Assembly (NCBI GenBank): GCA_963794325.1
Contig: CAWCDG010000004.1
Span: forward strand, 1,248,001-1,312,000
Direction of reading: 5' to 3'
Length of the DNA stretch: 64,000 bases
DNA from: an uncultured delta proteobacterium
GTDB taxonomy: Bacteria > Desulfobacterota > Binatia > Binatales > Binataceae
Below the pieces are notes generated by a model that saw nothing but the letters and a program-made list of their open reading frames with translations, searched no databases and was not told the origin of the DNA. Made by a program: the position numbers and the translations under genes. Shown piece after piece: positions 1-64,000 of this stretch. How positions within the stretch are numbered: the stretch's first letter is position 1; each line of letters begins with the position of its first letter.

Positions 1-8
1 TCTTGAGG

Positions 9-421
9 AACCTAACCCCTAACCCCTTCCCGCGCGGGAAGGGGGACCGGATGGAGAACGAAAGCTGTGCATGCGGAGGCGGAATCTTGAATCGCGCGCG
101 AAAAATGCGCGCTGGACAAGGTCCCTCTCCTTAAATCCTCTCCCGACGGGAGAGGGGAAGAAGGATCCGGGATTCTTCGCTTCGCTCTGAATGACACAAG
201 GATAGGAAGCAGAGGGTAAGAACAACCGTAGGCGGAATCTTGAATCGCGCGCGCAGCGCGCGCTGTGTAAGGACCCTCACCTTTGATCCTCTCCCTAACA
301 GGGAGAGGGGAAGAAAGAGTGGCGGACGCGTCGGGGAACCTAACCCCTAACCCCTTCCCGAGCGGGAAGGGGAACCGGATTAGGGGGAGTAACCTTTTCC
401 CAAGTGGGAAGGGGGACCGGA
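9..421. repeat. Cluster of REP-like palindromic repeats (family A hairpins at 9-50, 337-378 and truncated at 391-420; ~90-bp direct repeat at ~77-162 and ~230-315; family C element at 158-196)
   Basis: AACCTAACCCCTAACCCCTTCCC-N4-GGGAAGGGG hairpins; duplicated GGCGGAATCTTGAATCGCGCGCG...CCTCTCCC-N-GGGAGAGGGGAAGAA. Confidence 0.85.
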
Positions 422-436
422 TGGAGGACAGGAGCT

Positions 437-1249
437 ATGAGCGATTTACGAATATTTTCCTATTTGCCTAATCCTCGCATTTGGAAGGCTACTATTGCGG
501 CGCGGCTTTGCGGGGTTGACGTAGAGGTAAGAGGGAGCTCGCCTAAGGAGTTGCAGGCATGGCTATGGGACTTTGACGCGCATCCTTTGTCGAGCAGTGA
601 GCTTGCATCATCTGCTGATGCGCGGACTGGTAAGGTAGGCTTCAAGGGGACATTGCATAAGACGGCCGCGTTCATTGAGGCGCATCCGTTTGGCACTGTT
701 CCAGCCGCGTTCAGTCCTGACGGGAAGATTGGCATTTTCGAATCTAACAGTGTTATGCGAGCGGTGGCGCGGCTCGGTGAAGAACGATTCCCGCTGTATG
801 GCAGCGACGCCTATGAAGCGTCGCGCATCGACAGCTTCCTCGATGCTAGCCTGGTGTTCGCGCGCGACTCACAGATTTATCTGCTGTCGTTGATCAGTGG
901 AACGGTATCGGTTGAGATTCACGCGAGGATGTGCGACGGATTCAAGGTCTATATGGGTGGAATCAATCAGGCGTTGTCGCCGGAACGCGATTTCATTGTG
1001 GGTGAGAGTGTGACTCTTGCGGACATATGCTTCGCGGCAGAATTAGCGCTGTTCTTTAACGAAAAGGCGAGACCGGGTGAGCTTCTGAAGAAAACCCTCG
1101 AGCCGATTCTGCATGATGGCGTTGATTCGGAATTTCCACTGGCCTTTGCCCATTTTACAAGGTTGAGCAAGCATGCAGCGTTTGCACCTGACATGGAGCC
1201 CTACCTGAAAAAAATAGAGTCATCGAGGACAACCCATCCTGGCCGGTAG
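437..1249 (+). CDS. Glutathione S-transferase family protein (EF1B-gamma-like)
   Basis: HPFGTVPA, IFESNSVMRAVAR and VGESVTLADI motifs; GGAG RBS before ATG 437. Confidence 0.75.
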   Translation: MSDLRIFSYLPNPRIWKATIAARLCGVDVEVRGSSPKELQAWLWDFDAHPLSSSELASSADARTGKVGFKGTLHKTAAFIEAHPFGTVPAAFSPDGKIGIFESNSVMRAVARLGEERFPLYGSDAYEASRIDSFLDASLVFARDSQIYLLSLISGTVSVEIHARMCDGFKVYMGGINQALSPERDFIVGESVTLADICFAAELALFFNEKARPGELLKKTLEPILHDGVDSEFPLAFAHFTRLSKHAAFAPDMEPYLKKIESSRTTHPGR

Positions 1250-1252
1250 CAT

Positions 1253-1903
1253 TCAACTTGGGCGCAGCGATTCACGCATCATTCTAATCATTGCCTGAGT
1301 CGTGGCGGTGTCGTTGAGGCGCGGAAACGGCTCGTCAGGAACGGGGACGTCGAGGAAGCGGCACAGCGGGGCCCATCCTTCGCGCACGTCGAAGACCAGC
1401 AGGCGCGCGGGATCGATCGTATCGCAGACCTCCTGAGTGTGACGAGCGAAGACCTCGAGCGCGTGGGCCTTATCTTCGAAGCGGTTGTCGAATGTTTCAG
1501 CGAGAATCGACTTCCGGGTCATCTCACTTTGGAGGCGGATGATCTCGGGGGAATCGAGGGGCGCCGGCTCGCTCATCGCCTGATAGATAGTGTTGGTCAT
1601 GCTCTTGTACCAGGCTTCCGGATCGCGAACTGATAGCAGTACTTTGGCGTCCGGATAGTGAGCGGCGATTTCGCGCCACCATCGGGCGGTCGGCCAATCG
1701 ACGGTTGCATGGAAGCCGGCGAAGAGCTGATCCCAGTCGATCGGTTGGCCGAATGCCAACCTATGCCACATGGCGACGTGATCGGGTCGCGGGAAGACTT
1801 CCGCCATGTGGTAGCAGGGGCCGAAGCCGAGCTTTTCGAGCGCGGTTTTAAGTGAGAGCGTGCCGGTTCGTCCGAAGCCAGCGCCGACGATTTTCAATGC
1901 CAT
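1253..1903 (-). CDS. Sulfotransferase-family P-loop protein
   Basis: N-terminal VGAGFGRTGTLSLKTALEKLGFGPCYHM; GWAPLCRFL and PFPRLN motifs. Confidence 0.85.
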   Translation of the reverse strand: MALKIVGAGFGRTGTLSLKTALEKLGFGPCYHMAEVFPRPDHVAMWHRLAFGQPIDWDQLFAGFHATVDWPTARWWREIAAHYPDAKVLLSVRDPEAWYKSMTNTIYQAMSEPAPLDSPEIIRLQSEMTRKSILAETFDNRFEDKAHALEVFARHTQEVCDTIDPARLLVFDVREGWAPLCRFLDVPVPDEPFPRLNDTATTQAMIRMMRESLRPS

Positions 1904-2022
1904 GACCTTTCCCCTAGCCCCTCTCCCTTCAAGGAGAGGGAAAACGCGACATCCTAAGTTGAGGGAATAAATTCCGTCCTACGCAGTCTCCAGGCATGGG
2001 CGCGCGACCGCGAGCTGTGACG

Positions 2023-2349
2023 CTACTTCAGCGACGAGAATTTGGTCGGCGTCAGTATCGTAGTGTTGATCGACGCGACTATCGGGCCGCCTTCCTCGCT
2101 CTTGTTGCGTACTGCGATCCATTCCGGATCCGCCTGAAACGCCGCGAATTTCAATTGGCGTTCATCCAGCGAATCCCATTTCAGGATGTAGTAGAGGTCT
2201 GCGTTTGATTCGCCGATCGCTACAGTCCAGAAGCCGACGGGCTCGATGCCATGCTTCTCGAACAGCTTGACGGTAGCGGTCTCGAAGCGGGTCACCACGG
2301 CCGGCAGCTTGCCCGGCATACAATGATAAATTCGCAGTTCGTATAGCAT
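2023..2349 (-). CDS. NIPSNAP family protein
   Basis: MLYELRIY...FEKHGI.PVGFW...FQADPEW pattern. Confidence 0.9.
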   Translation of the reverse strand: MLYELRIYHCMPGKLPAVVTRFETATVKLFEKHGIEPVGFWTVAIGESNADLYYILKWDSLDERQLKFAAFQADPEWIAVRNKSEEGGPIVASINTTILTPTKFSSLK

Positions 2350-2362
2350 CTGAAGATTATGT

Positions 2363-2439
2363 TGGTGGAGCTGACGCGGATCGAACGCGCGACCTCCTGA
2401 ATGCCATTCAGGCGCTCTCCCAAACTGAGCTACAGCCCC
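2363..2439 (-). tRNA. tRNA-Ala(GGC)
   Basis: Reverse complement GGGGCTGTAGCTCAGTTTGGGAGAGCGCCTGAATGGCATTCAGGAGGTCGCGCGTTCGATCCGCGTCAGCTCCACCA: cloverleaf, GGC anticodon, encoded CCA. Confidence 0.97.
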
Positions 2440-2510
2440 ACCGTTGGCAGGTTTTTCAGCTAATCGGATAGCGTCGACGGTGTCAACCGACCGGCGGAAA
2501 GCCGGCTACA

Positions 2511-3056
2511 TCACTTCAGCTTGCTGCGCCATTCGGTCCAATTGACTTTCCGCGATTCGATGACCTCGAGGTCGGCGAGCGCGATTTGATCGGTGAACAG
2601 GATCAGGTTGTCACATGACCAGCGAGCGTTCGGGGCGATGATACTGTCGAAGCCGAGGAAATAAGCGGCGTCGCCGATTGCCTGAGTCTGCTCATAGAGG
2701 ATCTCGCGATATCGGGCGGGGTCGACGCCAAGCGGAACCATCGCGTCTAAATTCGGAAGCCTGAGAGTCTTCGCAGTCCTGACCTTGATGCGATGTAATC
2801 CATACCTGATTTTCGACGGAAAGACCGGCTGACGTGAGAGATGAAATTGGACTTCCGCAACGGCGCCATCTGGATCCAGAGAAGTATAGAGTACGTCGAA
2901 CAGCGTGGGATCCCAGCGTCCGCCGGAAACGCTTCCCTGCAGAGGATCCCGACCGTCGCGCACGGTCCGCCAAGTCTCTCCAGCGTAAGGAACTCTATCG
3001 AAGGCGTCGAGCGCGTCGAGCAGTGCGGGATCGCGCGGCTTGCGTGCTCGCGGCAT
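2511..3056 (-). CDS. RES domain toxin (MbcT/ParT-like)
   Basis: WR...GGRW...VLYTS...AVAEV...TQAIG...GFDSIIAP.AR...NLILF pattern; directly downstream of a cognate antitoxin. Confidence 0.85.
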   Translation of the reverse strand: MPRARKPRDPALLDALDAFDRVPYAGETWRTVRDGRDPLQGSVSGGRWDPTLFDVLYTSLDPDGAVAEVQFHLSRQPVFPSKIRYGLHRIKVRTAKTLRLPNLDAMVPLGVDPARYREILYEQTQAIGDAAYFLGFDSIIAPNARWSCDNLILFTDQIALADLEVIESRKVNWTEWRSKLK

Positions 3057-3076
3057 CGCAGCTCAAGCCGCGGCAA

Positions 3077-3415
3077 TCATAGGTAGGCGCCGGCGTCCAG
3101 GCGCTCGATGACGGCCAGGACTTCCTGGGTGCGGTCGGCGATGATCACGTCGATCGCGCGCTCGTTGTTAAGCAGCGGATGTTTCGCATGAAGCCATAGC
3201 CGGGTCTCCGCTGGCGTGTAGAAGTCTGACAATCGATCGACGACGTAGCGCAGATCGGCAATGATGGTCTGGGTCGCGAGCGGCGGCGAGGCTTTACCGC
3301 TCTTCCATCGCGACACACTCGGTCGGGACGCATTGACGATGTTAGCGACGTCGGAGCCCTTGAGGCCGCCACGCTGCTCGAGGTCGTTAAGAATTCGGGC
3401 TACTGCGCTCTTCAT
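3077..3415 (-). CDS. Xre/MbcA/ParS-type antitoxin
   Basis: N-terminal HTH (DVANIVNASRPSVSRWKSG) and C-terminal WL..HPLL..RAID domain. Confidence 0.85.
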   Translation of the reverse strand: MKSAVARILNDLEQRGGLKGSDVANIVNASRPSVSRWKSGKASPPLATQTIIADLRYVVDRLSDFYTPAETRLWLHAKHPLLNNERAIDVIIADRTQEVLAVIERLDAGAYL

Positions 3416-3529
3416 GAAGGTTCCACCGTCTGAAGCTCAATCGTACCCTGTTGCATAACTATTTCACAAGAGGGGCTGGATGAAACTAAAATGCAAACAC
3501 GCGCAATCAGCCTATTGCCACCAAACACG

Positions 3530-5224
3530 TCACCCGCGGGCGCGATCGAGCAATTCGCGGGCGGCGCGGCGGAATTTATCGGACACTTCGCCGCCGAGCA
3601 TCCGCGCGATCTCCTCGGTGCGGTCGCCTTCCAGAATCGCAACGCGGCTGCGCGTCGAGCCGCGCCGCTCTTCTTTTTCGACGGTGAGATGACGGTCAGC
3701 GAACGCCGCGATCTGCGCGAGATGTGTGACGCACAGTATCTGATGGAAGTGCGAGAGCTGTTTCAGTTTGCGGCCTACCACTTGTGCGACCGCACCACCG
3801 ATTCCGGCGTCCACCTCGTCGAAGATCATCGTGGCGACGCCGCGACGCTGGGCCTCGAGGCGCTTGAGCGCGAGCATCACGCGCGAAAGCTCGCCGCCCG
3901 AAGCAATTCTCAACAACGGCATCGCGGGCTGACCGACGTTCGGCGACAGATGAAACTCGATCGTGTCTGCACCGAACGGACCTAGCGCCGCGCCGCCATG
4001 CATGAAGCCGGCGTCGTCGGGGCCGAGCGCGCCCAGTCGAGGCTCGAATCCCGGCGAGCGCATTCCGAGCGACTTCAGCTCAGCTTCCATCTTGCGGCCA
4101 AGGTCGGCGGCCGCGCGCTTGCGAATCGAGGACAGTTTGTTTGCGTGCGCGACGAGTTCGTCGAGCGCTGAATTCATGGCGGCTTCGACCTGGGCCTTCG
4201 ACTCGCCGATTCCTTCGAGATCGGCAATCTCGGATCGCGATCGTTGCAAGGTTTCGAGCGCGGTGTCGATTGAGCCGCCGTATTTTCGCTTGAGTCGGGT
4301 CAGTTCCTGGAGGCGGTTGTCGATTTCTTCGAGACGCGCGGGATCCGCCTCGATTTTCGATGCGTACGCACCAAGGGTGCGCGCCGCTTCCTCGAGGTTT
4401 GCGCGGGCCGATTTGATCATCTCGAGTGCGTCGCCGAGTTTTGGATCGAGCGCGGCAGCTTCGACCAGGCGCGCCTCTGCGCGCGAGACTGTGTCGGTCG
4501 CAGCGCCGTCGGCGCCGTAGAGCGCCTGCTCGGCTTCGAGCGCAGCGCTGGCGAGCTTGCTCGCGTTAACGAGCACGGTTCGCTCGCGCGACAGTTCCTC
4601 GTCTTCGCCGGCGACGAGGCCGGCGCGATCGAGTTCATTGGCGCGGAATTTTGCGAGTTCCAGCAAATCGGCACGTTCACGTTCGCGGCGGTTCAGGTCT
4701 TGAAATTGAGACTGGATTTCTTCGGCGTGGACGTATCGAGCCCGATACAACGCGAGTTCTTCGTCGAGGTTTGCGTAGCGATCGAGAATCTCGCGATGGC
4801 TCTCGGCGCGAAGCAACGAATGCTGCTCGTGCTGTCCGTAAACCTGGACCAGCGACGCGCCTATTCTGCCGAGGCTTTGCACGGTGGCGAGTTCGCCGTC
4901 GATGGTGACGCGCGAGCGTCCACCGCCCTCTGCTATAACCCGGCGCACGAGCAACTCGCGGCGCCCGCCGTCGCTTTTGCGCGCCGTCAGATCAGGAATC
5001 GCGGCCTCACCCTCTAGCTCGAACAAGCCCTCGACCACTGCTTCTTTTTCGCCGGCGCGAATCATATCGGGAGACGCGCGCGAGCCGAGCAGCAATCCGA
5101 GCGCGCTCAGGATGATTGTCTTACCCGCGCCAGTCTCGCCGGACAGAACGTTGAGACCGGCGCCGAACTCGAGATGAGCCTGCTCGATAATCGCGAAGTT
5201 GCGTATGTTCAGTTCGAGCAACAT
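3530..5224 (-). CDS. recN: DNA repair protein RecN
   Basis: LSGETGAGKT Walker A, ASGGELSRVMLA signature, IFDEVDAGIGG, CVTHLAQIAA. Confidence 0.97.
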   Translation of the reverse strand: MLLELNIRNFAIIEQAHLEFGAGLNVLSGETGAGKTIILSALGLLLGSRASPDMIRAGEKEAVVEGLFELEGEAAIPDLTARKSDGGRRELLVRRVIAEGGGRSRVTIDGELATVQSLGRIGASLVQVYGQHEQHSLLRAESHREILDRYANLDEELALYRARYVHAEEIQSQFQDLNRRERERADLLELAKFRANELDRAGLVAGEDEELSRERTVLVNASKLASAALEAEQALYGADGAATDTVSRAEARLVEAAALDPKLGDALEMIKSARANLEEAARTLGAYASKIEADPARLEEIDNRLQELTRLKRKYGGSIDTALETLQRSRSEIADLEGIGESKAQVEAAMNSALDELVAHANKLSSIRKRAAADLGRKMEAELKSLGMRSPGFEPRLGALGPDDAGFMHGGAALGPFGADTIEFHLSPNVGQPAMPLLRIASGGELSRVMLALKRLEAQRRGVATMIFDEVDAGIGGAVAQVVGRKLKQLSHFHQILCVTHLAQIAAFADRHLTVEKEERRGSTRSRVAILEGDRTEEIARMLGGEVSDKFRRAARELLDRARG

Positions 5225-5239
5225 TCGGGACGCGCGCGG

Positions 5240-6106
5240 CTATCCCCAGTGAAGCTTGTCGCGCCAGATTTCGAAATACGGATGAGCGGAGCGGATTAAC
5301 GAGACGAAGTGGCTACCGCGGTGAATTTTGATCACGTCGTCGGGTCCAAGCTGCGACGACTCCTGGCCGTCGACGGTGAAAGTCGTGTCGTGGTCGGGTG
5401 CCTTGACGTGAATTTCGATTTCGTAAGTGTCGGGCAAAACGACGGGGCGGTTGCTCAGAGTGTGCGGGCAGATGGGCGCCAGCACGATCGCGCCGAGAGT
5501 CGGATATACGATCGGACCGCCCGCGGAGAGCGCGTATGCGGTCGAGCCGGTGGGCGTCGCGATGATCAAGCCGTCGGCGCGATACGAGCAGAAGTGTGTA
5601 TGGTTGGCGAAAACGTCGAGTTCGAGCATCCTGCCGAGCGGACCTTTGCCGACCACCACGTCGTTGAAGGCCTGGAAGGATTGCGGGATCTCCTCGGAGG
5701 CGCGATCGACGATCGCCTCGAGCATGATGCGCCGATCGACCTCGTAGTCGCCGGCGAGGACGCGGCCCAACGCCGCGCGCGCTTCCGAGATAGTCACTTC
5801 GGTCAGGAAGCCGAGCCCGCCAAGATTCACGCCGAGAATCGGAGTGCCCTCCGACGCGACCAGCCGGGCGACGCCGAGCAGCGTGCCGTCGCCACCGAGC
5901 ACGACTATCAGATCGGCGCGATCGGCTAGGTGATGGCGCTCGACACCCTCGGCGCCGATTTTTTTTGCAGTTTCCGAGTCGGCAATCGGAGTCCTGTGCT
6001 TTGCACGAAGAAAGCGGGTGAGGGTGCGCGCAATCGCGATCGCTTCGGGCCGCTCGCGTTTGACGACGAGGCCGACGGTCTTTATGGGGCGCTTCGCCGA
6101 TGCCAT
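5240..6106 (-). CDS. nadK: NAD kinase
   Basis: GGDGT, ND and TPTGSTAYALSAGGP motifs; conserved synteny with recN. Confidence 0.96.
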   Translation of the reverse strand: MASAKRPIKTVGLVVKRERPEAIAIARTLTRFLRAKHRTPIADSETAKKIGAEGVERHHLADRADLIVVLGGDGTLLGVARLVASEGTPILGVNLGGLGFLTEVTISEARAALGRVLAGDYEVDRRIMLEAIVDRASEEIPQSFQAFNDVVVGKGPLGRMLELDVFANHTHFCSYRADGLIIATPTGSTAYALSAGGPIVYPTLGAIVLAPICPHTLSNRPVVLPDTYEIEIHVKAPDHDTTFTVDGQESSQLGPDDVIKIHRGSHFVSLIRSAHPYFEIWRDKLHWG

Positions 6107-6169
6107 CAGATGCTCATCATGCGCTGAAATTCCTAGCGACGCGAAGGCGACGAAATTGTGATTGCGCTC

Positions 6170-6616
6170 TCACTGAGCGGGTTTGGGAGGGAGCACAGCC
6201 TCCCTGGGGATTTTGTATGCGGTGCCAACGGCAGCCGGATTTTCTTTGCCGTACACAATGGCGACGGAGTTGATGTAGTAGCCGGTGGCGGACTCGGTAG
6301 TCTGCGCTGTGCTGGTGTTAATGACGATCGCATCAGCGCCGGTTTCGCAGGCCTTGCGCTGTACTGCGGGCAGCACCTCGGCCTCGGTCGCAAAGCGGTT
6401 GCCCAATGCCTCGACGATTGCGACCTTGCGAAAATCTCTCAGCGGTTCGTGGCGCAGCACAGGCATGTCGCAATCCGGCGGCTTGGCAGCGCGGCCAGAG
6501 GGCTCCACTTCGGAAAGGGTGACCTGCGGCGGCAGCGAAACCACGTGGGCGCATCCGGCGGCGGCAAGGGTCAGTAAAATGATGACGACGATTCGCACGA
6601 GTAATGAAGTATCCAC
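6170..6616 (-). CDS. Hypothetical lipoprotein
   Basis: Hydrophobic signal ending AAGC; KACETGADAIVI motif. Confidence 0.6.
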   Translation of the reverse strand: MDTSLLVRIVVIILLTLAAAGCAHVVSLPPQVTLSEVEPSGRAAKPPDCDMPVLRHEPLRDFRKVAIVEALGNRFATEAEVLPAVQRKACETGADAIVINTSTAQTTESATGYYINSVAIVYGKENPAAVGTAYKIPREAVLPPKPAQ

Positions 6617-6741
6617 CGATACGTGTGGCGGGCAAGAGCGATTGGGTGTGTTCCGGCGGCTCGCTTTGGGCGTTGGTTGGTATAAAATCGCGATGCGCTC
6701 GCGTCGATCAGAACGTCGGCGGCGCAGGGCTGTACCTCACG

Positions 6742-7617
6742 ATGGCAAACACCGGCAAATCCAAGCGGCCGATGATCGGCGCGCATATGTCGATCGCCGG
6801 CGAAGTTGGCGAATCTTTGAATCGCGGCAAGCAAGCCGGCTGCGAATGTATCCAGATATTCACCAAGTCGTCGCGACAATGGGCGTCGAAGCCGTACACC
6901 GAGGAGGAAATCGAACGGTTCAAGCGCAATCGAATCGAAACCGGCATCACGACCGTGATCGCACACGACTCGTACCTGGTGAATCTGGGCGCGCCGGATG
7001 AAGCGATGCGACTGAAGTCGGTCAATGGAGTGATCGATGAGCTAAATCGATGTGAAGCGCTTGGCGTAGGCATCCTGGTTGCGCATCCGGGCGCGCATGT
7101 CGGATCGGGAATTGAGACGGGGATCAAAACGATTGCGAAATCGATCGACGAGGCGCATGCGGCGTGCAAAGGCTTCAAGGTGAAGATCGCGCTCGAAATC
7201 ACGGCGGGCCAGGGCAGTAATCTGGGGCATACGTTTGAGCAGATGGGGCAGATATTCGACGCCGTCGTGGAGAACGAGCGTATCCGGCTATGCTTCGACA
7301 CCGAGCATGCATTCGCCGCCGGTTACGACATCCGGACTCCGGAAGAGTATGAAAATACATTCGGCGAGCTCGACAAGTTTGTAGGCCTGAAGCGACTCGC
7401 GGCGTTTCATCTGAACGACTCGATCAAGGATTTCAATTCGCACGTCGATCGGCATCAGCATATCGGGAAAGGATTCATAGGACTCGACGCGTTTCGCCGG
7501 CTGCTCAACGATCCGCGATTCTTCGGATTGCCGATGTGCCTGGAGACGCCCAAAGGACCCGACATGAAAGAGGATATCGAGAACCTGGCGACATTACGCA
7601 GTCTGTTTGCGAACTGA
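6742..7617 (+). CDS. nfo: Endonuclease IV (deoxyribonuclease IV)
   Basis: IGAHMSIAG, HDSYLVNL, HPG, LEITAGQG, CFDTEH, HLNDS, DRHQHIG, LETP. Confidence 0.95.
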   Translation: MANTGKSKRPMIGAHMSIAGEVGESLNRGKQAGCECIQIFTKSSRQWASKPYTEEEIERFKRNRIETGITTVIAHDSYLVNLGAPDEAMRLKSVNGVIDELNRCEALGVGILVAHPGAHVGSGIETGIKTIAKSIDEAHAACKGFKVKIALEITAGQGSNLGHTFEQMGQIFDAVVENERIRLCFDTEHAFAAGYDIRTPEEYENTFGELDKFVGLKRLAAFHLNDSIKDFNSHVDRHQHIGKGFIGLDAFRRLLNDPRFFGLPMCLETPKGPDMKEDIENLATLRSLFAN

Positions 7618-7628
7618 CTATTTGACAG

Positions 7629-8627
7629 ATGATTAAACGAATACTCACTGGGGACCGTCCAACCTCGCCGTTGCATCTCGGCCATTACGTAGGATCCCTG
7701 CAAAACAGGGTACGCTTGCAGGAAGAATACGATACCTACGTACTAATAGCCGACGTTCAGGCGCTGACCGACAACTTCGAGCATCCCGAGAAACTCGAAG
7801 CGAATATCTTCGAGGTCGCGCTCGACTACCTGGCGGTCGGTATCGATCCGGAAAAAACGAAGTTCGTCGTGCAGTCGATGGTCCCGGAGCTGACCGAGTT
7901 GACGATTTATTTTATGAACCTCGTCACGACCGCGACGCTCGAGCGCAATCCTACGCTGAAGGACGAAATCAAGCAGAAGAACTTCAGCAAAAATTTACCG
8001 GTTGGATTTTACACATATCCGATTTCGCAGGCCTCGGACATCACGATTTTCAAGGCTCACCTGGTGCCGGTGGGCGAAGATCAACTGCCGATGATCGAGC
8101 AGGCGCGCGAGATCGTGCGGCGCTTCAATCGTCTGTACGACAAAGTGCTTATCGAGCCGAAGGCGCTGCTTGGCGAAATGGCGCGGCTGCCGGGCACCGA
8201 CGGCGGCGCGAAGATGGGTAAGTCGCTCGGCAATTGCATTTACCTTGGCGATCCGCCCGAGGTGGTGCGCAAGCGCGTGATGTCGATGTACACCGATCCG
8301 ACGCGATTGCATCCGACGGACCCGGGCCATGTCGAAGGCAATCCGGTTTTCACGTACCACGACGTGTTCAATCCGGATAAGGCTGAAGTCGAAGATCTGA
8401 AAGAGCGCTATCGCAAGGGCACGGTCGGCGACGTCGAGGTCAAAGAGAAGCTGTTCAAGGCTCTTAACGCTTTTCTGGAACCGATTCGCGAGCGCCGCGG
8501 GGAATTCGCATCGAAGCCGGAGCGGGTGCGAGAGGTCATCGTCGAGGGCACGCGCAAGGGACGCGCGGTGGCGCAGGAGACGATGGCGGAAGTCCGCGCG
8601 GCGATGAAGATCAGTTACAAGTTTTGA
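7629..8627 (+). CDS. trpS: Tryptophan-tRNA ligase
   Basis: TGDRPT, HLGH (HIGH), VPVGEDQ, KMGKS (KMSKS). Confidence 0.96.
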
Positions 8628-8650
8628 GGGAAGAGGAAATCACTTTATTT

Positions 8651-8705
8651 AATGTGAAACCCGCGGTGGGTTTCACGCTTCCTTCGGCAGGGCTAAGCCC
8701 TGCAC
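8651..8705 (+). repeat. Double-hairpin repeat, family B (copies at 37020-37074 on the - strand and partial at 25311-25334)
   Basis: AATGTGAAACCCGCGGTGGGTTTCACGCTTCCTTCGGCAGGGCTAAGCCCTGCAC is near-identical to the reverse complement of 37020-37074. Confidence 0.85.
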
Positions 8706-8911
8706 TTTAGTACCAATCGCAAAATGGTGCGGACGCCATTTTGCTCCGTGTGTCATTTAGAGCGAAGCGAAGAATCCGGCAGTTTATACTTTATGTAACT
8801 TCGGGATCGCTCTTGTAGGTTCGAGGTTAGGTTGCGTAAAGTATATACTCGCGAACGAAATCATTAAGGCTCCTGCCTGCTTGGTGGCACCGCGCCCTAG
8901 CGGAACGGACA

Positions 8912-9571
8912 TTACAGCGTTGCGTACTGACGTGGTTCGCTCGATCTTCGGGACTGATAGCGCCAGATCCATGCATCGAAGTCGCGGCGATTCAGCCCCA
9001 GTAAATCTGCCGCCCAAGACACTGCTGCTTGAATGTAATCATACTCGAGGATCCCCACCCCGGCATCTCGCGTAAACGTCCTTATATGTCTATCTACCGC
9101 AATACGATCAATGCCCACTAAGCAGCACATATAGTCGTAGGTCTTCGGCCCGACGCCTGATAGGCTCAGAAGCTGGTCCTTGGACCGCCTGTGCTTAAGC
9201 CACTGGCGAAGGTCGTTGGTGTCTTCCACGGAGTTTGCGCCGAGGAGAGAGGCGAGTCGCGTGAACCGTGAGACCTTTGTCGGGTGCTTCCATAGTAAAA
9301 AATCAGACACTAATCCCCTCTCGATTATCGAATTCACCCCCGAAAGCCTCGCCGCTTGTGGGTAATTTGTCTGTATGCGGGCGATCCGCGGTCTAATCAC
9401 CGTGCGATAATTTAGGCCCGCCTGTAGAACAGCGTCGGCCAACACGGCACCTAAGTGGCTTGCAGTTGGTCGCGGCGGAGTCGGTTTCACAACAATGCCT
9501 AAGCGCTCAGCGTGAGCAGCGACCTTACGGGCGGATGCGAGTACTTCCAGAGGGGCAGCTGACGGTGTCAT
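8912..9571 (-). CDS. HhH-superfamily DNA glycosylase/AP lyase-like protein
   Basis: HhH motif LLSLSGVGPKTYDY followed by AVDRH (catalytic Asp position); no FeS cysteine cluster. Confidence 0.7.
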   Translation of the reverse strand: MTPSAAPLEVLASARKVAAHAERLGIVVKPTPPRPTASHLGAVLADAVLQAGLNYRTVIRPRIARIQTNYPQAARLSGVNSIIERGLVSDFLLWKHPTKVSRFTRLASLLGANSVEDTNDLRQWLKHRRSKDQLLSLSGVGPKTYDYMCCLVGIDRIAVDRHIRTFTRDAGVGILEYDYIQAAVSWAADLLGLNRRDFDAWIWRYQSRRSSEPRQYATL

Positions 9572-10197
9572 ACAGACCGTCTGGTCATGTCAATCGCCAT
9601 GAGGCGTTCTACGCAGTTGGGACAGGCCCCGCAAGGCGTATCGCTCAGCAGTTGACATGAATAGGTTGATCCAATTGGGACCCGTAGGCGTTCGGCCTCC
9701 CTCACCACCTGCGCTTTTGACCAATTGCGGAACGGAATCTGGAACTTGACTGGTCCGACATCGGCAGCCAAGCTGTCGAGCTGGTTCAGAAATGTCGCCG
9801 AACAATCAATCTCTTTCGCGTGGTTACTATTTATGAAGCCACTGTAGACCTCGGTCAGGCCCCGCGTTTGGGCGCAGGAGGCGCCAGCCGAAAAGAACAG
9901 TAGGGTCCGGTATGGAACGTAAAGGTCCTCGTCCTCAACACGCTCACTCCAAAGGTCCGGCTCCCGAATAAGCCTTGAGCGAGAGCCTCTAAATATGCCG
10001 GAAATGTCAATCCTAGTGGGTGATGACAAGCCGCGATCTTTGGGAAGCACCTTCCGAACAGTGGCCCATTCCTTCTCAACGCAGTGTTGACCATAGTCGA
10101 AGAATACGGGTACGACCCCGATCTCACGCTCGCGAAGCCAATAGGCGACTGTGGTCGAATCCAGCCCGCCGGAGCATAGAAGTAGTACCTCAGGCAT
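9568..10197 (-). CDS. QueC-family PP-loop ATPase (7-cyano-7-deazaguanine synthase-like)
   Basis: LLCSGGLDS PP-loop, FDYGQ, YVPYR, Zn site TYSC-x7-CGACPNC..R; no queD, queE or folE alongside. Confidence 0.9.
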   Translation of the reverse strand: MPEVLLLCSGGLDSTTVAYWLREREIGVVPVFFDYGQHCVEKEWATVRKVLPKDRGLSSPTRIDISGIFRGSRSRLIREPDLWSERVEDEDLYVPYRTLLFFSAGASCAQTRGLTEVYSGFINSNHAKEIDCSATFLNQLDSLAADVGPVKFQIPFRNWSKAQVVREAERLRVPIGSTYSCQLLSDTPCGACPNCVERLMAIDMTRRSV

Positions 10198-11525
10198 TAG
10201 TTCCCTCTCCTTTCGCCAAGCAGATAGAAAACGGCATTGAGGCAGGAGTCCAGGTCGCGAGAATAATGGGCGGAACCCGCCATGACCATGGTGTTAGCAT
10301 TCTCGCCCATAGGGTCGAAAACCACCACCGGGATTCTGGACTGGATGGCCAGGCCGATCTCAACCAGCGTTCCCGGATCACGCGCGCTCGGAACAGCAAA
10401 GACGAGCTGACAATGTATTAGAAGATCGATGTCTGCCTGGTAGGTTCCCTGCAGCGTAGCAGCGTCAGAGCTAGGTGGCAGCTCGCCGTTCTCTACTATT
10501 GGCCGACGGACGCGGAAATTGTGGTATTGCAGTGAAGCCAATACCCGGTCGATGGCCGCTCGCTCGGCTCCAGCGAAATCTGGCGCAGCGAGGTAGATTG
10601 ACAGCTCCTGCCGTCGCTCCCAAGGCAGGGACGCTCCCCAAAGACCTCTCATCTCCTCGAGAGAAAGCTTAAGGTCCCGTTGCACATACGTCTTGAAGAG
10701 ATCGGGGTAGGTTGTCTGCGAATAAGCGGAGCTCGCGTAAGTCGCTCGCCAGCCGGCCTCAGCAATTCCTTTGCCGAGATGGACTACATAGGCCGCTGCA
10801 AATACGTCACCAACGCCTACCGAGTTCTCGGTTGTTCCGAGCTGCGCCGGCAGTGCCTCAACTTCGCCGCTTGAGACAGATACTAACCTGGAGCCGCCTC
10901 GATTTTCTTTCAGAATCACGGTTGAGGGATTGCTGCTCGAAAACGCCCTTACTACACCCATGATCCCGCCCCCTTGGATCGATCTAAATAGTTCGGAAGA
11001 CGTGGAGATAAGAACAGTCTCCACCAATTGCGGCAGGCCAGCGATTTCGACCGGATCCCTGATGTCGTATGCCGCGTCCACATGAACGCGAGCGTTTTGA
11101 GGTAAGAGCGTACTGGCCTCTTTCAAGCTGTAAGTGCCGGGAAATAGCAGGATTTCACTGCCAGCTGTGCTCTCTACCCGCGTTCTCGAAAGTCGGACGG
11201 TCTTCTCGTCCCGCAGCAAGGTTTCGTACCCTTGGTCTGCTACCTCCGTGGGATCAAAGATTACCGTTAGATTGGGGGCTCCCTTGACGATGCCGAGGAT
11301 GTGGAAATCGACGCATCCGAGCGCCTTAAAGTATTTGTTCGCTGAGTCGACCAAGTACTCTGGCAGGATCAGGGCGGCCCTGAAGGGGGCACCAAGAGCC
11401 CAGAACCCACGGGCCGCGTGTGCAACCCCGCCCAATCTTAGCTTGTTTTCCGTCCCGGACGCCGTAACAGTGAAGTCTACAAAGAGTTCGCCGACCAGGA
11501 GCGGGGCGCTTTCCGAGGCGGTCAT
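10197..11525 (-). CDS. PfkB-family kinase fused to a C-terminal nucleoside 2-deoxyribosyltransferase/nucleotide N-hydrolase domain
   Basis: VGELFVD...LGG at N-terminus; NSVGVGDVFAAAY anion hole; C-terminal IYLAAPDF...D..LL..C...DPGTLVEIGLA. Confidence 0.8.
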   Translation of the reverse strand: MTASESAPLLVGELFVDFTVTASGTENKLRLGGVAHAARGFWALGAPFRAALILPEYLVDSANKYFKALGCVDFHILGIVKGAPNLTVIFDPTEVADQGYETLLRDEKTVRLSRTRVESTAGSEILLFPGTYSLKEASTLLPQNARVHVDAAYDIRDPVEIAGLPQLVETVLISTSSELFRSIQGGGIMGVVRAFSSSNPSTVILKENRGGSRLVSVSSGEVEALPAQLGTTENSVGVGDVFAAAYVVHLGKGIAEAGWRATYASSAYSQTTYPDLFKTYVQRDLKLSLEEMRGLWGASLPWERRQELSIYLAAPDFAGAERAAIDRVLASLQYHNFRVRRPIVENGELPPSSDAATLQGTYQADIDLLIHCQLVFAVPSARDPGTLVEIGLAIQSRIPVVVFDPMGENANTMVMAGSAHYSRDLDSCLNAVFYLLGERRGN

Positions 11526-11914
11526 GGGCGATCTGGCACAAAATCAGCCCTCACGGACGCAAGTGGCGGGCCTGCCGTCCTAGCCGTCACACGACCTGGG
11601 TAAGTCCACCCATCTTGTAAGCAGGAAGCTAGATAGTTAAATGCCGTAGGGATGTTTCCTACGCTCTCACCGTTGACGGTCTCAGCTACCAGACGCTTCC
11701 TCAGCCGGATCCGGAGTTGCTCTCCGACTGGAGGCGGTGCACCGTGCGCCGCGTAGTAGTCAGAGTGTTCAATGTCCTCGAGGGACGTGCTCAAAGCCCG
11801 CCCACAACGATCCGATGGCGGGCTGCCGCCGCCCCCCTTGGGTCCGCCACCGCTCTTGTCCGTTTTAGAAGAGCCCGGATAGTCACTGATTCTGCCAGGA
11901 CCGCTGCTACCCAT
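11522..11914 (-). CDS. Small protein with Gly/Ser-rich N-terminal tail (MGSSG) and a putative HIRAN-like beta domain
   Basis: AGAGGGGG RBS; stop overlaps the next ATG; C-terminal VGEQLRI...GESVGNIP...YLASCL.DG..Y.GRV resembles HIRAN (by eye). Confidence 0.65.
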   Translation of the reverse strand: MGSSGPGRISDYPGSSKTDKSGGGPKGGGGSPPSDRCGRALSTSLEDIEHSDYYAAHGAPPPVGEQLRIRLRKRLVAETVNGESVGNIPTAFNYLASCLQDGWTYPGRVTARTAGPPLASVRADFVPDRP

Positions 11915-12200
11915 TGAAGTTCCCCCTCTCTAGCTATCCGTTTGCTAACGCTTCCCACCGGTCGCAGAACTCCGAAGGAGCGTAAGGTAAAGACAATATC
12001 AACCCCCGAGCTACACTAGTCCGTTCGGCGCGTCTCGAACAATCAAATCGGGAGCATATACCTTGAGCAACCTAACCTCGAACCAATAAGTCCCGATCCC
12101 GAAGTTGCGTAAAGCATATACTCCCCGAAGAATCCCGGATCCTTCTTTGCGTCTCCGGCCGACGCGCGTCTGCGCGCGGCGGGTGAGAGATCAAATTTCG

Positions 12201-13674
12201 CTAGTAGGACTTCGCGAAGATACGCGCGCTCGGTGGCGGGTTCGCCGCAGGCCAGGCATTTGCCGGCGACGCCGTCGTTGGTGAGCGGGATCGCGCGGCA
12301 AGTCGCCTTGGTTTCTTCGCGAATTTTCGTCTCGCACGCTGGATTTCCGCACCAGTAGATGTCGGCGAATCCGCCGCCGCCCTCGCCTTCCATATGCTTA
12401 CGAAAGACCGCGTAGTCGTCGAACTTTCGTGTGTTCGCGACCATCGCGACCTTCGCCTGCGCGTAGAGATTTTTTTGAATCTCGGCGAGCAGCGCGACGA
12501 CGGTCTCCGCGATCGTTGCGAGCGACGCCTTGGTTTTCGATTCCGGTCCCGACTTGTCGCGCCGCGCGAGCACCGCTTCACCTGACGCGACATCGCGCGG
12601 TCCGATCTCGATTCGCACCGGGACGCCGCGCATCTCCCAGTCGTTGAACTTGAAGCCCGGCGTCATGCCCTCGCGCTCGTCGATGCGCGCGCGTATGTTC
12701 GCCTTCATCAGAGCTTCCAACGCGGCACGCGCCGCCGCCAGCACGGTCGCGCCTTCCTCGGGTTTGCGGAAGATCGGCACGATGACCGCCTGCGTTGAGG
12801 CGACGGTCGGCGGTAGGCGCAGTCCCTGGTCGTCGCCGTGCGCCATTACGATTGCGCCGAGCAGGCGGGTCGATACGCCCCAACTCGTCTGCCACACGAA
12901 TTGCATCTGATTCTGATCGTCGAGGTAGCGGATCTCGAACGGCTTCGCGAAATTCTGGCCGAGAAAATGCGAAGTGCCGCATTGCAGCGCGCGCCCGTCG
13001 CCCATCAGCCCTTCAATTGAGTACGTCTCGACGGCACCAGGGAATCGTTCGGCAGCGCTTTTGCGTCCGACGATCAGCGGAATCGCGAGAAAGTCCTCGA
13101 CGAATTGACGGTACACTTCGAGCATCCCGAGCGTTTCGCTTTGCGCTTCCTCGGCCGTCGCGTGCGCGGTATGGCCTTCCTGCCAGAGGAACTCGGTGGT
13201 GCGCAGGAACATGCGGGTGCGCATTTCCCATCGGACGACGTTGCACCATTGATTGACCATCATCGGTAAGTCGCGATGCGATCGAATCCATTGCGCGAAC
13301 ATGTGATTGATGATCGTCTCGGAGGTCGGGCGCACGATTAGCGGCTCTTCGAGCTCCTTGCCGCCGCCGTGGGTGACGACCGCCAGTTCGGGCGCGAAGC
13401 CCTCGACGTGTTGCGCTTCCTTTTCCAGGAAGCTTTGCGGGATGAACAGCGGGAAGTAGGCGTTGCGCGCGCCGGTCTTCTTGATGCGGCGGTCGAGCTC
13501 GTCGCGCAGCGCCTCCCAAATCGCAAAACCGTCGGGGCGAAACACGATGCATCCGCGCACCGGCGAGTAGTCTGCCAGCTCCGCGCGCAGGCAGATGTCG
13601 TTGTACCACGCGGCGAAATCCTCGCTGCGCGGCGTTACCTTCTTTTCGTTCTGCTTATTTGGTTTGTCAGCCAT
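12201..13674 (-). CDS. proS: Proline-tRNA ligase, eukaryote/archaea type (apparent +1 frameshift near the C-terminus)
   Basis: RPTSET, QWCNVVRWE, FLRTTEFLWQEGHT, QTSWGVSTR; canonical FAKSY-stop end lies one base out of frame at ~12219-12222. Confidence 0.93.
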
Positions 13675-13755
13675 TCGTCTTGCGTGACGACTTTGATTAT
13701 CGTCAATTGATACAGTCTCCGGATAAAAGCGGCTGGAATCAACTTAGTCCGGAGC

Positions 13756-14499
13756 ATGCCCGAGGTGAAAGTCATGAAGCTGGAAGCCTGTGCAGCGGCC
13801 GTGGGCCTTGCGATCGCGTTTGTTGTACCGATGTTCGCGTCGGCGGTGTCGGCGCAAAGCGGTGAGAATGTTTTCGCCAAGCGGACGATCGAAGTTGACG
13901 GCAATGGCGAGACGCGCACGTCGCCCGACACTGCGGATTTGGATCTTGCGATCGATACGCAAGCGAAAACTGCCGAGGGAGCCGCGGCCCGCAACGCTGC
14001 GCTGGCGACGAAGGTGATCGACGCGCTCAAGGCGAAGCTCGGCGACAAGGGCAAGGTTACCACCGGCGGCTATTCGCTGGATCCACAATACGACCAGCAT
14101 CCGAACGCGAACCCGACGATCGTCGGCTACAACGCGCAGAACTCGGTGACGGTGAATACCAGTGCGCTGGACCTGGTTGGCGCGCTGATCGATTCGGCGA
14201 TTGCGGCGGGCGCGAATCGCGTCAACTCGCTGAACTTCAGCGTCAAGGACGACACTAAGGCGCGCACCGAGGCGATCGCGATTGCGACTCGCGACGCGCG
14301 CGCACAGGCAGAAGCGCTCGCGTCGGCGTTGGACGTGAAGCTCGGCAAGGTCCTCAAGGCGACGACGGTGTCGGAGGCGCGGCCGATTCCGATTCGGATG
14401 GGAAGGGCGATGGCGATGTCGGCGAACGTCGCGACACCGGTCGAACCGGGCGAGGTCACGGTGCCGGCGACGGTTTCTCTGACCTTCGAGATTGAGTAG
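13756..14499 (+). CDS. SIMPL/DUF541 domain periplasmic protein
   Basis: Signal peptide; V.G.GE...PD.A; AGANRV; PVEPGE..V...V.L.FE. Confidence 0.88.
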   Translation: MPEVKVMKLEACAAAVGLAIAFVVPMFASAVSAQSGENVFAKRTIEVDGNGETRTSPDTADLDLAIDTQAKTAEGAAARNAALATKVIDALKAKLGDKGKVTTGGYSLDPQYDQHPNANPTIVGYNAQNSVTVNTSALDLVGALIDSAIAAGANRVNSLNFSVKDDTKARTEAIAIATRDARAQAEALASALDVKLGKVLKATTVSEARPIPIRMGRAMAMSANVATPVEPGEVTVPATVSLTFEIE

Positions 14500-14510
14500 G
14501 TTTTGCTGCG

Positions 14511-15038
14511 ATGCTGAAGCCCGGCGATCCCGCTCCATCGTTCGATCTCGAATGTGCGCTTGACGGGCGTACTGCGCGCTGTAGTCTCGCTAAAATTGCC
14601 ACTCAGATGGTTCTGCTCTTTTTTTATCCGCGCGATTTTTCGTTCATTTGCCCGACCGAGGTCACCGGTTTCAACCAGGCGCTGAAGGAATTCGCCGCCG
14701 AGGACGCAACAATCGCCGGCGTCAGTATCGACAACGTGGACAGCCATCTTCGATGGGCGCGCGCGCTCGGCGGAATCAGCTACCCGTTGCTCGCCGATCC
14801 CGAGGGCAGTCTCGCGCGGGCTTACGGCGTTTTAGACGACGATGAAAAAGTTGCGTTGCGCGCGACGTTCATCCTCGATCGTAAACGCAACGTTGTGTAT
14901 GCCTCGTCGTGTCCGCTGAATATCGGGCGCAGCGTGAAAGAGACGCTTCGAATCGTGCGCGCGCTCCGCACCGGCCAACTTTGCCCTGCGGATTGGACGC
15001 CGGGCGTCGAGTTCGGTCCAACCGATCGCGACTTTTAG
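14511..15038 (+). CDS. Peroxiredoxin (AhpC/Prx1 type)
   Basis: FYPRDFSFICPTE peroxidatic Cys; GRSVKE.LR; LCPADW. Confidence 0.92.
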   Translation: MLKPGDPAPSFDLECALDGRTARCSLAKIATQMVLLFFYPRDFSFICPTEVTGFNQALKEFAAEDATIAGVSIDNVDSHLRWARALGGISYPLLADPEGSLARAYGVLDDDEKVALRATFILDRKRNVVYASSCPLNIGRSVKETLRIVRALRTGQLCPADWTPGVEFGPTDRDF

Positions 15039-15045
15039 GGCGAGC

Positions 15046-15771
15046 TTGGCCACAATCGATCCTGCGGACAAAAGGCGGCTCTTCGAGCGCCTCTCGAGCG
15101 TCCGCGAAATCGTGTTCGGAGTGCAGGACGGGGTGCTGACGACCGCGGGCGTGCTGTGCGGGCTCAGCGGCGCAGTCTCACAACACTCGCAGGTCGCGCT
15201 CGCCGCGCTGGCATCCACCGCGGCCGGTGCGCTTTCGATGGGTGCAGGAGCCTACCTGGGCGCGCGTGCGGAAACCGAGGTGTTGCGCGCCGAGCTCGAT
15301 CTGGTTCGCGCCGACGCTGTGGAAAAACCATACACCGTGCAGGAAGGATTGCTCGACGAGCTGTGCAAGGAAGGCCTCAGCCGCGAGACCGCTTTTCGCG
15401 TGGTCCGGTTACTCAGCACTTCGCCGAGGGCGCTCGAATCGACCGCCGAAGCAAAGATGTTCGGACTTGGCGGCTCGTTGCTCAGCACTCCCGCGCTCGA
15501 CGGACTCGTGATGGGAATTGCATTCCTGGTGGGCGCGGTGGTTCCGCTATTGCCGTATATGCTGATTACAATTCAGCGCTACGACCTTGGCGGCGCGCTG
15601 ACCGCGACCGCGCTCACTTTGTTCGGTGTCGGATATTTTGAGGGATGGCTCGCGCATCGGAACGATCGATGGCGATCGGGAATTCGCTTTCTGGCAATCG
15701 CGATGAGCGCGGCCGCGGCCGGCTATCTGATCGGGCTTGCGATCTCGCCACTCGGTGCGACCGCAGGCTAA
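15046..15771 (+). CDS. VIT1/CCC1 family Fe/Mn transporter
   Basis: REIVFGVQDGVLT; AGALSMGAGAYL; multiple TM helices. Confidence 0.88.
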   Translation: MATIDPADKRRLFERLSSVREIVFGVQDGVLTTAGVLCGLSGAVSQHSQVALAALASTAAGALSMGAGAYLGARAETEVLRAELDLVRADAVEKPYTVQEGLLDELCKEGLSRETAFRVVRLLSTSPRALESTAEAKMFGLGGSLLSTPALDGLVMGIAFLVGAVVPLLPYMLITIQRYDLGGALTATALTLFGVGYFEGWLAHRNDRWRSGIRFLAIAMSAAAAGYLIGLAISPLGATAG

Positions 15772-15781
15772 CCTTGTTTGC

Positions 15782-16033
15782 GTGAAAATTCCTGCGTATT
15801 CATCGCTGGCCGCATTTCTGGCTCATTATCGCGCGCTGAAGTCAGACTCTTCTCGCGGCGCTGACGACCAGCAACTATTTGCCGAAATGTCGGCGGTGTC
15901 TTCGACGCTCACGCCTGAGTCGCGTGCCGCGATCGATTCTATCGAGGACAGCGCCAGCGCGAAGCGTCATCGCGATCGCGCCGAAGTCCAGCTACGCCGC
16001 CAACTGGTAGCGCGCGGAATCCTCGCGGGCTGA
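15782..16033 (+). CDS. Hypothetical protein
   Basis: Fills the operon gap with host-like codon usage; GTG start inferred. Confidence 0.5.
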   Translation: MKIPAYSSLAAFLAHYRALKSDSSRGADDQQLFAEMSAVSSTLTPESRAAIDSIEDSASAKRHRDRAEVQLRRQLVARGILAG

Positions 16034-16036
16034 ACG

Positions 16037-16966
16037 ATGCTCGCTTACCTGGTACGACGAATCGTTTTTGGCGCCGCAGTTCTGATTGGAACTTCGATTA
16101 TCACGTTTGCGATAGAGTTCGTGGTGCCCGCCGATCCCGCGGTCACGATGGCCGGGGCGAAGGCCGACCCGCAAACTCTCGCCACGATCCGGACCGAGTT
16201 GGGCCTCGATCAGCCGGTGTACGTCCAGTACGCGCGCTATCTCGATCGCGCGCTTCATGGCGACCTCGGCCGTTCGTATATCCGTCGCGAGAACGTGACG
16301 ACGCTTATCGCCGATCGTTTCCCGGCAACTGCGTTGCTGGCCGGCGCGGCGATGGCGCTCTCACTGATTCTGGGAATCGCGATGGGCGCAATTGCCGCCG
16401 CGTATCGCGGCCGCGCTGCCGACAACGTGCTCCTGGTGATATCGCTGGCTTTCGTGTCGCTCCCGGTGTTCTGGCTGGGCACGATGCTGCTGATTGCGGT
16501 CGCCGCCACAGTCCGATCTTTTCCGCTCGGCGGTTACAGCGGCGCGACCAGCTTGATCCTGCCGACACTGACGCTCGCGCTCGGATCGGCCGGCTACTAT
16601 TCGCGGGTTCTTCACACCAGCCTGTGCGAGGCGTTCGATCAGGATTACGTGCGCACCGCGCGCGGCAAGGGTCTCTCCCGCGCCCGCGTGATTTTGAAGC
16701 ATGCGATGGCGAACGCGCTGCTGCCGCTGATCACACTCGCGGGCCTCGATCTCGCGGGGCTGCTTTCGGGCGTCGTCCTGACCGAGACGGTCTTCAACTG
16801 GCCGGGGATCGGCCGTCTTGCGGCCGACGCGATCTTCAATCTCGACATTCCGGTGATCATGGGCACGGTGCTGTTCTCCGCGTTCCTGATCGTCGTGGTC
16901 AATCTGCTGGTCGATCTGCTTTATGCGTGGATCGATCCACGCATTCGCCTGGCGGAGACCGGATGA
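16037..16966 (+). CDS. Peptide/nickel ABC transporter permease (DppB/OppB-like)
   Basis: GLDQP..VQY, GDLGRS, DYVRTARGKGL, ETVFNWPGIG. Confidence 0.93.
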   Translation: MLAYLVRRIVFGAAVLIGTSIITFAIEFVVPADPAVTMAGAKADPQTLATIRTELGLDQPVYVQYARYLDRALHGDLGRSYIRRENVTTLIADRFPATALLAGAAMALSLILGIAMGAIAAAYRGRAADNVLLVISLAFVSLPVFWLGTMLLIAVAATVRSFPLGGYSGATSLILPTLTLALGSAGYYSRVLHTSLCEAFDQDYVRTARGKGLSRARVILKHAMANALLPLITLAGLDLAGLLSGVVLTETVFNWPGIGRLAADAIFNLDIPVIMGTVLFSAFLIVVVNLLVDLLYAWIDPRIRLAETG

Positions 16967-17775
16967 AAATCGGCCGCTACGTCACGCTCGAAACCGTCGG
17001 CGCCGCGATGGTCGCCGTGCTGGTGATCGTCGCCGTCTTTGCGCCGATTCTCGCGCCGCACGATCCCACGATCGTCGTTGCGCCGACCTTTGGCGATCCC
17101 GGCGCGCCGTCGCGCGCATTTCCAATGGGCACCGACGAACTCGGGCGCGACGTGCTCTCGCGAATCATCTATGGCGCGCGAATTTCTCTGACCGTCGGCG
17201 TCGCCGCGATGGCCGTCACGATGACCATCGGTATCGCCATCGGGCTGTGCTCGGGCTTCTTCGGCGGCGCGGTCGATTTTGTCCTGATGCGCTTCACGGA
17301 CCTGATGCTGTCGCTGCCGCCGCTGCTGCTCGCGATGGCTCTGGTAGCGGTGCTGGGCCCGAGTCTGCGCACAATCTTCATCGTCATCGGACTCGTTTCA
17401 TGGACCTCGATCGCACGCGTGGTGCGGGCCGAAACTCTTACGATGTCGAAGCAGGATTTCGTGGTCGGCGCCGAAGCAATGGGCGCGCGGTCGCGCCGCG
17501 TGATCGCACTGCATATCCTGCCCAACGTTTTGCCGATCATCATCGTGATGGCCGCGCTGCGAACTTCCGATACGCTGCTGCTTGACGCGGCGCTCAGCTT
17601 CCTCGGGCTGGGCGTGCCGCCGCCGACGCCGAGCTGGGGCCGCATGATCGAGGAGGCGACGATTTATTTCCGCACCGCGCCGTGGCTCGCGACGTTTCCG
17701 GGTCTCGCGATTTTCTGGGCGGTGCTCAGCTTCAATCTTTTCGGCTACGGATTTCTGCGCAGGCGATCGAAATGA
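16963..17775 (+). CDS. Peptide/nickel ABC transporter permease (DppC/OppC-like)
   Basis: GTDELGRDVLSRIIYGARISL; LSFLGLGVPPPTPSWG; ATGA overlap. Confidence 0.93.
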   Translation: MKIGRYVTLETVGAAMVAVLVIVAVFAPILAPHDPTIVVAPTFGDPGAPSRAFPMGTDELGRDVLSRIIYGARISLTVGVAAMAVTMTIGIAIGLCSGFFGGAVDFVLMRFTDLMLSLPPLLLAMALVAVLGPSLRTIFIVIGLVSWTSIARVVRAETLTMSKQDFVVGAEAMGARSRRVIALHILPNVLPIIIVMAALRTSDTLLLDAALSFLGLGVPPPTPSWGRMIEEATIYFRTAPWLATFPGLAIFWAVLSFNLFGYGFLRRRSK

Positions 17776-19367
17776 ACCTTCGCGAAAGAATCATGGCGGC
17801 TCTCGTAGCATTCGCGCTCGTCGGATGCGGAGGCGGCCCGCCTCCGCTCAACTTACCACCGCACGCGACGGTGCTGCGCCTCGCCGATGCGGACGACGTG
17901 CCGACGCTCGATCCGGCGGCCGGCTACGACACCGTTTCGTGGACTTTCGAGCAGGCGATTTTCGACACGCTGGTGCGCTACGGCGACGGCAATATCGAGC
18001 TGGAGCCCGATATCGCGACCACTTGGGAAAGCTCGCCCGACGCGACGACTTTCACATTTCATCTGCGCGCGGACGCGCGCTTTTCCGACGGTCGATCGGT
18101 AACCAGCGACGACTTCCGTTACGGAGTCGAACGCGTTCTGAATCCCGCCACACGCTCGCGCGGGATGGAGTACTACCGGGGCATCGCGGGCGCGGCCGAC
18201 TTCGCGGCGCATCGGAGTGCGCACGTCAGTGGAATCGAGACGCCCGACAGTTCGACGATCATTTTCCATTTGAGCGCGCCCGACCCGATTTTCGGGCACA
18301 AACTCGCGATGCCGTTTGCGTCGGCGATACCGCGGGACGTCGCCGAGAAATGGGGCGACGATTTTTCGCGCCACGTGGTCGGCAGCGGCGCTTTCATGCT
18401 GCGCGACTGGATCGGCGGGCAGCGCATCGTGCTGGTGCGCAATCCCTATTACTTCGCGAAACCGTTGCCGCATCTCGACGCGATCGTCGAGTCGGTCGGG
18501 GTCAACCAGGAGCTGCAATGGCTGCGCTTCGACGCGGGCCAAATCGACGCGGTGGTCGATATTCCGCCGGCCGAGTTTCCCTACGTCATGAAAACTCCGG
18601 CGCTGCGGGATTTGACGCTGGCGAAAACGACGGTCACGACCCGCTACCTCGGCATGAACTGCCAGATGTGGCCGTTCACCGACGTTCGCGTGCGCCGCGC
18701 GCTCAGTTACGGGATCGATCGCCACAAGCTGATCGCAATACTGAACGGACGGGGCGTCGTTGCGCGAGGAGTGATGCCGCCGAACCTGCCCGGCTACGAT
18801 CCTAATCTCAAGGGTTACGATTACGACCCGGCGAAGGCGCGCGCGCTGCTCGAAGAAGCGCATCTCGGGCACGGCTTCGACATTGAAATATGGATGCGGG
18901 CCGACCAGACCGTTTTGATGCTCGCGCAATCGATACAGCAGGATCTCGCGCCGCTCGGCATCCACGCGAAGCTGAAGCCGGTCGCGTGGGGGCCGTTCCT
19001 CGAAGCGATTCGCCAGCCGAAGACGGTGCAGGTTTTCATGCAAGGATGGGAGGCGGATTTTCCCGATCCCGAAAATTTTCTCGGCGCGCTGCTCTCGCGC
19101 GCGCAGTGGGGTGCGAACAACGACAGTTTCTATTCGAATCCCGATGTCGAACAGCTACTAACTGAGGCCGAGCCGATCGCCGACATGAAAGAGCGCTACG
19201 CGCTGTACGATCGCGCCGAGAAAATCGTAGTTGCTGACGCGCCGTGGGTTTTCCTCTACTACCCGGTCACCTACATAATTCGACAGCCGTGGGTGCACGA
19301 CTACGTAATCAATCCGATGCGGCCGACGCGCTTCGAGCGCGTGTGGCTTTCGACGCATCCGCAGTAG
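17772..19367 (+). CDS. ABC transporter substrate-binding lipoprotein, family 5
   Basis: LVGC lipobox; TLDPA; FHLR.DARFSDG; DVRVRRAL; YDPAKARALL. Confidence 0.92.
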   Translation: MNLRERIMAALVAFALVGCGGGPPPLNLPPHATVLRLADADDVPTLDPAAGYDTVSWTFEQAIFDTLVRYGDGNIELEPDIATTWESSPDATTFTFHLRADARFSDGRSVTSDDFRYGVERVLNPATRSRGMEYYRGIAGAADFAAHRSAHVSGIETPDSSTIIFHLSAPDPIFGHKLAMPFASAIPRDVAEKWGDDFSRHVVGSGAFMLRDWIGGQRIVLVRNPYYFAKPLPHLDAIVESVGVNQELQWLRFDAGQIDAVVDIPPAEFPYVMKTPALRDLTLAKTTVTTRYLGMNCQMWPFTDVRVRRALSYGIDRHKLIAILNGRGVVARGVMPPNLPGYDPNLKGYDYDPAKARALLEEAHLGHGFDIEIWMRADQTVLMLAQSIQQDLAPLGIHAKLKPVAWGPFLEAIRQPKTVQVFMQGWEADFPDPENFLGALLSRAQWGANNDSFYSNPDVEQLLTEAEPIADMKERYALYDRAEKIVVADAPWVFLYYPVTYIIRQPWVHDYVINPMRPTRFERVWLSTHPQ

Positions 19368-19445
19368 AGGAGCGACAACTGCGCGCGATATATAATGAGG
19401 GCGGGCACACTGGGCCGCCCCACTGATCCGAATGAGGAGCCAACC

Positions 19446-20537
19446 ATGATTACGCAGGGAGACGACTATCCGATTCATCAGACGCCGGAGCCGGTGCAGC
19501 AGGTCTTCACTAGCGACCGCAACTTTTACGATCGATTTTTTTTCAACGGATATTTCAGAGAGGGCGAGCCGTACTTCGCCGTCGCGATGGGAATTTATCC
19601 GAACGTCGGAATTATCGATTGCGCGTTCAGCGTTGTCGCGGGCGGCGTGCAACATTGCGTGCGCGCGTCGCGTGTGCTGGGCGCGGAGCGGATGGACACG
19701 CGAGCCGGCCCAATCTCAATTGAGATAGTGCGGCCAATGCGATCGATGCGTCTTCGCGTCAATCATGAAACGATAAAGGCAGACCTGATGTTCGAGGCCC
19801 GCGCCGATGCGATCGAGGAGCCGCGCTTTTCGCGGCGCGCCGGTCCGCGGCTGGTCATGGATCTGACGCGGTTCACGCAGCACGGCGGCTACAGCGGCAG
19901 TCTGACCGTTGCGGGCAAGACTTACGACGCGAAGCCATCGCGAGTGTGGGGTTCGCGCGATCGATCGTGGGGTGTGCGCGGAATTGGTCCGCAAGATCCC
20001 GCGGGAGTGCCGTCAGCCCCGATGGGGCAGTTCTACTGGCTGTGGTCGCCGACCAATTTCGAGGACGTCTGCACGCATTGCGACGCGATGGAAAATGCTG
20101 ACGGATCGCGATGGCATCAGTTCGGCGCCGTCACTCAAGCAGAGTTGGGTGCGCCGCTCGACCTCGCAACTGGCGTCGATTTCAACATCAACTATGCCTC
20201 TGGAACGCGCCACGCGAAGACCGCCGAGATAATTTTGCGCAGCCCGCGCGCCGGCGAGAGTCGCGTCGAGTTGAAAACGCTCTACAACTTTTACATGCAG
20301 GGCATCGGCTATTTTCATCCGAAGTGGGGCCACGGAATGTACGTCGGGCCCGATGCGTCGACCTACGAGTCATTCAAGACCGCCGAGGTCAACGAGCGCG
20401 ACATGATGCATCAGCACATCCAGGCGGTGTGTCAGGCGAAAATGGGATCGCGCGAAGGGATGGGAATTCTCGAGATGGCGATCCTCGGGCCGCATGAGCG
20501 CAGCGGCTTCAAGGAATTCCTCGACATGCACAAATAG
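19446..20537 (+). CDS. Conserved hypothetical beta-rich protein
   Basis: Long ORF with GAGGAG RBS; DDYPIHQT, RDRSWGVR motifs; function not assignable. Confidence 0.7.
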   Translation: MITQGDDYPIHQTPEPVQQVFTSDRNFYDRFFFNGYFREGEPYFAVAMGIYPNVGIIDCAFSVVAGGVQHCVRASRVLGAERMDTRAGPISIEIVRPMRSMRLRVNHETIKADLMFEARADAIEEPRFSRRAGPRLVMDLTRFTQHGGYSGSLTVAGKTYDAKPSRVWGSRDRSWGVRGIGPQDPAGVPSAPMGQFYWLWSPTNFEDVCTHCDAMENADGSRWHQFGAVTQAELGAPLDLATGVDFNINYASGTRHAKTAEIILRSPRAGESRVELKTLYNFYMQGIGYFHPKWGHGMYVGPDASTYESFKTAEVNERDMMHQHIQAVCQAKMGSREGMGILEMAILGPHERSGFKEFLDMHK

Positions 20538-20548
20538 CGGATCGAAAC

Positions 20549-20851
20549 TCAGTTTCTGAGCTTGTCGAGAATGCGGCTGACGAAACCTTCCGGCTTCTTT
20601 ATTTCGACGGGCACGGGCTCGCGGCCTTCCTTAAGCGCCGCGAAAATCTCCTCGACCTCGCCCTCGACCGGGAATCGGCCGACGCTCGATTTCGAGAAGA
20701 CCAGCTTCCCGTTCACCAGCACGTCGAACTGCCCCGACTTGCCGGGCGTGATTTTGGCATTCTCGCCGAAGCTGGAATCCAGTGATGCGGCCAGACTGGC
20801 CGCGCGCGGTTTATAGCCTCAAGCAGAGCAGTAGAGAATTTCTGTCGCCAT
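20549..20851 (-). CDS. SelT/SelW/SelH (Rdx) family selenoprotein with in-frame UGA
   Basis: MATEILYCSA-U-GYKPRAASLA...GKSGQFDV.VNGKLVFSK...GRFP..GEV (100 aa); UGA at 20821-20819; hairpin GCGGCCAG-T-CTGGCCGC 15 nt downstream. Confidence 0.88.
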
Positions 20852-20887
20852 AGTTACAGCCTACGCGCCCATCGTGCGCTGTACAAA

Positions 20888-21451
20888 CTACTTGCCGTTG
20901 GGAATATCGACGAACACCGCGGCGGCTACCACTGAGGACCACAGGCCGTCGCGATCGCCAATCGCGGACTGCGTCACGTTGCGGGTCGTCACGATCTTGT
21001 CCGACATGCGCCATAGATCTTTGCGCTCGTCGTAGCTGAGATTCGGATCGAAATCGACGCCGAGAATCGTCGCGAGCATCATCGCCGCCAGGTCCTCTGC
21101 GTAGTCGCCGGCCTTCTGATCGGTCTCGCCGGTGCTGTGATGCTCGGACAGGTATCCGTATTGCGTCGGATTGCTGGGGAGCGCGACGCCGACCGACGAC
21201 GCGATGAGCCGATGCGGTTCGTTGGTCGCGTTGTCGCTCATCACGGCAAAGACAATTTGTCCCGGGGTGAGGTACTTCAGGCCTTCCTGCTGACTGAGCA
21301 GTTTGCAATTCGGCGGAAAGATCGATTTGACGCGCACGAGATTGAACTCGGCGATTCCAGCGGAGCGCAACGCGAGCTCAAACGAAGTCAGCTTCTCGCG
21401 ATGGCGCCCGACACCTTTAGTCAGAAACGTCCCCTTCGGGATCGGCCCCAT
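20888..21451 (-). CDS. pdaD: Pyruvoyl-dependent arginine decarboxylase
   Basis: [26 protein letters not shown]; YGYLSEHH; AEDLAA.MLA.ILG. Confidence 0.85.
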
Positions 21452-21507
21452 TTGTTTCGTCTCCTCTCCGATGCCGTTTTCTTTTATACGAATCTGGCCG
21501 CCGAACG

Positions 21508-23181
21508 CTACACGGTATTCACCGGCGAATACTCGCCGAATACTTTGCGCATCGCGTCCGAGATTTCCCCGAGCGTGCACCATCCGCGGACCGCGTCGAC
21601 AATCGGCGGCATCAGATTGTTGCCGTCACGCGCCGCCGCCTCGACTCGCGCGAGCGCCTTGGTTGCCGCCTCTGCGTTTCGTTCCGCCCGCACGCGCGCC
21701 ACGCCGGCCTTCTGTTTGGCCTCGAGCTCCGGCTTGACCCGCAGAATTTCCCCGGGCGGTTCGCCGCCCCCGGTAAACTGATTGACCCCTACGATAATTC
21801 GCTGCTTGGTTTCAATCTCGCGCTGGTAAATAAATGCGGCGTTCTGAATTTCGCGCTGCATGTAACCGCGCTCGATCGCGGCGACCGCGCCGCCGAAGTC
21901 GTCGATTTTAGAAAGGTACTCGACCGCCTTTTTTTCGAGCTCGGTGGTCAGCCGCTCGACGTAGTACGAGCCGCCGAGCGGATCGATCGTGTCGCCAACG
22001 TCCGACTCGTGCGCGATAAGTTGCTGGGTACGGAGCGCGAGCAGCACTGAGGACTCGGTCGGCAGCGCGAGGGCCTCATCCTTGGAGTTGGTATGCAGCG
22101 ATTGCGCACCGCCCAACACCGCGGCCAGCGCCTGCATCGTCACGCGCACGACGTTGTTGTCCACCTGCTGTGCGGTGAGGGTCGAGCCGGCGGTTTGCGC
22201 ATGAAAACGCATCATCATCGAGCGTTCGTCTTTCGCTCCGAAGCGATCCTTCATTATTTTCGCCCACAGCCGCCGCGCCGCGCGGAACTTCGCCACTTCC
22301 TCGAAGAAATTGTTGTGCACGTTGAAGAAGAACGACAGGCGGCTGGCGAACGCGTCGATTTGCAGCCCAACTTTCAGCGCGGCATCGACGTAAGCGATCC
22401 CATCGGCGATCGTGAATGCGAGTTCCTGCGCCGCGGTCGAGCCGGCCTCGCGGATGTGGTAGCCGGAAATCGAAATCGTATTCCAGTTCGGAACTTCCTT
22501 TGTCGCGAAACTGAAAATGTCGGTGATGATCCGCATCGAGCCGCGCGGCGGATAGATGTAAGTCCCGCGCGCGACGTACTCCTTCAGGACGTCGTTCTGA
22601 ATCGTGCCGTTAACCTTGCTCCAGCTGACGCCACGGCGCTCCGCCACTACGAGGTACAGCGCGAGCAGGATCGATGCGGTCGCGTTGATCGTCATCGAGG
22701 TCGAAATTTTGTCGAGCGGAAGCTCGGCGAGCAACGTGTCCATGTCGGCGAGCGAGCAAATCGGCACGCCGACGCGTCCGACTTCGCCTTCGGCCAGCGG
22801 ATGGTCCGAGTCGCGGCCCATCTGCGTCGGCAAATCGAAAGCCACCGACAATCCCGTTTGCCCCTGATCGAACAGGTAGCGATAGCGGCGATTCGATTCC
22901 TCTGCGCTGCCGAATCCCGCGTACTGGCGCATCGTCCACAGCCGTCCGCGATACATGGTCGGCTGCACGCCGCGGGTGAACGGATACTCGCCGGGAAAAC
23001 CGAGGTCGTTCACGAAATCCAGGTCGGTCAAGTCTTCAGGATCGTAAGCGCGCTTGACGTCGATTCCGGAGCTCGTGACGAATTTCGGCTTGCGCTCGGG
23101 CCCGCGCTTAAGCGAGGGATTGAGTTTGCGGTCCTCCCAGTCTTTGCGCGCGTCAGCGATTTTGCGATCGTCTTCAGGCAT
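21508..23181 (-). CDS. Methylmalonyl-CoA mutase, N-terminal (large) subunit
   Basis: [48 protein letters not shown]. Confidence 0.95.
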
Positions 23182-23191
23182 TTTTATTGTT

Positions 23192-23695
23192 CTACTCGAT
23201 AACGATCATAAGTTGGCCCTTCTCGACCGCCTGCCCCGCGACCACCTTGACATCCACGACCTTGCCGGCCTTGGGCGATTTGACTTCGTTTTCCATCTTC
23301 ATCGCTTCGACCACGATAATTCCCTGGTCAGCTTTGACTTCGTCTCCGGGCGCGACCAGCACGTTGACGACTCGTCCCGGCATCGCGGATTTTATTTCAA
23401 CGCGGCCGCTGACTTCGCGCCGCTTGCCGGCCGCTCGGCGGCTCCGCCGCGCCGCATCGGCAACCGTCATCCGGGTCGATCCGCTTCGCGAGGCGACCAC
23501 GGTTTCGTCGCCGTCGCGCGCCACGTCGAAATCAAAGCAACGATTATCGACGATCACCGAAAACGAGACCGGACCGACTCTGCGCAAATCGGCTTCGAAA
23601 CTATTGTCGCCGAAACGAATCGCGAATGAGTCCACGGCGAGCTCTTCGATCTCGATTTCGTGATCCTGTCCGTCAATCGTCGCGACGTATCGCAT
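23192..23695 (-). CDS. Biotin carboxyl carrier protein
   Basis: EAMKM biotinylation motif; SAMPGRVV. Confidence 0.93.
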
Positions 23696-23709
23696 CTGTA
23701 AGTGTCCGG

Positions 23710-25224
23710 CTATCTCCGCAGCATGTCGAGCCGTCCGAGCATCCGCCACGCGGATGCGCTCGGCGCGGTTACCGGCTGCGCGCCGGCGCTGTTGCTGTGA
23801 TTGGCGTTCTTCTGCGCCGCGATCGCCGCGAGGAAAATCGCTGCCAGCTCGGCCCCGCGCGGCGCCGCGCCGTTCTGATTCGGATGGTACTCCTGGTTAA
23901 TAAAATTCGTATCGAAGTCGCCCTTCAGAAACTTCGGATGGGTCATGATCCAGCGATGGAAGTCCAGGTTCGTGCGAAGCTCTCCCGAGATAACGAATTC
24001 GCCGAGCGCACGACGCATCCGATCGATCGCCTGATCGCGATCCGCGCCCCACACCGCGAGCTTCGAGATCATCGGGTCGTAAAATACCGGCACTTCGGCG
24101 CCCGCGTAGACGCCCGCATCGTTGCGCACGCCCGGCCCGTCGGGAAATCTGAGCGTCTCGATCTTCCCAGGCGCCGGAACGAATCCGGCCATTGGATCTT
24201 CCGCATAGATTCGGCACTCGATCGCCCATCCGCGCTGCGCGAGATCCTTTTGCTTGAACGGAAGCTTCGCGCCGGCGGCAATTTCGATCTGCGCGCGGAC
24301 CAAATCGATGCCCGTGACCAGCTCGGTCACCGGATGCTCGACCTGGATACGGGTATTCATCTCGAGGAAATAAAAATTGCGATCGGCGTCGACCAGGAAC
24401 TCGATCGTGCCGGCACTGACGTAGTTCACGGCTTTGGCCGCGCGGACCGCGACCTCGCCCATCTCGGCGCGCATCTTCGCCGTGATAAACGGCGACGGCG
24501 ACTCCTCGACGACCTTCTGATTGCGCCGTTGAATCGAGCATTCGCGCTCGAATAGATGGACGGTGTTGCCGTGCGAGTCGGCCAGCACCTGCACCTCGAT
24601 ATGGCGCGGCTGCTTGAGAAATTTCTCGACGTAAAAGCGCCCGTCGCCGAATGACGACTTGGCCTCGCTGGTAACCGTGCGCACCACAGACGCGAGATCT
24701 TTGCCGTTCTCGACGAAGCGCAGTCCCTTGCCGCCGCCGCCGGCGGCCGCTTTCACCATGATCGGATATCCGATTTTTTTCGCGATTGCGGCTACTTCAG
24801 CTTCGGTCTCGAGCGTTCCCGGCGAGCCCGGCACGACGGGCACTCCGGCCTTGGACATCAGTTTGCGCGCGGCGACTTTGTCGCCCATCTGCTCGATCGC
24901 ATCGGGCGGCGGGCCGATCCAGGTGAGGCCGGCCTTCTGCACCGCGCGCGCGAATGCGGCGCGCTCCGAGAAAAATCCGTAACCGGGATGAACCGCGTCA
25001 GCCTTCAGCCGCTTGGCGGCTTCAAGAATTTTTTCGGTATTGAGGTAGCTCTCGGCCGCCGGCGCCGGACCGACCGGGTAGGCATGATCGGCTTCGCGCA
25101 CGTGCAGCGCGGCGCGATCGGCGTCCGAGTAAACGGCGATCGACTCGATTCCCAACTCGCGGCATGCACGGATGATCCGCACTGCAATCTCGCCGCGATT
25201 GGCGATTAGAATTCGCTTGAACAT
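23710..25224 (-). CDS. Acyl-CoA (propionyl-CoA) carboxylase, biotin carboxylase subunit
   Basis: ANRGEIA, HPGYGF, GGGGKG, ERECSIQRR, EMNTRIQVEH. Confidence 0.95.
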   Translation of the reverse strand: MFKRILIANRGEIAVRIIRACRELGIESIAVYSDADRAALHVREADHAYPVGPAPAAESYLNTEKILEAAKRLKADAVHPGYGFFSERAAFARAVQKAGLTWIGPPPDAIEQMGDKVAARKLMSKAGVPVVPGSPGTLETEAEVAAIAKKIGYPIMVKAAAGGGGKGLRFVENGKDLASVVRTVTSEAKSSFGDGRFYVEKFLKQPRHIEVQVLADSHGNTVHLFERECSIQRRNQKVVEESPSPFITAKMRAEMGEVAVRAAKAVNYVSAGTIEFLVDADRNFYFLEMNTRIQVEHPVTELVTGIDLVRAQIEIAAGAKLPFKQKDLAQRGWAIECRIYAEDPMAGFVPAPGKIETLRFPDGPGVRNDAGVYAGAEVPVFYDPMISKLAVWGADRDQAIDRMRRALGEFVISGELRTNLDFHRWIMTHPKFLKGDFDTNFINQEYHPNQNGAAPRGAELAAIFLAAIAAQKNANHSNSAGAQPVTAPSASAWRMLGRLDMLRR

Positions 25225-25520
25225 CAGGCTTCCATTTCTTCCCAAATTTTATACTGAATCCGGCGCGCGCGAGCTAACTCACGCAAAGAAATAATCGCCT
25301 GCGCGGCGGGCGGCAGGGGTGACCCCTGCACCCAGTGAGAAGCGCGAAATGTTGAGGACAACCTTTCGCTCTCAGGGTCGGGGGGAGGACGGCGAGCGTA
25401 AAGGTGTGATGTTCGGCTTTCATCCATCCGGGGCGCGCAGCGCACTGATCAACTAACCCCTTTTTTCGGCCCACGCGGGAAGGGGAACAAGAAAGAAGGG
25501 ACCATCCGCGAACTTTCACC

Positions 25521-27071
25521 TCAGAGTGGGATGTTGCCGTGCTTGCGCGGGGGATTCTTTTCGCGCTTGTTGGCGAGCGCCTTCAGCGCGCTAATCAGTT
25601 TGGGGCGCGTGTCGCGCGGCATGATCACTTCATCTATATAGCCAAGCTCGGCTGCCTTGAACGGATTCGCGAAAGTCTTGCGGTAGTCCTCGGCCAGGCG
25701 CGCCCGCTCCGCTACGGCGTCTTTGGCCTTGGCGAGTTCGTTGCGAAAGACAATATTGATCGCCTGCTCAGGTCCCATCACGGCGATTTCGGCGCTGGGA
25801 TACGCAAAATTGAAATCGCCGCGAATATGCTTCGACGACATGACGTCGTAGGCGCCGCCATAGGCCTTGCGCGTGATCACCGTCACCTTCGGCACGGTGG
25901 CCTCGCAGAACGCGTAGAGCAGCTTCGCGCCATGGCGGATAATTCCAAGGAACTCCTGCTGAGTACCGGGTAGGAATCCGGGGACATCCACGAAGGTGAC
26001 GAGTGGAATGTTGAACGCATCGCAGAAGCGCACGAAGCGCGCAGCTTTCACCGACGCGTCGATATCGAGCGCGCCCGCCAGGAACGACGGTTGATTCGCG
26101 ACGATACCAACCGAGTAGCCGCCGATTCGCGCGAACCCGATCAACATGTTCTGCGCGTAGTCCTTCTGCACTTCCAGCAAATGGCCCTCATCGATCACGC
26201 GCCGGATAATCTCGCCCATGTCGTAAGGCTTGTTGGGATTTTCGGGAACGATTGAATCGAGCGAGGCATCGACTCGGGCGGGATCATCATTGCTCGCGAC
26301 GAACGGCGGATCTTCGACGTTATTCGACGGCATGTAGGAGATCAGTTCGCGGATCATGGCGAGCGCGCCGGCGTCGTCGTCGGCCTCGAGATGGCACACG
26401 CCCGACTTCTGGCTGTGGGTGTCGGCGCCGCCCAGCTCCTGCATCGTAACCTCTTCGTGGGTGGTGGCCCTGATCACATCAGGGCCGGTGAGGAACATGT
26501 ACGAGGTATCGCGGACCATCACGATAAAGTCGGTGATCGCCGGCGAATAGACCGCGCCGCCCGCGCACGGTCCCATGATTGCGGAAATCTGCGGGATGAC
26601 TCCCGACGACATCACGTTGCGCTGGAAAATATCCGCATAGCCGGCCAGCGATACGACGCCTTCCTGGATTCGCGCGCCGCTGCCGTCGTTGAGGCCAATC
26701 ACCGGGCATCCGGTTTTGGTGGCGAGGTCCATCACCTTGCAGACCTTCTCCGCGAATGCGCCGGACAGGCTGCCGCCGAAGACCGTGAAATCGTGGCTGA
26801 AGATGCATACCTGGCGCCCGTCGATCGTGCCGTAGCCGGTGACGACGCCGTCGCCCGGGATTTTTTTCTCGGCCATGTCGAAGTCGGTGATTCGATGGGT
26901 CTTGAACTTATCCATCTCGACGAACGATCCGGGATCGAGCAGAAACTCGACGCGCTCGCGAGCGGTCATGCGTCCCTGGGCGCGCTGCTTCTTGACGCGA
27001 TCACTGCCGCCGGCCGCTTCCGCGTCGCGGGTGAGCTGCTGAAGTCGTTCGAGATTTTCTTTAAGGCCCAT
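25521..27071 (-). CDS. pccB: Propionyl-CoA carboxylase beta (carboxyltransferase) subunit
   Basis: [25 protein letters not shown]-terminal KHGNIPL. Confidence 0.93.
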
Positions 27072-27199
27072 TTGTCACGACCACGATAAAGCTGGATAGA
27101 CGGCAAACAAAAAGGCGCCCGTCACGCGCCACGGCAAGATAGATACCGTATGTGGGCGGATGGTTAAAGCGCCCGCCGCTAGCCACTACTACGAATTCG

Positions 27200-27816
27200 C
27201 TAAGGGCGGAGCGACGAGATTCGGTTCTGGGCCGACCGTCGCGCTAGAAACACCAGATACTTAAAGGGGCGGGCTTCGAAAAGACTACCACCCTTCATTT
27301 CCAGCTCAACCTTGCGAGCAGCTTTGCTAAGATCGCGATAGATGGCGTCAAGTTCCGCTAGGTTTGGATCGTCAATTTTTCGACTCAGAGCGTTCGTCAG
27401 TCCTCGAAGAACACCGTGCGCTGTACCGTCGTGGACGTGCGGATCGGTCCCGTTGAGATCGCTCAGCGATTTTTGGAGTCGGTGGGCTCTAGATTCGAAC
27501 ACAAACCATTCGTGTTTAGGGTTGGCACCGAGTGCCCAATCGACCGCCAAGCCCAGCTCAAAGGGCATATTGAACCTGGGCGTTGCGGGCGAATTGCGAT
27601 CGGTCTGGACTCTCGATAAATCGTGAAACGAATATCGGCACTTTCGGATCAGTTTCACAATTCGGTCGAGCCTGCGGTCGCTGGTTGGAATTTCGAGAGT
27701 TGCCCTAGGCACGAGGCCAAAGCCGCACAGGCCAGCAATGAAGGCGAGGTATAGCGGCTCGTAGCCTTGGTCGTACGGGAGGTTTCAAAAACGCGGAGGG
27801 TTGCGTCGTGGTTCAA
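27200..27816 (-). CDS. TIR/nucleoside-deoxyribosyltransferase-like protein, apparently frameshifted near its 5' end (~27785)
   Basis: Frame extends upstream of the tracked ORF as NLPYDQGYEPLYLAFIAGLCGFGLVPR; core YSFHDLSR...PRFNMPFELGLA; start uncertain. Confidence 0.6.
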
Positions 27817-27841
27817 CTCCCCTTTTTGGAATTCGGGTTGC

Positions 27842-28198
27842 TCAAGCTCTTAGCTTGCGACGCTTGATTGATTCGCCCAAAGAGTCGACGCCCTCCTGCT
27901 TTTTCATCTTCTCAAGCTTCGCGTCACTCCGATAGCCAGGTGCAAATTCAGATCCATACTCCTTCCTGAGAGTACGTACCCGGGTGTCTCCGCGCTTCTT
28001 TTCGGTGGTTCCGTCCGTGTCTCGATGGCGGCCGTCCAGTCCTCTGCGCATTCGTACACGCGGCTCAGATGTATCGGCCGCAATGATTCCTTCCACCAAC
28101 TTTTCGAGTTTCTTCTGGCGCGATTTCGAAATGCCTAGTTCTTTTGCGACGTCGTCGATAGATGGGAAAGGAGTGGTGATTAGAACTCTCTTATTCAC
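27842..28198 (-). CDS. Small basic hypothetical protein
   Basis: RHRDTDG...KKRGDTRV.TLRKEYG..FAPGYRSD motif; co-oriented with the downstream TIR/NDT-like gene. Confidence 0.6.
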   Translation of the reverse strand: MNKRVLITTPFPSIDDVAKELGISKSRQKKLEKLVEGIIAADTSEPRVRMRRGLDGRHRDTDGTTEKKRGDTRVRTLRKEYGSEFAPGYRSDAKLEKMKKQEGVDSLGESIKRRKLRA

Positions 28199-28262
28199 AA
28201 TTTGAGGTTACCGATCTAGACAACCGCTTGTCAAAGTTGCGTCAATCCCGGCCGGCACAGGG

Positions 28263-28784
28263 TTATTCTGAGCCGTGGGGATAGAAATTCAGAAACTGGA
28301 ATCGATCGCCCGGTTTGATTCCATTTTTAGCGCAGAAACCGCCGTTCACTTCGAGCACATACTCTGAGGCGCCCCCAACGCTGAGCAGTTTATCGGAAAA
28401 CGGCTCCGCGTTAGCGACGATTCCCGTCACCCGGCCCGACGCGTCAGCGAAAATCATGTCGAGCGGGATCGGCGTATTGTGCATCCAGAAATTGCGCGGC
28501 GCTGAATCCGGGAAGACAAAGATCATTCCGGCGTTGTCGTCGAGATGCTTGCGAAACATCAGGCCCACTTCGCGCTGCGGCCCGGTGCTTGCAACTTCGA
28601 CTGCGACCGTGGCGCGCGGCTTGCCGTCGGCCGCGACGATTGAGACGCAGGGACCGCGCGCGCATCCGAGTAACGCGAGCAGAACGATGCCGAACGCGAA
28701 TGGGGTTATCCGGGCGCGAGCGCGACGATGCAAAGTTTCTGTCATGGCTCGCCGCAATCTAGCGCGTCGATGAGGGAAAATCAC
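28263..28784 (-). CDS. DUF192 family lipoprotein
   Basis: REVGLMFR, GMIFVF, FWMHNT.IPLDMIF, YVLEVNGG; LLGC lipobox; start uncertain. Confidence 0.9.
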   Translation of the reverse strand: MIFPHRRARLRRAMTETLHRRARARITPFAFGIVLLALLGCARGPCVSIVAADGKPRATVAVEVASTGPQREVGLMFRKHLDDNAGMIFVFPDSAPRNFWMHNTPIPLDMIFADASGRVTGIVANAEPFSDKLLSVGGASEYVLEVNGGFCAKNGIKPGDRFQFLNFYPHGSE

Positions 28785-28807
28785 AGGCTAAAGCCTGTGC
28801 CACCAAA

Positions 28808-30124
28808 TCAGTTCACGTTGGCCTCGGGCGAGATCTCTTCGAGCTCGCGACCCGAGGTCTCCGGGAAGAACCACAGGATGGCCGGCGCGATCATCCAAAA
28901 GACGGTCAAGTAGCAGACTGATCGCGAAAGGGAGCCGGTCAGATTGTACAGCACACCTTCGAAGAAGAGACCGAGTGCGCCGCCCGTGGTTCCAGCGATC
29001 GCGAGGGCGCTCCCTGCGGTCGAGCGATAGGAGGTTGGAAACAGCTCCGCGCTATACGCGCTAAGGATCATGCTTGCGGCAAAATCGAAAAATGTCTGCA
29101 ATATCCACGCAGGCACGATTGACCATCCCGAAGCGGTGTACATCCAGATGGTCAACAACGGCGACAAGAACAGAAATGCGGTGCCCATGATGCGCCGCCC
29201 GAAACGATCGCTCATCCGGCCGGCGACAATCGAACCGACGATCCCGAGTGCGCCACCGAGGAAAAACAACGACGAGACGTTTGCGGGCGACCAATGATGC
29301 GCGTCCTGCAGGAACTTCGGGAACAGAAAGCCTGAAGCGTTGCCACCCATATTACTCAGGAATGCGATCGAGAGCATCATGGCCAAGCGTTTGGGATACG
29401 CGGTGTACAACTGCGCGAGCGGTTCCCAAATTTTCGCCGGCTTGAGTCCTTCGAGCTTTTCCTTCTCGAAGCGCGCGCTTTCCGGCAGCACGCGGCGCAG
29501 CGGTATAACGACTGCCAACGGAATGAGCGCTATCGCATACATCCCACGCCAGCCGTAGGGAATCATGTTGATAAAAGCGAACGCGATAGCGGCGAGGCCG
29601 TAGCCGATCGAAGATACGGAAGCCAGAAGGCCAATCGCCCAGCCTCGATAGGCCGCGTCGACTTCCTCCGCGACTATCACCATCGCGATCGCGGCTTCTG
29701 CACCCGCGAAAGCGCGGGCAATGATTTCGAAAACGACGAAAGTCCGCTCGTTCGGAGCGATCGCAATCAGGCCGGTAAAAATCGTGTAGCCGACAACCGT
29801 GTAGAGCAGCAGGCGGCGCCGACCGAAGACGTCGGCGAAGGGGGTCATAAGGAGAGAGAGCAGATAGCCTAGCCGGATCACAGAGAGCATCGCGCCCAGG
29901 TGCGACTCGGCTATTTTCAAACTGGACTGGATTTGCTTGAGAGCGAGACTCAACAGCGCGCGATCGTACTGGTCGAAGAATCCCGCGGTCGATGCGATCC
30001 AGAATACGCGTCGCTGCCGCCTGGTGAACGGCGGCGTTCTGCCGAGGAAGCCAAGGTGGATACTCTTGCGGTCCTCATCCACAGTCTCCGGACCGGGCTC
30101 TACGATGATTGCGGGATCGCTCAT
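28808..30124 (-). CDS. MFS transporter
   Basis: ADVFGRRR and SDRFGRR motif A; ELFPTSYRST; FFPETSGRELEEI. Confidence 0.92.
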   Translation of the reverse strand: MSDPAIIVEPGPETVDEDRKSIHLGFLGRTPPFTRRQRRVFWIASTAGFFDQYDRALLSLALKQIQSSLKIAESHLGAMLSVIRLGYLLSLLMTPFADVFGRRRLLLYTVVGYTIFTGLIAIAPNERTFVVFEIIARAFAGAEAAIAMVIVAEEVDAAYRGWAIGLLASVSSIGYGLAAIAFAFINMIPYGWRGMYAIALIPLAVVIPLRRVLPESARFEKEKLEGLKPAKIWEPLAQLYTAYPKRLAMMLSIAFLSNMGGNASGFLFPKFLQDAHHWSPANVSSLFFLGGALGIVGSIVAGRMSDRFGRRIMGTAFLFLSPLLTIWMYTASGWSIVPAWILQTFFDFAASMILSAYSAELFPTSYRSTAGSALAIAGTTGGALGLFFEGVLYNLTGSLSRSVCYLTVFWMIAPAILWFFPETSGRELEEISPEANVN

Positions 30125-30128
30125 TGGA

Positions 30129-31325
30129 TTAGTCGATTGCCATCGGCAGTGAACCGAGGCCGCGCAAAAAATACGATCCTTTGTAGGCAGGTTTCATTGC
30201 AAGATCTTTTAGTCTGAGCCGCGGAAAGCGATCGAACATCGCCTCGAACGCGAGTAGCGCTTCCATCCGCGCGAGCGGCGCGCCGATGCAGAAATGGATT
30301 CCCTCGCCGAACGCGATATGTTCATTGGGATCGCGCGTGATGTCGAAACTTTCGGGATTCTTGAATTGCGCGGGGTCGCGATCCGCCGCGGCGACGATCA
30401 TCATCGCGAAGGCGCCCGCGGGAATCTCGCTTCCGCCGAGCTGTACCGGCTGTTTGGTGAATCGCACCGTCGATTGCACGGGGCCGTCGTAACGCAGCAT
30501 TTCTTCGATCGCGCGCGGCAGCATCGCAGGGTCGCGCTTGAGTGCCTCGAACTGATCGGGATGACGCCCGAGCGCGAGCGTGCCGTTGCCGATCAGATTC
30601 GTCGTCGTTTCGTTGCCCGCAACCAGCAGCAGCGTCACGAAGCTGAGCAGATCCGCCGCCGACATCACCTCGCCTTCGTCATGCGCGGCGACGAGAGCAC
30701 TGACCAGGTCGGGTCCGGGATTCGAGCGGCGCTTTTCGATCTCGGCGGTGAAGTAGTCGCCTAGTTCGTCGATCGCGCGGATGGTGGCAGGCGGTTGTGG
30801 AGAACCGGGAACATTGTTGTCGCCGCCGATAATCGTGTCGGACCAATGCTTGAACTTCGCGTTCAACTCCGGCGGCACGCCGAGCATCTCCGCGATCACC
30901 GTGACCGGCAGCACGTTGGCGAGATCCGCCATCACATCGAAGGAGCCTTTCGCTTCGACCTTATCGAGCAGCTCCTTTGCGATCTCGCGGATGCGCGGCT
31001 CGAGCTCGCGGATTCGGCGCGGCGTGAAGTCGCGGGACACCAGCCGTCGCAGTCGCGAATGTTGCGGCGGATCGGAACCCAGCATATTGCGCGAGCCCGC
31101 GAAGCGGCCCTGATAGGCCTGAGGCGGTGGCGGCGGCCCCACGCTCGAGAAATGCTCATGGTCGCGAAGAGCGGCGGTGACGTCGGCGTAGCGCGCCACC
31201 AGCGCGAAGGTCATTGGGCCCATATTTAGGATAGGCGGCGGACCGGCCAGCAGCGGAGCGTAGTGCGGATATGGATTGGCCCGAAATTCGGGATCCCAAA
31301 TGTTGAAATAAACTTCCGCTGCCAT
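30129..31325 (-). CDS. Cytochrome P450 (paralogue 3)
   Basis: AGNETT I-helix, EMLR, FGEGIHFCIGAPLAR. Confidence 0.96.
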   Translation of the reverse strand: MAAEVYFNIWDPEFRANPYPHYAPLLAGPPPILNMGPMTFALVARYADVTAALRDHEHFSSVGPPPPPQAYQGRFAGSRNMLGSDPPQHSRLRRLVSRDFTPRRIRELEPRIREIAKELLDKVEAKGSFDVMADLANVLPVTVIAEMLGVPPELNAKFKHWSDTIIGGDNNVPGSPQPPATIRAIDELGDYFTAEIEKRRSNPGPDLVSALVAAHDEGEVMSAADLLSFVTLLLVAGNETTTNLIGNGTLALGRHPDQFEALKRDPAMLPRAIEEMLRYDGPVQSTVRFTKQPVQLGGSEIPAGAFAMMIVAAADRDPAQFKNPESFDITRDPNEHIAFGEGIHFCIGAPLARMEALLAFEAMFDRFPRLRLKDLAMKPAYKGSYFLRGLGSLPMAID

Positions 31326-31337
31326 GAATGCTCCCGC

Positions 31338-32543
31338 TTAGTCAGTCGCCATTGTGAGAGACGCCAATCCGCGAAGGAAGTAGGAACCTTTGTAGGTCAC
31401 CGGCGCGGCGGCGTCCTTCAGACGCAGGCGTGGAAAACGCTCGAGCATCGCGGCGATCGCGATCGCACCTTCTATCCGGGCCAGCGGCGCGCCGATACAA
31501 AAGTGGATGCCCTCGCCGAGCGCGACGTGATCGCGAGGCGGGCGCGTGATGTCGAAGCGATCGGGATCTTCGAACTGCGCGGGGTCGCGATTCGCGGCGG
31601 CCAGAATTATGAAGCATCCGTGATTGGCCGGGATATCAGTCCCGCCCAGATTTACGTCTTCCCTGGTGAAACGAATCGTGGATTGCACCGGTCCGTCGAA
31701 GCGCAGGATCTCTTCGATCGCGCGCGGCATCAGTTCAGGAGTGTCGCGAAGCAGATTCATCTGTGCCGGGTTGCGGCCGAGCGCGAGCATCCCGTTGCCG
31801 ATCAGATTGGTGGTGGTTTCGTTGCCGGCCAGCAGCAGGAGCAGCACGAAGGCGAGCAATTCGTCGGCGTTCATCGCCTCGGCGTCGTCGTGGGCGGCGA
31901 CCAGCGCGCTAATCAGGTCAGGGCCGGGAGTTTTGCGGCGCCGCTCGATCTCGTCGGCGAAATAGGTCCGCAGCGCATTTTTGGCGGTATGAAATTCCTC
32001 GGGCAGCGGAGTCCCGGGGAGTGTGTTGTCGCCTGAGACGACGGTGTCGGACCAATGCTTGAACTGCTGGTAGTGATCGGGCGGCACGCCGAGCATCTCC
32101 GCGATAACCATGACCGGCAGCGCATTCGCAATCCCGTGCATCACCTCGAGTTCGCCCTTGTGTTGCGCGGCATCGATGAGATTTTTGGCGATCTCGCGGA
32201 TGCGCGGCTCGAGGTCGCGGATTCGCCGCGGCGTGAAATCCCGCGAGACCAGGCGGCGCAGGCGAGTGTGCAGCGGAGGATCGGAGAACAGCATCGTACG
32301 CGCGCCGGCAAACGGGCCCTCGTCGTTAGGCTCGTTGGGATCGCGCGGGCGCACACTCGAGAAGTGCGCATGGTCGCGCAGCACGGCGGTGACGTCGGCA
32401 TAGCGAGTCACCATCGCAACTGGTCCGAACAGATCGAGAATGCGTGGCGGAGCAGCGAGCAGGGGCTTGTAGTGAGGATACGGATTGGCGCGAAACGCGG
32501 GGTCCCAAGGGTTGAAGTAGATGTTCTCTGCGGCCTGGTTCAT
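31338..32543 (-). CDS. Cytochrome P450 (paralogue 2)
   Basis: AGNETT, EILR, LGEGIHFCIGAPLAR. Confidence 0.96.
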   Translation of the reverse strand: MNQAAENIYFNPWDPAFRANPYPHYKPLLAAPPRILDLFGPVAMVTRYADVTAVLRDHAHFSSVRPRDPNEPNDEGPFAGARTMLFSDPPLHTRLRRLVSRDFTPRRIRDLEPRIREIAKNLIDAAQHKGELEVMHGIANALPVMVIAEMLGVPPDHYQQFKHWSDTVVSGDNTLPGTPLPEEFHTAKNALRTYFADEIERRRKTPGPDLISALVAAHDDAEAMNADELLAFVLLLLLAGNETTTNLIGNGMLALGRNPAQMNLLRDTPELMPRAIEEILRFDGPVQSTIRFTREDVNLGGTDIPANHGCFIILAAANRDPAQFEDPDRFDITRPPRDHVALGEGIHFCIGAPLARIEGAIAIAAMLERFPRLRLKDAAAPVTYKGSYFLRGLASLTMATD

Positions 32544-32651
32544 GTTCAAACTTCCTTTTGGTGGATTTCAGTTTTCCGCCGCATCGCCGACACTGCACCG
32601 CTGTGCCGACGGGCAGTTAGGAGCAATCGCGATGCCATCGTTGGCTGCTAA

Positions 32652-32665
32652 ACAATCACGCGTGT
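32652..32665. promoter_or_regulatory. Putative TetR operator upstream of P450 paralogue 2
   Basis: Reverse complement ACACGCGTGATTGT matches ACAGGCGTGATTGT upstream of tetR at 13 of 14 positions. Confidence 0.6.
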
Positions 32666-32714
32666 TTTCATCCTGCGGACATGCATCAATTCGACTGCGC
32701 GCAGTATTGCGACG

Positions 32715-33935
32715 TCACTTCAGCGCCATTTCGAGACGGCTCAGCCCGCGCAGGAAGTACGAGCCTTTGTAGGTCACCGGCGCGTCGGGATTTTTCAGCC
32801 GGAGACGTGGGAATCGCTCGAGGGCACTGCCAATAGCGATCGACCCTTCCATCCGGGCCAGCGGAGCGCCGATACAGAAATGGATTCCGTCGCCGAACGC
32901 GAAATGTTCGTTCGATTCGCGCGTGATATCGAACTTTTCGGGGTCCTTGAATTGCGCCGGATCCCGATTCGCCGCTGCGATGATCACGAATGCGCCCATG
33001 CCGGCAGTAATCGGCGTCCCGCCAATCGCGGTATCCTTCGTTGCCGTACGGAATGTGGCTTGCACCGGCCCGTCGTAACGCAGCATCTCCTCGATCGCAC
33101 CGCGCATCAGATCTGACTTCGAGCGCAGCGCCGCCATCGACTGTGGATTGCGTCCCAACGCGAGCATCCCGTTGCCGATCAGATTGGTCGTCGTCTCGTT
33201 GCCGGCGAGCAGCAACAGCATGAGGAATTGCATCAACTCGTCAGCGCTCAGCGCTTCGGCCTCATCGTGGGCGGCGACCAGAGCGCTCACCAGATCAGTG
33301 CCGGGGTTCTTGCGGCGGCGGACAATCTCGTCGGCGAAGTACGCCTTCAATTCAGTGAACGCGCGTTTGATTTCGTCGGGAATCGGCATCCCGGGCAGAG
33401 TGTTGTCGGCCTCGATTACCTTGTCGGACCAATTCTTGAATTGCTGGTATTCCTCGGGCGGCACGCCGAGCAAGTCGCTGATCACCATGACGGGCAGCGG
33501 ATTGGCGAGATCCGCCATCACGTCGAATTCACCCTTGCGCTCAGCGGCGTCGATGAGATTTTTCGCGATTTCGCGGATGCGCGGTTCCAGATCGCGGATT
33601 CGTCGTGGAGTGAAGTCGCGCGAGACCAGCCGGCGCAGCCGTGTTTGGGTCGGCGGATCGGAGGCGAGCATCGTTGGCGCATCGCCGAATGCCTTCGCCT
33701 GCTCGTCGAATAAAATTCCAGGAGGCGGCACGCTCGAAAATGTGCCGTGGTCCATCAGGATCGCGCGCACATCGGCGTAGCGCGCGGCCAGCGCGAATTT
33801 GAAACCCATGTCTATAATTCGCGGCGGTCCCGCTAGCAGGGGGCGATAATGCGGGTACGGGTTGGCGCGGAAGTTTTCGTCCCACGGATTGAAGTAGAAG
33901 TCCTGCGATGCCTGAGTCTCAATCGCTTCACTCAT
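32715..33935 (-). CDS. Cytochrome P450 (paralogue 1)
   Basis: AGNETT, EMLR, FGDGIHFCIGAPLAR. Confidence 0.96.
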   Translation of the reverse strand: MSEAIETQASQDFYFNPWDENFRANPYPHYRPLLAGPPRIIDMGFKFALAARYADVRAILMDHGTFSSVPPPGILFDEQAKAFGDAPTMLASDPPTQTRLRRLVSRDFTPRRIRDLEPRIREIAKNLIDAAERKGEFDVMADLANPLPVMVISDLLGVPPEEYQQFKNWSDKVIEADNTLPGMPIPDEIKRAFTELKAYFADEIVRRRKNPGTDLVSALVAAHDEAEALSADELMQFLMLLLLAGNETTTNLIGNGMLALGRNPQSMAALRSKSDLMRGAIEEMLRYDGPVQATFRTATKDTAIGGTPITAGMGAFVIIAAANRDPAQFKDPEKFDITRESNEHFAFGDGIHFCIGAPLARMEGSIAIGSALERFPRLRLKNPDAPVTYKGSYFLRGLSRLEMALK

Positions 33936-33941
33936 TGCACT

Positions 33942-34580
33942 TCACCTTCCGTTTCTCGATTCGTTTAAATCCAGTTCGCGCGCGATCGACGCGCAGAGCC
34001 GTTTGGTTGTCTCCAAGGCACGCACGAACTCGGGTGGATCGATTTCGCCTTCGGATAGCACCCGCTCGAGCGCCAACGATTCGAGTTGCCCGAACACGAC
34101 TCCCATCAGGTCCTGGAGTTTGTCTTCGCGACCCGCCGGCCAATCGAGTATCGCTCTGAGGCCCACTTTAAAGCCCTGGGCGAAACGATCGCCCGCCGCG
34201 CGCACCGCTTCGTTGAGTGCGGGATCAGTGCGGCTGGCGACGACCAGCTCGAGCCAGGCGTAGAAGGTCGGACCTTTGAACATCGGCCACATCGCATCGA
34301 TCAGCATCGCGATCCGGTCCTCGCGGTTGCCGGGCGGAGGCTCCGCGATCGCGGCGCTCATTTCGGTGAGCCGCAACTCGAACACGTGCTCGAGGGCGCT
34401 CACGACGAGCTCGTCCTTTTTAGGGAAATGGTGCAACTGCGCACCGCGCGAGACTCCCGCGCGGCTGGCTATTTCGGTGGTCGTGGTGCCGGCGTATCCG
34501 CGATCGAAAAGGCAGGCGACGGTGGCATCGAGCAACCGGCGTCGAGTTTCGGCGCTTCGCTCTTCTTGTAGTGCGGACAT
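33942..34580 (-). CDS. TetR family transcriptional regulator
   Basis: TRRRLLDAT...GYAGTTTTEIASRAGVSRGAQLHHFPKK HTH. Confidence 0.93.
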   Translation of the reverse strand: MSALQEERSAETRRRLLDATVACLFDRGYAGTTTTEIASRAGVSRGAQLHHFPKKDELVVSALEHVFELRLTEMSAAIAEPPPGNREDRIAMLIDAMWPMFKGPTFYAWLELVVASRTDPALNEAVRAAGDRFAQGFKVGLRAILDWPAGREDKLQDLMGVVFGQLESLALERVLSEGEIDPPEFVRALETTKRLCASIARELDLNESRNGR

Positions 34581-34597
34581 TTCTGCCAGTTGAACAT

Positions 34598-34630
34598 ACA
34601 GGCGTGATTGTGACAAGCAGGCGTGACTGT
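34598..34630. promoter_or_regulatory. Tandem putative TetR operators
   Basis: ACAGGCGTGATTGT (34598-34611) and GCAGGCGTGACTGT (34617-34630) just upstream of tetR. Confidence 0.6.
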
Positions 34631-34662
34631 TTCCTCATGGCGGGTTGTTGATCATGCCCGAA

Positions 34663-34705
34663 AACCTAACCCCTAACCCCTTCCCATAGTGGGAAGGGGG
34701 ACCGG
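34663..34705 (+). repeat. REP-like family A hairpin
   Basis: AACCTAACCCCTAACCCCTTCCCATAGTGGGAAGGGGGACCGG. Confidence 0.85.
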
Positions 34706-34751
34706 AGAGAGGAGTGCGGCGGATACGCCGAGCCTTAGGCCGACGACGGAG

Positions 34752-35552
34752 TTAGCGGCCTTTGAAAACCGGGCGGCGCTTTTCCAGGAATGCGCGGACG
34801 CCTTCGCGATAATCCTCGCTGTCGAAGCATTGCGCGACCATCGCGGAGACGGCTTTCGCGTTGCGCTCTTCGCGATCTTTCAGACTCTCGCGAATCGCTA
34901 GCTTGGCGGCGGCCATCGTCAGGGGCGCGTTGGTGGCCATCTTGAGCACGTAGTCGCGGACGTTCTCCTCGAGCTTTTCGGGATCCACCACTCGGTTGAT
35001 GAGGCCCATGTGCAGCGCCTCCTCCGCGTCGAACAGGCGCGCGGAGAGCAAGATGTCGCGCGCGTTGGCGGGGCCGACGGTATGCGCGAGCATGTTGACG
35101 CCCTCAAGCGGATACGCGAGTCCCAGCCGCGCGGCGGGAACGCCGAAGCGGGTGCCGCGGGCGGCGATGCGGATATCGCATGCGAGTGCGACCTGCACGC
35201 CGCCGCCGATGCATACGCCGGAAATCATCGCGACGATAGGCTTGCGGCATTCGACCATCGAGGCAATCGCGTTGTTGGGCGCGTCGCGATAAGCGCGTGC
35301 CTGCGCCGCATCGGCGCGCATCGCGGGAAACTCCGAAATGTCGGCGCCCGCAATGAACGCCTCGGGCGTGCCGCCGCGCATGACGATCACGCGAATCGTG
35401 TCGTCGCTGGCCAGCTCGGCGACACCTTCCGCAATCCGATTCCAGGTCTTAAGATTGAGCGCGTTGCGGACTTGCGGCCGGTTGAGCACCAGCCATCCAA
35501 TCGGCGCCTCGTGAGTGACTATCAACGGATCGGCTGAAGTTTCATCTTTCAC
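34752..35552 (-). CDS. Enoyl-CoA hydratase/isomerase family protein
   Basis: LNRPQVRNAL, AFIAGADISEF, CIGGG, DYREGVRAFLEKR. Confidence 0.92.
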   Translation of the reverse strand: MKDETSADPLIVTHEAPIGWLVLNRPQVRNALNLKTWNRIAEGVAELASDDTIRVIVMRGGTPEAFIAGADISEFPAMRADAAQARAYRDAPNNAIASMVECRKPIVAMISGVCIGGGVQVALACDIRIAARGTRFGVPAARLGLAYPLEGVNMLAHTVGPANARDILLSARLFDAEEALHMGLINRVVDPEKLEENVRDYVLKMATNAPLTMAAAKLAIRESLKDREERNAKAVSAMVAQCFDSEDYREGVRAFLEKRRPVFKGR

Positions 35553-35577
35553 GGCTGGCGGACCTCTGACGAGACTT

Positions 35578-36015
35578 ATGACGATAATTGAGCGGGCTTC
35601 CAGTGGCGATTTTGAGCATATTTGTGCGCTGGACGAAACTGTTCACGGAGCGCCTGCCAGGCGCAGATTGATCGAGACGGCTTGCGAGAGTGGCCATGTC
35701 TCCGTGGCGCGCGTCGAGGACGTAGTCCGCGGCTTCGTGATCGCGGACGAGAGTTTCTTCGGTCAATGTTACGTGCGGCTGCTGATGGTGCATCCGGAGT
35801 TTCGGCGTCGCGGACTGGCGACCGCGTTGATGCGTGCGGCGGAGCTCGGTTGTCAGGCGGGCAAGCTGTTCACCTCGACCAACCAGTCGAACATTCCGAT
35901 GCAGCGGCTGTGCGAGCGATTGGGGTTCGTCAAGAGCGGATACATCGAGAATCTGGATGAGGAGGATCCGGAATTGATCTATGTGAAGATGCTGGTGCCG
36001 GTTCCAGGAACCTAA
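35578..36015 (+). CDS. GNAT N-acetyltransferase
   Basis: VHPEFRRRGLATALM acetyl-CoA motif; N..MQRL.ERLGF. Confidence 0.88.
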   Translation: MTIIERASSGDFEHICALDETVHGAPARRRLIETACESGHVSVARVEDVVRGFVIADESFFGQCYVRLLMVHPEFRRRGLATALMRAAELGCQAGKLFTSTNQSNIPMQRLCERLGFVKSGYIENLDEEDPELIYVKMLVPVPGT

Positions 36016-36050
36016 CCCCTAACCCCTTCCCTCGAGGGAAGGGGAACCGG
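36009..36050 (+). repeat. REP-like family A hairpin, overlapping the GNAT stop codon
   Basis: AACCTAACCCCTAACCCCTTCCCTCGAGGGAAGGGGAACCGG. Confidence 0.85.
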
Positions 36051-36063
36051 ATTTATATTCCTT

Positions 36064-36930
36064 CTATATCTTAGCGAGTACCTCGTCGCGTAGTTTTTCC
36101 AGGCCGCGGGTGAGACCTTCGGCGTCGAAGGCCGGCGGCGCGATCACTACTCGCGAGACGCCTATCGCTTCGAGCGCCTTCAACTCTTCGACGCGTGGAC
36201 GGCCCATGCATGACAGCTCGATCTTTTTCGGGTCGCGGCCGGCTTTCTCGGCCTCCGACGTCATCAGCGCGAATAGTTCCTTGAGCTTGGGGATTTCCCC
36301 GATCGCCGGGAAGAAGCCGTCGCCGTAGCGGCCCGCCCGTTTCGCTGCGGCAGGAGAATGGCCGCCGACGTGAATCGGGACGCCGCCTTTTTGCACCGGC
36401 TTCGGATAGCACTTGACCGGGCCGAAGTTGAAATGTTTGCCGTGGAACGATGCGGCGTCCTCGCTCCACAACGCGCGCATCGCTTTGATCGCCTCGTCGG
36501 TGCGTGCGCCGCGGGTGTGGAAATCGAGGCCCAGCGAGGTGAACTCTTCCTCGAGCCATCCGCTGCCGATTCCGAGGATCGCGCGGCCGTTGGAGAGCAC
36601 GTCGAGCGTGGCCATTTCTTTGGCGACGTACAGTGGATGCCGCTGCGGAAGAATCAGCACTCCGGTCGCGAGCTTGATTTTTTTCGTCACGGCAGCGGCG
36701 AAGGCGAGCGGCAGCAGCGGATCGGGAATCGCGACGTCCTCGCCGCCGGGGATTTTTCCAGTGGAGGAATACGGATACGGCGATTTGTAGTCCTGCGGGA
36801 TTACGACGTGCTCGACGGTCCACATCGACTCGATGCCGCATCGCTCGGCGGTGGTCGCCAGATGGGTCAGCAGGGTGGGATTACCGAAGGGTCCGGAGTT
36901 TACGAACATCAGTCCTAGTTTCATTTTCAA
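36064..36930 (-). CDS. LLM-class (probably F420-dependent) oxidoreductase
   Basis: WTVEHVVIP, DPL..LAFAAA.T..IKLATGVLILPQR, GIGSGWLEEEF, IHVGGHS. Confidence 0.9.
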   Translation of the reverse strand: MKMKLGLMFVNSGPFGNPTLLTHLATTAERCGIESMWTVEHVVIPQDYKSPYPYSSTGKIPGGEDVAIPDPLLPLAFAAAVTKKIKLATGVLILPQRHPLYVAKEMATLDVLSNGRAILGIGSGWLEEEFTSLGLDFHTRGARTDEAIKAMRALWSEDAASFHGKHFNFGPVKCYPKPVQKGGVPIHVGGHSPAAAKRAGRYGDGFFPAIGEIPKLKELFALMTSEAEKAGRDPKKIELSCMGRPRVEELKALEAIGVSRVVIAPPAFDAEGLTRGLEKLRDEVLAKI

Positions 36931-37019
36931 CTACCTCGTTTCGCGATGAAACAGGATCTACTATCTTCTCAAAAAAAGTTCTAACAGGGACGAAGTCCCG
37001 CATCTTCTCCCAATATTGG

Positions 37020-37074
37020 GTGCAGGGGTCACCCCTGCTGAAGGAAGCGTGAAACCCACCGCGGGTTTCACATT
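37020..37074 (-). repeat. Double-hairpin repeat, family B
   Basis: Reverse complement nearly identical to 8651-8705. Confidence 0.85.
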
Positions 37075-37135
37075 CAATCAAGTTCCACTTGCTTCGCGCT
37101 TGTTCAAATTCCGCCAGCGAGTTACTTGTTGAGGC

Positions 37136-38011
37136 ATGGATATTGGAAAAGTTGGGATATGGTTCTTCCTCGACGCGATGACTGCGCCGGACAGCGCCGA
37201 GTTCGCCAAGCAGGTCGAGAAGAATGGCTACAAGGTGCTCTGGATCCCCGAGGCGGTCGGACGCGAGCCGTTTGCGCATGCCGCGTACCTGTTGAGTCAT
37301 ACCGATCGGCTGTCGATCGCGACCGGTATCGCGAACATCTGGGCGCGTGACGCGATCACGATGGCGGCGGCGTCGAAGACGGTCGCCGAACTTTCCGGCA
37401 ACCGCTTTCTGCTTGGCATCGGCGTCAGTCACAAGCCTCTTGTCAGCAACCTGCGCGGGCATAACTACGACAAGCCGTACAGCTTCATGAAGGAGTATCT
37501 GCCGAAGATGAAGGGCGCGTTGTACATGGCGCCGCCGCCCAAGGAACCGGTGCCGGTGGTGCTGGCCGCGTTGCATCCGAAGATGCTCGCGCTGTCGGCG
37601 TCCGAGGCGAACGGCACGCATACCTACTTCGTGCCGCCTGAGCATACGGCGAAGGCGCGCGCGCAAATCGGACCGAATGCGATGCTATGCGCGGCGCAGG
37701 CCGTGATCCTCGAGACTGACGCCACCAAGGCGCGCAAAGCGGCGCGCGATTATATGAAGACCTACGTTCCGCGCCTGCCCAACTACACCAACAATCTGAA
37801 GGCGCTCGGATGGGCTGACAGCGAATTCGAAAACGGATGCTCCGATCGGCTGGTGGACGCGATCGTGGCATGGGGCAATGAGGAGAAGATTCGCGATCGT
37901 ATCGACGCGCACTTGAAGGCGGGCGCCTCTCACGTATGTATCCTCCCGCTGCGTGCCGACGGCACGCCACAGCCTGACATGCGCACAGTGCAGGCGTTCG
38001 CACAGCGTTAG
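37136..38011 (+). CDS. LLM-class (probably F420-dependent) oxidoreductase
   Basis: LWIPEAVGREPF, IATGIANIWARD, RFLLGIGVSH, LAAL.PKML. Confidence 0.9.
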   Translation: MDIGKVGIWFFLDAMTAPDSAEFAKQVEKNGYKVLWIPEAVGREPFAHAAYLLSHTDRLSIATGIANIWARDAITMAAASKTVAELSGNRFLLGIGVSHKPLVSNLRGHNYDKPYSFMKEYLPKMKGALYMAPPPKEPVPVVLAALHPKMLALSASEANGTHTYFVPPEHTAKARAQIGPNAMLCAAQAVILETDATKARKAARDYMKTYVPRLPNYTNNLKALGWADSEFENGCSDRLVDAIVAWGNEEKIRDRIDAHLKAGASHVCILPLRADGTPQPDMRTVQAFAQR

Positions 38012-38410
38012 ATGGATTCGATGCGCCAATTTTTTTCAGCGTTGCCGATAATGGTTCTCGCGATCGCGATCGCGGGATGCGGCAACGAGCAACAGGCCGA
38101 GCAGGCCGAGGCTTCTGCCGCCAAGGCTCAGGCTGCAGCGCAGCACGCCGAACAAGCCGCGGCGCAGGCGCAGGCCGCGGCGGACAAAGCGACCGAGGCT
38201 GCGAATCGTGCGACCAAAGCAGTCGAGGAGGCGACCGTCGAGATCAACCGCGTCTCTGATCATCTCGAGCAGATGTCGCGGGATCGCGAGGCCGCGACGC
38301 ATGGACGCCGGCTCTCGCACGTGAAGAACGCACACAGGAAAGCCGCAGCCAATAAAGCGGCGGTCGCGGCGGGATCGCCCGCGGCGGCGTCGTCGCCGTC
38401 GGCGAAATAG
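38012..38410 (+). CDS. Alanine-zipper coiled-coil lipoprotein
   Basis: IAGC lipobox followed by Ala/Gln-rich heptads. Confidence 0.65.
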   Translation: MDSMRQFFSALPIMVLAIAIAGCGNEQQAEQAEASAAKAQAAAQHAEQAAAQAQAAADKATEAANRATKAVEEATVEINRVSDHLEQMSRDREAATHGRRLSHVKNAHRKAAANKAAVAAGSPAAASSPSAK

Positions 38411-38426
38411 CGCGCCTCGAGACGCG

Positions 38427-39446
38427 ATGGCTGAGCCGATCAAATCGCAACCGATACGCACGCCGACCGAAGCCGACGTTCGCGCCGAGAATCCGGCGCG
38501 GCAACTCCGCCGGCATGCGTGGCTGAATATCGCAGGGCCGATCGCGGCAGTCTTTCTTGGAATTTTCGCCGCTGCGATGTACCTGCGGCCGGTCGATGTT
38601 CTCCGCTGGATCCAGATCTCGCGCCTGGGATGGTCGGGAGTCACGCAGAACGACCTCGCGCTCAAGGACAATCTCATTACGTATCTGATGACCGGCGGCT
38701 ATTCGGGGATGGATCCGGTTGTGATGATTCATGGGCTTGGTCCGAACGCCGCGCTGGTGTGGCGCGGAATCATGCCGCCGGTGGCGGAGGCGCATTACAA
38801 AGTTATCGCGCCCAATCTTCCCGGCTTCGCTTCATCAGATCACAAGCAAGTTCAATATTCGATCGCGTACCAGGCCGAGGCGGTTGCGCAGATGATCGAC
38901 GAGTTGAAGCTCGATCACGTCAACCTGATCGGCAACGATCTTGGCGCTGACGTGGCGCTTTACTACGCCGTCGAGCATCCCGACAAAGTCGAGCGGCTGG
39001 TTTTGATTTCGGGCGGGCTGGTCGGTGCGCGCGGCGCGGAGAAACTGCGCAGAGGGATGCTGCCGACCACGCCGGAGGCGGTGCGCGCGCAGGTCGAGGC
39101 GAGCTTTTTCGATTTGCCGCCGATGCCGGATTTCATTTATCAGCGCATGATGGAACAGCTGAGCCAGGACCTTCCGGCCGAGACCGACATGATCAATTCG
39201 GTGCCGCGCGACGAAGCGCATATCCGATCGAAGATGGGCCAGATCTTCAACACGCTCACGATCATAATGTGGGGCGCGAAAAATCCGTACTTCTCGAGCG
39301 CCGAAGGCGAGGCGCTACATGCGGCGATGCCCGGGTCGGCGACCGTAGTCTTCAAAACCTCTGGCGCTTACCCGCAACTCGAACACGCCGACGACTTCGC
39401 CGAATCGCTTATTTTCGTAATCAAGCAGGAAGAAGGCGGCCGCTAA
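38427..39446 (+). CDS. Membrane-anchored alpha/beta hydrolase-fold protein
   Basis: VMIHGLG, APNLPGF, elbow GNDLGA, IIMWG; N-terminal TM helix. Confidence 0.8.
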   Translation: MAEPIKSQPIRTPTEADVRAENPARQLRRHAWLNIAGPIAAVFLGIFAAAMYLRPVDVLRWIQISRLGWSGVTQNDLALKDNLITYLMTGGYSGMDPVVMIHGLGPNAALVWRGIMPPVAEAHYKVIAPNLPGFASSDHKQVQYSIAYQAEAVAQMIDELKLDHVNLIGNDLGADVALYYAVEHPDKVERLVLISGGLVGARGAEKLRRGMLPTTPEAVRAQVEASFFDLPPMPDFIYQRMMEQLSQDLPAETDMINSVPRDEAHIRSKMGQIFNTLTIIMWGAKNPYFSSAEGEALHAAMPGSATVVFKTSGAYPQLEHADDFAESLIFVIKQEEGGR

Positions 39447-39536
39447 AGATAGCTGCTCGCACCCTGCAGGTTGCGCGGAACCCGGTCGTCTGCGATAAGC
39501 GAACTTAAAGTCTCAGCAAGTGAGGAATCGACAACG

Positions 39537-40184
39537 ATGAAGCTCTACAGCATGGATCTCTCCAACTTTGCCACCAAGTCGCGGCTGGTCATTTATGAAA
39601 AGGGACTCAAGGTCGAAATGGCGGCGATTCCGGGCGGCAAGCTCAGCTCGCCCGAATACGCGCAGATCAATCCGCTCGGCAAAATTCCGGCGCTCGAGGC
39701 CGACGGGCTGCTGATTCCCGAGTCCGAGGTAATCAACGAATACCTCGAAGACAAGTATCCGACTCCGCCGCTGCTTCCGAAGAGCCCGGAGGGCCGCGCC
39801 AAGGTGCGCATCCTTACCCGATTCCACGACCTCTACCTCGAGCCTCCACTGCGCGCGCTGTTCGGACAGATGAATCCGAAGACTCGCGACGAAAAAGTCG
39901 TCGGCGAGAAGGTGACTGATCTCAAGAATCGCATCGGCCAGCTCGAAAAGATGATCGCCGATGGCGGCTTCGCGTGCGGATCGGAGTTCACACTCGCCGA
40001 TTGCGCGCTCGCGCCCACAATATTTTTCGTGACCAACCTGGGCCCCGCGTTCGGGCTGAAACCGCTCGAGGGACATCCGAAAATCGCGGCATGGTGGGCT
40101 CACGTCCAGACGCGGCCATCGGTGAAAAAAGGCCTCGGCGAGATGGGCGAGGCGCTGGCTGCGATGCAGCGCGGCGGCCGTTAA
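39537..40184 (+). CDS. Glutathione S-transferase
   Basis: INPLGKIPAL, ESEVINEYLE, FTLADC. Confidence 0.92.
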   Translation: MKLYSMDLSNFATKSRLVIYEKGLKVEMAAIPGGKLSSPEYAQINPLGKIPALEADGLLIPESEVINEYLEDKYPTPPLLPKSPEGRAKVRILTRFHDLYLEPPLRALFGQMNPKTRDEKVVGEKVTDLKNRIGQLEKMIADGGFACGSEFTLADCALAPTIFFVTNLGPAFGLKPLEGHPKIAAWWAHVQTRPSVKKGLGEMGEALAAMQRGGR

Positions 40185-40217
40185 AGATTCGTCACGCGAT
40201 TTACGACGACTCGAAAT

Positions 40218-40255
40218 AAAGCGGGAGCATCATCCGACACAATGCTCCCGCTTTT
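40218..40255. terminator. Bidirectional intrinsic terminator
   Basis: AAAGCGGGAGCAT-loop-ATGCTCCCGCTTTT between convergent genes. Confidence 0.75.
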
Positions 40256-40259
40256 GTAA

Positions 40260-40493
40260 CTAACGGCGAACTCGCAGCATCGCGGCAACCGCGGCGGCGC
40301 ACCAGATGGCTTCGAGCACGACGAATGGCGCGAATCCGATCAGGTAAGATGCGTAGCACGAGAGGGCGGCGCCGATTGCGTTGGCCGCTTGGTACGCATG
40401 TGAATTGGCGTCCAGCATTCCGAACAGATTCATGAAGAACGCGATTAGCAGCAGCGCGACTCCGATCGATCCAATGATTCCCGATGCCGACAT
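40260..40493 (-). CDS. Small membrane protein (CBU_0592-like)
   Basis: IGSIGV.LLLIAF...Y..AN.IGA...PFVVLE.IW; 3 TM helices. Confidence 0.7.
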   Translation of the reverse strand: MSASGIIGSIGVALLLIAFFMNLFGMLDANSHAYQAANAIGAALSCYASYLIGFAPFVVLEAIWCAAAVAAMLRVRR

Positions 40494-40544
40494 TTCTTTT
40501 CTCCGCGGTCGTTGTGCAAAGATAGCCGCAAGGATGAACCGACG

Positions 40545-41306
40545 ATGTCATACCTCGATCGCGATGGCGTAAGCATCTACTACGAACAACGCGGCGCGGG
40601 ACCTTCCGTGCTGCTCTCGCATGGCTACAGCGCCAGCGCGCGGATGTGGCAGGGTCAGATGGAGGCGTTGTCGGACAGCTATCATCTGATCGCGTGGGAT
40701 ATGCGCGGGCACGACCGCTCCGACTCGCCCGACGATCCGTCGCTCTATTCGCATGAGGCAACCATTCACGATATGGCCGCAGTCCTCGACGCCTGCGGCG
40801 TCGGCCGCGCCATCATCGCAGGCTTGTCGCTTGGCGGCTTCATGTCGCTGGCATTTCATCTGGCGCATCCGTCACGCACCGAAGCCCTGATGCTGTTCGA
40901 CACCGGGCCCGGCTACAAGAAGGACGACGGTCGCGCGGGCTGGAACAAGATCGCCGACAGCATGGCGGCGGCGTACGAAAAGAAAGGACTCGCAGCGGCC
41001 GGCGCGAGTGCCGAGGTGAGCGTCGCGCGTCATCGCAGTGCGCAAGGCCTCGCGCACGCGGCGCGCGGGATGCTGGCGCAGAAAGACGGCCGGGTGATCG
41101 AGTCACTCCCGGCGATCGCGGTGCCGACGCTGGTGATTGTCGGCGAAAATGACGCACAGTTCCGGCCGTCGGCGGATTATATGGCGGCGAAAATTCCCGG
41201 CGCGGAGAAAGTGATCCTCGCCAATGCGGGACACGCCGCAAATATCGATCAGCCCGCCGCGTTCAACGCCGCCGTCCGCGCATTTCTGGATCGCGTCACC
41301 GATTAG
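40545..41306 (+). CDS. Alpha/beta hydrolase
   Basis: HGY, WDMRGH, GLSLGG nucleophile, GEND, AGHAAN. Confidence 0.9.
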   Translation: MSYLDRDGVSIYYEQRGAGPSVLLSHGYSASARMWQGQMEALSDSYHLIAWDMRGHDRSDSPDDPSLYSHEATIHDMAAVLDACGVGRAIIAGLSLGGFMSLAFHLAHPSRTEALMLFDTGPGYKKDDGRAGWNKIADSMAAAYEKKGLAAAGASAEVSVARHRSAQGLAHAARGMLAQKDGRVIESLPAIAVPTLVIVGENDAQFRPSADYMAAKIPGAEKVILANAGHAANIDQPAAFNAAVRAFLDRVTD

Positions 41307-41438
41307 CCCTTCTGGAGAACCGCCCCGCGAATCGGCAATATATAGATGTTGCCGGAGTTCGGTCCAAACCCTGATTGGCGACAACTCTGCAAACCTGATT
41401 GATCAGGGGGTTCCGAGACTCGTTCAGGACTGTTTAGA

Positions 41439-43886
41439 ATGGCTGTTCCTCCACTATCCGAAGTCAACCGCAATCTGTTCAACAAGCTTATCGATCATCA
41501 CATCCGTTTCTCGCTGGCCAAGCTGCGGATCGACTTGTCGAAGCATGACTGGTATCGCGCGACCGCGCTGGTGGTGCGCGACATGCTGGTCGAGAAGATG
41601 CTCGCGACGCGCCTGCGTTTCGATCGCAACAGTTCCAAGAAGCTCTATTATCTCTCGCTCGAATTTCTGATCGGCCGATCGCTCGAGAACAATCTCTTCA
41701 ACCTCGGCATCATCGACACATGCCGCGATTTCCTCGCCGAGAACGGAATCGACCTGCAAATTTTGTTCGACGAGGAACCCGATGCTGCGCTCGGCAATGG
41801 CGGCTTGGGCCGGTTGGCCGCGTGTTTTCTCGATTCGCTGGCGACGCTCGATCTCCCCGGCTACGCCTACGGCATCAATTACGAGTACGGACTGTTCCGC
41901 CAGGAGATTCGCGGCGGCTACCAGGTCGAGCGGCCCGACGCGTGGCAGCGTGAGACCTCGCCATGGCTGGTGGCGCGTCCCGAGCAGTCGTGCAGGATTC
42001 CGGTTTACGGGCGCATCGAGCACCGCATCGACAAGAAGGGCGAATACAATCCGACCTGGGTGGATTGGCGCGTGTTGGTAGGAGTGCCGTCGGATCTGCC
42101 GATCGCGGGATTCGGCGGCCGGACAGTGAACTTCGTGCGCCTGTATTCGGCCGGCGCGTCGGACGAATTCGACATGCAGATCTTCAATGCCGGCGACTAC
42201 ATGAAAGCCGTCGAGCAGAAGATGCTGTCCGAAACCATCTCGAAGGTACTGTATCCTTCCGACGCGGTTGCGGCGGGACGCGAGCTGCGGCTCTTGCAGG
42301 AATATTTCTTCGTCGCATGCGCGGTGCACGACATAGTACAGGGATTCGTCGCTCGCGGTGAAGACTTCACCGATTTTTCATCGCAAGTAGCTATTCAGTT
42401 GAACGACACCCACCCCGCACTGACTATTGCGGAGTTGATGCGCGTTTTTATCGACGAGTATGACCTCGAGTGGCCGATGGCGTGGGAGATCACCCGCAAC
42501 ACAGTCGCATATACTAATCACACACTATTGCCCGAGGCGCTGGAAAAGTGGCCGGTGAGCCTGCTCGAACGAGTCGTGCCGCGCCATCTTCAAATCATCT
42601 ACGAAATCAATCGGAGGTTCATGGCTGATGCCGCGTTGATCTGGAAAGACGATCCCGAACGCCTCAAGCGCGTGTCGATTTTGCAGGAAGGTTACGAAGC
42701 GCAGATCCGAATGGCGCATCTCGCGATCGTCGGCAGCCATTCGGTGAATGGCGTATCGAAGTTGCATAGCGATCTGGTCAAGACCCGGCTGGTGCCCGAC
42801 TTCTATCAACTGTGGCCCGAAAAATTCAGCAACAAGACCAACGGCGTCACGCAGCGGCGATGGCTGTTGATGGCGAATCCGGGTCTGGCAAGTCTGCTCG
42901 ACGCGACGATCGGCGTGGGGTGGAGCACCGACCTCGAGCAGTTAAGGGAGGTCGAAAAATTTGCGGACGACGTCGAGTTTCAACGCCGGTTCAGGGCTAT
43001 CAAGCGCGCCAACAAGGAGCGCCTGGCGAGAATCGTCAATCGAGTCGCCGCCGTGGACGTCGATCCCGCCGCGATGTTCGACATACAGGCCAAGCGCATC
43101 CACGAATACAAGCGTCAGCTCTTGATGGCTCTGGGAGTCGTACATCAGTACCTGCGGATTGTGGATGATGGCGTGGAGTCGCCGGTTCCCCGCACCTACC
43201 TGCTCGCGGGCAAAGCGGCGCCCGGCTATTGGGCGGCGAAGATGATCATCAAGTTGATCAACAGCCTCGGCGAGGTGATCAACAATGATCCGAAGACCCG
43301 CGAATTGATCAAGGTCGCCTTCCTGCCGGACTACCGGGTCTCGCTCGCGGAGAAAATCATTCCCGCCGCCGACCTATCGGAACAGATTTCGACCGCAGGC
43401 CGCGAAGCGTCGGGCACCGGCAACATGAAATTCGCGATGAATGGCGCACTGACCGTGGGAACCCTCGACGGCGCGAACATCGAGATTCGAGAAGCAGTCG
43501 GCGCTGAAAACATTTTCATCTTTGGTCTGACCGCTGAGCAGATCGAAGAACTGACTGTGAAAGGCACCTACCGGCCGCGCGACTACTACGAATCCGACCC
43601 GCGACTGAAGCGAGTGCTCGATGAGCTGGCGTCCGACCGCTTCTGCCCCGCCGAGCCGGGACTGTTCAGATGGGTTCGCGACGTACTAGTCAGTCGCGAT
43701 GACTATTTCCTGATGGCCGATTTCGGTGCATATATCGATATCCAGTCGGCGGTTTCGACTGAGTATCAACATCCGGAGATCTGGACTCGAAAGGCTATAC
43801 TCAATCTGGCGCGGATTGGCTATTTCTCGAGCGACCGCGCAGTTATGGAGTACTCCCGCGAAATCTGGCACCTCGGCCAGGCGTGA
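41439..43886 (+). CDS. glgP: Glycogen/maltodextrin phosphorylase
   Basis: LGNGGLGRLAACFLDS, QLNDTHP, KRIHEYKRQ, EASGTGNMKF (PLP Lys). Confidence 0.97.
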   Translation: MAVPPLSEVNRNLFNKLIDHHIRFSLAKLRIDLSKHDWYRATALVVRDMLVEKMLATRLRFDRNSSKKLYYLSLEFLIGRSLENNLFNLGIIDTCRDFLAENGIDLQILFDEEPDAALGNGGLGRLAACFLDSLATLDLPGYAYGINYEYGLFRQEIRGGYQVERPDAWQRETSPWLVARPEQSCRIPVYGRIEHRIDKKGEYNPTWVDWRVLVGVPSDLPIAGFGGRTVNFVRLYSAGASDEFDMQIFNAGDYMKAVEQKMLSETISKVLYPSDAVAAGRELRLLQEYFFVACAVHDIVQGFVARGEDFTDFSSQVAIQLNDTHPALTIAELMRVFIDEYDLEWPMAWEITRNTVAYTNHTLLPEALEKWPVSLLERVVPRHLQIIYEINRRFMADAALIWKDDPERLKRVSILQEGYEAQIRMAHLAIVGSHSVNGVSKLHSDLVKTRLVPDFYQLWPEKFSNKTNGVTQRRWLLMANPGLASLLDATIGVGWSTDLEQLREVEKFADDVEFQRRFRAIKRANKERLARIVNRVAAVDVDPAAMFDIQAKRIHEYKRQLLMALGVVHQYLRIVDDGVESPVPRTYLLAGKAAPGYWAAKMIIKLINSLGEVINNDPKTRELIKVAFLPDYRVSLAEKIIPAADLSEQISTAGREASGTGNMKFAMNGALTVGTLDGANIEIREAVGAENIFIFGLTAEQIEELTVKGTYRPRDYYESDPRLKRVLDELASDRFCPAEPGLFRWVRDVLVSRDDYFLMADFGAYIDIQSAVSTEYQHPEIWTRKAILNLARIGYFSSDRAVMEYSREIWHLGQA

Positions 43887-43904
43887 TTCGGCGATTATGC
43901 GTCC

Positions 43905-44951
43905 CTACCGGGTAGGAGCGATCGATGAGAGCGCCGCGGCGATCCGATTCCCGAAGTCCAGCGGTGCGCCGGGCCGATAGATAACCTGCATCGACTCGGC
44001 CAGTTTCAGTGTGCCGGCATTGCGCTTCAAAACGCCGCCAATCTCATCGAGATAGGTGGTGAGTCCGGTTGGCGAACGATCCGCGGCGAACTCAACAGGC
44101 GCGCGCTGCGTCATGAACAACAGGCGCTTCAGATCTTCGGCTGCCGCGGGGTGACTCGTGCAGAGTTCCTGGTAGCGATCAGGGCTTCGAAAATAATCCC
44201 AGGCTTTCTCATCCGGGATTGCGAATCTCAAATCTGCGCTGAAGTCCATGCGGAGGCATGGAACGCCTTGCGCGGCGCAGACCTCACCGACCTTGGCCGG
44301 AGGATCGTCAATCGCGACCGCGGGCGTATTGCTGTGGGCCGCCGCCGCGGAGTTGCTGCCATAGCGCGCGCGAAAGTCCTGGAAACTGGCTGGCACTTTG
44401 GCGAGATGATAGAGGATGCCGATACCGTCGTCGGCCAATACATTTTGCGTGACGTCGTCGATCAGGCGCTCGGTACTTCCGGGAGTTTCGCAGTGATACA
44501 GCACGTGCGACGCGAACACGATTTGAAACTCGCGCGGCCGCGCCGGCACGTTATGCGTCCCGAGCAGTCCCAGTAGATGTCCCGCAAACGAATCACCGGC
44601 ATGCGCCGAAAAATCGACGAGCTTGAGCGTGCCTGCGGATTGCGCCGCCGCGAGAGTCGCCAGCGCTTCGCCATTGTGTTCGTCGGTGTACTCAGAACTG
44701 TAGTCGGTCGCTCGGACCTTGAAGCCCGGATCGAACTTCACACCCGTCAAATATTTCACCAATGTATCGCATGGCCCGCTTCCGATGTCGGCAACGGTGA
44801 TCGGCGCGCTTCCTGTGAGCACGAGGTCCGCATCGGCGAGCATATTCAGAAACGCGGCGTTGATGCGCGCGGTTTTTTCCTTCTCGTCAGTGGCCGCCTT
44901 GAACGACGGGTAGATCTCTTCATATCGATACGTGTCGATCGTTATGCTCAT
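43905..44951 (-). CDS. Class I SAM-dependent methyltransferase-like protein
   Basis: VADIGSG motif I; FQIVFASHVLYH; start uncertain. Confidence 0.65.
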   Translation of the reverse strand: MSITIDTYRYEEIYPSFKAATDEKEKTARINAAFLNMLADADLVLTGSAPITVADIGSGPCDTLVKYLTGVKFDPGFKVRATDYSSEYTDEHNGEALATLAAAQSAGTLKLVDFSAHAGDSFAGHLLGLLGTHNVPARPREFQIVFASHVLYHCETPGSTERLIDDVTQNVLADDGIGILYHLAKVPASFQDFRARYGSNSAAAAHSNTPAVAIDDPPAKVGEVCAAQGVPCLRMDFSADLRFAIPDEKAWDYFRSPDRYQELCTSHPAAAEDLKRLLFMTQRAPVEFAADRSPTGLTTYLDEIGGVLKRNAGTLKLAESMQVIYRPGAPLDFGNRIAAALSSIAPTR

Positions 44952-45000
44952 TGTTGTTTGACGATAGCGATCCAATGGCGCAAATTCCATCGAGTCTGTC

Positions 45001-45561
45001 ATGACCGTCGAACAGTGGATCGATCTGAGATGCCATCCCTCGACACGCACTGAGATGGTGCGCGCCGTTCGGGTGCTGGTGCGTCGCTCGCCAACCGCTG
45101 AACTCCAGATGACTTTTCGCCTCGACGGAGATATTCGACGAATTCAGGTCCCTTCGCCGAGCGTGCCGCGCATCGGCGCCGAACTTTGGCGCCGCACCTG
45201 CTTCGAGGCCTTCGTCGCGATGGAAGGCATACCCGCGTACCACGAATTCAATTTCGCGCCGTCGGGGGAGTGGTGTATCTACGCCTTATCCGGATATCGC
45301 AACGGCGGTCCTCTAACTGACGAAACGATGCGCCCGCACATCGCGATGCGTTCCACCAGTACTCGGCTCGAACTCGACGCCATCGTCCGGCTCGATAGTC
45401 TGTCTTCTGTCCACCCGCGTGCTGTGCTGAGGGTCGGGCTGTCGGCGGTCATCGAGGCCAGCGACGGCCTCTCGTACTGGGCGCTTCAGCATCCGGCTGA
45501 CAAACCGGATTTTCACAATGCCGACGGATTCGCGCTCGTGCTTGAACCGCCCGCGCAATGA
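45001..45561 (+). CDS. DOMON-like domain protein
   Basis: LWRRTCFEAF, YHEFNFAPSGEW, GLSAVIE...SYWAL.H...KPDFH. Confidence 0.8.
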   Translation: MTVEQWIDLRCHPSTRTEMVRAVRVLVRRSPTAELQMTFRLDGDIRRIQVPSPSVPRIGAELWRRTCFEAFVAMEGIPAYHEFNFAPSGEWCIYALSGYRNGGPLTDETMRPHIAMRSTSTRLELDAIVRLDSLSSVHPRAVLRVGLSAVIEASDGLSYWALQHPADKPDFHNADGFALVLEPPAQ

Positions 45562-46286
45562 AGCACGCGCAACCACGAAGTCTCAGCCGCCGGCGCGTCG
45601 AGCAGCTTCTCGCGAAAAAGACGCATGCCGATTCTGTAACTCGCCGAATTGAGCTTCTCTCCAGCGAGTTGCTTGGACGCCCCTATAAGCCAAATCCGCT
45701 CGTCGGATCGGCAGACACCGCCGAAGTATTCACCGCGTCTCTCGACGGATTCGATTGCGTCACCTACCTCGAAACCGTCGTGGCGCTCGCTCGCGCTTCC
45801 AGCGTCGATGATTTCATCCAGTGGCTGCGAAAGATTCGTTATGAGCAAGGCCGCGTTCAATGGGGCCGGCGCAATCACTATATGACGGGCTGGATTCGCA
45901 ACAATGTGCGCAACGGAATACTCGAGCCGGTGTCGATGCCGGCTGTCCCGACCGTCATCAAGAAGCGCGTACCGAATGTCGTAGCTGGACTCGCTCCGCA
46001 GCGGACCCGCATCAAATGTGTACCGAAGGCGGCAATGCCTCGAGTTGAAAAATATTTGCAAACCGGTGATTTGATATTTTTTGCATCGACCCGCAAGCAT
46101 CTCGACGTGTTTCATGCTGGAATCATCGTGCGCGATGACGAGAAAATTCTCATGCGACACGCGTCGCGCAGCCACGGCTCTGTCGTGGAGCAGAAGTTGA
46201 GCGAGTTCCTCAAGGCAAATCGCATGGCCGGCGTCATCGTCATGCGTCCGCGAGAGTTGTCGCGCAGGATTGCGATCAGTAGCTAA
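45558..46286 (+). CDS. DUF1460 / AmiA-like NlpC/P60 amidase
   Basis: LGRPY, FDCVTYLE (catalytic Cys), RNHY, DVFHAG, RHAS. Confidence 0.85.
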   Translation: MKHAQPRSLSRRRVEQLLAKKTHADSVTRRIELLSSELLGRPYKPNPLVGSADTAEVFTASLDGFDCVTYLETVVALARASSVDDFIQWLRKIRYEQGRVQWGRRNHYMTGWIRNNVRNGILEPVSMPAVPTVIKKRVPNVVAGLAPQRTRIKCVPKAAMPRVEKYLQTGDLIFFASTRKHLDVFHAGIIVRDDEKILMRHASRSHGSVVEQKLSEFLKANRMAGVIVMRPRELSRRIAISS

Positions 46287-46307
46287 GATGAAGCGGCGTG
46301 GTGGAAT

Positions 46308-47579
46308 GTGAAACTGGTCTATCCAAAGGACTACTCGAGCGCCAGCATTCAACAACTCCTCGACGCGGCCGATTCCGATGTGCTCTTTATCGGCGATCCG
46401 CGTCTAAGCATCGATGCCGGACCGCGCATGTTCGATCGTATCGCGCAGGTCATCCGCGAGACTGGCGCCGGCTGGGTTTATTCCGACGCGGCCGGTCATC
46501 CTCGTATCGACTATCAACGCGGGAGCATCCGCGACGGGTTCGACTTCGGGCCGGTGGTTGGCGTGTCGGTGCAAGCAGCGCGTCAATCGGGAATGGAGAG
46601 CGCCTGGAAATGGGGAGCCTTATACGATCTGCGATTAAGGATTTCGGAGAAACACGCAATCGTGCGGATTCCCGAGCCCTTGTACAGCGCGTCGATGGTT
46701 GATGCGCGGCCGACCGGTGAAAAGCAATTCGACTATGTAAATCCGCGCAATCGCGACTACCAAATCGAAATGGAACGCATCGCGACGGCGCACCTCAAAC
46801 GAATCGGCGCATGGTTGCAGCCGCAGTTCGACGAGATTCCAGTTGCTGAAACGATGCCGGTAAAAGCCAGCGTTGTGATCCCGGTTCGAAATCGCGAACG
46901 GACAATTCTCGAGGCCGTTCAAAGCGCGCTGGTCCAGCGCACGGATTTCGAATTCAACGTGATCGTCGTTGATAACCATTCGACCGATCGGACGACAGAA
47001 ATTCTGCGCGGCATCAGCGACTCACGGGTTAAACACATCACTCCCGAACGGCGCGACTTGGGAATCGGCGGATGCTGGAACGAGGCGATCTACTCCAGGC
47101 ACTGCGGACAATACGCGATCCAACTTGATTCCGACGACCTATACGCCAATGACATTGTCCTACGCCGGATAGTTAAGGAACTTGAGGCGGGGCCTTATGC
47201 TATGGTCATAGGATCCTATACGATGGTCGATTTTTCATTAAAGGAGATTCCGCCCGGTCTTATCGACCATCGCGAGTGGACTCGCGACAACGGAAGAAAC
47301 AATGCGCTGCGCGTCAATGGCCTCGGCGCACCTCGCGCATTCAATACGTCGGTTCTGCGCGGCATAGGATTTCCGAACGTTAGTTATGGCGAGGACTATG
47401 CAGTAGCATTGCGCATCAGCCGCGATTACGAGATCGGGCGCATCTACGAATCTCTCTATCTTTGCCGCCGATGGGAAGGCAATAGCGATAGCGCACTGCC
47501 GTTCGAAGTCGCGAATCGATACGACCTATACAAGGATTGGCTTCGAACGATCGAGATTCAGGCTCGAATCCAACGATGA
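46308..47579 (+). CDS. Glycosyltransferase family 2
   Basis: SVVIPVRNR, VVDNHSTD, QLDSDD, YGEDY. Confidence 0.9.
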   Translation: MKLVYPKDYSSASIQQLLDAADSDVLFIGDPRLSIDAGPRMFDRIAQVIRETGAGWVYSDAAGHPRIDYQRGSIRDGFDFGPVVGVSVQAARQSGMESAWKWGALYDLRLRISEKHAIVRIPEPLYSASMVDARPTGEKQFDYVNPRNRDYQIEMERIATAHLKRIGAWLQPQFDEIPVAETMPVKASVVIPVRNRERTILEAVQSALVQRTDFEFNVIVVDNHSTDRTTEILRGISDSRVKHITPERRDLGIGGCWNEAIYSRHCGQYAIQLDSDDLYANDIVLRRIVKELEAGPYAMVIGSYTMVDFSLKEIPPGLIDHREWTRDNGRNNALRVNGLGAPRAFNTSVLRGIGFPNVSYGEDYAVALRISRDYEIGRIYESLYLCRRWEGNSDSALPFEVANRYDLYKDWLRTIEIQARIQR

Positions 47580-48475
47580 CCCACAAAGTAGAAGAACTAT
47601 TTAAACGCCAACTGCGCGCATGGCCGCAGCTCGAGAAAGGCGTTGAAGGTCTCGCGCGGGCGACGACTCGGCCGGTTAGGATCGATTGGTTCGACGTCTT
47701 CGTTCGCCACATCGCACATCGTAAGGCTAGCACTACCGCGCCGGTAGACCAGGAGTCGATTGCGAAACGTCCCTGCTTCCTATGCGCGTCCAACCTACCG
47801 AAGGAAGAGGAGGGCGTACGGTTCGATGAGAACTTCACGATCTATTGCAATCCGTTTCCAATCGTAGAACGTCACGTGACGATCGCTCACAAAGAGCACA
47901 CCCCGCAGCGCATCGCGAACCACTTCGGAAATATGCTCAACCTTGCAGCAGCTCTGCCAGGATATTTCGTCATCTATAACGGTCCCGAATGCGGCGCGTC
48001 CGCACCAGACCACATGCACTTTCAGGCAGGCTCGCGAGTGTTGTTTCCGATCGAGAAGGACACTGCGGGATTAACCGGTGTCGCCGTCGCGAACTACGCA
48101 CGAAACGTGTTGTTATTCCGCGGACGCGATCGATCCGCATTGATCGATCGAATGGATCGCGCCATCAGTCTGCTCACAGAAATCACTACCACCAGCAAAC
48201 ACCCAGAACCGATGGTCAACATCGCGGTCTTTCAAGAAAGAGGGGAATGGGTCATCTATTTGTTTCCGCGATCGAAGCATCGGCCGGAGGTCTTTTCCAC
48301 GGGCGAACTAACGGTCAGTCCCGCGTCGATTGATTTGTGCGGAATATTTGTCGTGCCGCTGGCACAGGACTTCGAAAGAATCACCGGCGACGACATTGCC
48401 GCAATTTATCGCGAGGTCACCTTGGGTCACGATCAGTTTCAGGAAATCGTCGGCAAGCTGGAGAATGAACGTTGA
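47576..48475 (+). CDS. DUF4922 family protein (HIT-like nucleotidyltransferase/phosphorylase)
   Basis: RPCFLC, NPFPI, YNGPECGASAPDHMHFQ, FPRSKHRP. Confidence 0.82.
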   Translation: MTHKVEELFKRQLRAWPQLEKGVEGLARATTRPVRIDWFDVFVRHIAHRKASTTAPVDQESIAKRPCFLCASNLPKEEEGVRFDENFTIYCNPFPIVERHVTIAHKEHTPQRIANHFGNMLNLAAALPGYFVIYNGPECGASAPDHMHFQAGSRVLFPIEKDTAGLTGVAVANYARNVLLFRGRDRSALIDRMDRAISLLTEITTTSKHPEPMVNIAVFQERGEWVIYLFPRSKHRPEVFSTGELTVSPASIDLCGIFVVPLAQDFERITGDDIAAIYREVTLGHDQFQEIVGKLENER

Positions 48476-49701
48476 ACGTATCGGTAGGACTGATCGAAGG
48501 ACAATCTGCCGTCGACGTCGAATTGACTGGCACCTTTACGGATGTTGTCGGCAAGCTTTACAAGCCCGGACGACACAGACTTACTTCTGAGGTCACACTT
48601 ATTCCGTCGGACGCGGAATCGTGCTCGTTCGCGCTGGACGAGGTCACGATCGGAGTCGGATTTCATTGGGAGCGCAAGGAGCGTCAGGTCTTTTTAGGGG
48701 CTTTTCGCGTCGTGAAGAGGGAAGCTGAGCTGACGGTGATTAACGAGGTCGCGCTCGAAGACTACGTCACGAGCGTGATTTCATCCGAGATGAGTGCAAG
48801 CTGTCCGCTCGAATTGCTGAAAGCTCACGCGGTGATTTCGCGAAGCTGGCTCTGGTACCCTAAAGCAAATTCCTCTCACCCTGCGCGGGGACAGACCCAA
48901 AGTGCCGACACTCACGAAATCCTTCGATGGTACGGCCGCGAAGCGCATCCGGATTTCGACGTATGCGCCGACGACCACTGCCAGCGCTATCAGGGCATCA
49001 CGAAAGCATTCTCTCCAGCGGCAGCCGAAGCAGTTCGCGCAACGGCCGGCGAGTTTCTCCGTTACAACGGCGCTATCTGCGACGCACGATTTTCGAAATG
49101 CTGTGGCGGAATTACCGAGCGCTATTCGACCGCCTGGGAAGACGAGGATATTCCCTATCTTGAATCAATCTACGACGGTCCGGCGCAGTCTCGCGCTGAG
49201 AGTCCTGAGACATGGATAGGTTCCGCGCCATCGGCTTACTGCGATACCAAGGATTTGGAGCTCCTATCACGGGTTCTTCCGGGGTTCGATCAGGAGACTC
49301 GCGATTTTTATCGATGGCAGGTCGCTTACACTTCCGAAGAACTCGCGGAGCTGATTCAATCCAGGCTGGGCGTGGATCTAGGTCCCATTCGCGAGCTACA
49401 CGCCCTTGCGCGCGGACCTTCAGGCCGAATATATCGGCTAAAGGTCACCGGTGAACGGGACTACATCATCATAGGTAAGGAGCTGGAAATTCGCCGAGCT
49501 CTATCAAGCACGCATCTGTATAGCTCTGCATTCGTCGTCGAGAAGGAACCTAATCGCATCGTCCTAAGAGGAGCAGGATGGGGCCACGGCGTAGGCCTAT
49601 GCCAAATCGGCGCGGCAGTCATGGCAAACGATGGCAAGACCTACACAGAAATCCTGCAGCACTACTACCGTGGGACCACTATCAGCGGAGTATCCGCTTG
49701 A
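48472..49701 (+). CDS. SpoIID/LytB domain protein
   Basis: LEDYV.SVISSEM...LKAHAV..RS, DVCADDHCQRYQG, GWGHGVGLCQIGA, IL.HYY. Confidence 0.9.
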   Translation: MNVSVGLIEGQSAVDVELTGTFTDVVGKLYKPGRHRLTSEVTLIPSDAESCSFALDEVTIGVGFHWERKERQVFLGAFRVVKREAELTVINEVALEDYVTSVISSEMSASCPLELLKAHAVISRSWLWYPKANSSHPARGQTQSADTHEILRWYGREAHPDFDVCADDHCQRYQGITKAFSPAAAEAVRATAGEFLRYNGAICDARFSKCCGGITERYSTAWEDEDIPYLESIYDGPAQSRAESPETWIGSAPSAYCDTKDLELLSRVLPGFDQETRDFYRWQVAYTSEELAELIQSRLGVDLGPIRELHALARGPSGRIYRLKVTGERDYIIIGKELEIRRALSSTHLYSSAFVVEKEPNRIVLRGAGWGHGVGLCQIGAAVMANDGKTYTEILQHYYRGTTISGVSA

Positions 49702-49715
49702 CTGGATCAAGATAT

Positions 49716-49727
49716 TTGCATATACAA
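49716..49727. promoter_or_regulatory. Putative MarR operator upstream of marR
   Basis: TTGCATATACAA, a variant of the palindrome at 50183. Confidence 0.6.
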
Positions 49728-49736
49728 TGGTTGCGC

Positions 49737-50162
49737 ATGGTCGAAACGTTTAAAGGAATCGAAGGCGTATGTGTCGGCGGATGCGTGCGCAAGCTGAATC
49801 GGATGGTCACGGCTATCTATGATGGCGCACTGGCGGGTGCGGGATTGAAGACCAGCCAGTTCAGCGTGCTGGTCGCGGTGGCCAATCGCGGCAAAGCCAG
49901 ACCCGCGGAGTTGACCGAATTGCTGCAGATGGACGAATCGACACTGAGCCGCAACGTCGAGCGGATGTGCGCGAGGGGCTGGCTGCGGCTGGAACGGAAC
50001 GAGGACCGCCGAAGTCATCTGATCGAAGTAACCGACAAGGGCCAGGCGTTGATTCGCAAATGCCTGCCCGCCTGGCGGCAAGCTCAAGCAGAAGTCAGCA
50101 AGCGATTGGGGACGGGCACCGTCGCAGAGTTACGGTCCGCGCTGCGCAAGCTGAGCGCCTGA
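49737..50162 (+). CDS. MarR family regulator
   Basis: C...RKLNR.VT.IYD.AL...GL..SQFS.L; MDESTLSRN; DRRS..I.VT.KG. Confidence 0.92.
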   Translation: MVETFKGIEGVCVGGCVRKLNRMVTAIYDGALAGAGLKTSQFSVLVAVANRGKARPAELTELLQMDESTLSRNVERMCARGWLRLERNEDRRSHLIEVTDKGQALIRKCLPAWRQAQAEVSKRLGTGTVAELRSALRKLSA

Positions 50163-50182
50163 AATATTTTTTTGGTCTGACT

Positions 50183-50196
50183 CTTGTATATACAAG
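50183..50196. promoter_or_regulatory. Putative MarR operator
   Basis: Perfect palindrome CTTGTATATACAAG upstream of the emrA-like gene. Confidence 0.7.
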
Positions 50197-50213
50197 CGTT
50201 AGGGTCCAGAAAA

Positions 50214-51428
50214 ATGAGCAATACTATCCAAAACGGCGACGAATTCTCATTCGCGAACGGCCAAAGTACTCGCGATTTGCGAGACAACCCGGGTGCCGCT
50301 CAGCATGACCTCGAAGGTCTGCGCGAACGCGCAGATTCGAATGGCGGATTGGAAGCCCTGCGTAGGGATTCGGACCAGGATCTCGAACGGCGCATCGATT
50401 TGCCCGCCGGAGTCGACGGAAAGCCCGGCGCTTCCGGTGGAGGCCCGTGGTATCGGCGCATCAGCAAACGAGCTCTGCTGGCGGCGATGCTGATTCTCGC
50501 GATCGCAGCGATTTCACCGTTGGCGGGGAACTACCTGGAGTCGTACGAATCCACCGACGACGCGCAAATCGACGGCCATATCGATCCACTTAGCTCACGC
50601 ATCAACGGGACCGTCATCAGCGTCCACGTCGAGAATAACGATCGTGTGAAAGCCGGCGAGCTGCTGGTCGAGATCGATCCGCGCGATTACGAGGTCGCAG
50701 TGGCGCAGGCCAAGGCGCGGCTGGAACTGGCAGCGGCGCAGGTCGCTTCGGCGAAGCAGGACTACGCCGCATCGCAGGCGAACGTTCGGGAAGACGACGC
50801 GGATAATTTCAGGGCGCAGCGGGACGCGCAGCGATTTTCTTCCCTGCTCGATCAGCAGGTGGTGGCGCAGAACGAATACGATCAGTACACCGCGGTCGCG
50901 CGCGTCGATGCGGCCAAAGTCGATTCCGCGCGCGAGGCCGCAGGCTCCGCGCTCAAGACTATCGCGGCCCGCGAGGCGGACGCCGATGCGGCGAAGGCCG
51001 CCCTCGATCAGGCGCTGCTCAACCTCAGCTATACGAAAATCTACGCTCCCGCTAACGGCATCGTCGGCCGACGCACCGTCGAGCTTGGCTCGCGAATCGA
51101 ACCCGGACAGACGCTGATGTTCGTGACCGAGACCGACGAGATCTGGGTGACCGCAGACTTCAAGGAGACCCAACTCGCGCGGATGCATCGCGGCGAGAAA
51201 GTCACAATCCACGTCGATACTTTCGGCCGCGACTACACCGGCTGGGTCAGGAACCTGCCCGGTGCGAGCGGCGATCGCTTCAGCCTGCTGCCCGCCGAGA
51301 ACGCGACCGGCAACTACGTGAAGGTGGTGCAGCGCCTGCCGGTGCGAATCGAATTCGATCCCGGCCAGGATCCCGAGCATGCGCTGCATCCCGGAATGTC
51401 GGTGGAGCCTTCGGTATGGCTGCGATAG
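50214..51428 (+). CDS. HlyD/EmrA family efflux adaptor
   Basis: ESTDDAQIDG, FKETQL, LLPAENATGNYVKVVQRLPVRI. Confidence 0.93.
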   Translation: MSNTIQNGDEFSFANGQSTRDLRDNPGAAQHDLEGLRERADSNGGLEALRRDSDQDLERRIDLPAGVDGKPGASGGGPWYRRISKRALLAAMLILAIAAISPLAGNYLESYESTDDAQIDGHIDPLSSRINGTVISVHVENNDRVKAGELLVEIDPRDYEVAVAQAKARLELAAAQVASAKQDYAASQANVREDDADNFRAQRDAQRFSSLLDQQVVAQNEYDQYTAVARVDAAKVDSAREAAGSALKTIAAREADADAAKAALDQALLNLSYTKIYAPANGIVGRRTVELGSRIEPGQTLMFVTETDEIWVTADFKETQLARMHRGEKVTIHVDTFGRDYTGWVRNLPGASGDRFSLLPAENATGNYVKVVQRLPVRIEFDPGQDPEHALHPGMSVEPSVWLR

Positions 51429-53050
51429 CTGCGGTGCGGACAACGGCGCGCGCCGAGGTCGCAGCGGACGAGCAATCTTCCGCGAGACCGGCGCACAATC
51501 CATGGGCGATCGCGCTGGTGGTCACGATGGCGACGTTCATGGAGCTGCTCGACACCAGCATCTCGAACGTCTCGCTGCCACATATCGCGGGCGGCCTCGG
51601 CACGAGTTACGACGAAAGCACCTGGGTGCTGACGAGCTACCTGGTCGCCAACGCGATCATCCTGCCGATGAGCGCATGGCTCAGCCGCGTCTTCGGCCGC
51701 AAGCGCTACTACATGATGTGCGTCGCGCTATTTACCGCGAGCTCGTTTTTATGCGGCGTCGCGCCGAGCCTGGCGATGCTGATCGTGTTCCGGATTTTCC
51801 AGGGAATCGGCGGCGGCGGCCTTGCGCCGGTCGAGCAGGCGATCCTGGTCGATACGTTTCCCAAGGAAAAACTCGGCGGCGCTTTCGCGCTTTACAGCAT
51901 GGCGATGGTCACCGCGCCGGCGATCGGGCCTCCGCTCGGCGGATGGATCACTGACAGCTTCTCGTGGCGCTGGGTGTTTTTCATCAATGTTCCGATCGGA
52001 CTGCTGTCGCTGATTCTTTCGAGCCGGATGGTGCACGACCCGGTCGAGTTCACCGAGGAGCGCAAGCAGGCGCGGCGCAGCGGCCGTCTTCGAATTGACT
52101 ATATCGGAATCGTGCTGATCGCGGTCGGGTTCGCGTGCCTGGAAGTCGTGCTCGATCGCGGCGAGCGCGACGACTGGCTGGAGAGCCATTTCATCGCCAC
52201 GTTCCTTGCGATTGCGGTGGTCGCGATCGCGATCGCGATTTGGTGGGAGTGGCGCCACGACGATCCGGTGGTCGAGCTGACCTTGCTCCGCGAGCGCAAC
52301 TTCGCGATCGCGAACGTCCTCTACTTCCTGTTCGCGTTCGGGCTGTTCGGAAGCACTGTGCTGATTCCCGAGATGCTCCAGACCCTGTTCGGATACACCG
52401 CGACCGACGCCGGCCTGGTGCTGGGACCGGGCGCCGCGGTGATCACGATTCTTGCGCCGTTCGTCGTGCTGATCGTCCCGCGCACCGGCGCGAAGAGCAT
52501 GCTGGTCTTCAGCTTCACCGTCGCCGCGCTTTCGTTCTTCTACTACAGCGGGATGACGACCGAGACTGACTACTTTCATTTCGCGTTCGCACGAGTCTTT
52601 CAGGGCTTTGGCTACGCCTTCATGTTCATTCCGGTGAGCCAGGTCGCCTACTCCTATTTGCCGAAAAACAAGAACAACAAAGGCTCGAGTCTGACCAATC
52701 TATGCCGCAACTGGGGCGCCAGCTTCGGTATCTCGTTCGTCACCACGATGCTCGAGCGGCGAACCGAGTACCACCAGAGCGTGCTGGTCACCAATCTCAC
52801 GTCAGCCGATGAAAGCGTGCATCGGTTCCTGAACACCTCGAGCCATTTCCTGGTGACGCGCGGCGCGACCACTCCCGACGCAATTCACCAGGCATACGGG
52901 ATGGTCGGAAGCATGATGACTCAGCAAGCGTCGATGCTCGCATTCATGGATTGTTTTCATCTGCTGGCGATTGTGGTGCTGGCGGGCGTGCCACTGGCGC
53001 TCATGATCCGCCGTTTCGAAATAGGCAAAGCGGCCAGCGGTGCGCACTAA
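51416..53050 (+). CDS. DHA2/EmrB family MFS efflux pump
   Basis: ATFMELLDTSISNVSLPHIAG, WVLTSYLVANAI, WRWVFFINVPIG. Confidence 0.94.
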   Translation: MAAIAAVRTTARAEVAADEQSSARPAHNPWAIALVVTMATFMELLDTSISNVSLPHIAGGLGTSYDESTWVLTSYLVANAIILPMSAWLSRVFGRKRYYMMCVALFTASSFLCGVAPSLAMLIVFRIFQGIGGGGLAPVEQAILVDTFPKEKLGGAFALYSMAMVTAPAIGPPLGGWITDSFSWRWVFFINVPIGLLSLILSSRMVHDPVEFTEERKQARRSGRLRIDYIGIVLIAVGFACLEVVLDRGERDDWLESHFIATFLAIAVVAIAIAIWWEWRHDDPVVELTLLRERNFAIANVLYFLFAFGLFGSTVLIPEMLQTLFGYTATDAGLVLGPGAAVITILAPFVVLIVPRTGAKSMLVFSFTVAALSFFYYSGMTTETDYFHFAFARVFQGFGYAFMFIPVSQVAYSYLPKNKNNKGSSLTNLCRNWGASFGISFVTTMLERRTEYHQSVLVTNLTSADESVHRFLNTSSHFLVTRGATTPDAIHQAYGMVGSMMTQQASMLAFMDCFHLLAIVVLAGVPLALMIRRFEIGKAASGAH

Positions 53051-53084
53051 ACAGTTGGAGATCAAAACTTAAGGAGATATCAAA

Positions 53085-54062
53085 ATGCGCGCTGTTCAGC
53101 TCACGGCTTATGGCGACCCGCTCGAGGGTCTTAAGTATGTCGACATTCCCGAGCCTGAGGCTCCGGGCCCGAACCAGGTCCTCATCGGGGTCGAGTTTTC
53201 CCCTATCGATCCGAGCGACCTCTCGCTCGCGCGGGGCATCTATGGAGTGCACCCCGCGCTTCCAACCGTCATCGGCAACGAAGGCGTCGGCCGCGTGCTC
53301 AATGTGGGAGTGGGGGTGCAGAACGTCAAGGTCGGCGACCGGGTTCTGGCGCCGAATGGCAGCTTCACCTGGCGGGAGCGCATGGTCATTTCTGCCGACG
53401 GCCTTTTCGCCCTTCCTCCTGACGCGGACCCGCGGCAGTTGGCGATGCTGGCCATCAATCCCCCGACTGCGGCGCTGCTGCTCAGCGAGTATGTCGACCT
53501 GAAGCCGGGCGAATGGGTGGTGCAGAACGGGGCCAATTCCGGTGTCGGGCGATGGGTGATCGCGTTTGCGAAAACGCGCGGCTTGAAGACCGCCAACATC
53601 GTCCGCCGGCCAGAGCTGGTGGCCGAGCTTGAGGCGATTGGTGGAGACCTCGTCGTCGTCGACTCTGCCGATGTCGCGGAAAGGATTAAAGCGGCTGTCG
53701 GTCACGCCGAGCTCCGCCTGGCGCTTGATGGTGTCAGCGGCTCGGCGACGGGCGTGCTCGCTGCGACGCTCTCGCCTCGCGGCACCCTCGTCAGCTTTGC
53801 GGCGATGAGCAGGGTTCCGATGTCAATCAGCCCGATGGACGTTATCTTCAAGTCTCTCACCTTGCGAGGCTTTTGGATGGTTCACCCCGAGTTTGCGGCC
53901 AAACTTGCGCCAGCCTCAGCGCAGGCGGCCGGGATGATCGCGTCCGGCCGGCTGCACATAGCAGTGGCTGCAACCTACCCCCTCTCGTCCATCAAGGAAG
54001 CCGTCGCGCACGCGCAACGCGGTGGAAAGGTTCTTCTGGACGTAGCCGGATCATCCAACTGA
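53085..54062 (+). CDS. MDR-superfamily NADPH oxidoreductase (MECR/Etr1-like enoyl reductase)
   Basis: PIDPSD, GNEGVG, INPPTA, QNGANSGVG. Confidence 0.87.
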   Translation: MRAVQLTAYGDPLEGLKYVDIPEPEAPGPNQVLIGVEFSPIDPSDLSLARGIYGVHPALPTVIGNEGVGRVLNVGVGVQNVKVGDRVLAPNGSFTWRERMVISADGLFALPPDADPRQLAMLAINPPTAALLLSEYVDLKPGEWVVQNGANSGVGRWVIAFAKTRGLKTANIVRRPELVAELEAIGGDLVVVDSADVAERIKAAVGHAELRLALDGVSGSATGVLAATLSPRGTLVSFAAMSRVPMSISPMDVIFKSLTLRGFWMVHPEFAAKLAPASAQAAGMIASGRLHIAVAATYPLSSIKEAVAHAQRGGKVLLDVAGSSN

Positions 54063-54116
54063 CACTGGAATAGGCGTCTGAGCATCGAACAGTATCCACG
54101 AACAGGGGTGGTCACG

Positions 54117-54224
54117 ATGGAAAACGAAATCAGCCAACTGTTGTTGCTCGCGATTTTCTGCGTCGTGGCAATTCTCGTGGCGGATTGGGCGATGCGGCCA
54201 AGGGATCGCAATGATGACGATTAG
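54117..54224 (+). CDS. Putative 35-aa single-TM small protein
   Basis: MENEISQLLLLAIFCVVAILVADWAMRPRDRNDDD with a GGGGTGG RBS-like sequence. Confidence 0.4.
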   Translation: MENEISQLLLLAIFCVVAILVADWAMRPRDRNDDD

Positions 54225-54247
54225 CGGTGAATTTTTTTGGTCCGAGT

Positions 54248-54261
54248 CTTGTACATACAAG
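54248..54261. promoter_or_regulatory. Putative MarR operator within a duplicated promoter segment
   Basis: CTTGTACATACAAG; flanks resemble 50167-50293. Confidence 0.65.
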
Positions 54262-54419
54262 CGCTGATGGCCGATAACCGACATCTTCATTGAACATAGC
54301 GGCGAAGATCAATTCGCGAACGGCCAAAGCCGTCGCGATTTGCGAGTCCGCCCGGCCTGAAACTTTTTAAGCGGCCACCGCAGATAACGTTTGACGAAAT
54401 CATTTAAGGAGCAATCACA

Positions 54420-55172
54420 ATGAGCGGAAAACTCGAAGGCAAGGTAGCAGTCGTCACCGGAGGAAATAGCGGCATCGGTCTCGCCACGGCGAAGCGATTC
54501 GTCGCGGAGGGCGCGTATGTCTTCATCACCGGGCGCCGGCAGACAGAACTCGACGCGGCGGTGAAAGAGATCGGCAAAAGTGTCACAGGCGTTCAAGGCG
54601 ACGTCGCGAATCTCAAAGATTTGGACAAGCTGTATGATGTGGTGAAGGCGAAGACGGGACGCATCGACATAGTGTTCGCGAATGCCGGCATCGCGGAGCT
54701 GACGCCGCTCGGTGAAATTACCGAGGAGCATTTCGACAAGACGTTCAACATCAACGTCAAAGGATTGCTGTTCACCGTGCAGAAAGCTCTGCCTCTGATC
54801 CCGGACGGCGGATCGATCATCCTGAACGCCTCGATCGTGGCGTCCAAGGGCAATCCGGCGTCGAGCGTTTACAGCGCGACCAAAGCCGCGGTGCGGTCGT
54901 TCGCGCGCACCTGGACGATGGATTTGAAGGAACGGAAAATTCGCGTGAACGCCGTCAGCCCGGGCCCTATCCGCACTCCCGCCTATGACCGCTTGGCGCA
55001 GTCCGGGCCAGCAGGCAAGCAGATGCTGGAGAGCATCGTCAACCGGGTGCCGATGGGCCGCTTCGGCGAACCGGACGAAATCGCGCGGGCCGCAGTCTTC
55101 CTGGCCTCCGACGACAGCACCTTCGTCACCGGCACCGAGCTATTCGTCGACGGCGGCGCCGCGCAGGTGTGA
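54420..55172 (+). CDS. Short-chain dehydrogenase/reductase
   Basis: [25 protein letters not shown]. Confidence 0.95.
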
Positions 55173-55394
55173 GCCGGGCAGCAGTATCGCCTGCTGCTCG
55201 CTTTGGCGTCATCTGACCGGCGCGGAGTCATACGAACCGGCCGCTTCGTTAATTTCTCTTTGATTGCCTGACGGGCAACCAGCCGGACCCGTCAGGCATC
55301 TCGTTTGCATAGTTGCCTCCTAGGCAATTTTAGCGCTCGCGCCCTCGCTCGATCGCGAGCGCCGGGCGGGCGCGGCCTTGGAGGTAACCTTCCC

Positions 55395-56853
55395 ATGTCT
55401 GAAGCTGGCGGATCATTACGCAAGGAATGTCTCGGCTTCTCGGGAGTCACCGCGATGGCAATCGCGCTGATATCGCCGACCATGACGGCCGCGTTGATTG
55501 TGCCGTTGATGTACAGCAACGCGGGCAACGCGAGCTGGCTCGCGTACCTGTTCGGCACCGTCATGCTGTTGTTCGTGGCGCTGAATCTGATCCAGTTTGC
55601 CAAGCGCTCGACCTCGGCGGGATCGATGTATGCCTACACGGTGATGGGCCTGGGCACGACGCTGGGCAATCTCTCGGGCTGGTGCCTGGTGTGGGCCTAC
55701 CTGTTTATCGGAACCGCGGGTATGACCGGCTTCACAATCTTCGCGAGCACGCTTATGCGACATGATGGGTATCCACGTGCCTGCGCTGGCGCTGTTCGCG
55801 GTATGCGCGGGGAGCATCTGGTATCTCGGCTACAAGGACATCCGCCTTTCGAGCAGCTTGATGCTGGTTATGGAAGGGCTGTCGGTTGCCCTGATTCTAT
55901 TACTCTGCGCGATCGTTCTGTTCGGCCAGAAATCGCCGATCGACCCGGCCCAGATTAAACTGACCGGATCGTCGTTCTCAGGAATCAGCCTCGGCGTCGT
56001 GGTCGCGATTTTCAGCCTGGTCGGATTCGAGTGCGCCACCGCGTTTGGCGAGGAAGCAAGAAATCCGCTGACGACGATTCCCAGAGCGGTAATCGTGAGT
56101 CTGCTGTTGACCGGGGCATTCTTCGTCCTCGTCTCTTACACCGAGGTGCTGGGCTTCGCCGGCTACAAGACGACGCTCGACAAAATCGATGCGCCGCTCA
56201 ACGTGCTGTCCGACATGATGCACGTTGGATGGCTGAAGGCGCCGATCTCGTTCGGTGCGATGGCGAGTTTCTATTCGCTGGCGCTGTCCTGCATGAACTC
56301 CGGCGCACGCATTCTCTATCCGATGGGAAAACTGGGCGTCTTTCACAGCTCGATCGGAACGTCGCACGAGACCAACGAGACCCCGCACGTCGCCGTCACT
56401 GTAATGTCGATCCTGATTTTTATGTCCCCCGTCATCTTGACGCAGGTGTTCAAGCTCGAAGTTCTCGACGCCTTCAACGACGCGGGAACCTTCGGCGCGT
56501 TCGGCTTTCTCGGCGCGTACTTTCTGATCTCGATTGCAGCCCCGGCATATCTCAGCAAACGAGGCGAACTCAGCCCCGGCGCAATCGCACTCTCGGTAGC
56601 GTCGGTCGCATTGCTGCTGGTCCCGGCGGTCGGCAGCGTTTACCCGGTGCCGTCGTGGCCGGTGAATATCTTCCCGTACATCTTTCTGGGCTACCTGGCG
56701 ATCGGAATGACCTGGTTCATGATTCTGCGCCGCAATCCCGACTTCATCGACAGCGTCAAGCATCGGATTCACGCCGAACACGGATCCGCGCCGGTTAGCC
56801 TGAGAGTGGTGACCGCTCCCGATATGCAAGAGCGTGAAAAAGCGACTGCCTGA
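55395..56853 (+). CDS. APC family amino acid/amine permease with a +1 frameshift at ~55755-55762
   Basis: N-terminal half (SAGSMYAY) and C-terminal half (GFECATAFGEEARNP) lie in different frames; 1459 bp = 3n+1. Confidence 0.85.
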
Positions 56854-56895
56854 ATCGGATCTCGCGAAGGGCAAGTGAAGGAGGACACACAAGCG

Positions 56896-57726
56896 ATGCA
56901 GTACGAAGCAAACGCCGCCGGCTCGATCGTCTCGATTTGGCGCTACCCGGTGAAGTCGATGATGGGCGAGGAAATTAATTCAAGCCTCGTCACCGAGCGC
57001 GGACTGCTAGGCGATCGATCCTATGCGTTGGTAGATCTGGCCAGCGGAAAAGTGGTCAGCGCAAAAAATCCGCGCAAGTGGCCGGGCATGTTCGGCTTTC
57101 GCGCGGCGTACGTCGAACCTCCCGACATGCACGAGGGTATTCCGCCAGTGCGAATCACGATGCCCGGTGGGCTATCGGCAACCAGTGCGCAAGCCAATCT
57201 CGACACCCTGATGTCGCGCGCACTGGGCGCCGACGTCTCGCTAAAATCGAAGCCGCCCGCGAGTCCGAAGCTCGAAGAGTACTGGCCCGATATCGACGAC
57301 CTGGCGCATCGCGAAACTGTTACTGAAGAAGCGATGCCGCCGGACACGTTCTTCGACGGCGCCGTCGTTCACATCCTCACCACCGCGACGTTGAAGCAAC
57401 TTCACAGCGTCTATCCGCAAGGCAGCTTCGAAGCGCGGCGCTTTCGCCCGAACCTGATCGTGGCGCCTGATGCGACGGAGGAGGGCTTCGTCGAAAATTC
57501 ATGGGTTGGACGGACACTCGCGATTGGCGATCAAGTGCGATTGAAAATTACCGGCGCCACCGGGCGCTGCGTGATGACGACGCTGCCGCAGGGTGATCTG
57601 CCGAGGGACCTGGGGATTCTGAAGGCCGCGGTTTCGGCCAATCATGCAAATGTTGGAGTCTATGCGACGGTCGAGCGCGCGGGGGTGATTCGCGCCGGCG
57701 ATGCGGTTCAGATCGAAGCAGCGTAG
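56896..57726 (+). CDS. MOSC domain protein
   Basis: IWRYPVKSM.GE, GDRSYA, RRFRPNL, RCVMTT, VGVYA.V...G.I..GD. Confidence 0.92.
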   Translation: MQYEANAAGSIVSIWRYPVKSMMGEEINSSLVTERGLLGDRSYALVDLASGKVVSAKNPRKWPGMFGFRAAYVEPPDMHEGIPPVRITMPGGLSATSAQANLDTLMSRALGADVSLKSKPPASPKLEEYWPDIDDLAHRETVTEEAMPPDTFFDGAVVHILTTATLKQLHSVYPQGSFEARRFRPNLIVAPDATEEGFVENSWVGRTLAIGDQVRLKITGATGRCVMTTLPQGDLPRDLGILKAAVSANHANVGVYATVERAGVIRAGDAVQIEAA

Positions 57727-57804
57727 CCCAGGCGGGGAAGGGACGGTCATCGGCGAGAAAATGTTGGTTGCCCCGCAGGCATGCTTGATGTTAGTTCAAT
57801 CTCG

Positions 57805-58407
57805 ATGCGGGACGGAATCGGAATCGCGAAACCGCTCGAGCAGGTGCTCTCCTCGCTCGGCACGCAACTCAAGGCGTTGCGCAGTCAGCGTGGATGGACG
57901 CTGGAGAGGCTGAGCCAGCTTACGAAGTTGTCGGAACCCTACCTGTCGCGGCTGGAGAGCGGGAGTCGGCAGCCTTCGCTCGCGGCGCTGCTGACGCTCG
58001 CGCAGGTTTACGAGATTCCGGTGCGCACTTTGCTCGATGGCGACGGACTGACGATGCCGCCGTGCAGAATTATTCGATCGGGAACTTCGCCGCCGAGAAT
58101 TGCGAACGGTCTTGCTTATCGCGCGGTGTCGGGCGGCGGCCCGTTGACCGGTTTGCAGGCGATGGAGATAAAAATCCCGGCGAGCCGGCATCACGACAAA
58201 TTCTACAAGCACGAGGGGGAGGAATGGCTGTACGTGATTTCGGGCGGCTTGAATCTGATTTTCGAAGACGAACGACATTCGCTGCAACCCGGCGACGCGG
58301 CGCATTTCGACGCGCGTACGCCGCATCGCCTCGCGGCGCTCGGAAAGCGCGATGCGGTCGTGCTGCTGGTTGCGTCGTCGATTTCCGCCACGCACGCGAC
58401 GTCGTAG
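57805..58407 (+). CDS. XRE-family HTH-cupin regulator (PuuR-like)
   Basis: WTLERLS...LSEPYLSRLESG..QPSL; HEGEEWLYV; GDAAHFD..TPH. Confidence 0.9.
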   Translation: MRDGIGIAKPLEQVLSSLGTQLKALRSQRGWTLERLSQLTKLSEPYLSRLESGSRQPSLAALLTLAQVYEIPVRTLLDGDGLTMPPCRIIRSGTSPPRIANGLAYRAVSGGGPLTGLQAMEIKIPASRHHDKFYKHEGEEWLYVISGGLNLIFEDERHSLQPGDAAHFDARTPHRLAALGKRDAVVLLVASSISATHATS

Positions 58408-58465
58408 AGATCGCGGCAATCGCGGGCGTTCCGCGCGTCACGCCACTCTTCCAGTACATTCGCCA

Positions 58466-59167
58466 ATGAAAACTGCGATCGCCATCAGGCATGTGCACTT
58501 CGAGGATCTTGGTAGCCTGGAGCCGGCGCTCAAGCGCGCCGGATATAAGGTTCGCTATGCCGATTGCTGTGTTGATGACATCGCGGCGCTCGATCCGGTT
58601 GCTCCGGATCTCGTCGTCGTGCTCGGCGGACCAATCGGTGCATACGAAGTGGATATTTATCCGACGCTCAAAGACGAGCTGAACCTGCTCGAGATGCGGC
58701 TGAGCGCGAATCGGCCGACGATCGGAATATGCCTGGGGGCGCAGTTGATGGCGCGAGCGTTGGGCGCCCGCGTTTATCCGTCGGGAGTCAAAGAAATTGG
58801 ATGGGGCCAAATCGCTCTGCGTCCCGCGGGATGCGAGTCGGCGATTCGCCACCTGGGAAGCGACGATACCAAGGTGCTCCACTGGCACGGCGATACCTTC
58901 GATTTACCCGAAGGGGCGACTTTGCTCGCATCGACAGAGATCTGCCGCAACCAGGCTTTCTCATGGGGCCGCAACTCGCTCGGCTTCCAGTTTCATCCGG
59001 AGGCAACGGCGGCGCGGCTCGAGCAATGGTTTATTGGCCATGCATGCGAACTCGCGAGCGCGAAACTTTCCGTCGCGGCACTTCGTGCAGAGACCGCGCG
59101 CTACGCCGCGCGACTGGAAATTCAGGCGCGCAGATGTTTCGACGAATGGCTTACCTCGATCGCATGA
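58466..59167 (+). CDS. Class I glutamine amidotransferase
   Basis: VLGGPIG, GICLGAQL (Cys), HWHGDTF, FQFHPE. Confidence 0.92.
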   Translation: MKTAIAIRHVHFEDLGSLEPALKRAGYKVRYADCCVDDIAALDPVAPDLVVVLGGPIGAYEVDIYPTLKDELNLLEMRLSANRPTIGICLGAQLMARALGARVYPSGVKEIGWGQIALRPAGCESAIRHLGSDDTKVLHWHGDTFDLPEGATLLASTEICRNQAFSWGRNSLGFQFHPEATAARLEQWFIGHACELASAKLSVAALRAETARYAARLEIQARRCFDEWLTSIA

Positions 59168-59292
59168 TCCATCACCCGTTGCACCCCATACAGCAAAACT
59201 GACTTTGCGCTCAGCTTGATTCGCCGGTTAGGCCGCGCGATGCTTGGCGAGCGCTATCGTGCGTTCACCGTCCTACTTCGAGGAGACTCGCG

Positions 59293-59838
59293 ATGAATCG
59301 ACGAGAGTTTCTGCGCGGCTTTTTGGCAATCCTTTGGGCCGGTGTGATCGTTTCGAGTGTCGCCGGCATAGCTCGGGCGGCGGGGTCGACGCGCGATTTG
59401 TCCGCCTTCAAGGACGCCAGCTACATCTATATTGCGACTGTAAGAAAGGACGGCAATCAGAGTCGCGCCGTCCGCGTGTGGTTCATCGTGAGTCCGGACA
59501 ATAAGATCCTGATCGACACCAATAGCGACAGCTGGAAGGCAAAAAGGATCAAGCGCGGCAGCCCGGTGCTCATTTGGCTCGGTTCGGAAACCGGCCCCGC
59601 CTTTATCGGCAAGCCTGAGATCGTCCAGGACAAAGCGATTCAGGATTCGATGATCGAAAAGATACCCGAGAAATACACCCTGGCGAAGGTCGGTTTCTTC
59701 GGTCCGAAACGCGCCAAGTTCGATGACGGTGAGATCATCACAATAAAAATCTCACCGGTGCGCGATCTACCGGATGGGTTCACCTCCGCACCGGGAACAC
59801 CAGCGCCGAAGTTGGACGAACCCGCGTCCGCTCCCTGA
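59293..59838 (+). CDS. PNPOx-like split-barrel protein with Tat signal
   Basis: NRREFL twin-arginine motif; YIATVRKDG....V.VWF; SWKAKRI. Confidence 0.75.
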   Translation: MNRREFLRGFLAILWAGVIVSSVAGIARAAGSTRDLSAFKDASYIYIATVRKDGNQSRAVRVWFIVSPDNKILIDTNSDSWKAKRIKRGSPVLIWLGSETGPAFIGKPEIVQDKAIQDSMIEKIPEKYTLAKVGFFGPKRAKFDDGEIITIKISPVRDLPDGFTSAPGTPAPKLDEPASAP

Positions 59839-59858
59839 CACGATCGCGGGTGGCACCG

Positions 59859-60722
59859 CTACTCCTTGGTTGCGAAGCGTTCGCGCAACGCGTTCCATTC
59901 ATCGGCGCCGAAGCGCCGGAAGGTGTCCATGACAGTTGCGCCTTCGGGCGTGCTGGGAGACGCGCCCGATTCCTTGACGGTCCGCAATGCCTGATCGGCT
60001 GCGGCCATCACCGCGTCCAAAAGAAGGACCGGCAAGATCGCGACGCGGTAACCAAGCGCCTGCGCCTCCGGCAGGGTAATGAGCGGAGTCTTTCCGCCCG
60101 GCACGACGTTGAGCAGACAGGGTCCTTTCACGCGTTGAGGGACCATCGCGAGTTCTTCGGTGGTCTGCATCGCTTCCACGAACGCCATCCCTGCGCCGGC
60201 CGCCAATGCGGCATTGGCGCGGGCGATGGCCTCGTCGAAACCGGCTACGGCGCGCGAGTCGGTGCGAGCGATAATCAGAAAATCCGCGTCACGACGCGCG
60301 GCAACCGCAGCCCTGATCTTCGAGATGAACTCCGCCTGCGGAATGATCTCCTTGCCGTCGAGATGGCCGCAGCGCTTGGGCGACGCCTGATCTTCTATAT
60401 GGATGCCGGCGACGCCTCGTGCCTCGAATTCGCGCACGGTGCGCGTGACATTAAGCTCGTTCCCATAGCCGGTGTCGGCGTCGGCAATCAGCGGAATCTC
60501 CACGGTGCGCGCGAGCACAGCCGCGTTGTCCACCATCTCGCTCATACTGAGCAGCCCGAAATCGGGAAATCCACGCGCCATCGAGGTGCCCGCGCCGGTC
60601 ATGTACACGGCGGCGAAGCCGGCCTGCTCGATCAGCCGCGCCGTAATAGCGTCGTAGGCGCCGGGAGCAGTGACTATGCCGGGTTGGCCGAGAAGCTCGC
60701 GAAGCCGCGCAGTTGGTTTCAT
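59859..60722 (-). CDS. Isocitrate lyase/PEP mutase family protein (PrpB-like)
   Basis: DADTGYG, IEDQ..PKRCGH, IIARTD. Confidence 0.92.
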   Translation of the reverse strand: MKPTARLRELLGQPGIVTAPGAYDAITARLIEQAGFAAVYMTGAGTSMARGFPDFGLLSMSEMVDNAAVLARTVEIPLIADADTGYGNELNVTRTVREFEARGVAGIHIEDQASPKRCGHLDGKEIIPQAEFISKIRAAVAARRDADFLIIARTDSRAVAGFDEAIARANAALAAGAGMAFVEAMQTTEELAMVPQRVKGPCLLNVVPGGKTPLITLPEAQALGYRVAILPVLLLDAVMAAADQALRTVKESGASPSTPEGATVMDTFRRFGADEWNALRERFATKE

Positions 60723-60922
60723 GTTCGCACTCCCTCTGTGTGTTAGGAAAGTACCTAAACATTTTAGAGCATAAGAGGAGGCGGGGACACCGAGTAGGGT
60801 TATGTCAGATCAGCGCGGGTATTGGATGCGGCCGGAAGAGATAGAAGTCGCGATACCGAAGTGCTAGGCATTTGGTTGCTTCGCCCGAGTGAATTTTGTC
60901 CAGCCTTAGGGGAGGTCTCTAC

Positions 60923-62143
60923 ATGACACAAGAGCCCTACATACTTATCACCGCTGACACCCACGGGGGCGGCAGCCATGCCCAATATCGCGAATACCTC
61001 GATCCCCAGTGGCGCGAGGCCTTTGACGAATGGCGCGGCGGATACAAGAACCCGTCCCAGGAGCACTACGGCTCCAAAAAGATGAGGAACTGGGATTACG
61101 GCATCCGCAACAAGGACCAGGACAGTCAGGGAGTCGTCGGCGAGGTAGTATTTCCCAACACAGTCCCGCCGTTCTATCGCAAGAGCATCGTCACGGCCCA
61201 TCCGCCTAAGCCTGAAAACTACGAGCGGTGCCTGGCGGGTATCCGTGCTCACAATCGCTGGCTAAAGGACTTCTGTGACGAGGATCCAGTGCGGCGCGCC
61301 GGGATTGGACTGATTCTGCCGAATGACTTCGACGAAGCGATCAAGGATATCGAGTTCATAGCCAAGTCGGGGCTGCGCGGCGGCGTTCTGCTGCCGCTCA
61401 TTCCGCCGGACGCTTACTGGCTGAAGCCGCTCTTTCATCCATCCTGGGACAGGGTGTTTGCCGCTATCCAGGATCATGGCCTCGTCCTCAATCAGCATAC
61501 GGGCCAGGGCTTGCCGGACTACGGCGATGACGTGGTGGGCCAATCGATATGGATCCAGGACGTGGCCTACTACGGTCAAGCCGGCTACCGGCATCTCCTG
61601 ATGGCCGGCGTGTACGAGAAGTTCCCGAAGCTCAGGCACATCCTGACCGAGTCGGGCTGCTACTGGGTTCCAGAAGTACTCAAGCAGCTCGACCGTGCTT
61701 ACTACGCGATCAAGGCGGGTGCCTTGGGCGAGATGAACTATGCGGGAATGGAAATGCCGCTGAAAGCGCCGCCCAGCGAGTATGCGAAGCGTCACTGCTA
61801 CTACGGCGCGAGCTTCCCTAGCAAAGCCGATCTCGCGGGCATCGATGAGATCGGTGAGGATCACGTCCTGTGGGGCAACGACTATCCTCACTATGAGGGA
61901 ACCTTTCCATACAACCTACAATCCCTGCGCCTGACCTTCGGCGATATGCCAGAGCCGCGTCGGCGAAAGGTGCTGGGATTGAACGCCGCGGCGCTCTACA
62001 ACTTCGACTTGCAGGAGTTGAAGCTTCGGGCGTCAAAAGTTGGTCCGACACCTGCGCAAGTGGAGACTCCGCTGCCGCGCGAAGAAATCCCTCGTGACAG
62101 TGCTTGCTATCTCTTCCGGGACGCCCTTCAGGAGGCATCCTAG
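60923..62143 (+). CDS. Amidohydrolase family protein
   Basis: ITADTH, AHNRWL.DFC, LTESG, WGNDYPHYEGT. Confidence 0.88.
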   Translation: MTQEPYILITADTHGGGSHAQYREYLDPQWREAFDEWRGGYKNPSQEHYGSKKMRNWDYGIRNKDQDSQGVVGEVVFPNTVPPFYRKSIVTAHPPKPENYERCLAGIRAHNRWLKDFCDEDPVRRAGIGLILPNDFDEAIKDIEFIAKSGLRGGVLLPLIPPDAYWLKPLFHPSWDRVFAAIQDHGLVLNQHTGQGLPDYGDDVVGQSIWIQDVAYYGQAGYRHLLMAGVYEKFPKLRHILTESGCYWVPEVLKQLDRAYYAIKAGALGEMNYAGMEMPLKAPPSEYAKRHCYYGASFPSKADLAGIDEIGEDHVLWGNDYPHYEGTFPYNLQSLRLTFGDMPEPRRRKVLGLNAAALYNFDLQELKLRASKVGPTPAQVETPLPREEIPRDSACYLFRDALQEAS

Positions 62144-62145
62144 GC

Positions 62146-63009
62146 ATGGGGATGCCGGCCGACATTGGCATAGTCGATACGATGATCGGCTTTCCCGCCG
62201 AAGATTTCAAAATGTACGATTTTATCCGCGCGCAGCTCAAAGATCCGTCGGCGAAATTCGATTTCCCTGTCGAGTACATGTTTAAGAGCGTGCCGAAAGA
62301 GTTGTACGGGTCGTCAAAGGATCCGATTGCGGTGACCTTGCACGAGATGGATCGGTTCGGCATCGAGATAGGTCTCATCGGCGCCGGCGGAGAAGTCTCA
62401 ACCAAGGCACTGAAGGACCATCCGGACAGGTTCATCCCCATCGGCAACGTGGACCCTAACCGTGGCATGGACGGCATCCGCGACATGGTGCGGCAGCACG
62501 AAATGTATGGTGTGCGCGCCTTCGGCGCGTTCAACGCGGGCTACAATCCGCAAGTAGGTATCGGCGACCCGTTGATGTACCCAATCTACGCCAAGTGCGT
62601 CGAGCTGGGCGTCCCAATCTTCGCCTGCGCCGGCGTCCCGGGCCCGAGGTTTCCTATGTGGCCACAGGAAGTACGACTGATCGATCAGGTTATGTACGAC
62701 TTCCCGGAACTGGTCTTTGTGACCCGTCACGGCTGCGAACCGTGGGAAGACCTGGCGATCAAGCTGATGCTGAAATGGCCCAACCTATACTATTCGACTT
62801 CCGCCTTTGCGCCCAAGCACTACCCGGAAGCCATCATTCGTTACGCCAATACTCGAGGCGCAGACCGGATCATCTATGCGGGCTACTTCCCGATGGGCCT
62901 GTCGCTCGAGCGGATCATGACCGACATGAAGTCAGTGCCCTTCAATGACAACGTCTGGCCGAAGTTCTTGCGCGACAACGCCCGCAAGGTATTGAAGTTG
63001 AAGGCCTGA
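62146..63009 (+). CDS. Amidohydrolase_2 family protein
   Basis: YPIYAKCVELGVP, GVPGPR, DFPEL..V.RHG.EPW, NLYY.TSA. Confidence 0.85.
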   Translation: MGMPADIGIVDTMIGFPAEDFKMYDFIRAQLKDPSAKFDFPVEYMFKSVPKELYGSSKDPIAVTLHEMDRFGIEIGLIGAGGEVSTKALKDHPDRFIPIGNVDPNRGMDGIRDMVRQHEMYGVRAFGAFNAGYNPQVGIGDPLMYPIYAKCVELGVPIFACAGVPGPRFPMWPQEVRLIDQVMYDFPELVFVTRHGCEPWEDLAIKLMLKWPNLYYSTSAFAPKHYPEAIIRYANTRGADRIIYAGYFPMGLSLERIMTDMKSVPFNDNVWPKFLRDNARKVLKLKA

Positions 63010-63033
63010 ACGAGGACCCGGCTCTCAGGCGTT

Positions 63034-63807
63034 TCAGTCCTTGATCACGATCCAGGTGGGTGCGTGGTCGCTCGCTTTTTCCCAGCCGCGGACCTCGCGA
63101 TCGACGCCTGCACTCACCAGACGTGGAGCGGCCGACGGACTGAGTAGCAGATGGTCGATGCGCAGGCCGGCGTTGCGCGCATAGTTATTTCGGAAGTAAT
63201 CCCAGAAGGTGTAGATGCGCTCATCCGGATGCAGCTTGCGGATCGCGTCGGTCCATCCCATCGCGACAAGATTAGCGAACGCGGTCCTTACCTCCGGCAG
63301 ATAGAGCGCATCCTTAACCCAATGTTCGGGCTTATAGACGTCATTCTCGGTCGGGATAACATTGTAATCGCCCGCGAGAACGATCGGCTCTTTCGTAGCC
63401 AGCAGGTCTTGCGCGTGTTTCGTAAGTCGCTCCAACCACCGCAGCTTGTAATCGAACTTCGGGCCGGGCGCGGGATTACCGTTGGGCAGATAGAGGCATC
63501 CGACGCGCACGCCATTGATCATCGCCTCGATGTAGCGGCTATGCAGGTCCTCTGAATCGCCGGGCAGCGCGCGCCGACTCTCGACCGGATCTGCGCCCCG
63601 CGCGAGGATCGCGACACCGTTCCAGCTTTTCTGCCCGTGCCAGACGACCCCATAGCCGGCGTCGCGAACACTGGCTTCCGGAAATTTCTCCTGAGGCGCC
63701 TTCAACTCCTGAAGGCACGCAACATCCGGTTTGGATTCCGCGAGCCAGCGGATCAGCGCCGGCAGGCGAGCGCCGATGCCGTTGACGTTGTAGGTCGCGA
63801 TCTTCAT
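63034..63807 (-). CDS. xth: Exodeoxyribonuclease III
   Basis: MKIATYNVNG, LQELK, YLPNGN, GDYN, GLRIDH, SDHAP. Confidence 0.96.
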   Translation of the reverse strand: MKIATYNVNGIGARLPALIRWLAESKPDVACLQELKAPQEKFPEASVRDAGYGVVWHGQKSWNGVAILARGADPVESRRALPGDSEDLHSRYIEAMINGVRVGCLYLPNGNPAPGPKFDYKLRWLERLTKHAQDLLATKEPIVLAGDYNVIPTENDVYKPEHWVKDALYLPEVRTAFANLVAMGWTDAIRKLHPDERIYTFWDYFRNNYARNAGLRIDHLLLSPSAAPRLVSAGVDREVRGWEKASDHAPTWIVIKD

Positions 63808-63861
63808 CAGGCCGTCGATAAAAACCTGTCACATTGCGCCAATGGTTTGTAGACTTAGCTG

Positions 63862-64000
63862 GTGCCGAAGGAAGACGCCACCGAATTGCTCTCGATCGAT
63901 GGACGCGAGATCCGCGTCAGCAATCCGCGGAAGCTGTACTTCTCGAAGCAGACCAGGCTCACGAAACTGGAGCTGGTTCGCTACTACTTGTCGATCGCGC
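63862..64000 (+). CDS. LigD-type primase-polymerase domain protein (5' fragment, truncated by the window edge)
   Basis: IDGREIRVSNPRKLYF...TKLELVRYYLSIA. Confidence 0.75.
   Translation, partial: MPKEDATELLSIDGREIRVSNPRKLYFSKQTRLTKLELVRYYLSIA

What the first reader, a model, noticed from the sequence alone, without database searches (positions are those of the whole stretch)
8768..12135. Transposase-less cassette with long terminal inverted repeats and a target duplication, inserted into a dispersed repeat
Seen: the left end GGCAGTTTATACTTTATGTAACTTCGGGATCG...GGTTCGAGGTTAGGTTGC is the imperfect inverse of the right end GCAACCTAACCTCGAACC...CGATCCCGAAGTTGCGTAAAGCATATACTCCC. CGAAGAATCC flanks both ends as a direct repeat (10 bp, or 8 bp if the ends are drawn one base wider). 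Removing the cassette rebuilds TGTCATT(T/C)AGAGCGAAGCGAAGAATCCCGGATCCTTCTT, which exists intact at 158-196 on the - strand. No recombinase is encoded. Inference: a non-autonomous mobile insertion cassette moved in trans by an IS transposase, giving a precise delivery route for the operon.
Basis: partly seen in the sequence, partly recalled or inferred. Interest (0 to 1): 0.78.

Follow-up and report, generated by a model that had tools for sequence, protein, structure and literature searches.

The report
Transposase-less IS1595-type gene cassette
A 3.35-kb block of four foreign genes sits between two housekeeping genes, carried by the worn ends of a jumping gene whose intact relatives live in sister species; it is a clear but fairly ordinary example of how bacteria pick up new gene sets.

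Summary
Window 8777-12126 is a cassette with about 78-bp imperfect terminal inverted repeats (63 of 79 aligned columns identical; 0 of 3000 control pairs scored as high). It is flanked by a perfect direct repeat and splits one copy of a REP-like repeat that has 34 uninterrupted copies in the genome.

The missing partner was found. The 22-bp termini belong to an IS1595-family group present in 24 of 46 congeners. Full elements there encode DDE_Tnp_IS1595 transposases. Nine of 13 complete elements have perfect 8-bp duplications in a fixed register, and several hit the same REP position. The family therefore favours the 8-bp reading, GAAGAATC.

Each cassette end holds two inverted termini around a 31-32-bp spacer. 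The cassette therefore looks like a composite bounded by two mini-MITEs.

No cognate transposase or further terminus lies in the 85%-complete assembly, so the cassette is probably stranded.

The cargo gene was not found in 164 other genomes of the order. It belongs to a conserved four-gene module: a small Met-Gly protein, a PfkB/NDT fusion, a QueC-like enzyme and an HhH-GPD glycosylase fold.

The parts
8750..8776 (.). Left half of the interrupted REP-like dispersed repeat (TGTCATTTAGAGCGAAGCGAAGAATC)
   Evidence: Matches the left part of the 34 uninterrupted genome copies and the intact copy at window 158-196 (-).
8769..8776 (.). Left copy of the target-site duplication GAAGAATC (the 10-bp reading CGAAGAATCC is 8768-8777)
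   Evidence: The 8-bp register is the one that gives perfect duplications in 9 of 13 complete family elements.
8777..8799 (+). Outer left terminus (C-GGCAGTTTATACTTTATGTAAC), degenerate
   Evidence: 16 of 23 positions match the genus consensus terminus. Not detected by the nhmmer profile of family ends.
8800..8830 (.). 31-bp spacer of the left end; contains CGGGATCG and the 18-mer core GGTTCGAGGTTAGGTTGC (8818-8835)
   Evidence: Similar CGGGAT-type subterminal repeats occur in family elements.
8831..8853 (-). Inner left terminus (reads C-GCGAGTATATACTTTACGCAAC on the - strand)
   Evidence: 19 of 23 vs consensus; nhmmer E 3.8e-4; 2 mismatches to the outer right terminus.
8912..9571 (-). Cargo gene 4: 219-aa HhH-GPD DNA-glycosylase-fold protein
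   Evidence: Weak Pfam HHH match. AF2 model pLDDT 89. Best fold match is H. pylori MagIII 1pu6, TM 0.67, then EndoIII, OGG and MutY. G139, G141-P-K-T and D160 are invariant in 32 sequences.
9568..10197 (-). Cargo gene 3: 209-aa QueC-like ATP-dependent enzyme (SGGLDS loop, four C-terminal Cys)
   Evidence: PF06508 1.6e-30. Below the TIGR00364 cut-off (93.5 vs 150.3 bits), so not a canonical QueC.
10197..11525 (-). Cargo gene 2: 442-aa PfkB-like kinase domain fused to a nucleoside 2-deoxyribosyltransferase domain
   Evidence: PF05014 7.8e-13 and weak PF00294. PDB NDT matches at residues 309-403. 1060 homologues, 56-81% identical among the 119 other proteins listed.
11522..11914 (-). Cargo gene 1: 130-aa protein of no known family, with a conserved N-terminal Met-Gly motif and a Gly-rich linker
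   Evidence: No Pfam, PADLOC or NCBIfam match. Syntenic homologues in 5 metagenome loci and 2 plasmids. MGS.GSG..DY.GS is present in all of them.
12049..12071 (+). Inner right terminus (C-GGGAGCATATACCTTGAGCAAC)
   Evidence: Begins with the family's CGGGAG. My hand count gives 16 of 23 vs consensus; the figure printed was taken one base out of register. Weak nhmmer match, E 0.24.
12072..12103 (.). 32-bp spacer of the right end, the inverse of the left spacer
12104..12126 (-). Outer right terminus (reads G-GGGAGTATATGCTTTACGCAAC on the - strand)
   Evidence: 18 of 23 vs consensus; nhmmer E 7.2e-4.
12127..12134 (.). Right copy of the target-site duplication GAAGAATC (the 10-bp reading is 12126-12135)
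12127..12150 (.). Right half of the interrupted REP-like repeat (GAAGAATCCCGGATCCTTCTTTGC)
   Evidence: Continues the consensus of the 34 genome copies.
158..196 (-). Intact paralogous copy of the target repeat in the same window

Best explanation
Window 8777-12126 is a non-autonomous derivative of an IS1595-family insertion sequence, that is, a mobile insertion cassette.

Mechanism: a DDE transposase of the IS1595 family, supplied in trans, bound the outer 22-23-bp termini. It inserted the 3350-bp segment at a staggered 8-bp cut (GAAGAATC) inside a REP-like repeat in the trpS-proS spacer. Gap repair produced the flanking duplication.

Structure: each end consists of two inverted termini around a 31-32-bp spacer. 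The cassette is therefore best read as a composite bounded by two inverted copies of a ~77-bp mini-MITE, moved through its outermost termini.

Cargo: a foreign, horizontally spread four-gene operon. It encodes a small protein with a conserved N-terminal Met-Gly, a PfkB/NDT fusion, a QueC-like ligase and an HhH-GPD glycosylase-fold protein. Its function is untested. My best guess is a nucleobase-protein conjugation or defence-type module.

Current state: the assembly holds no transposase with matching ends, and the ends are diverged. The cassette is probably stranded now.

Shown: ends, duplication, interrupted repeat, cognate autonomous elements in congeners, absence from relatives, foreign cargo.
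Inferred: mobilisation in trans, the composite origin, the cargo function.
For: Ends and duplication.

Interrupted repeat: the same repeat has 34 uninterrupted copies in the genome.

Terminus family: the motif occurs in 25 of 47 genus genomes including this one, with 0 hits to the reversed control pattern. In a phylum-wide draw it occurs in 4 of 401 genomes.

Complete elements in congeners:
- Six (L071-L075, L082) encode PF12762 + PF12760 transposases; the one tested (L074) matches NF033547.
- One 777-bp element keeps only a transposase C-terminal remnant.
- L079 has no transposase and carries a NYN/HEC-09 gene.
- MITEs of 45, 218, 229 and 345 bp also occur.

Duplications: perfect 8-bp duplication in a fixed register in 9 of 13 complete elements, plus the window. 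A further 2 are perfect after a 1-nt shift, and 1 is 7 of 8.

Shared target: the same REP position abuts termini in G001, G005, G011, G048 and G051.

Literature: an IS1595-family member makes A/T-rich 8-bp direct repeats (PMC12561309, passages).

Absence from relatives: the cassette is missing from the conserved trpS-proS locus in 19 of 19 congeners. There is no DNA match in 40 relatives beyond two 31-nt matches (E ~8e-4), one to the inner-left terminus region and one inside the cargo.

Foreign cargo: the 442-aa gene is in 0 of 164 other genomes of the order, and only 2 of 400 in the phylum draw, at 34-37% identity. Homologues of 56-81% identity carry names such as Mesorhizobium, Bradyrhizobium, Methylocella and Terracidiphilus.

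Composition: G+C is 0.51-0.60 in the cassette against about 0.60-0.65 in the flanks.
Against: - No orthologous empty site with the REP copy was found. Public contigs do not bridge either junction or an empty site.
- No cognate transposase and no further terminus lie in the 85%-complete assembly. Its one intact IS1595 transposase is only 41% identical to the group's, and no matching ends were seen beside it.
- The outer left terminus is poor: 16 of 23 positions, missed by the profile.
- Under the 8-bp model the right terminal base is C where the family has G.
- No solo copy of the 77-bp end unit exists in this genome or in 46 congeners. The 18-mer core is not in 185,579 species genomes except 2 chance hits. 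This weakens the two-MITE reading.
- The same operon elsewhere (L034, L035) has no such repeats.
Confidence: 0.82

Rival explanations
1. A single mobile insertion cassette, not a composite. The inner inverted copies of the terminus are part of unusually structured ends (extra transposase-binding sites or hairpins), and no free-standing 77-bp MITE ever existed.
For: No solo copy of the 77-bp unit in the genome, in 46 congeners or, for its 18-mer core, in the species-genome collection. The spacers of the two ends are conserved, as expected for a functional end.
Against: None of the other complete family elements has an inner inverted terminus at <=4 mismatches; only L077, a bare pair of abutted termini, shows two together. 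Both inner copies start with the family's terminal CG(G/C)GAG. Mini-elements made of little more than two termini exist: 45 bp in G022, 218 bp in G012.
Confidence: 0.3
2. Site-specific integration through a 10-bp core (CGAAGAATCC) by an integrase or other recombinase encoded elsewhere. The direct repeat would then be an att core rather than a target duplication.
For: The 10-bp repeat is perfect, and the same REP position is used in several genomes.
Against: No recombinase lies in or beside the cassette. Family elements with the same termini carry 8-bp duplications of at least eight different sequences. That is the signature of DDE transposition, not of a fixed core. The elements encode IS1595 transposases.
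Confidence: 0.03
3. The block is ancestral and was deleted in the relatives, or the operon was resident and two MITEs landed on either side of it.
For: No orthologous empty REP site was found.
Against: The two outer flanks join into one REP copy with a single GAAGAATC, like the 34 intact copies. The cargo gene was not found in 164 other genomes of the order. G+C is lower than in the flanks.
Confidence: 0.03
4. Assembly artefact: the cassette was joined into this contig wrongly in a metagenome assembly.
For: The genome is 85% complete in 10 contigs. It carries at least one probable single-base indel, in proS. No public contig bridges either junction.
Against: A chimeric join would not create a perfect duplication that splits a repeat exactly at the family's preferred target. 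Cassette fragments occur with 0 differences in two runs that also hold the flanks (table 8, X2 and X3).
Confidence: 0.03

Closest known systems
Mobile insertion cassettes (MIC231 of IS231, IS4 family, Bacillus cereus)
   Same: IS-type terminal inverted repeats around passenger genes, no transposase, a target duplication, and a cognate autonomous IS in related strains. MICs are defined as non-autonomous elements that a cognate transposase can activate (PMC3129680 and PMC3281130, passages).
   Different: A different IS family: IS1595, with an 8-bp duplication. The 10-12 bp of IS231 is recalled, not from a call. The ends here are double termini. Trans-mobilisation was shown experimentally for MIC231 (recalled) but not here.
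IS1595-family transporter ISs and ISApl4
   Same: The cognate elements carry the DDE_Tnp_IS1595 + Zn-ribbon transposase, make 8-bp A/T-rich duplications, and hold passenger genes inside the IS. IS1595-type ISs with passenger genes ('transporter ISs') are cited in PMC3129680. ISApl4 makes 8-bp A/T-rich repeats (PMC12561309).
   Different: The window's element has lost, or never had, the transposase. The group transposases are at most 42% identical to any on 72,556 plasmids. The original IS1595 paper (Siguier 2009) was not readable here and is known only from reference lists.
Transposon-like restriction-modification units with long imperfect inverted repeats and 8-bp duplications (Furuta, Abe, Kobayashi 2010, PMC2853133)
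   Same: A compact gene unit without a transposase. In X. oryzae it has 65-bp inverted repeats (60/65 identical) and an 8-bp target duplication, and the repeats are unique in the genome. The authors allow a transposase acting in trans (passages).
   Different: Their cargo is R-M genes and no cognate IS was identified. Here the cognate IS family is identified and the cargo is a QueC-like operon.
MITE-bounded composite structures (TIME-COMPs; 439-bp MITE pair around an integron in Acinetobacter)
   Same: Two copies of a miniature non-autonomous element bracket cargo and move as a unit with a transposase from elsewhere (PMC13367494 and PMC3934969; abstract starts in the listing only).
   Different: Those MITEs derive from Tn3-family or other elements and occur as solo copies. 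Here the units are 77 bp, of IS1595 type, and have no solo copies.
QatBC and Cap9 protein-deazaguanylation systems; QueC 'Cluster 4' (PMC13329287)
   Same: A QueC-fold enzyme with the SGGxDS loop sits beside a small partner with an N-terminal glycine. Cluster 4 QueC proteins co-occur (~89%) with a PF00294-PF05014 protein, as here (section 8 read in full; passages).
   Different: There is no QatA ATPase, QatD TatD or CD-NTase. PADLOC matches only its generic QueC model. The C-terminal Cys motif here is C(x)7CxxCxxC, not the CH(x)5CxxCxGCxK given for Cluster 4. The paper proposes purine salvage for that cluster.

Membership tests
IS1595 family (as a non-autonomous derivative) | DDE transposase with IS1595 catalytic domain and N-terminal zinc ribbon | tested here: not met
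   None in the cassette. Present in cognate elements of congeners (PF12762 + PF12760; NF033547 for L074, 175 bits vs cut-off 75).
IS1595 family (as a non-autonomous derivative) | Terminal inverted repeats shared with autonomous members | tested here: met
   The four termini match the genus consensus at 16-19 of 23 positions (the inner right one by hand count). Two are found by the end profile at E 4e-4 and 7e-4. The 19-mer taken from the cassette retrieves the family in 24 of 46 congeners, with 0 control hits.
IS1595 family (as a non-autonomous derivative) | 8-bp target-site duplication | tested here: met
   GAAGAATC on both sides. The same register gives 8/8 in 9 of 13 complete family elements. 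The 8-bp figure for the family comes from PMC12561309.
Mobile insertion cassette (MIC) | IS ends around passenger genes, with no transposase | tested here: met
Mobile insertion cassette (MIC) | Mobilised in trans by the cognate transposase | not testable with these tools
   Inferred from the duplication and from the absence in relatives. No cognate transposase lies in this assembly.
MITE-bounded composite transposon | Each boundary is a complete miniature element with its own two termini | tested here: met
   8777-8853 and 12049-12126 each hold two inverted termini.
MITE-bounded composite transposon | The same MITE occurs as solo copies | tested here: not met
   0 in the own genome, 0 in 46 congeners, and the core 18-mer is absent from the species-genome collection apart from 2 chance hits.
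Qat defence system (cargo) | QatA ATPase, QatB, QatC and QatD TatD nuclease together | tested here: not met
   PADLOC matches only the model named QueC for the 209-aa protein and nothing for the other three. No ATPase or TatD lies in the cassette.
QueC family Cluster 4 of PMC13329287 (cargo) | SGGxDS loop, about 10 residues shorter than QueC, PF00294-PF05014 neighbour, CH(x)5CxxCxGCxK signature | tested here: inconclusive
   The first three features are met. The Cys signature differs (CQLLSDTPCGACPNC).
HhH-GPD DNA glycosylase superfamily (cargo gene 4) | HhH hairpin followed about 20 residues later by a conserved Asp, on the two-domain helical fold | tested here: met
   Fold matches to MagIII, EndoIII, OGG and MutY. 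G139, G141-P-K-T and D160 are invariant. The spacing rule is recalled knowledge. Activity is untested.

The most novel reading that the evidence does not exclude
The cargo is an undescribed nucleobase-protein conjugation system of the QatBC/Cap9 type. The QueC-like ligase would attach a 7-deazaguanine-type base to the conserved N-terminal glycine of the 130-aa protein. The NDT/PfkB fusion and the HhH-GPD glycosylase would then exchange or graft that base into nucleotides or DNA, giving phage defence or a similar conflict function. The genus-specific IS1595 group would act as a shuttle that parks such defence cargo in REP repeats as harmless landing sites.
Probability: 0.25. Interest if true: 0.7.

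Novelty: new member of a known kind. Interest (0 to 1): 0.42.

Why it matters
The cassette gives a concrete, datable route by which a foreign four-gene operon entered an uncultured soil lineage. The 442-aa gene was not found in 164 other genomes of the order.

It also documents a whole IS1595 series in one genus: autonomous IS, IS with passenger genes, transposase-less cassette and MITEs. All use the same termini and share a preference for one position in a REP-like repeat.

The passengers are largely defence-type genes: methyltransferase-Mrr fusions, HNH, NYN/HEC-09, and a SmaI-type restriction enzyme beside a lone terminus. This supports the view that small ISs shuttle defence genes, and it flags the QueC-like operon as a candidate worth testing.

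For annotation, it shows that a 'hypothetical' operon between two aminoacyl-tRNA synthetase genes is a mobile insertion.

Tried and rejected
1. Exact scan of 185,579 species genomes for the 18-mer core of the ends. It gave 2 hits, both without neighbouring motifs, so they are chance.

2. Metagenome scan with the 442-aa protein. It returned only 6 loci, the best 66-67% identical. None showed comparable inverted repeats where flanks were available (L034, L035).

3. Empty-site test in public reads. Four soil runs were laid, all as short Logan contigs, and no contig bridges 8777, 12126 or an empty trpS-proS site. The one 'joint', 8776->12157 in X5, has a 27-letter side and 36 other letters between, and reads like another REP copy. 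I do not count it. Parts without cover say nothing.

4. Own-genome partner. There is one intact IS1595 transposase (C4:1741837-1742712, 41% identical to the group's) and two degraded ones. No matching termini were seen around them.

5. The G020:C209 match was first taken as possible chance. It is a true family terminus, but no second end was found.

6. The sigma-70 promoter scan of the cassette gave 0 sites, so no promoter is proposed.

7. The small protein has no family. An Atlas lead to HIRAN scored 0.83, below the tool's own line, and was not used.

8. Plasmid search for the cargo. The same four-gene order occurs on plasmids of Cupriavidus necator and Neotabrizicola shimadae at 48-49% identity, without IS1595 ends being annotated. 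I did not scan those loci for repeats.

Supplementary tables of PMC13329287, which may list this protein's cluster, were not available.

Full report
THE OBSERVATION

CGAAGAATCC lies at 8768-8777 and again at 12126-12135. Between the two copies the left ~78 bases are the imperfect inverse of the right ~78.

The repeat finder reports two arm pairs of 35 and 43 nt at 83-84% complementarity. A global alignment of 8777-8854 with the reverse complement of 12048-12126 has 63 identical of 79 columns. None of 3000 random pairs from the window at the same spacing reached its score: 46, against a control mean of -8.8 and a maximum of 35.

The cassette splits a dispersed repeat. The 26-mer that spans the rebuilt junction is intact at window 163-188 on the minus strand. 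It occurs 34 times at up to 4 mismatches in the 4.45-Mb genome, always uninterrupted. Several copies have the same left-hand neighbour sequence as at this site.

The flanking genes are trpS and proS.

The four ORFs inside contain no recombinase domain. There is no transposase remnant.

ANATOMY OF THE ENDS

Each end is more than a simple inverted repeat. It holds two copies of a 22-23-bp terminus in inverted orientation around a 31-32-bp spacer:
- left end: 8777-8799 and 8831-8853
- right end: 12049-12071 and 12104-12126

All four copies begin C/G-G(G/C)(G/C)AG. The two spacers are inverses of each other. The whole is therefore [terminus-spacer-terminus] cargo [terminus-spacer-terminus], with the two 77-78-bp units inverted relative to each other.

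THE PARTNER FAMILY

The own genome has no further copy of the terminus at up to 4 mismatches, and none of the whole end.

A 31-nt match in a congener (G020) led me to search the genus with a 19-mer from the cassette. Twenty-four of 46 other genus genomes have it at up to 2 mismatches, and the reversed control pattern has none. Several genomes have an outward-facing pair on one contig.

After fetching these, the termini align to a consensus C-GGGAGTATGTACTTRACGCAA.

Six complete elements of 2.2-5.7 kb encode proteins with the DDE_Tnp_IS1595 and Zn_ribbon_IS1595 domains. The one tested against NCBIfam (L074) matches NF033547.

Others are derivatives:
- a 777-bp element keeps only the last 48 residues of the transposase
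- L079 (2.2 kb) has no transposase and carries a NYN protein that matches PADLOC HEC-09 at 5e-42
- MITE-sized elements of 45, 218, 229 and 345 bp occur

Passenger genes in the autonomous elements are mostly methyltransferase-Mrr fusions that match PADLOC type II/III methyltransferase models, plus an HNH protein.

In a draw of 401 genomes across the phylum the terminus occurs in 4: one congener, one other genus of the family, and two genomes of one distant genus. The transposases are at most 42% identical to anything on 72,556 plasmids, where the matches are annotated as IS1595 family transposases.

TARGET DUPLICATION AND TARGET CHOICE

I took the element to start one base before GGGAG. In that register, 9 of 13 complete elements from other genomes have a perfect 8-bp duplication. 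Of the other four:
- two are perfect after a one-base shift
- one has 7 of 8
- one, the 45-bp back-to-back pair, has none

The duplicated sequences differ and are A/T-rich for a ~60% G+C genome: GAGCAATT, AATAAATT, AATTGTTC, AAAAGATC, GAAGTTTC, CTCGCGAG, TTAAAAAA.

In the same register the window gives GAAGAATC on both sides. The right terminal base is then C where the family has G.

The elements in G005 and G001 sit at exactly the same position of the same REP-like repeat (GAAGAATC/GATTCTTC). Single termini in G011, G048 and G051 abut the same REP position, and one in G008 abuts the same 8-mer (44 distinct termini listed).

An IS1595-family member studied experimentally, ISApl4, makes A/T-rich 8-bp direct repeats (PMC12561309, passages).

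INSERTION RATHER THAN LOSS

trpS and proS are neighbours in all 19 congeners whose locus I examined. The spacer is 6 to 779 bp and filled with various repeats. None holds the cassette or its ends.

The whole cassette finds no DNA match in 40 relatives. The only hits are two 31-nt matches at E ~8e-4, one to the inner-left terminus region in G020 and one inside the cargo in a genome of another family.

None of the 19 has the REP copy at this place, so there is no orthologous empty site. The evidence for the empty site is paralogous: the 34 intact copies.

Public soil-metagenome contigs hold cassette pieces with no differences in two runs that also hold the flanks. Nothing bridges a junction or an empty site.

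G+C is 0.51-0.60 inside the cassette against about 0.60-0.65 outside.

THE CARGO

The four genes overlap or abut on the minus strand.

The 442-aa protein has a nucleoside 2-deoxyribosyltransferase domain and a weak PfkB match. It has 1060 homologues. The 119 other proteins listed are 56-81% identical, and the named ones come from Mesorhizobium, Bradyrhizobium, Methylocella, Rhodopseudomonas, Terracidiphilus and Desulfovibrio.

This gene was not found in 120 family genomes or in 164 other genomes of the order, which include all 46 congeners. In the phylum draw it appears in 2 of 400 genomes, at 34-37% identity.

The same four-gene order recurs in metagenome loci L034 and L035. It also recurs on plasmids of Cupriavidus necator and Neotabrizicola shimadae, beside helicase-methyltransferase, toprim, AAA ATPase and nuclease genes. 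L034 and L035 have no comparable inverted repeats.

The 209-aa protein is QueC-like but scores below the QueC equivalog cut-off. A 2026 survey of the QueC family describes a 'Cluster 4' that is about 10 residues shorter than QueC and sits beside a PF00294-PF05014 protein in ~89% of neighbourhoods. It assigns no tested function (PMC13329287, section 8 read in full). The Cys signature here differs from the one quoted there, so membership is open.

The 219-aa protein folds (pLDDT 89) like the HhH-GPD glycosylases. The best match is MagIII (TM 0.67), followed by EndoIII, OGG and MutY.

The 130-aa protein has no family. All 8 homologues examined begin MGS.GSG..DY.GS, followed by a Gly-rich linker.

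The same survey reports that QatC and Cap9, both QueC-like enzymes of defence systems, attach a deazaguanine to the N-terminal glycine of a partner protein (passages).

A complex prediction of the QueC-like protein with the 130-aa protein scored 0.82, against a best control of 0.00:
- That mark was reached by 58 of 80 solved complexes and 2 of 110 mismatched pairs.
- The three runs agree in at least 91% of contacts, and the partner's pLDDT is at least 83.
- My own shallow alignments were used, so those counts hold only roughly.
- The interface includes partner residues 5-15 and the Cys-rich C-terminus of the enzyme.
- A QatC structure exists (cited in the survey), so the pass may reflect likeness to a solved complex.
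This supports binding and does not show it.

HOW IT MOST LIKELY WORKS

An IS1595-family DDE transposase from an element of this genus-level group bound the outer termini and inserted the segment at an 8-bp staggered cut in a REP repeat. The group often uses this site.

The double termini suggest that the cargo was first bracketed by two copies of a ~77-bp mini-MITE and then moved as a composite. This is analogous to TIME-COMPs and to the MITE-flanked integron of Acinetobacter (abstract starts only). The inner flanks, AACGAAAT and AATCAAAT, are A/T-rich 8-mers like the family's targets. That fits the composite reading but proves nothing. The lack of any solo unit counts against it.

The two ends differ at 20% of aligned columns, the outer left terminus is poor, and no cognate transposase lies in the assembly. 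I therefore expect the cassette to be immobile at present.

COMPARISON AND VERDICT

Transposase-less cassettes with IS ends (MICs), IS1595 elements with passenger genes, and compact R-M units with 65-bp imperfect repeats and 8-bp duplications are all in print. This is a new member of a known kind. Its local points of interest are the double termini, the REP targeting, the complete autonomous-to-MITE series in one genus, and an uncharacterised QueC-like cargo.

Limits:
- No experimental mobilisation.
- No orthologous empty site.
- ISfinder was not available.
- Supplements were closed.
- Genomes G019 and G024 are unpublished and enter only the counts.

Noticed in passing
window 12201-12225 (proS 3' end): proS carries one extra base near 12220-12221 relative to 8 of 8 congeners aligned. 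They end ...ERAYFAKSY*, with the stop corresponding to 12201-12203. Here the frame runs on for 53 more codons, through the REP half and into the cassette's right end, to 12043. One contig of run X2 lacks that base (table 4). This is probably an assembly indel, and it warns that single-base gaps in this assembly, including the one in the end alignment, may be errors.
   Followed up: partly
L040 (G020:C209) 1715-3231: A SmaI-type restriction enzyme (PF17411, 4.7e-11) and a 240-aa ORF that I judged methyltransferase-like from a DPPH motif (no Pfam family matched it) lie between an HtrA-like and a PBP1A-like gene. A single family terminus at 3203-3231 faces outward, and no second end was found. 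This may be a one-ended or decayed cassette with R-M cargo.
   Followed up: partly
window 8818-8835 and 12067-12084: The 18-mer core of the spacers (GGTTCGAGGTTAGGTTGC) differs by 2 bases from an abundant host repeat, GGTTAGGGGTTAGGTTGC. There are 134 genome hits at <=3 mismatches, nearly all to that repeat (the window itself starts with a copy). In congeners the end unit's weak matches also fall on that repeat. This is either chance or a sign that part of the end derives from host repeat DNA.
   Followed up: no
L077 (G022:C6) 1972-2016: Two family termini lie back to back with one base between them, forming a 45-bp palindrome, and no matching 8-bp duplication (5 of 8). This is the smallest derivative seen.
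   Followed up: no
trpS-proS spacer in L009-L027: The spacer between two conserved convergent synthetase genes ranges from 6 to 779 bp among 19 congeners. It holds different REP-like hairpins, and in L023 and L024 it holds extra coding-looking sequence. It is a hotspot for small insertions.
   Followed up: no
L041, L072, L081, L045: Four termini in G042 (two), G008 and G023 share nearly the same 27-nt outer flank (aaccactac.gatggtat.aattgctc). This is either a second repeated target or an inherited insertion.
   Followed up: no
G000:C3:115469-116304 and C2:510492-510943: Two degraded IS1595-family transposase genes (frameshifted or carrying a TGA) lie in the own genome, besides one intact copy at C4:1741837-1742712.
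   Followed up: partly

Follow-up and report, generated by a model that had tools for sequence, protein, structure and literature searches.

The DNA analysed here is a stretch of 64,000 nucleotides from an uncultured delta proteobacterium (hereafter the window), and it contains at positions 8912–11914 a four-gene operon that raises the question of what a QueC-family enzyme does in the company of a PfkB-NDT fusion, a DNA glycosylase and a small HIRAN-like protein. We conclude, with a probability of roughly one half, that the cassette is a horizontally moving QueC-family N-terminal protein-conjugation system of new architecture, probably directed against phages, in which a nucleoside 2-deoxyribosyltransferase (NDT) replaces the TGT-like protein Cap10. 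All four genes are on the minus strand, namely P0001 (11522–11914, 130 aa), P0002 (10197–11525, 442 aa, the PfkB-NDT fusion), P0003 (9568–10197, 209 aa, a QueC-family PP-loop ATPase) and P0004 (8912–9571, 219 aa, a DNA glycosylase of the HhH-GPD superfamily). A check of the open reading frames in the window agrees to the base with the co-oriented, overlapping operon that had been described: adjoining frames overlap at their stop and start codons, with junctions reading ATGA (11522–11525), TAATG (10197) and ATGA (9568–9571) on the coding strand, i.e., overlaps of 4, 1 and 4 bases. The original prediction of a deazaguanine-linked defence system is partly supported, and two observations are new with respect to it, namely the conserved N-terminal motif of P0001 and a PfkB-NDT-QueC fusion in Bacillus.

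The cassette is foreign to the host genome and was horizontally acquired, as had been suspected. Its neighbours in the window are housekeeping genes, and the less host-like codon usage noticed earlier is borne out by GC3 values of 0.58–0.63 in the four genes compared to 0.67–0.78 in 12 neighbouring genes. The operon lies between the stop codons of convergent genes for TrpRS (plus strand) and ProRS (minus strand), which blastn places only 0–20 bp apart in all five same-genus genomes; consequently, the segment 8628–12200 (~3.6 kb) is a strain-specific insertion, and homology to these congeners stops at 8623–8627 and restarts at 12197–12208 in each of the five. An imperfect inverted repeat of ~80 nt brackets the operon (left arm 8775–8854, pairing with the right arm at 12048–12128; 83–84% complementarity), and these two arms are the only copies of the repeat in the 4.45-Mb assembly. 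The description as a mobile cassette is thus supported by the absence of the insertion from all five congeners and by the bracketing repeat but not by mobility genes, as neither an integrase nor a transposase lies inside the insertion. Among 40 relatives searched, none has P0002.

The Pfam family QueC (PF06508) matches P0003 with E 1.6e-30 (106.7 bits), and the PADLOC model named QueC matches it at 1.5e-27. Against TIGR00364, the equivalog model of housekeeping QueC, P0003 scores 93.5 bits, under the cut-off of 150.3, and its counterparts in the cassettes of five further genomes reach 83–97 bits. The best match in the PDB is Cap9 (9nto_B, E 9.2e-13 with the single sequence and 1.5e-15 with a profile), ahead of the QueC structures 3bl5 and 2pg3; neither the sequence nor the profile search of the PDB gave a match to QatC. 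P0003 has the motifs SGGLDS (residues 9–14), YGQ (35–37), D131-C132 and a cysteine cluster (C181, C189, C192, C195), and it retains the P-loop, the Zn-type cysteines and, at D131, the counterpart of D117, an Asp with a hydrogen bond to the conjugated base in Cap9. The base-stacking Y115 of Cap9 aligns with E129, an invariant Glu in the P0003 family. Judged by its sequence, P0003 is a Cap9-like paralogue and not a housekeeping QueC, and we predict that it is a ligase.

The predicted acceptor is P0001, which would be conjugated N-terminally at Gly2. P0001 consists of a conserved N-terminal motif MGSSGxGR(I/F)xDYPGS, a disordered Gly-rich linker (~15–32) and a HIRAN-like beta domain (33–130), and a Shine-Dalgarno-like GAGAGGGGG lies upstream of its start. 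It thus displays a feature common to the partners in type IV CBASS and QatABCD, namely a disordered tail with a conserved Met-Gly motif at its N-terminus. The family set comprises 111 sequences, of which 104 start with MG and 97 with MGSS; every one of the 104 has the motif MG[ST]xG..x[DN]Y, three further relatives contain it internally behind a mis-called start, and M1, G2, G5 and Y12 are invariant in the family alignment. The motif is also found in 8/8 genome loci, in Bacillus and in 14 of 18 IMG/VR loci, the aligned stretch in the other four beginning part-way through the motif or at a start codon other than ATG. By analogy, the MG(S) start and the Gly-rich linker resemble the hallmark of the deazaguanylation substrates CdnD and QatB: CD-NTases of type IV CBASS have M(G/S)G(G/S)GG as their first residues and carry the modification on G2 (bioRxiv 10.1101/2025.04.06.647259), and QatB has an MGTS start on a disordered tail of 30–90 residues, the G2D mutant of which loses defence (PMC13279940). 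The AlphaFold2 model of P0001 has pLDDT 80 overall and below 50 in residues 15–32. No Pfam family matches P0001, including HIRAN (PF08797), but a Foldseek search with the model returns as best matches the HIRAN domains of HLTF (E ~2e-3, probability 1.00, TM ~0.5), and each of the top 17 rows is a HIRAN or lp_0118 structure. The titles of the matched PDB entries describe HLTF HIRAN as a binder of DNA 3' ends. The Atlas cluster closest to P0001 is one named HIRAN (0.83), which serves as a lead only.

Modelling supports binding of P0001 by P0003. Three prediction runs with P0003 and residues 2–130 of P0001 gave a score of 0.83 compared to 0.00 for the best of three controls, with at least 80% of contacts in common among the runs and a partner pLDDT of at least 83. 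Scores this high were obtained for 58 of 80 solved complexes and 2 of 110 mismatched pairs, counts that are rough owing to the use of custom alignments. P0001 is unrelated to CdnD and QatB, the partners in the solved Cap9-CdnD and QatB-QatC complexes, which makes it less likely that the score simply reproduces a known structure. The interface involves tail residues 6–15 of P0001 together with the most conserved domain residues of the family (46–50, 72–74 and 87–90). These data agree with the earlier proposal of base ligation by QueC onto a target, which is likely to be Gly2 of P0001, the first product of the operon itself; residues 2–5 lie outside the confidently placed contacts, so that the model does not show Gly2 entering the active site of P0003.

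P0002 comprises a PfkB/ribokinase-like kinase (~1–300) and an NDT domain (308–436). The latter matches PF05014 (E 7.8e-13, 49 bits against a cut-off of 28.8). The match of the kinase part to PF00294 (17.3 bits) is under the cut-off of 25.8, and a precomputed PF00294 match exists for three close relatives. GG at 32–33 and GVGD at 237–240, which we take to be the GG and GxGD motifs of PfkB/ribokinase kinases, are invariant in the family alignment. The NDT domain has the motifs IYLAAPDF and DPGTLVEIG, the second of which aligns with DEGVMVELG of the NDT 8qc0 and includes E389, presumably the catalytic Glu that is the nucleophile of NDT enzymes. The family profile finds NDTs (E 1e-5) and the kinase YdjH (4e-4) in the PDB, and PfkB-NDT proteins form more than 1,000 clusters at 90% identity. 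In P0004, Pfam detects a weak HhH motif alone. The profile of its family (708 representative clusters) matches glycosylases of the Ogg2 and EndoIII types (best match 9o00, E 5.4e-8), and the profile's GiGpK...vDRH, with the invariant residues K143 and D160, aligns with GLGMK and IDRH of 9o00, which places the two residues where the catalytic Lys and Asp lie. The AlphaFold2 model (pLDDT 94.9) finds solely HhH-GPD glycosylases in Foldseek, namely MagIII, EndoIII, Ogg2, OGG1 and MutY, with probability 1.00. P0004 is an HhH-GPD DNA glycosylase similar to Ogg2, EndoIII and MagIII. Of the domain assignments made originally (HIRAN-like, PfkB-NDT, QueC, HhH glycosylase), those of NDT, QueC and the glycosylase accordingly hold by Pfam, profiles and structure models, and those of the HIRAN-like domain, which has no Pfam match, and of PfkB, which is under its cut-off, are probable.

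The cassette is rare. In one Rhizobiales-type order, 3 of 301 genomes have it, and 12 records place it on plasmids. A search of 50,697 GenBank phage records gave no match. In IMG/VR, where the contigs include prophage-flank and mis-called sequence, 18 contigs have the cassette, with P0001 in 18/18, P0003 in 17/18 and P0004 in 15/18. Conserved four-gene synteny, which had been proposed as a check, is found in all 13 proteobacterial loci, and the order is maintained in the 18 IMG/VR loci wherever the contig permits. The Bacillus versions lack the glycosylase, which is thus dispensable, and on B. mycoides p509 and B. cereus pC1L1 a single 658-aa PfkB-NDT-QueC protein directly follows a small MGSTGTG protein.

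Location near defence genes, also proposed as a check, recurs in several independent lineages. On the Cupriavidus plasmid pENH92 the cassette lies between Gabija (GajA 6e-234, GajB 2e-186) and Lamassu (LmuA 5e-145, LmuC 2e-61, LmuB 6e-219), in Bacillus a Septu system (PtuA 1e-167, PtuB 6e-93) is 3.5 kb away, in Proteus a DRT-type reverse transcriptase (8e-48) and MzaA (2e-73) are upstream, and on one IMG/VR contig the cassette is flanked by HsdR of a type I restriction-modification system and a phage tail gene. A dGTPase (3e-122) adjoins the cassette in the Rhizobiales loci, which are kin, so that their common dGTPase counts as one observation. The context is missing at some loci: PADLOC matched 0/6 of the surroundings of locus L025, the surrounding ORFs tested at L009 and L004 gave no defence match, and in the window itself the cassette is flanked by housekeeping genes. 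On balance we lean towards a defence role of the cassette.

The mechanism that we propose has three steps. In step 1), Met1 of P0001 would be removed and P0003 would activate a carboxylated nucleobase with ATP and attach it to P0001 through the alpha-amine of Gly2 in the flexible tail; if P0003 acts like Cap9, the base would be 7-carboxy-7-deazaguanine (CDG). This step, which we consider moderately probable, draws on the motif, the predicted complex and the Bacillus fusion. In step 2), the NDT domain would deoxyribosylate the protein-linked base, with free N9 as acceptor, and thereby do the job proposed for the TGT-like Cap10 in type IV CBASS, and PfkB would phosphorylate the sugar to yield a protein-linked deoxynucleoside or deoxynucleotide. 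In step 3), the HIRAN-like domain would carry the adduct to DNA ends and the Ogg2-like P0004 would reverse or edit the linkage, as proposed for Cap11. We infer every chemical step of the scheme, for all members, and steps 2) and 3) as written are tentative, the former being suggested by chemistry (NDT enzymes exchange bases on deoxyribose) and by the PfkB-NDT-QueC fusion. For the original idea that the glycosylase or the NDT domain releases phage 7-deazaguanines we found no support; deoxyribose addition to the protein-linked base, or an effector function, is the simpler role for NDT.

As had been noted, none of queD, queE, folE and tgt is present in the cassette; elsewhere in the host genome there are QueD-like, QueE-like and TGT matches, the sole TGT match being on another contig. 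Canonical QueC (TIGR00364 above the cut-off) is found in one of five cassette-bearing genomes, QueD/PTPS in three of six, QueE in one of six (by the E. coli-type model only) and TGT in all six. From these gene complements, CDG synthesis seems to be absent in several hosts. Consequently, the ligated base may not be CDG or may come from outside, which keeps alive the earlier idea of a base supplied from elsewhere.

The best-surviving alternative is that P0003 tags the tail of P0001 while PfkB-NDT would be an effector, depleting or altering nucleotides during infection as an N-glycosidase or kinase, or else a nucleotide sensor, controlled by the tagged P0001 and the glycosylase. The defence context fits this arrangement equally, E389 and the GxGD motif of PfkB are conserved, the Rhizobiales dGTPase hints at nucleotide-pool warfare, and the effector of retron Ec86 is reported to have an NDT-like domain, with depletion of adenine derivatives (bioRxiv 10.1101/2023.08.16.553469). 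However, the Bacillus fusion is easier to reconcile with enzymes acting in succession on the same substrate than with an effector in need of restraint, and no toxicity-control element is evident; we regard this alternative as a minor possibility. We consider it unlikely that the cassette serves small-molecule metabolism, with the QueC paralogue amidating or converting a free (deaza)purine, NDT and PfkB producing deoxynucleosides or nucleotides (for salvage or as a modified dNMP), the glycosylase handling the base in DNA and P0001 acting as a DNA-binding accessory or regulator. All three enzymes do have small-molecule homologues, hosts with TGT but without de novo queuosine genes could gain from deazapurine salvage, and the main text of Libby et al. 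2026 proposes purine salvage for QueC network Cluster 4, where a PF00294-PF05014 neighbour is present in ~88% of operons (PMC13329287). Salvage nevertheless leaves unexplained the invariant MG tail and disordered linker of P0001 and its high-scoring predicted complex with P0003, the rarity of the cassette (3/301 genomes of one order, 0/40 relatives) and its plasmid or island location among defence genes are unlike a salvage pathway, and the cassette has no transporter. It is very unlikely that the glycosylase and NDT swap a base in host DNA for a QueC-made (deaza)purine in a Dpd-like manner, with the HIRAN-like protein targeting DNA ends or forks for self-marking or damage tolerance: the glycosylase has the catalytic Lys and Asp, the HIRAN fold binds DNA 3' ends in HLTF and a helicase with a weak DpdH-like N-terminus (E 5.9e-13) is near one Rhizobiales locus, but the cassette lacks a DpdA/TGT-type transglycosylase and a restriction partner, the Bacillus versions lack the glycosylase and the tail motif of P0001 is unexplained.

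Protein conjugation therefore remains our preferred reading, and the cassette is probably a third, so far uncharacterised kind of QueC-based anti-phage system. N-terminal deazaguanylation was reportedly first discovered in 2025. To our knowledge, the fate of the protein-linked base is the central question, and no target has emerged from type IV CBASS or QatABCD so far. The cassette would exchange an enigmatic TGT-like partner for two textbook chemistries, the transfer of deoxyribose to N9 of a purine and the phosphorylation of a sugar, and its tail sits on a domain related to DNA 3'-end binders, which gives a concrete prediction for the next step that can be checked by mass spectrometry. It is also small, readily transferable to E. 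coli and widespread, occurring on plasmids and IMG/VR contigs and in both Proteobacteria and Bacillota. In a speculative extension, which we think improbable, the cassette would build a nucleotide on a protein (base on Gly2, deoxyribose at N9, 5'-phosphate), the HIRAN-like domain would offer this deoxynucleotide to 3' ends of DNA, invading ends would thereby be covalently capped or marked, and the glycosylase would act as eraser; where the host lacks CDG synthesis, the base might arrive only during infection, e.g., from 7-deazaguanine-making phages, and a base supplied by the infecting phage would then be the infection signal itself. If the preferred reading is correct, the cassette is the third QueC-based immune system, and annotations such as "7-cyano-7-deazaguanine synthase" and "purine salvage" are misleading for the P0003-type family.

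Comparison with known systems bears out the original assessment that the cassette matches no QatABCD, type IV CBASS or Dpd architecture. Pfam and PADLOC detect no CD-NTase or Cap effector among the four proteins or their neighbours, Pfam finds no TGT domain (TGT/DpdA, Cap10-like) in the cassette, neither resource matches a QatA ATPase or TatD nuclease to the four proteins, and PADLOC gives them no match to Dpd components (DpdA, DpdB/C, restriction genes); the QueC model is the only one in PADLOC-DB 2.0.0 that matches in the cassette. Type IV CBASS and the cassette both have a short QueC paralogue of the Cap9 kind (Cap9 being the top PDB match of P0003), a substrate-like protein whose flexible tail starts with a Met-Gly-(Ser/Gly)-rich stretch, an optional OGG/HhH-type glycosylase (there the OGG-like Cap11) and a mobile, defence-associated character. 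In contrast to type IV CBASS, the cassette lacks a CD-NTase, a Cap effector and the TGT-like Cap10, carries the tail on a 130-aa HIRAN-like protein, has instead a PfkB-NDT fusion (joined to QueC in Bacillus) and replaces the base-stacking Tyr of Cap9 by Glu. QatABCD is likewise a four-gene operon with a QueC-family enzyme and a small partner that has an N-terminal MG(T/S)S motif (essential in QatB) and a long disordered tail, but QatC, at ~400 aa, is larger than P0003 (209 aa), carries extensions and differs by its remodelled active site, QatB is helical whereas P0001 is beta-rich and HIRAN-like, and the cassette has no QatA ATPase or TatD nuclease. We know of the QueC/PfkB-NDT link in print from just one 2026 network paper, whose main text presents it as purine salvage (PMC13329287). 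Cluster 4 of that paper resembles the cassette in its QueC paralogue ~10 residues shorter than QueC, SGGxDS, the PF00294-PF05014 operon neighbour and mostly proteobacterial occurrence, but its main text does not describe a small MG-tail protein, a glycosylase or a defence context, and the motifs printed there differ from those of the P0003 family: CH(x)5CxxCxGCxK versus CQ(x)6CxxCxxC (C181-Q, C189, C192, C195), and YGQ(x)6E with the Glu at +7 versus E at +6 after YGQ in P0003. Housekeeping QueC has the same PP-loop fold, Zn-type Cys cluster and Asp-Cys substrate motif but differs in score (93.5 bits for P0003 versus the 150.3 cut-off), and P0003 has no queD, queE or queF neighbours, belongs to a foreign insertion and is missing from 40/40 relatives. 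Finally, retron Ec86 also employs an NDT-fold domain in anti-phage defence, but the cassette lacks a reverse transcriptase and msDNA, and its NDT is joined to PfkB and coupled to a QueC paralogue.

The cassette is a real, conserved and mobile four-gene system, and its open reading frames (ORFs) are called on the minus strand exactly where the original prediction had placed them: P0001, a small HIRAN-like protein (11522-11914); P0002, a fusion of a PfkB-type kinase and a nucleoside 2-deoxyribosyltransferase (NDT) (10197-11525); P0003, a QueC paralogue (9568-10197); and P0004, an HhH-GPD glycosylase (8912-9571). Successive genes overlap by 4, 1 and 4 bases at the junctions ATGA, TAATG and ATGA, as had been read, and the first ATG, that of P0001, is preceded by the Shine-Dalgarno-like GAGAGGGGG. 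The less host-like codon usage is likewise confirmed, with GC3 of 0.58–0.63 in the four genes versus 0.67–0.78 in 12 neighbouring genes; the GC content of 1-kb windows within the operon (8501-11500) is 0.545–0.567 versus approximately 0.62–0.63 farther out on both sides. Scanning of 8600-12300 detected no promoter-like sites (1.6 expected) and two terminator-like sites (3.7 expected), both located inside genes.

The TrpRS and ProRS genes that flank the cassette are convergent neighbours 0–20 bp apart in all five same-genus genomes. Homology of the window to these genomes ends at 8623-8627 and resumes at 12197-12208, and 8628-12200 is therefore an insertion. The proposal of a mobile cassette is supported by the absence of this insertion from the five congeners, but no integrase or transposase is found inside it. 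The cassette also occurs on plasmids (12 PLSDB records, seven of them with at least 80% of P0002 covered) and on 18 IMG/VR contigs, and has no match in 50,697 GenBank phage records. Two Proteus mirabilis "plasmid" records in PLSDB (the L023/L024 entry) are 4.08 Mb long and evidently chromosomes, and on the Bacillus cereus plasmid stretch a tet(45) gene is annotated some 2.4 kb downstream of the cassette.

Besides the operon, the insertion contains a multicopy repeat of about 80–120 nt (8624 to ~8747), situated directly after the TrpRS stop codon. With 50 matches in the own genome and 36–49 in each of five same-genus genomes, this repeat resembles a REP- or MITE-type element spread across the genus. 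Two arms of about 80 nt that flank the operon (8775-8854 and 12048-12128) are 83–84% complementary to each other; they have no further copy anywhere in the own assembly and were not found beside the cassette in loci L001-L011. Folded as single strands the arms form weak hairpins (z = -0.97 and -2.04), and each is partly palindromic (8781-8799 pairs with 8831-8849). They could have served as transposition ends, represent attC-like sites or derive from REP elements of a donor. Near the 3' end of the ProRS gene (12043-12226, minus strand) the reading frame gains a base directly behind the conserved ...ERAY codons, at a point five codons short of the stop that four same-genus genomes use (...FAKSY-stop). 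The ORF therefore extends 53 aa into the inserted DNA, and the native-frame TAG is still there at 12201-12203; the extra base is a genuine frameshift or else a mistake in the assembly. Elsewhere in the window, a RES-domain protein (2511-3056, minus strand; E = 1e-17) adjoins tRNA-Ala(GGC) at 2363-2439, and 2363-3056 may constitute a RES-Xre toxin-antitoxin module at a tRNA site.

The anticipated conservation of synteny is seen in all 13 proteobacterial loci examined (L004-L011, L020, L022, L023, L025 and L026), which contain the four genes in the same order. Of the four activities, three are present in the two Bacillus loci, which show no P0004 within 8–10 kb. At E ≤ 0.001, the 8,000 scored candidates yielded 1,060 members of the PfkB-NDT family, and 1,867 candidates yielded 1,757 for the QueC-like family, with named members from Mesorhizobium, Bradyrhizobium, Rhodopseudomonas, Methylocella, Terracidiphilus and a Desulfovibrio MAG. 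Few genomes within a lineage carry the cassette: a search for P0002 detected it in none of 40 relatives of the own genome (24 of them from the same genus) and in three of 301 genomes from the order of one carrier, that carrier counted, and in both new carriers in that order the small protein adjoins P0002.

The NDT domain of P0002 is recognized by PF05014 at residues 310-408 (E = 7.8e-13; 49 bits versus a cut-off of 28.8), and the PfkB match is sub-threshold (17.3 bits versus 25.8). The family profile reaches 1e-5 with NDT structures and 4e-4 with the ribokinase-like YdjH. In a 31-sequence alignment the PfkB-type GG (32-33), GVGD (237-240) and the NDT motifs IYLAAPDF and DPGTLVEIG are invariant or nearly so; in a solved NDT, DEGVMVELG is the counterpart of DPGTLVEIG in the alignment. 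For P0004, whose family consists of 708 representative clusters, the invariant K143 and D160 align in the profile with the HhH-GPD Lys and Asp of the Ogg2-type 8-oxoguanine glycosylase/AP lyase 9o00 (E = 5.4e-8), and the AlphaFold model (pLDDT 94.9) matches only HhH-GPD glycosylases, namely MagIII (5.4e-4) followed by EndoIII, Ogg2, OGG1 and MutY. The NDT, kinase and glycosylase are catalytically plausible. On the plasmids p509 of Bacillus mycoides and pC1L1 of B. cereus, the gene that directly follows the one for the small protein codes for PfkB, NDT and QueC as one 658-aa polypeptide, a Rosetta-stone fusion that would tie the kinase, NDT and QueC activities to one process.

P0003 belongs to the QueC family (PF06508, E = 1.6e-30), which could also be read as identifying the host's queuosine enzyme. 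We reject that reading because P0003 scores 93.5 bits against TIGR00364, where the cut-off is 150.3, is missing from relatives and is located in the insertion. Its best solved relative is Cap9, the QueC-like protein of type IV CBASS (9nto_B; E = 9.2e-13 with the single sequence and 1.5e-15 with the family profile); the QueC structures 3bl5 and 2pg3 rank behind it and no QatC chain was matched in the PDB search, a placement that reflects relative PDB E-values and not a tree. The P-loop, the Asp-Cys motif and the Cys cluster are intact. The base-binding Asp of Cap9 is kept and its base-stacking Tyr aligns with an invariant Glu (E129) of the P0003 family, a substitution that would be consistent with a changed pocket.

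P0001 has no match in Pfam, PADLOC or NCBIfam. Its structural model (mean pLDDT 80) falls below 50 at residues 15-32 and forms a confident beta-rich domain at residues 33-130, for which the best matches in Foldseek, the sole fold search used, are HLTF HIRAN domains (E = 2e-3, probability 1.00, TM about 0.5); the nearest named cluster in the protein atlas is also HIRAN (0.83), which we treat as a lead only. From the Pfam, profile, model and atlas matches of P0001-P0004, the four domain calls of the original prediction therefore stand, that of HIRAN weakly.

The main new feature of the cassette is the N-terminus of P0001. In a set of 111 family sequences (the query and 110 matches), 104 begin with MG, 97 of them with MGSS, and all 104 contain the motif MG[ST]xG..x[DN]Y. 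Three further sequences have the motif internally, behind a mis-called start, and the last four comprise one fragment, one long ORF and two sequences that start with LGSS and MSSS, respectively. Residues M1, G2, G5 and Y12 are invariant, S3, S4, G7, D11, P13 and G14 are at least 90% conserved, and the motif is followed by a Gly-rich linker of variable length. The homologues in all eight genome loci share this start, those on Bacillus plasmids begin with MGSTGTGRFGDY, which fits the same motif, and a small protein with the same start is found on a Neotabrizicola plasmid; 14 of 18 IMG/VR loci have the motif start, and in the other four the aligned stretch begins inside the motif or at a non-ATG start. 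Only two proteins are known to be modified by QueC-family enzymes, the type IV CBASS CD-NTases and QatB, and both have this layout. The former are described as starting with M(G/S)G(G/S)GG and carrying on G2, after removal of Met, a 7-amido-7-deazaguanine installed by Cap9 (bioRxiv 10.1101/2025.04.06.647259), and QatB as having an MGTS start and a disordered tail of 30–90 residues, with G2D abolishing defence (PMC13279940). An MGxxxS start can also be taken for the eukaryotic N-myristoylation signal of a secreted effector, which we reject because P0001 is translationally coupled to a QueC paralogue, is found in soil Bacillus plasmids and has a CdnD/QatB-like layout.

The predicted complex of P0003 with residues 2-130 of P0001 scores 0.83, 0.83 and 0.82 in three runs versus 0.00 for the best of three controls; 58 of 80 solved complexes attain the score mark, as do 2 of 110 mismatched pairs, counts that apply only roughly to this pair because our own alignments were used. 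At least 80% of contacts agree among runs and the partner pLDDT is at least 83, and the modelling supports binding of the two proteins. The predicted interface involves residues 82-87 and 168-206 of P0003 (the Zn-ribbon end) and, on P0001, tail residues 6-15 together with 46-50, 72-74, 87-90 and 116-120, which include the most conserved domain residues of the family; residues 2-5 are not among the confident contacts. The QueC side of the model could reflect structures already known to the predictor, since the Cap9-CdnD and QatB-QatC complexes are already solved; P0001, on the other side, is unrelated to CdnD and to QatB.

We propose, with a probability of roughly 0.6, that P0003 acts as a ligase which places a carboxylated base on Gly2 of P0001. 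The NDT would then add deoxyribose to the free N9 of the base, with phosphorylation by PfkB, and the HIRAN-like domain would direct the adduct to DNA ends; these later steps, taken jointly as written, we regard as rather unlikely. With respect to supply of the base, canonical QueC is present in one of five cassette-bearing genomes (G041), there with QueE-like and QueD genes, and among six such genomes PTPS/QueD is found in three, a QueE match in one (by one model only) and TGT in all six. Given these que gene absences with TGT kept, several hosts seem to obtain 7-deazaguanines by salvage and not by synthesis, and 7-carboxy-7-deazaguanine (CDG) may be absent from them; the ligated base could be other than CDG, or could arrive with phage. 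The own genome (85% complete) has QueD-like, QueE-like (sub-cut-off) and TGT genes, and no QueC above the TIGR00364 cut-off was found in this assembly. It also has a second QueC-like gene (L002 1465-2133, contig 7; 79.8 bits against TIGR00364, below the cut-off), which adjoins genes for a SAM methyltransferase and a BMP-family binding protein, not que genes.

The defence-island setting expected for such an operon is found at several loci. In Cupriavidus necator pENH92 the cassette lies between Gabija (GajA 6.1e-234, GajB 2.1e-186) and Lamassu (LmuA 4.7e-145, LmuC 2e-61, LmuB 6e-219), and in B. mycoides p509 Septu is located 3.5 kb upstream (PtuA 1.2e-167, PtuB 6.2e-93). A dGTPase-type HD protein (PADLOC 3e-122) is the convergent neighbour in the Rhizobiales locus L006, and an ORF of 473–495 aa occupies this position in L005, L007, L008, L010 and L011, with another in L026 (dGTPase identity was scanned in L006 only); the Rhizobiales loci L005-L008, L010 and L011 are kin and count as one observation. 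Proteus mirabilis has a DRT-class reverse transcriptase (7.9e-48) and an MzaA-like protein (2.3e-73) upstream, on the IMG/VR contig L028 the cassette is flanked by a phage tail gene on one side and by type I HsdR with YgjP on the other, and the IMG/VR contig L039 has a primase-helicase about 1.4 kb downstream. However, none of six ORFs tested around the cassette in L025 matches PADLOC, no defence match was found among the ORFs tested in L009 and L004, and the flanks in the own window are housekeeping genes. The neighbourhood is suggestive and is not a statistical enrichment; on balance we favour a role of the cassette in defence.

Several further genes accompany the cassette in particular lineages. 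A conserved ORF of about 470 aa that follows the dGTPase-like gene (L006 12382-13803), with no Pfam or PADLOC match, is also listed for L005, L007, L008, L010, L011 and L026, and the ORFs beside the Rhizobiales cassettes may represent the fifth and sixth gene of a larger island. On both Bacillus plasmids (L021 7121-7576 and L024 9119-9574) a NUDIX-domain gene directly precedes the gene for the small MG-tail protein and is co-oriented with it; this gene may be part of the Bacillus version of the system. Upstream of a Phyllobacterium cassette, a 1004-aa helicase (L010 524-3538) has a weak N-terminal match (E = 5.9e-13) to DpdH, a component of a 7-deazaguanine DNA modification system.

Our literature search covered the main texts of papers that are free of subscription. 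For QueC with PfkB the only relevant mention found is the paragraph on "Cluster 4" of PMC13329287, which reports that about 88% of operons include a PF00294-PF05014 neighbour and puts forward a role in purine salvage; that paragraph mentions no small protein, glycosylase or defence, which the supplements may list. Within the same scope, no paper was found that names both QueC and HIRAN (as whole words), and none on 2-deoxyribosyltransferase and anti-phage activity that describes the cassette as a defence system.

As originally argued, the cassette matches none of type IV CBASS, QatABCD and Dpd. Type IV CBASS is excluded by the lack of a CD-NTase and of Cap10 (the TGT-like protein), and QatABCD by the lack of QatA and QatD and by a different QueC and partner; nor is the cassette Dpd, or P0003 a housekeeping QueC. 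By analogy, its closest counterparts in function would be the modules of type IV CBASS and QatABCD that use a QueC protein for N-terminal conjugation, and what is new with respect to those modules is a different substrate protein and an NDT-kinase instead of a TGT-like partner.
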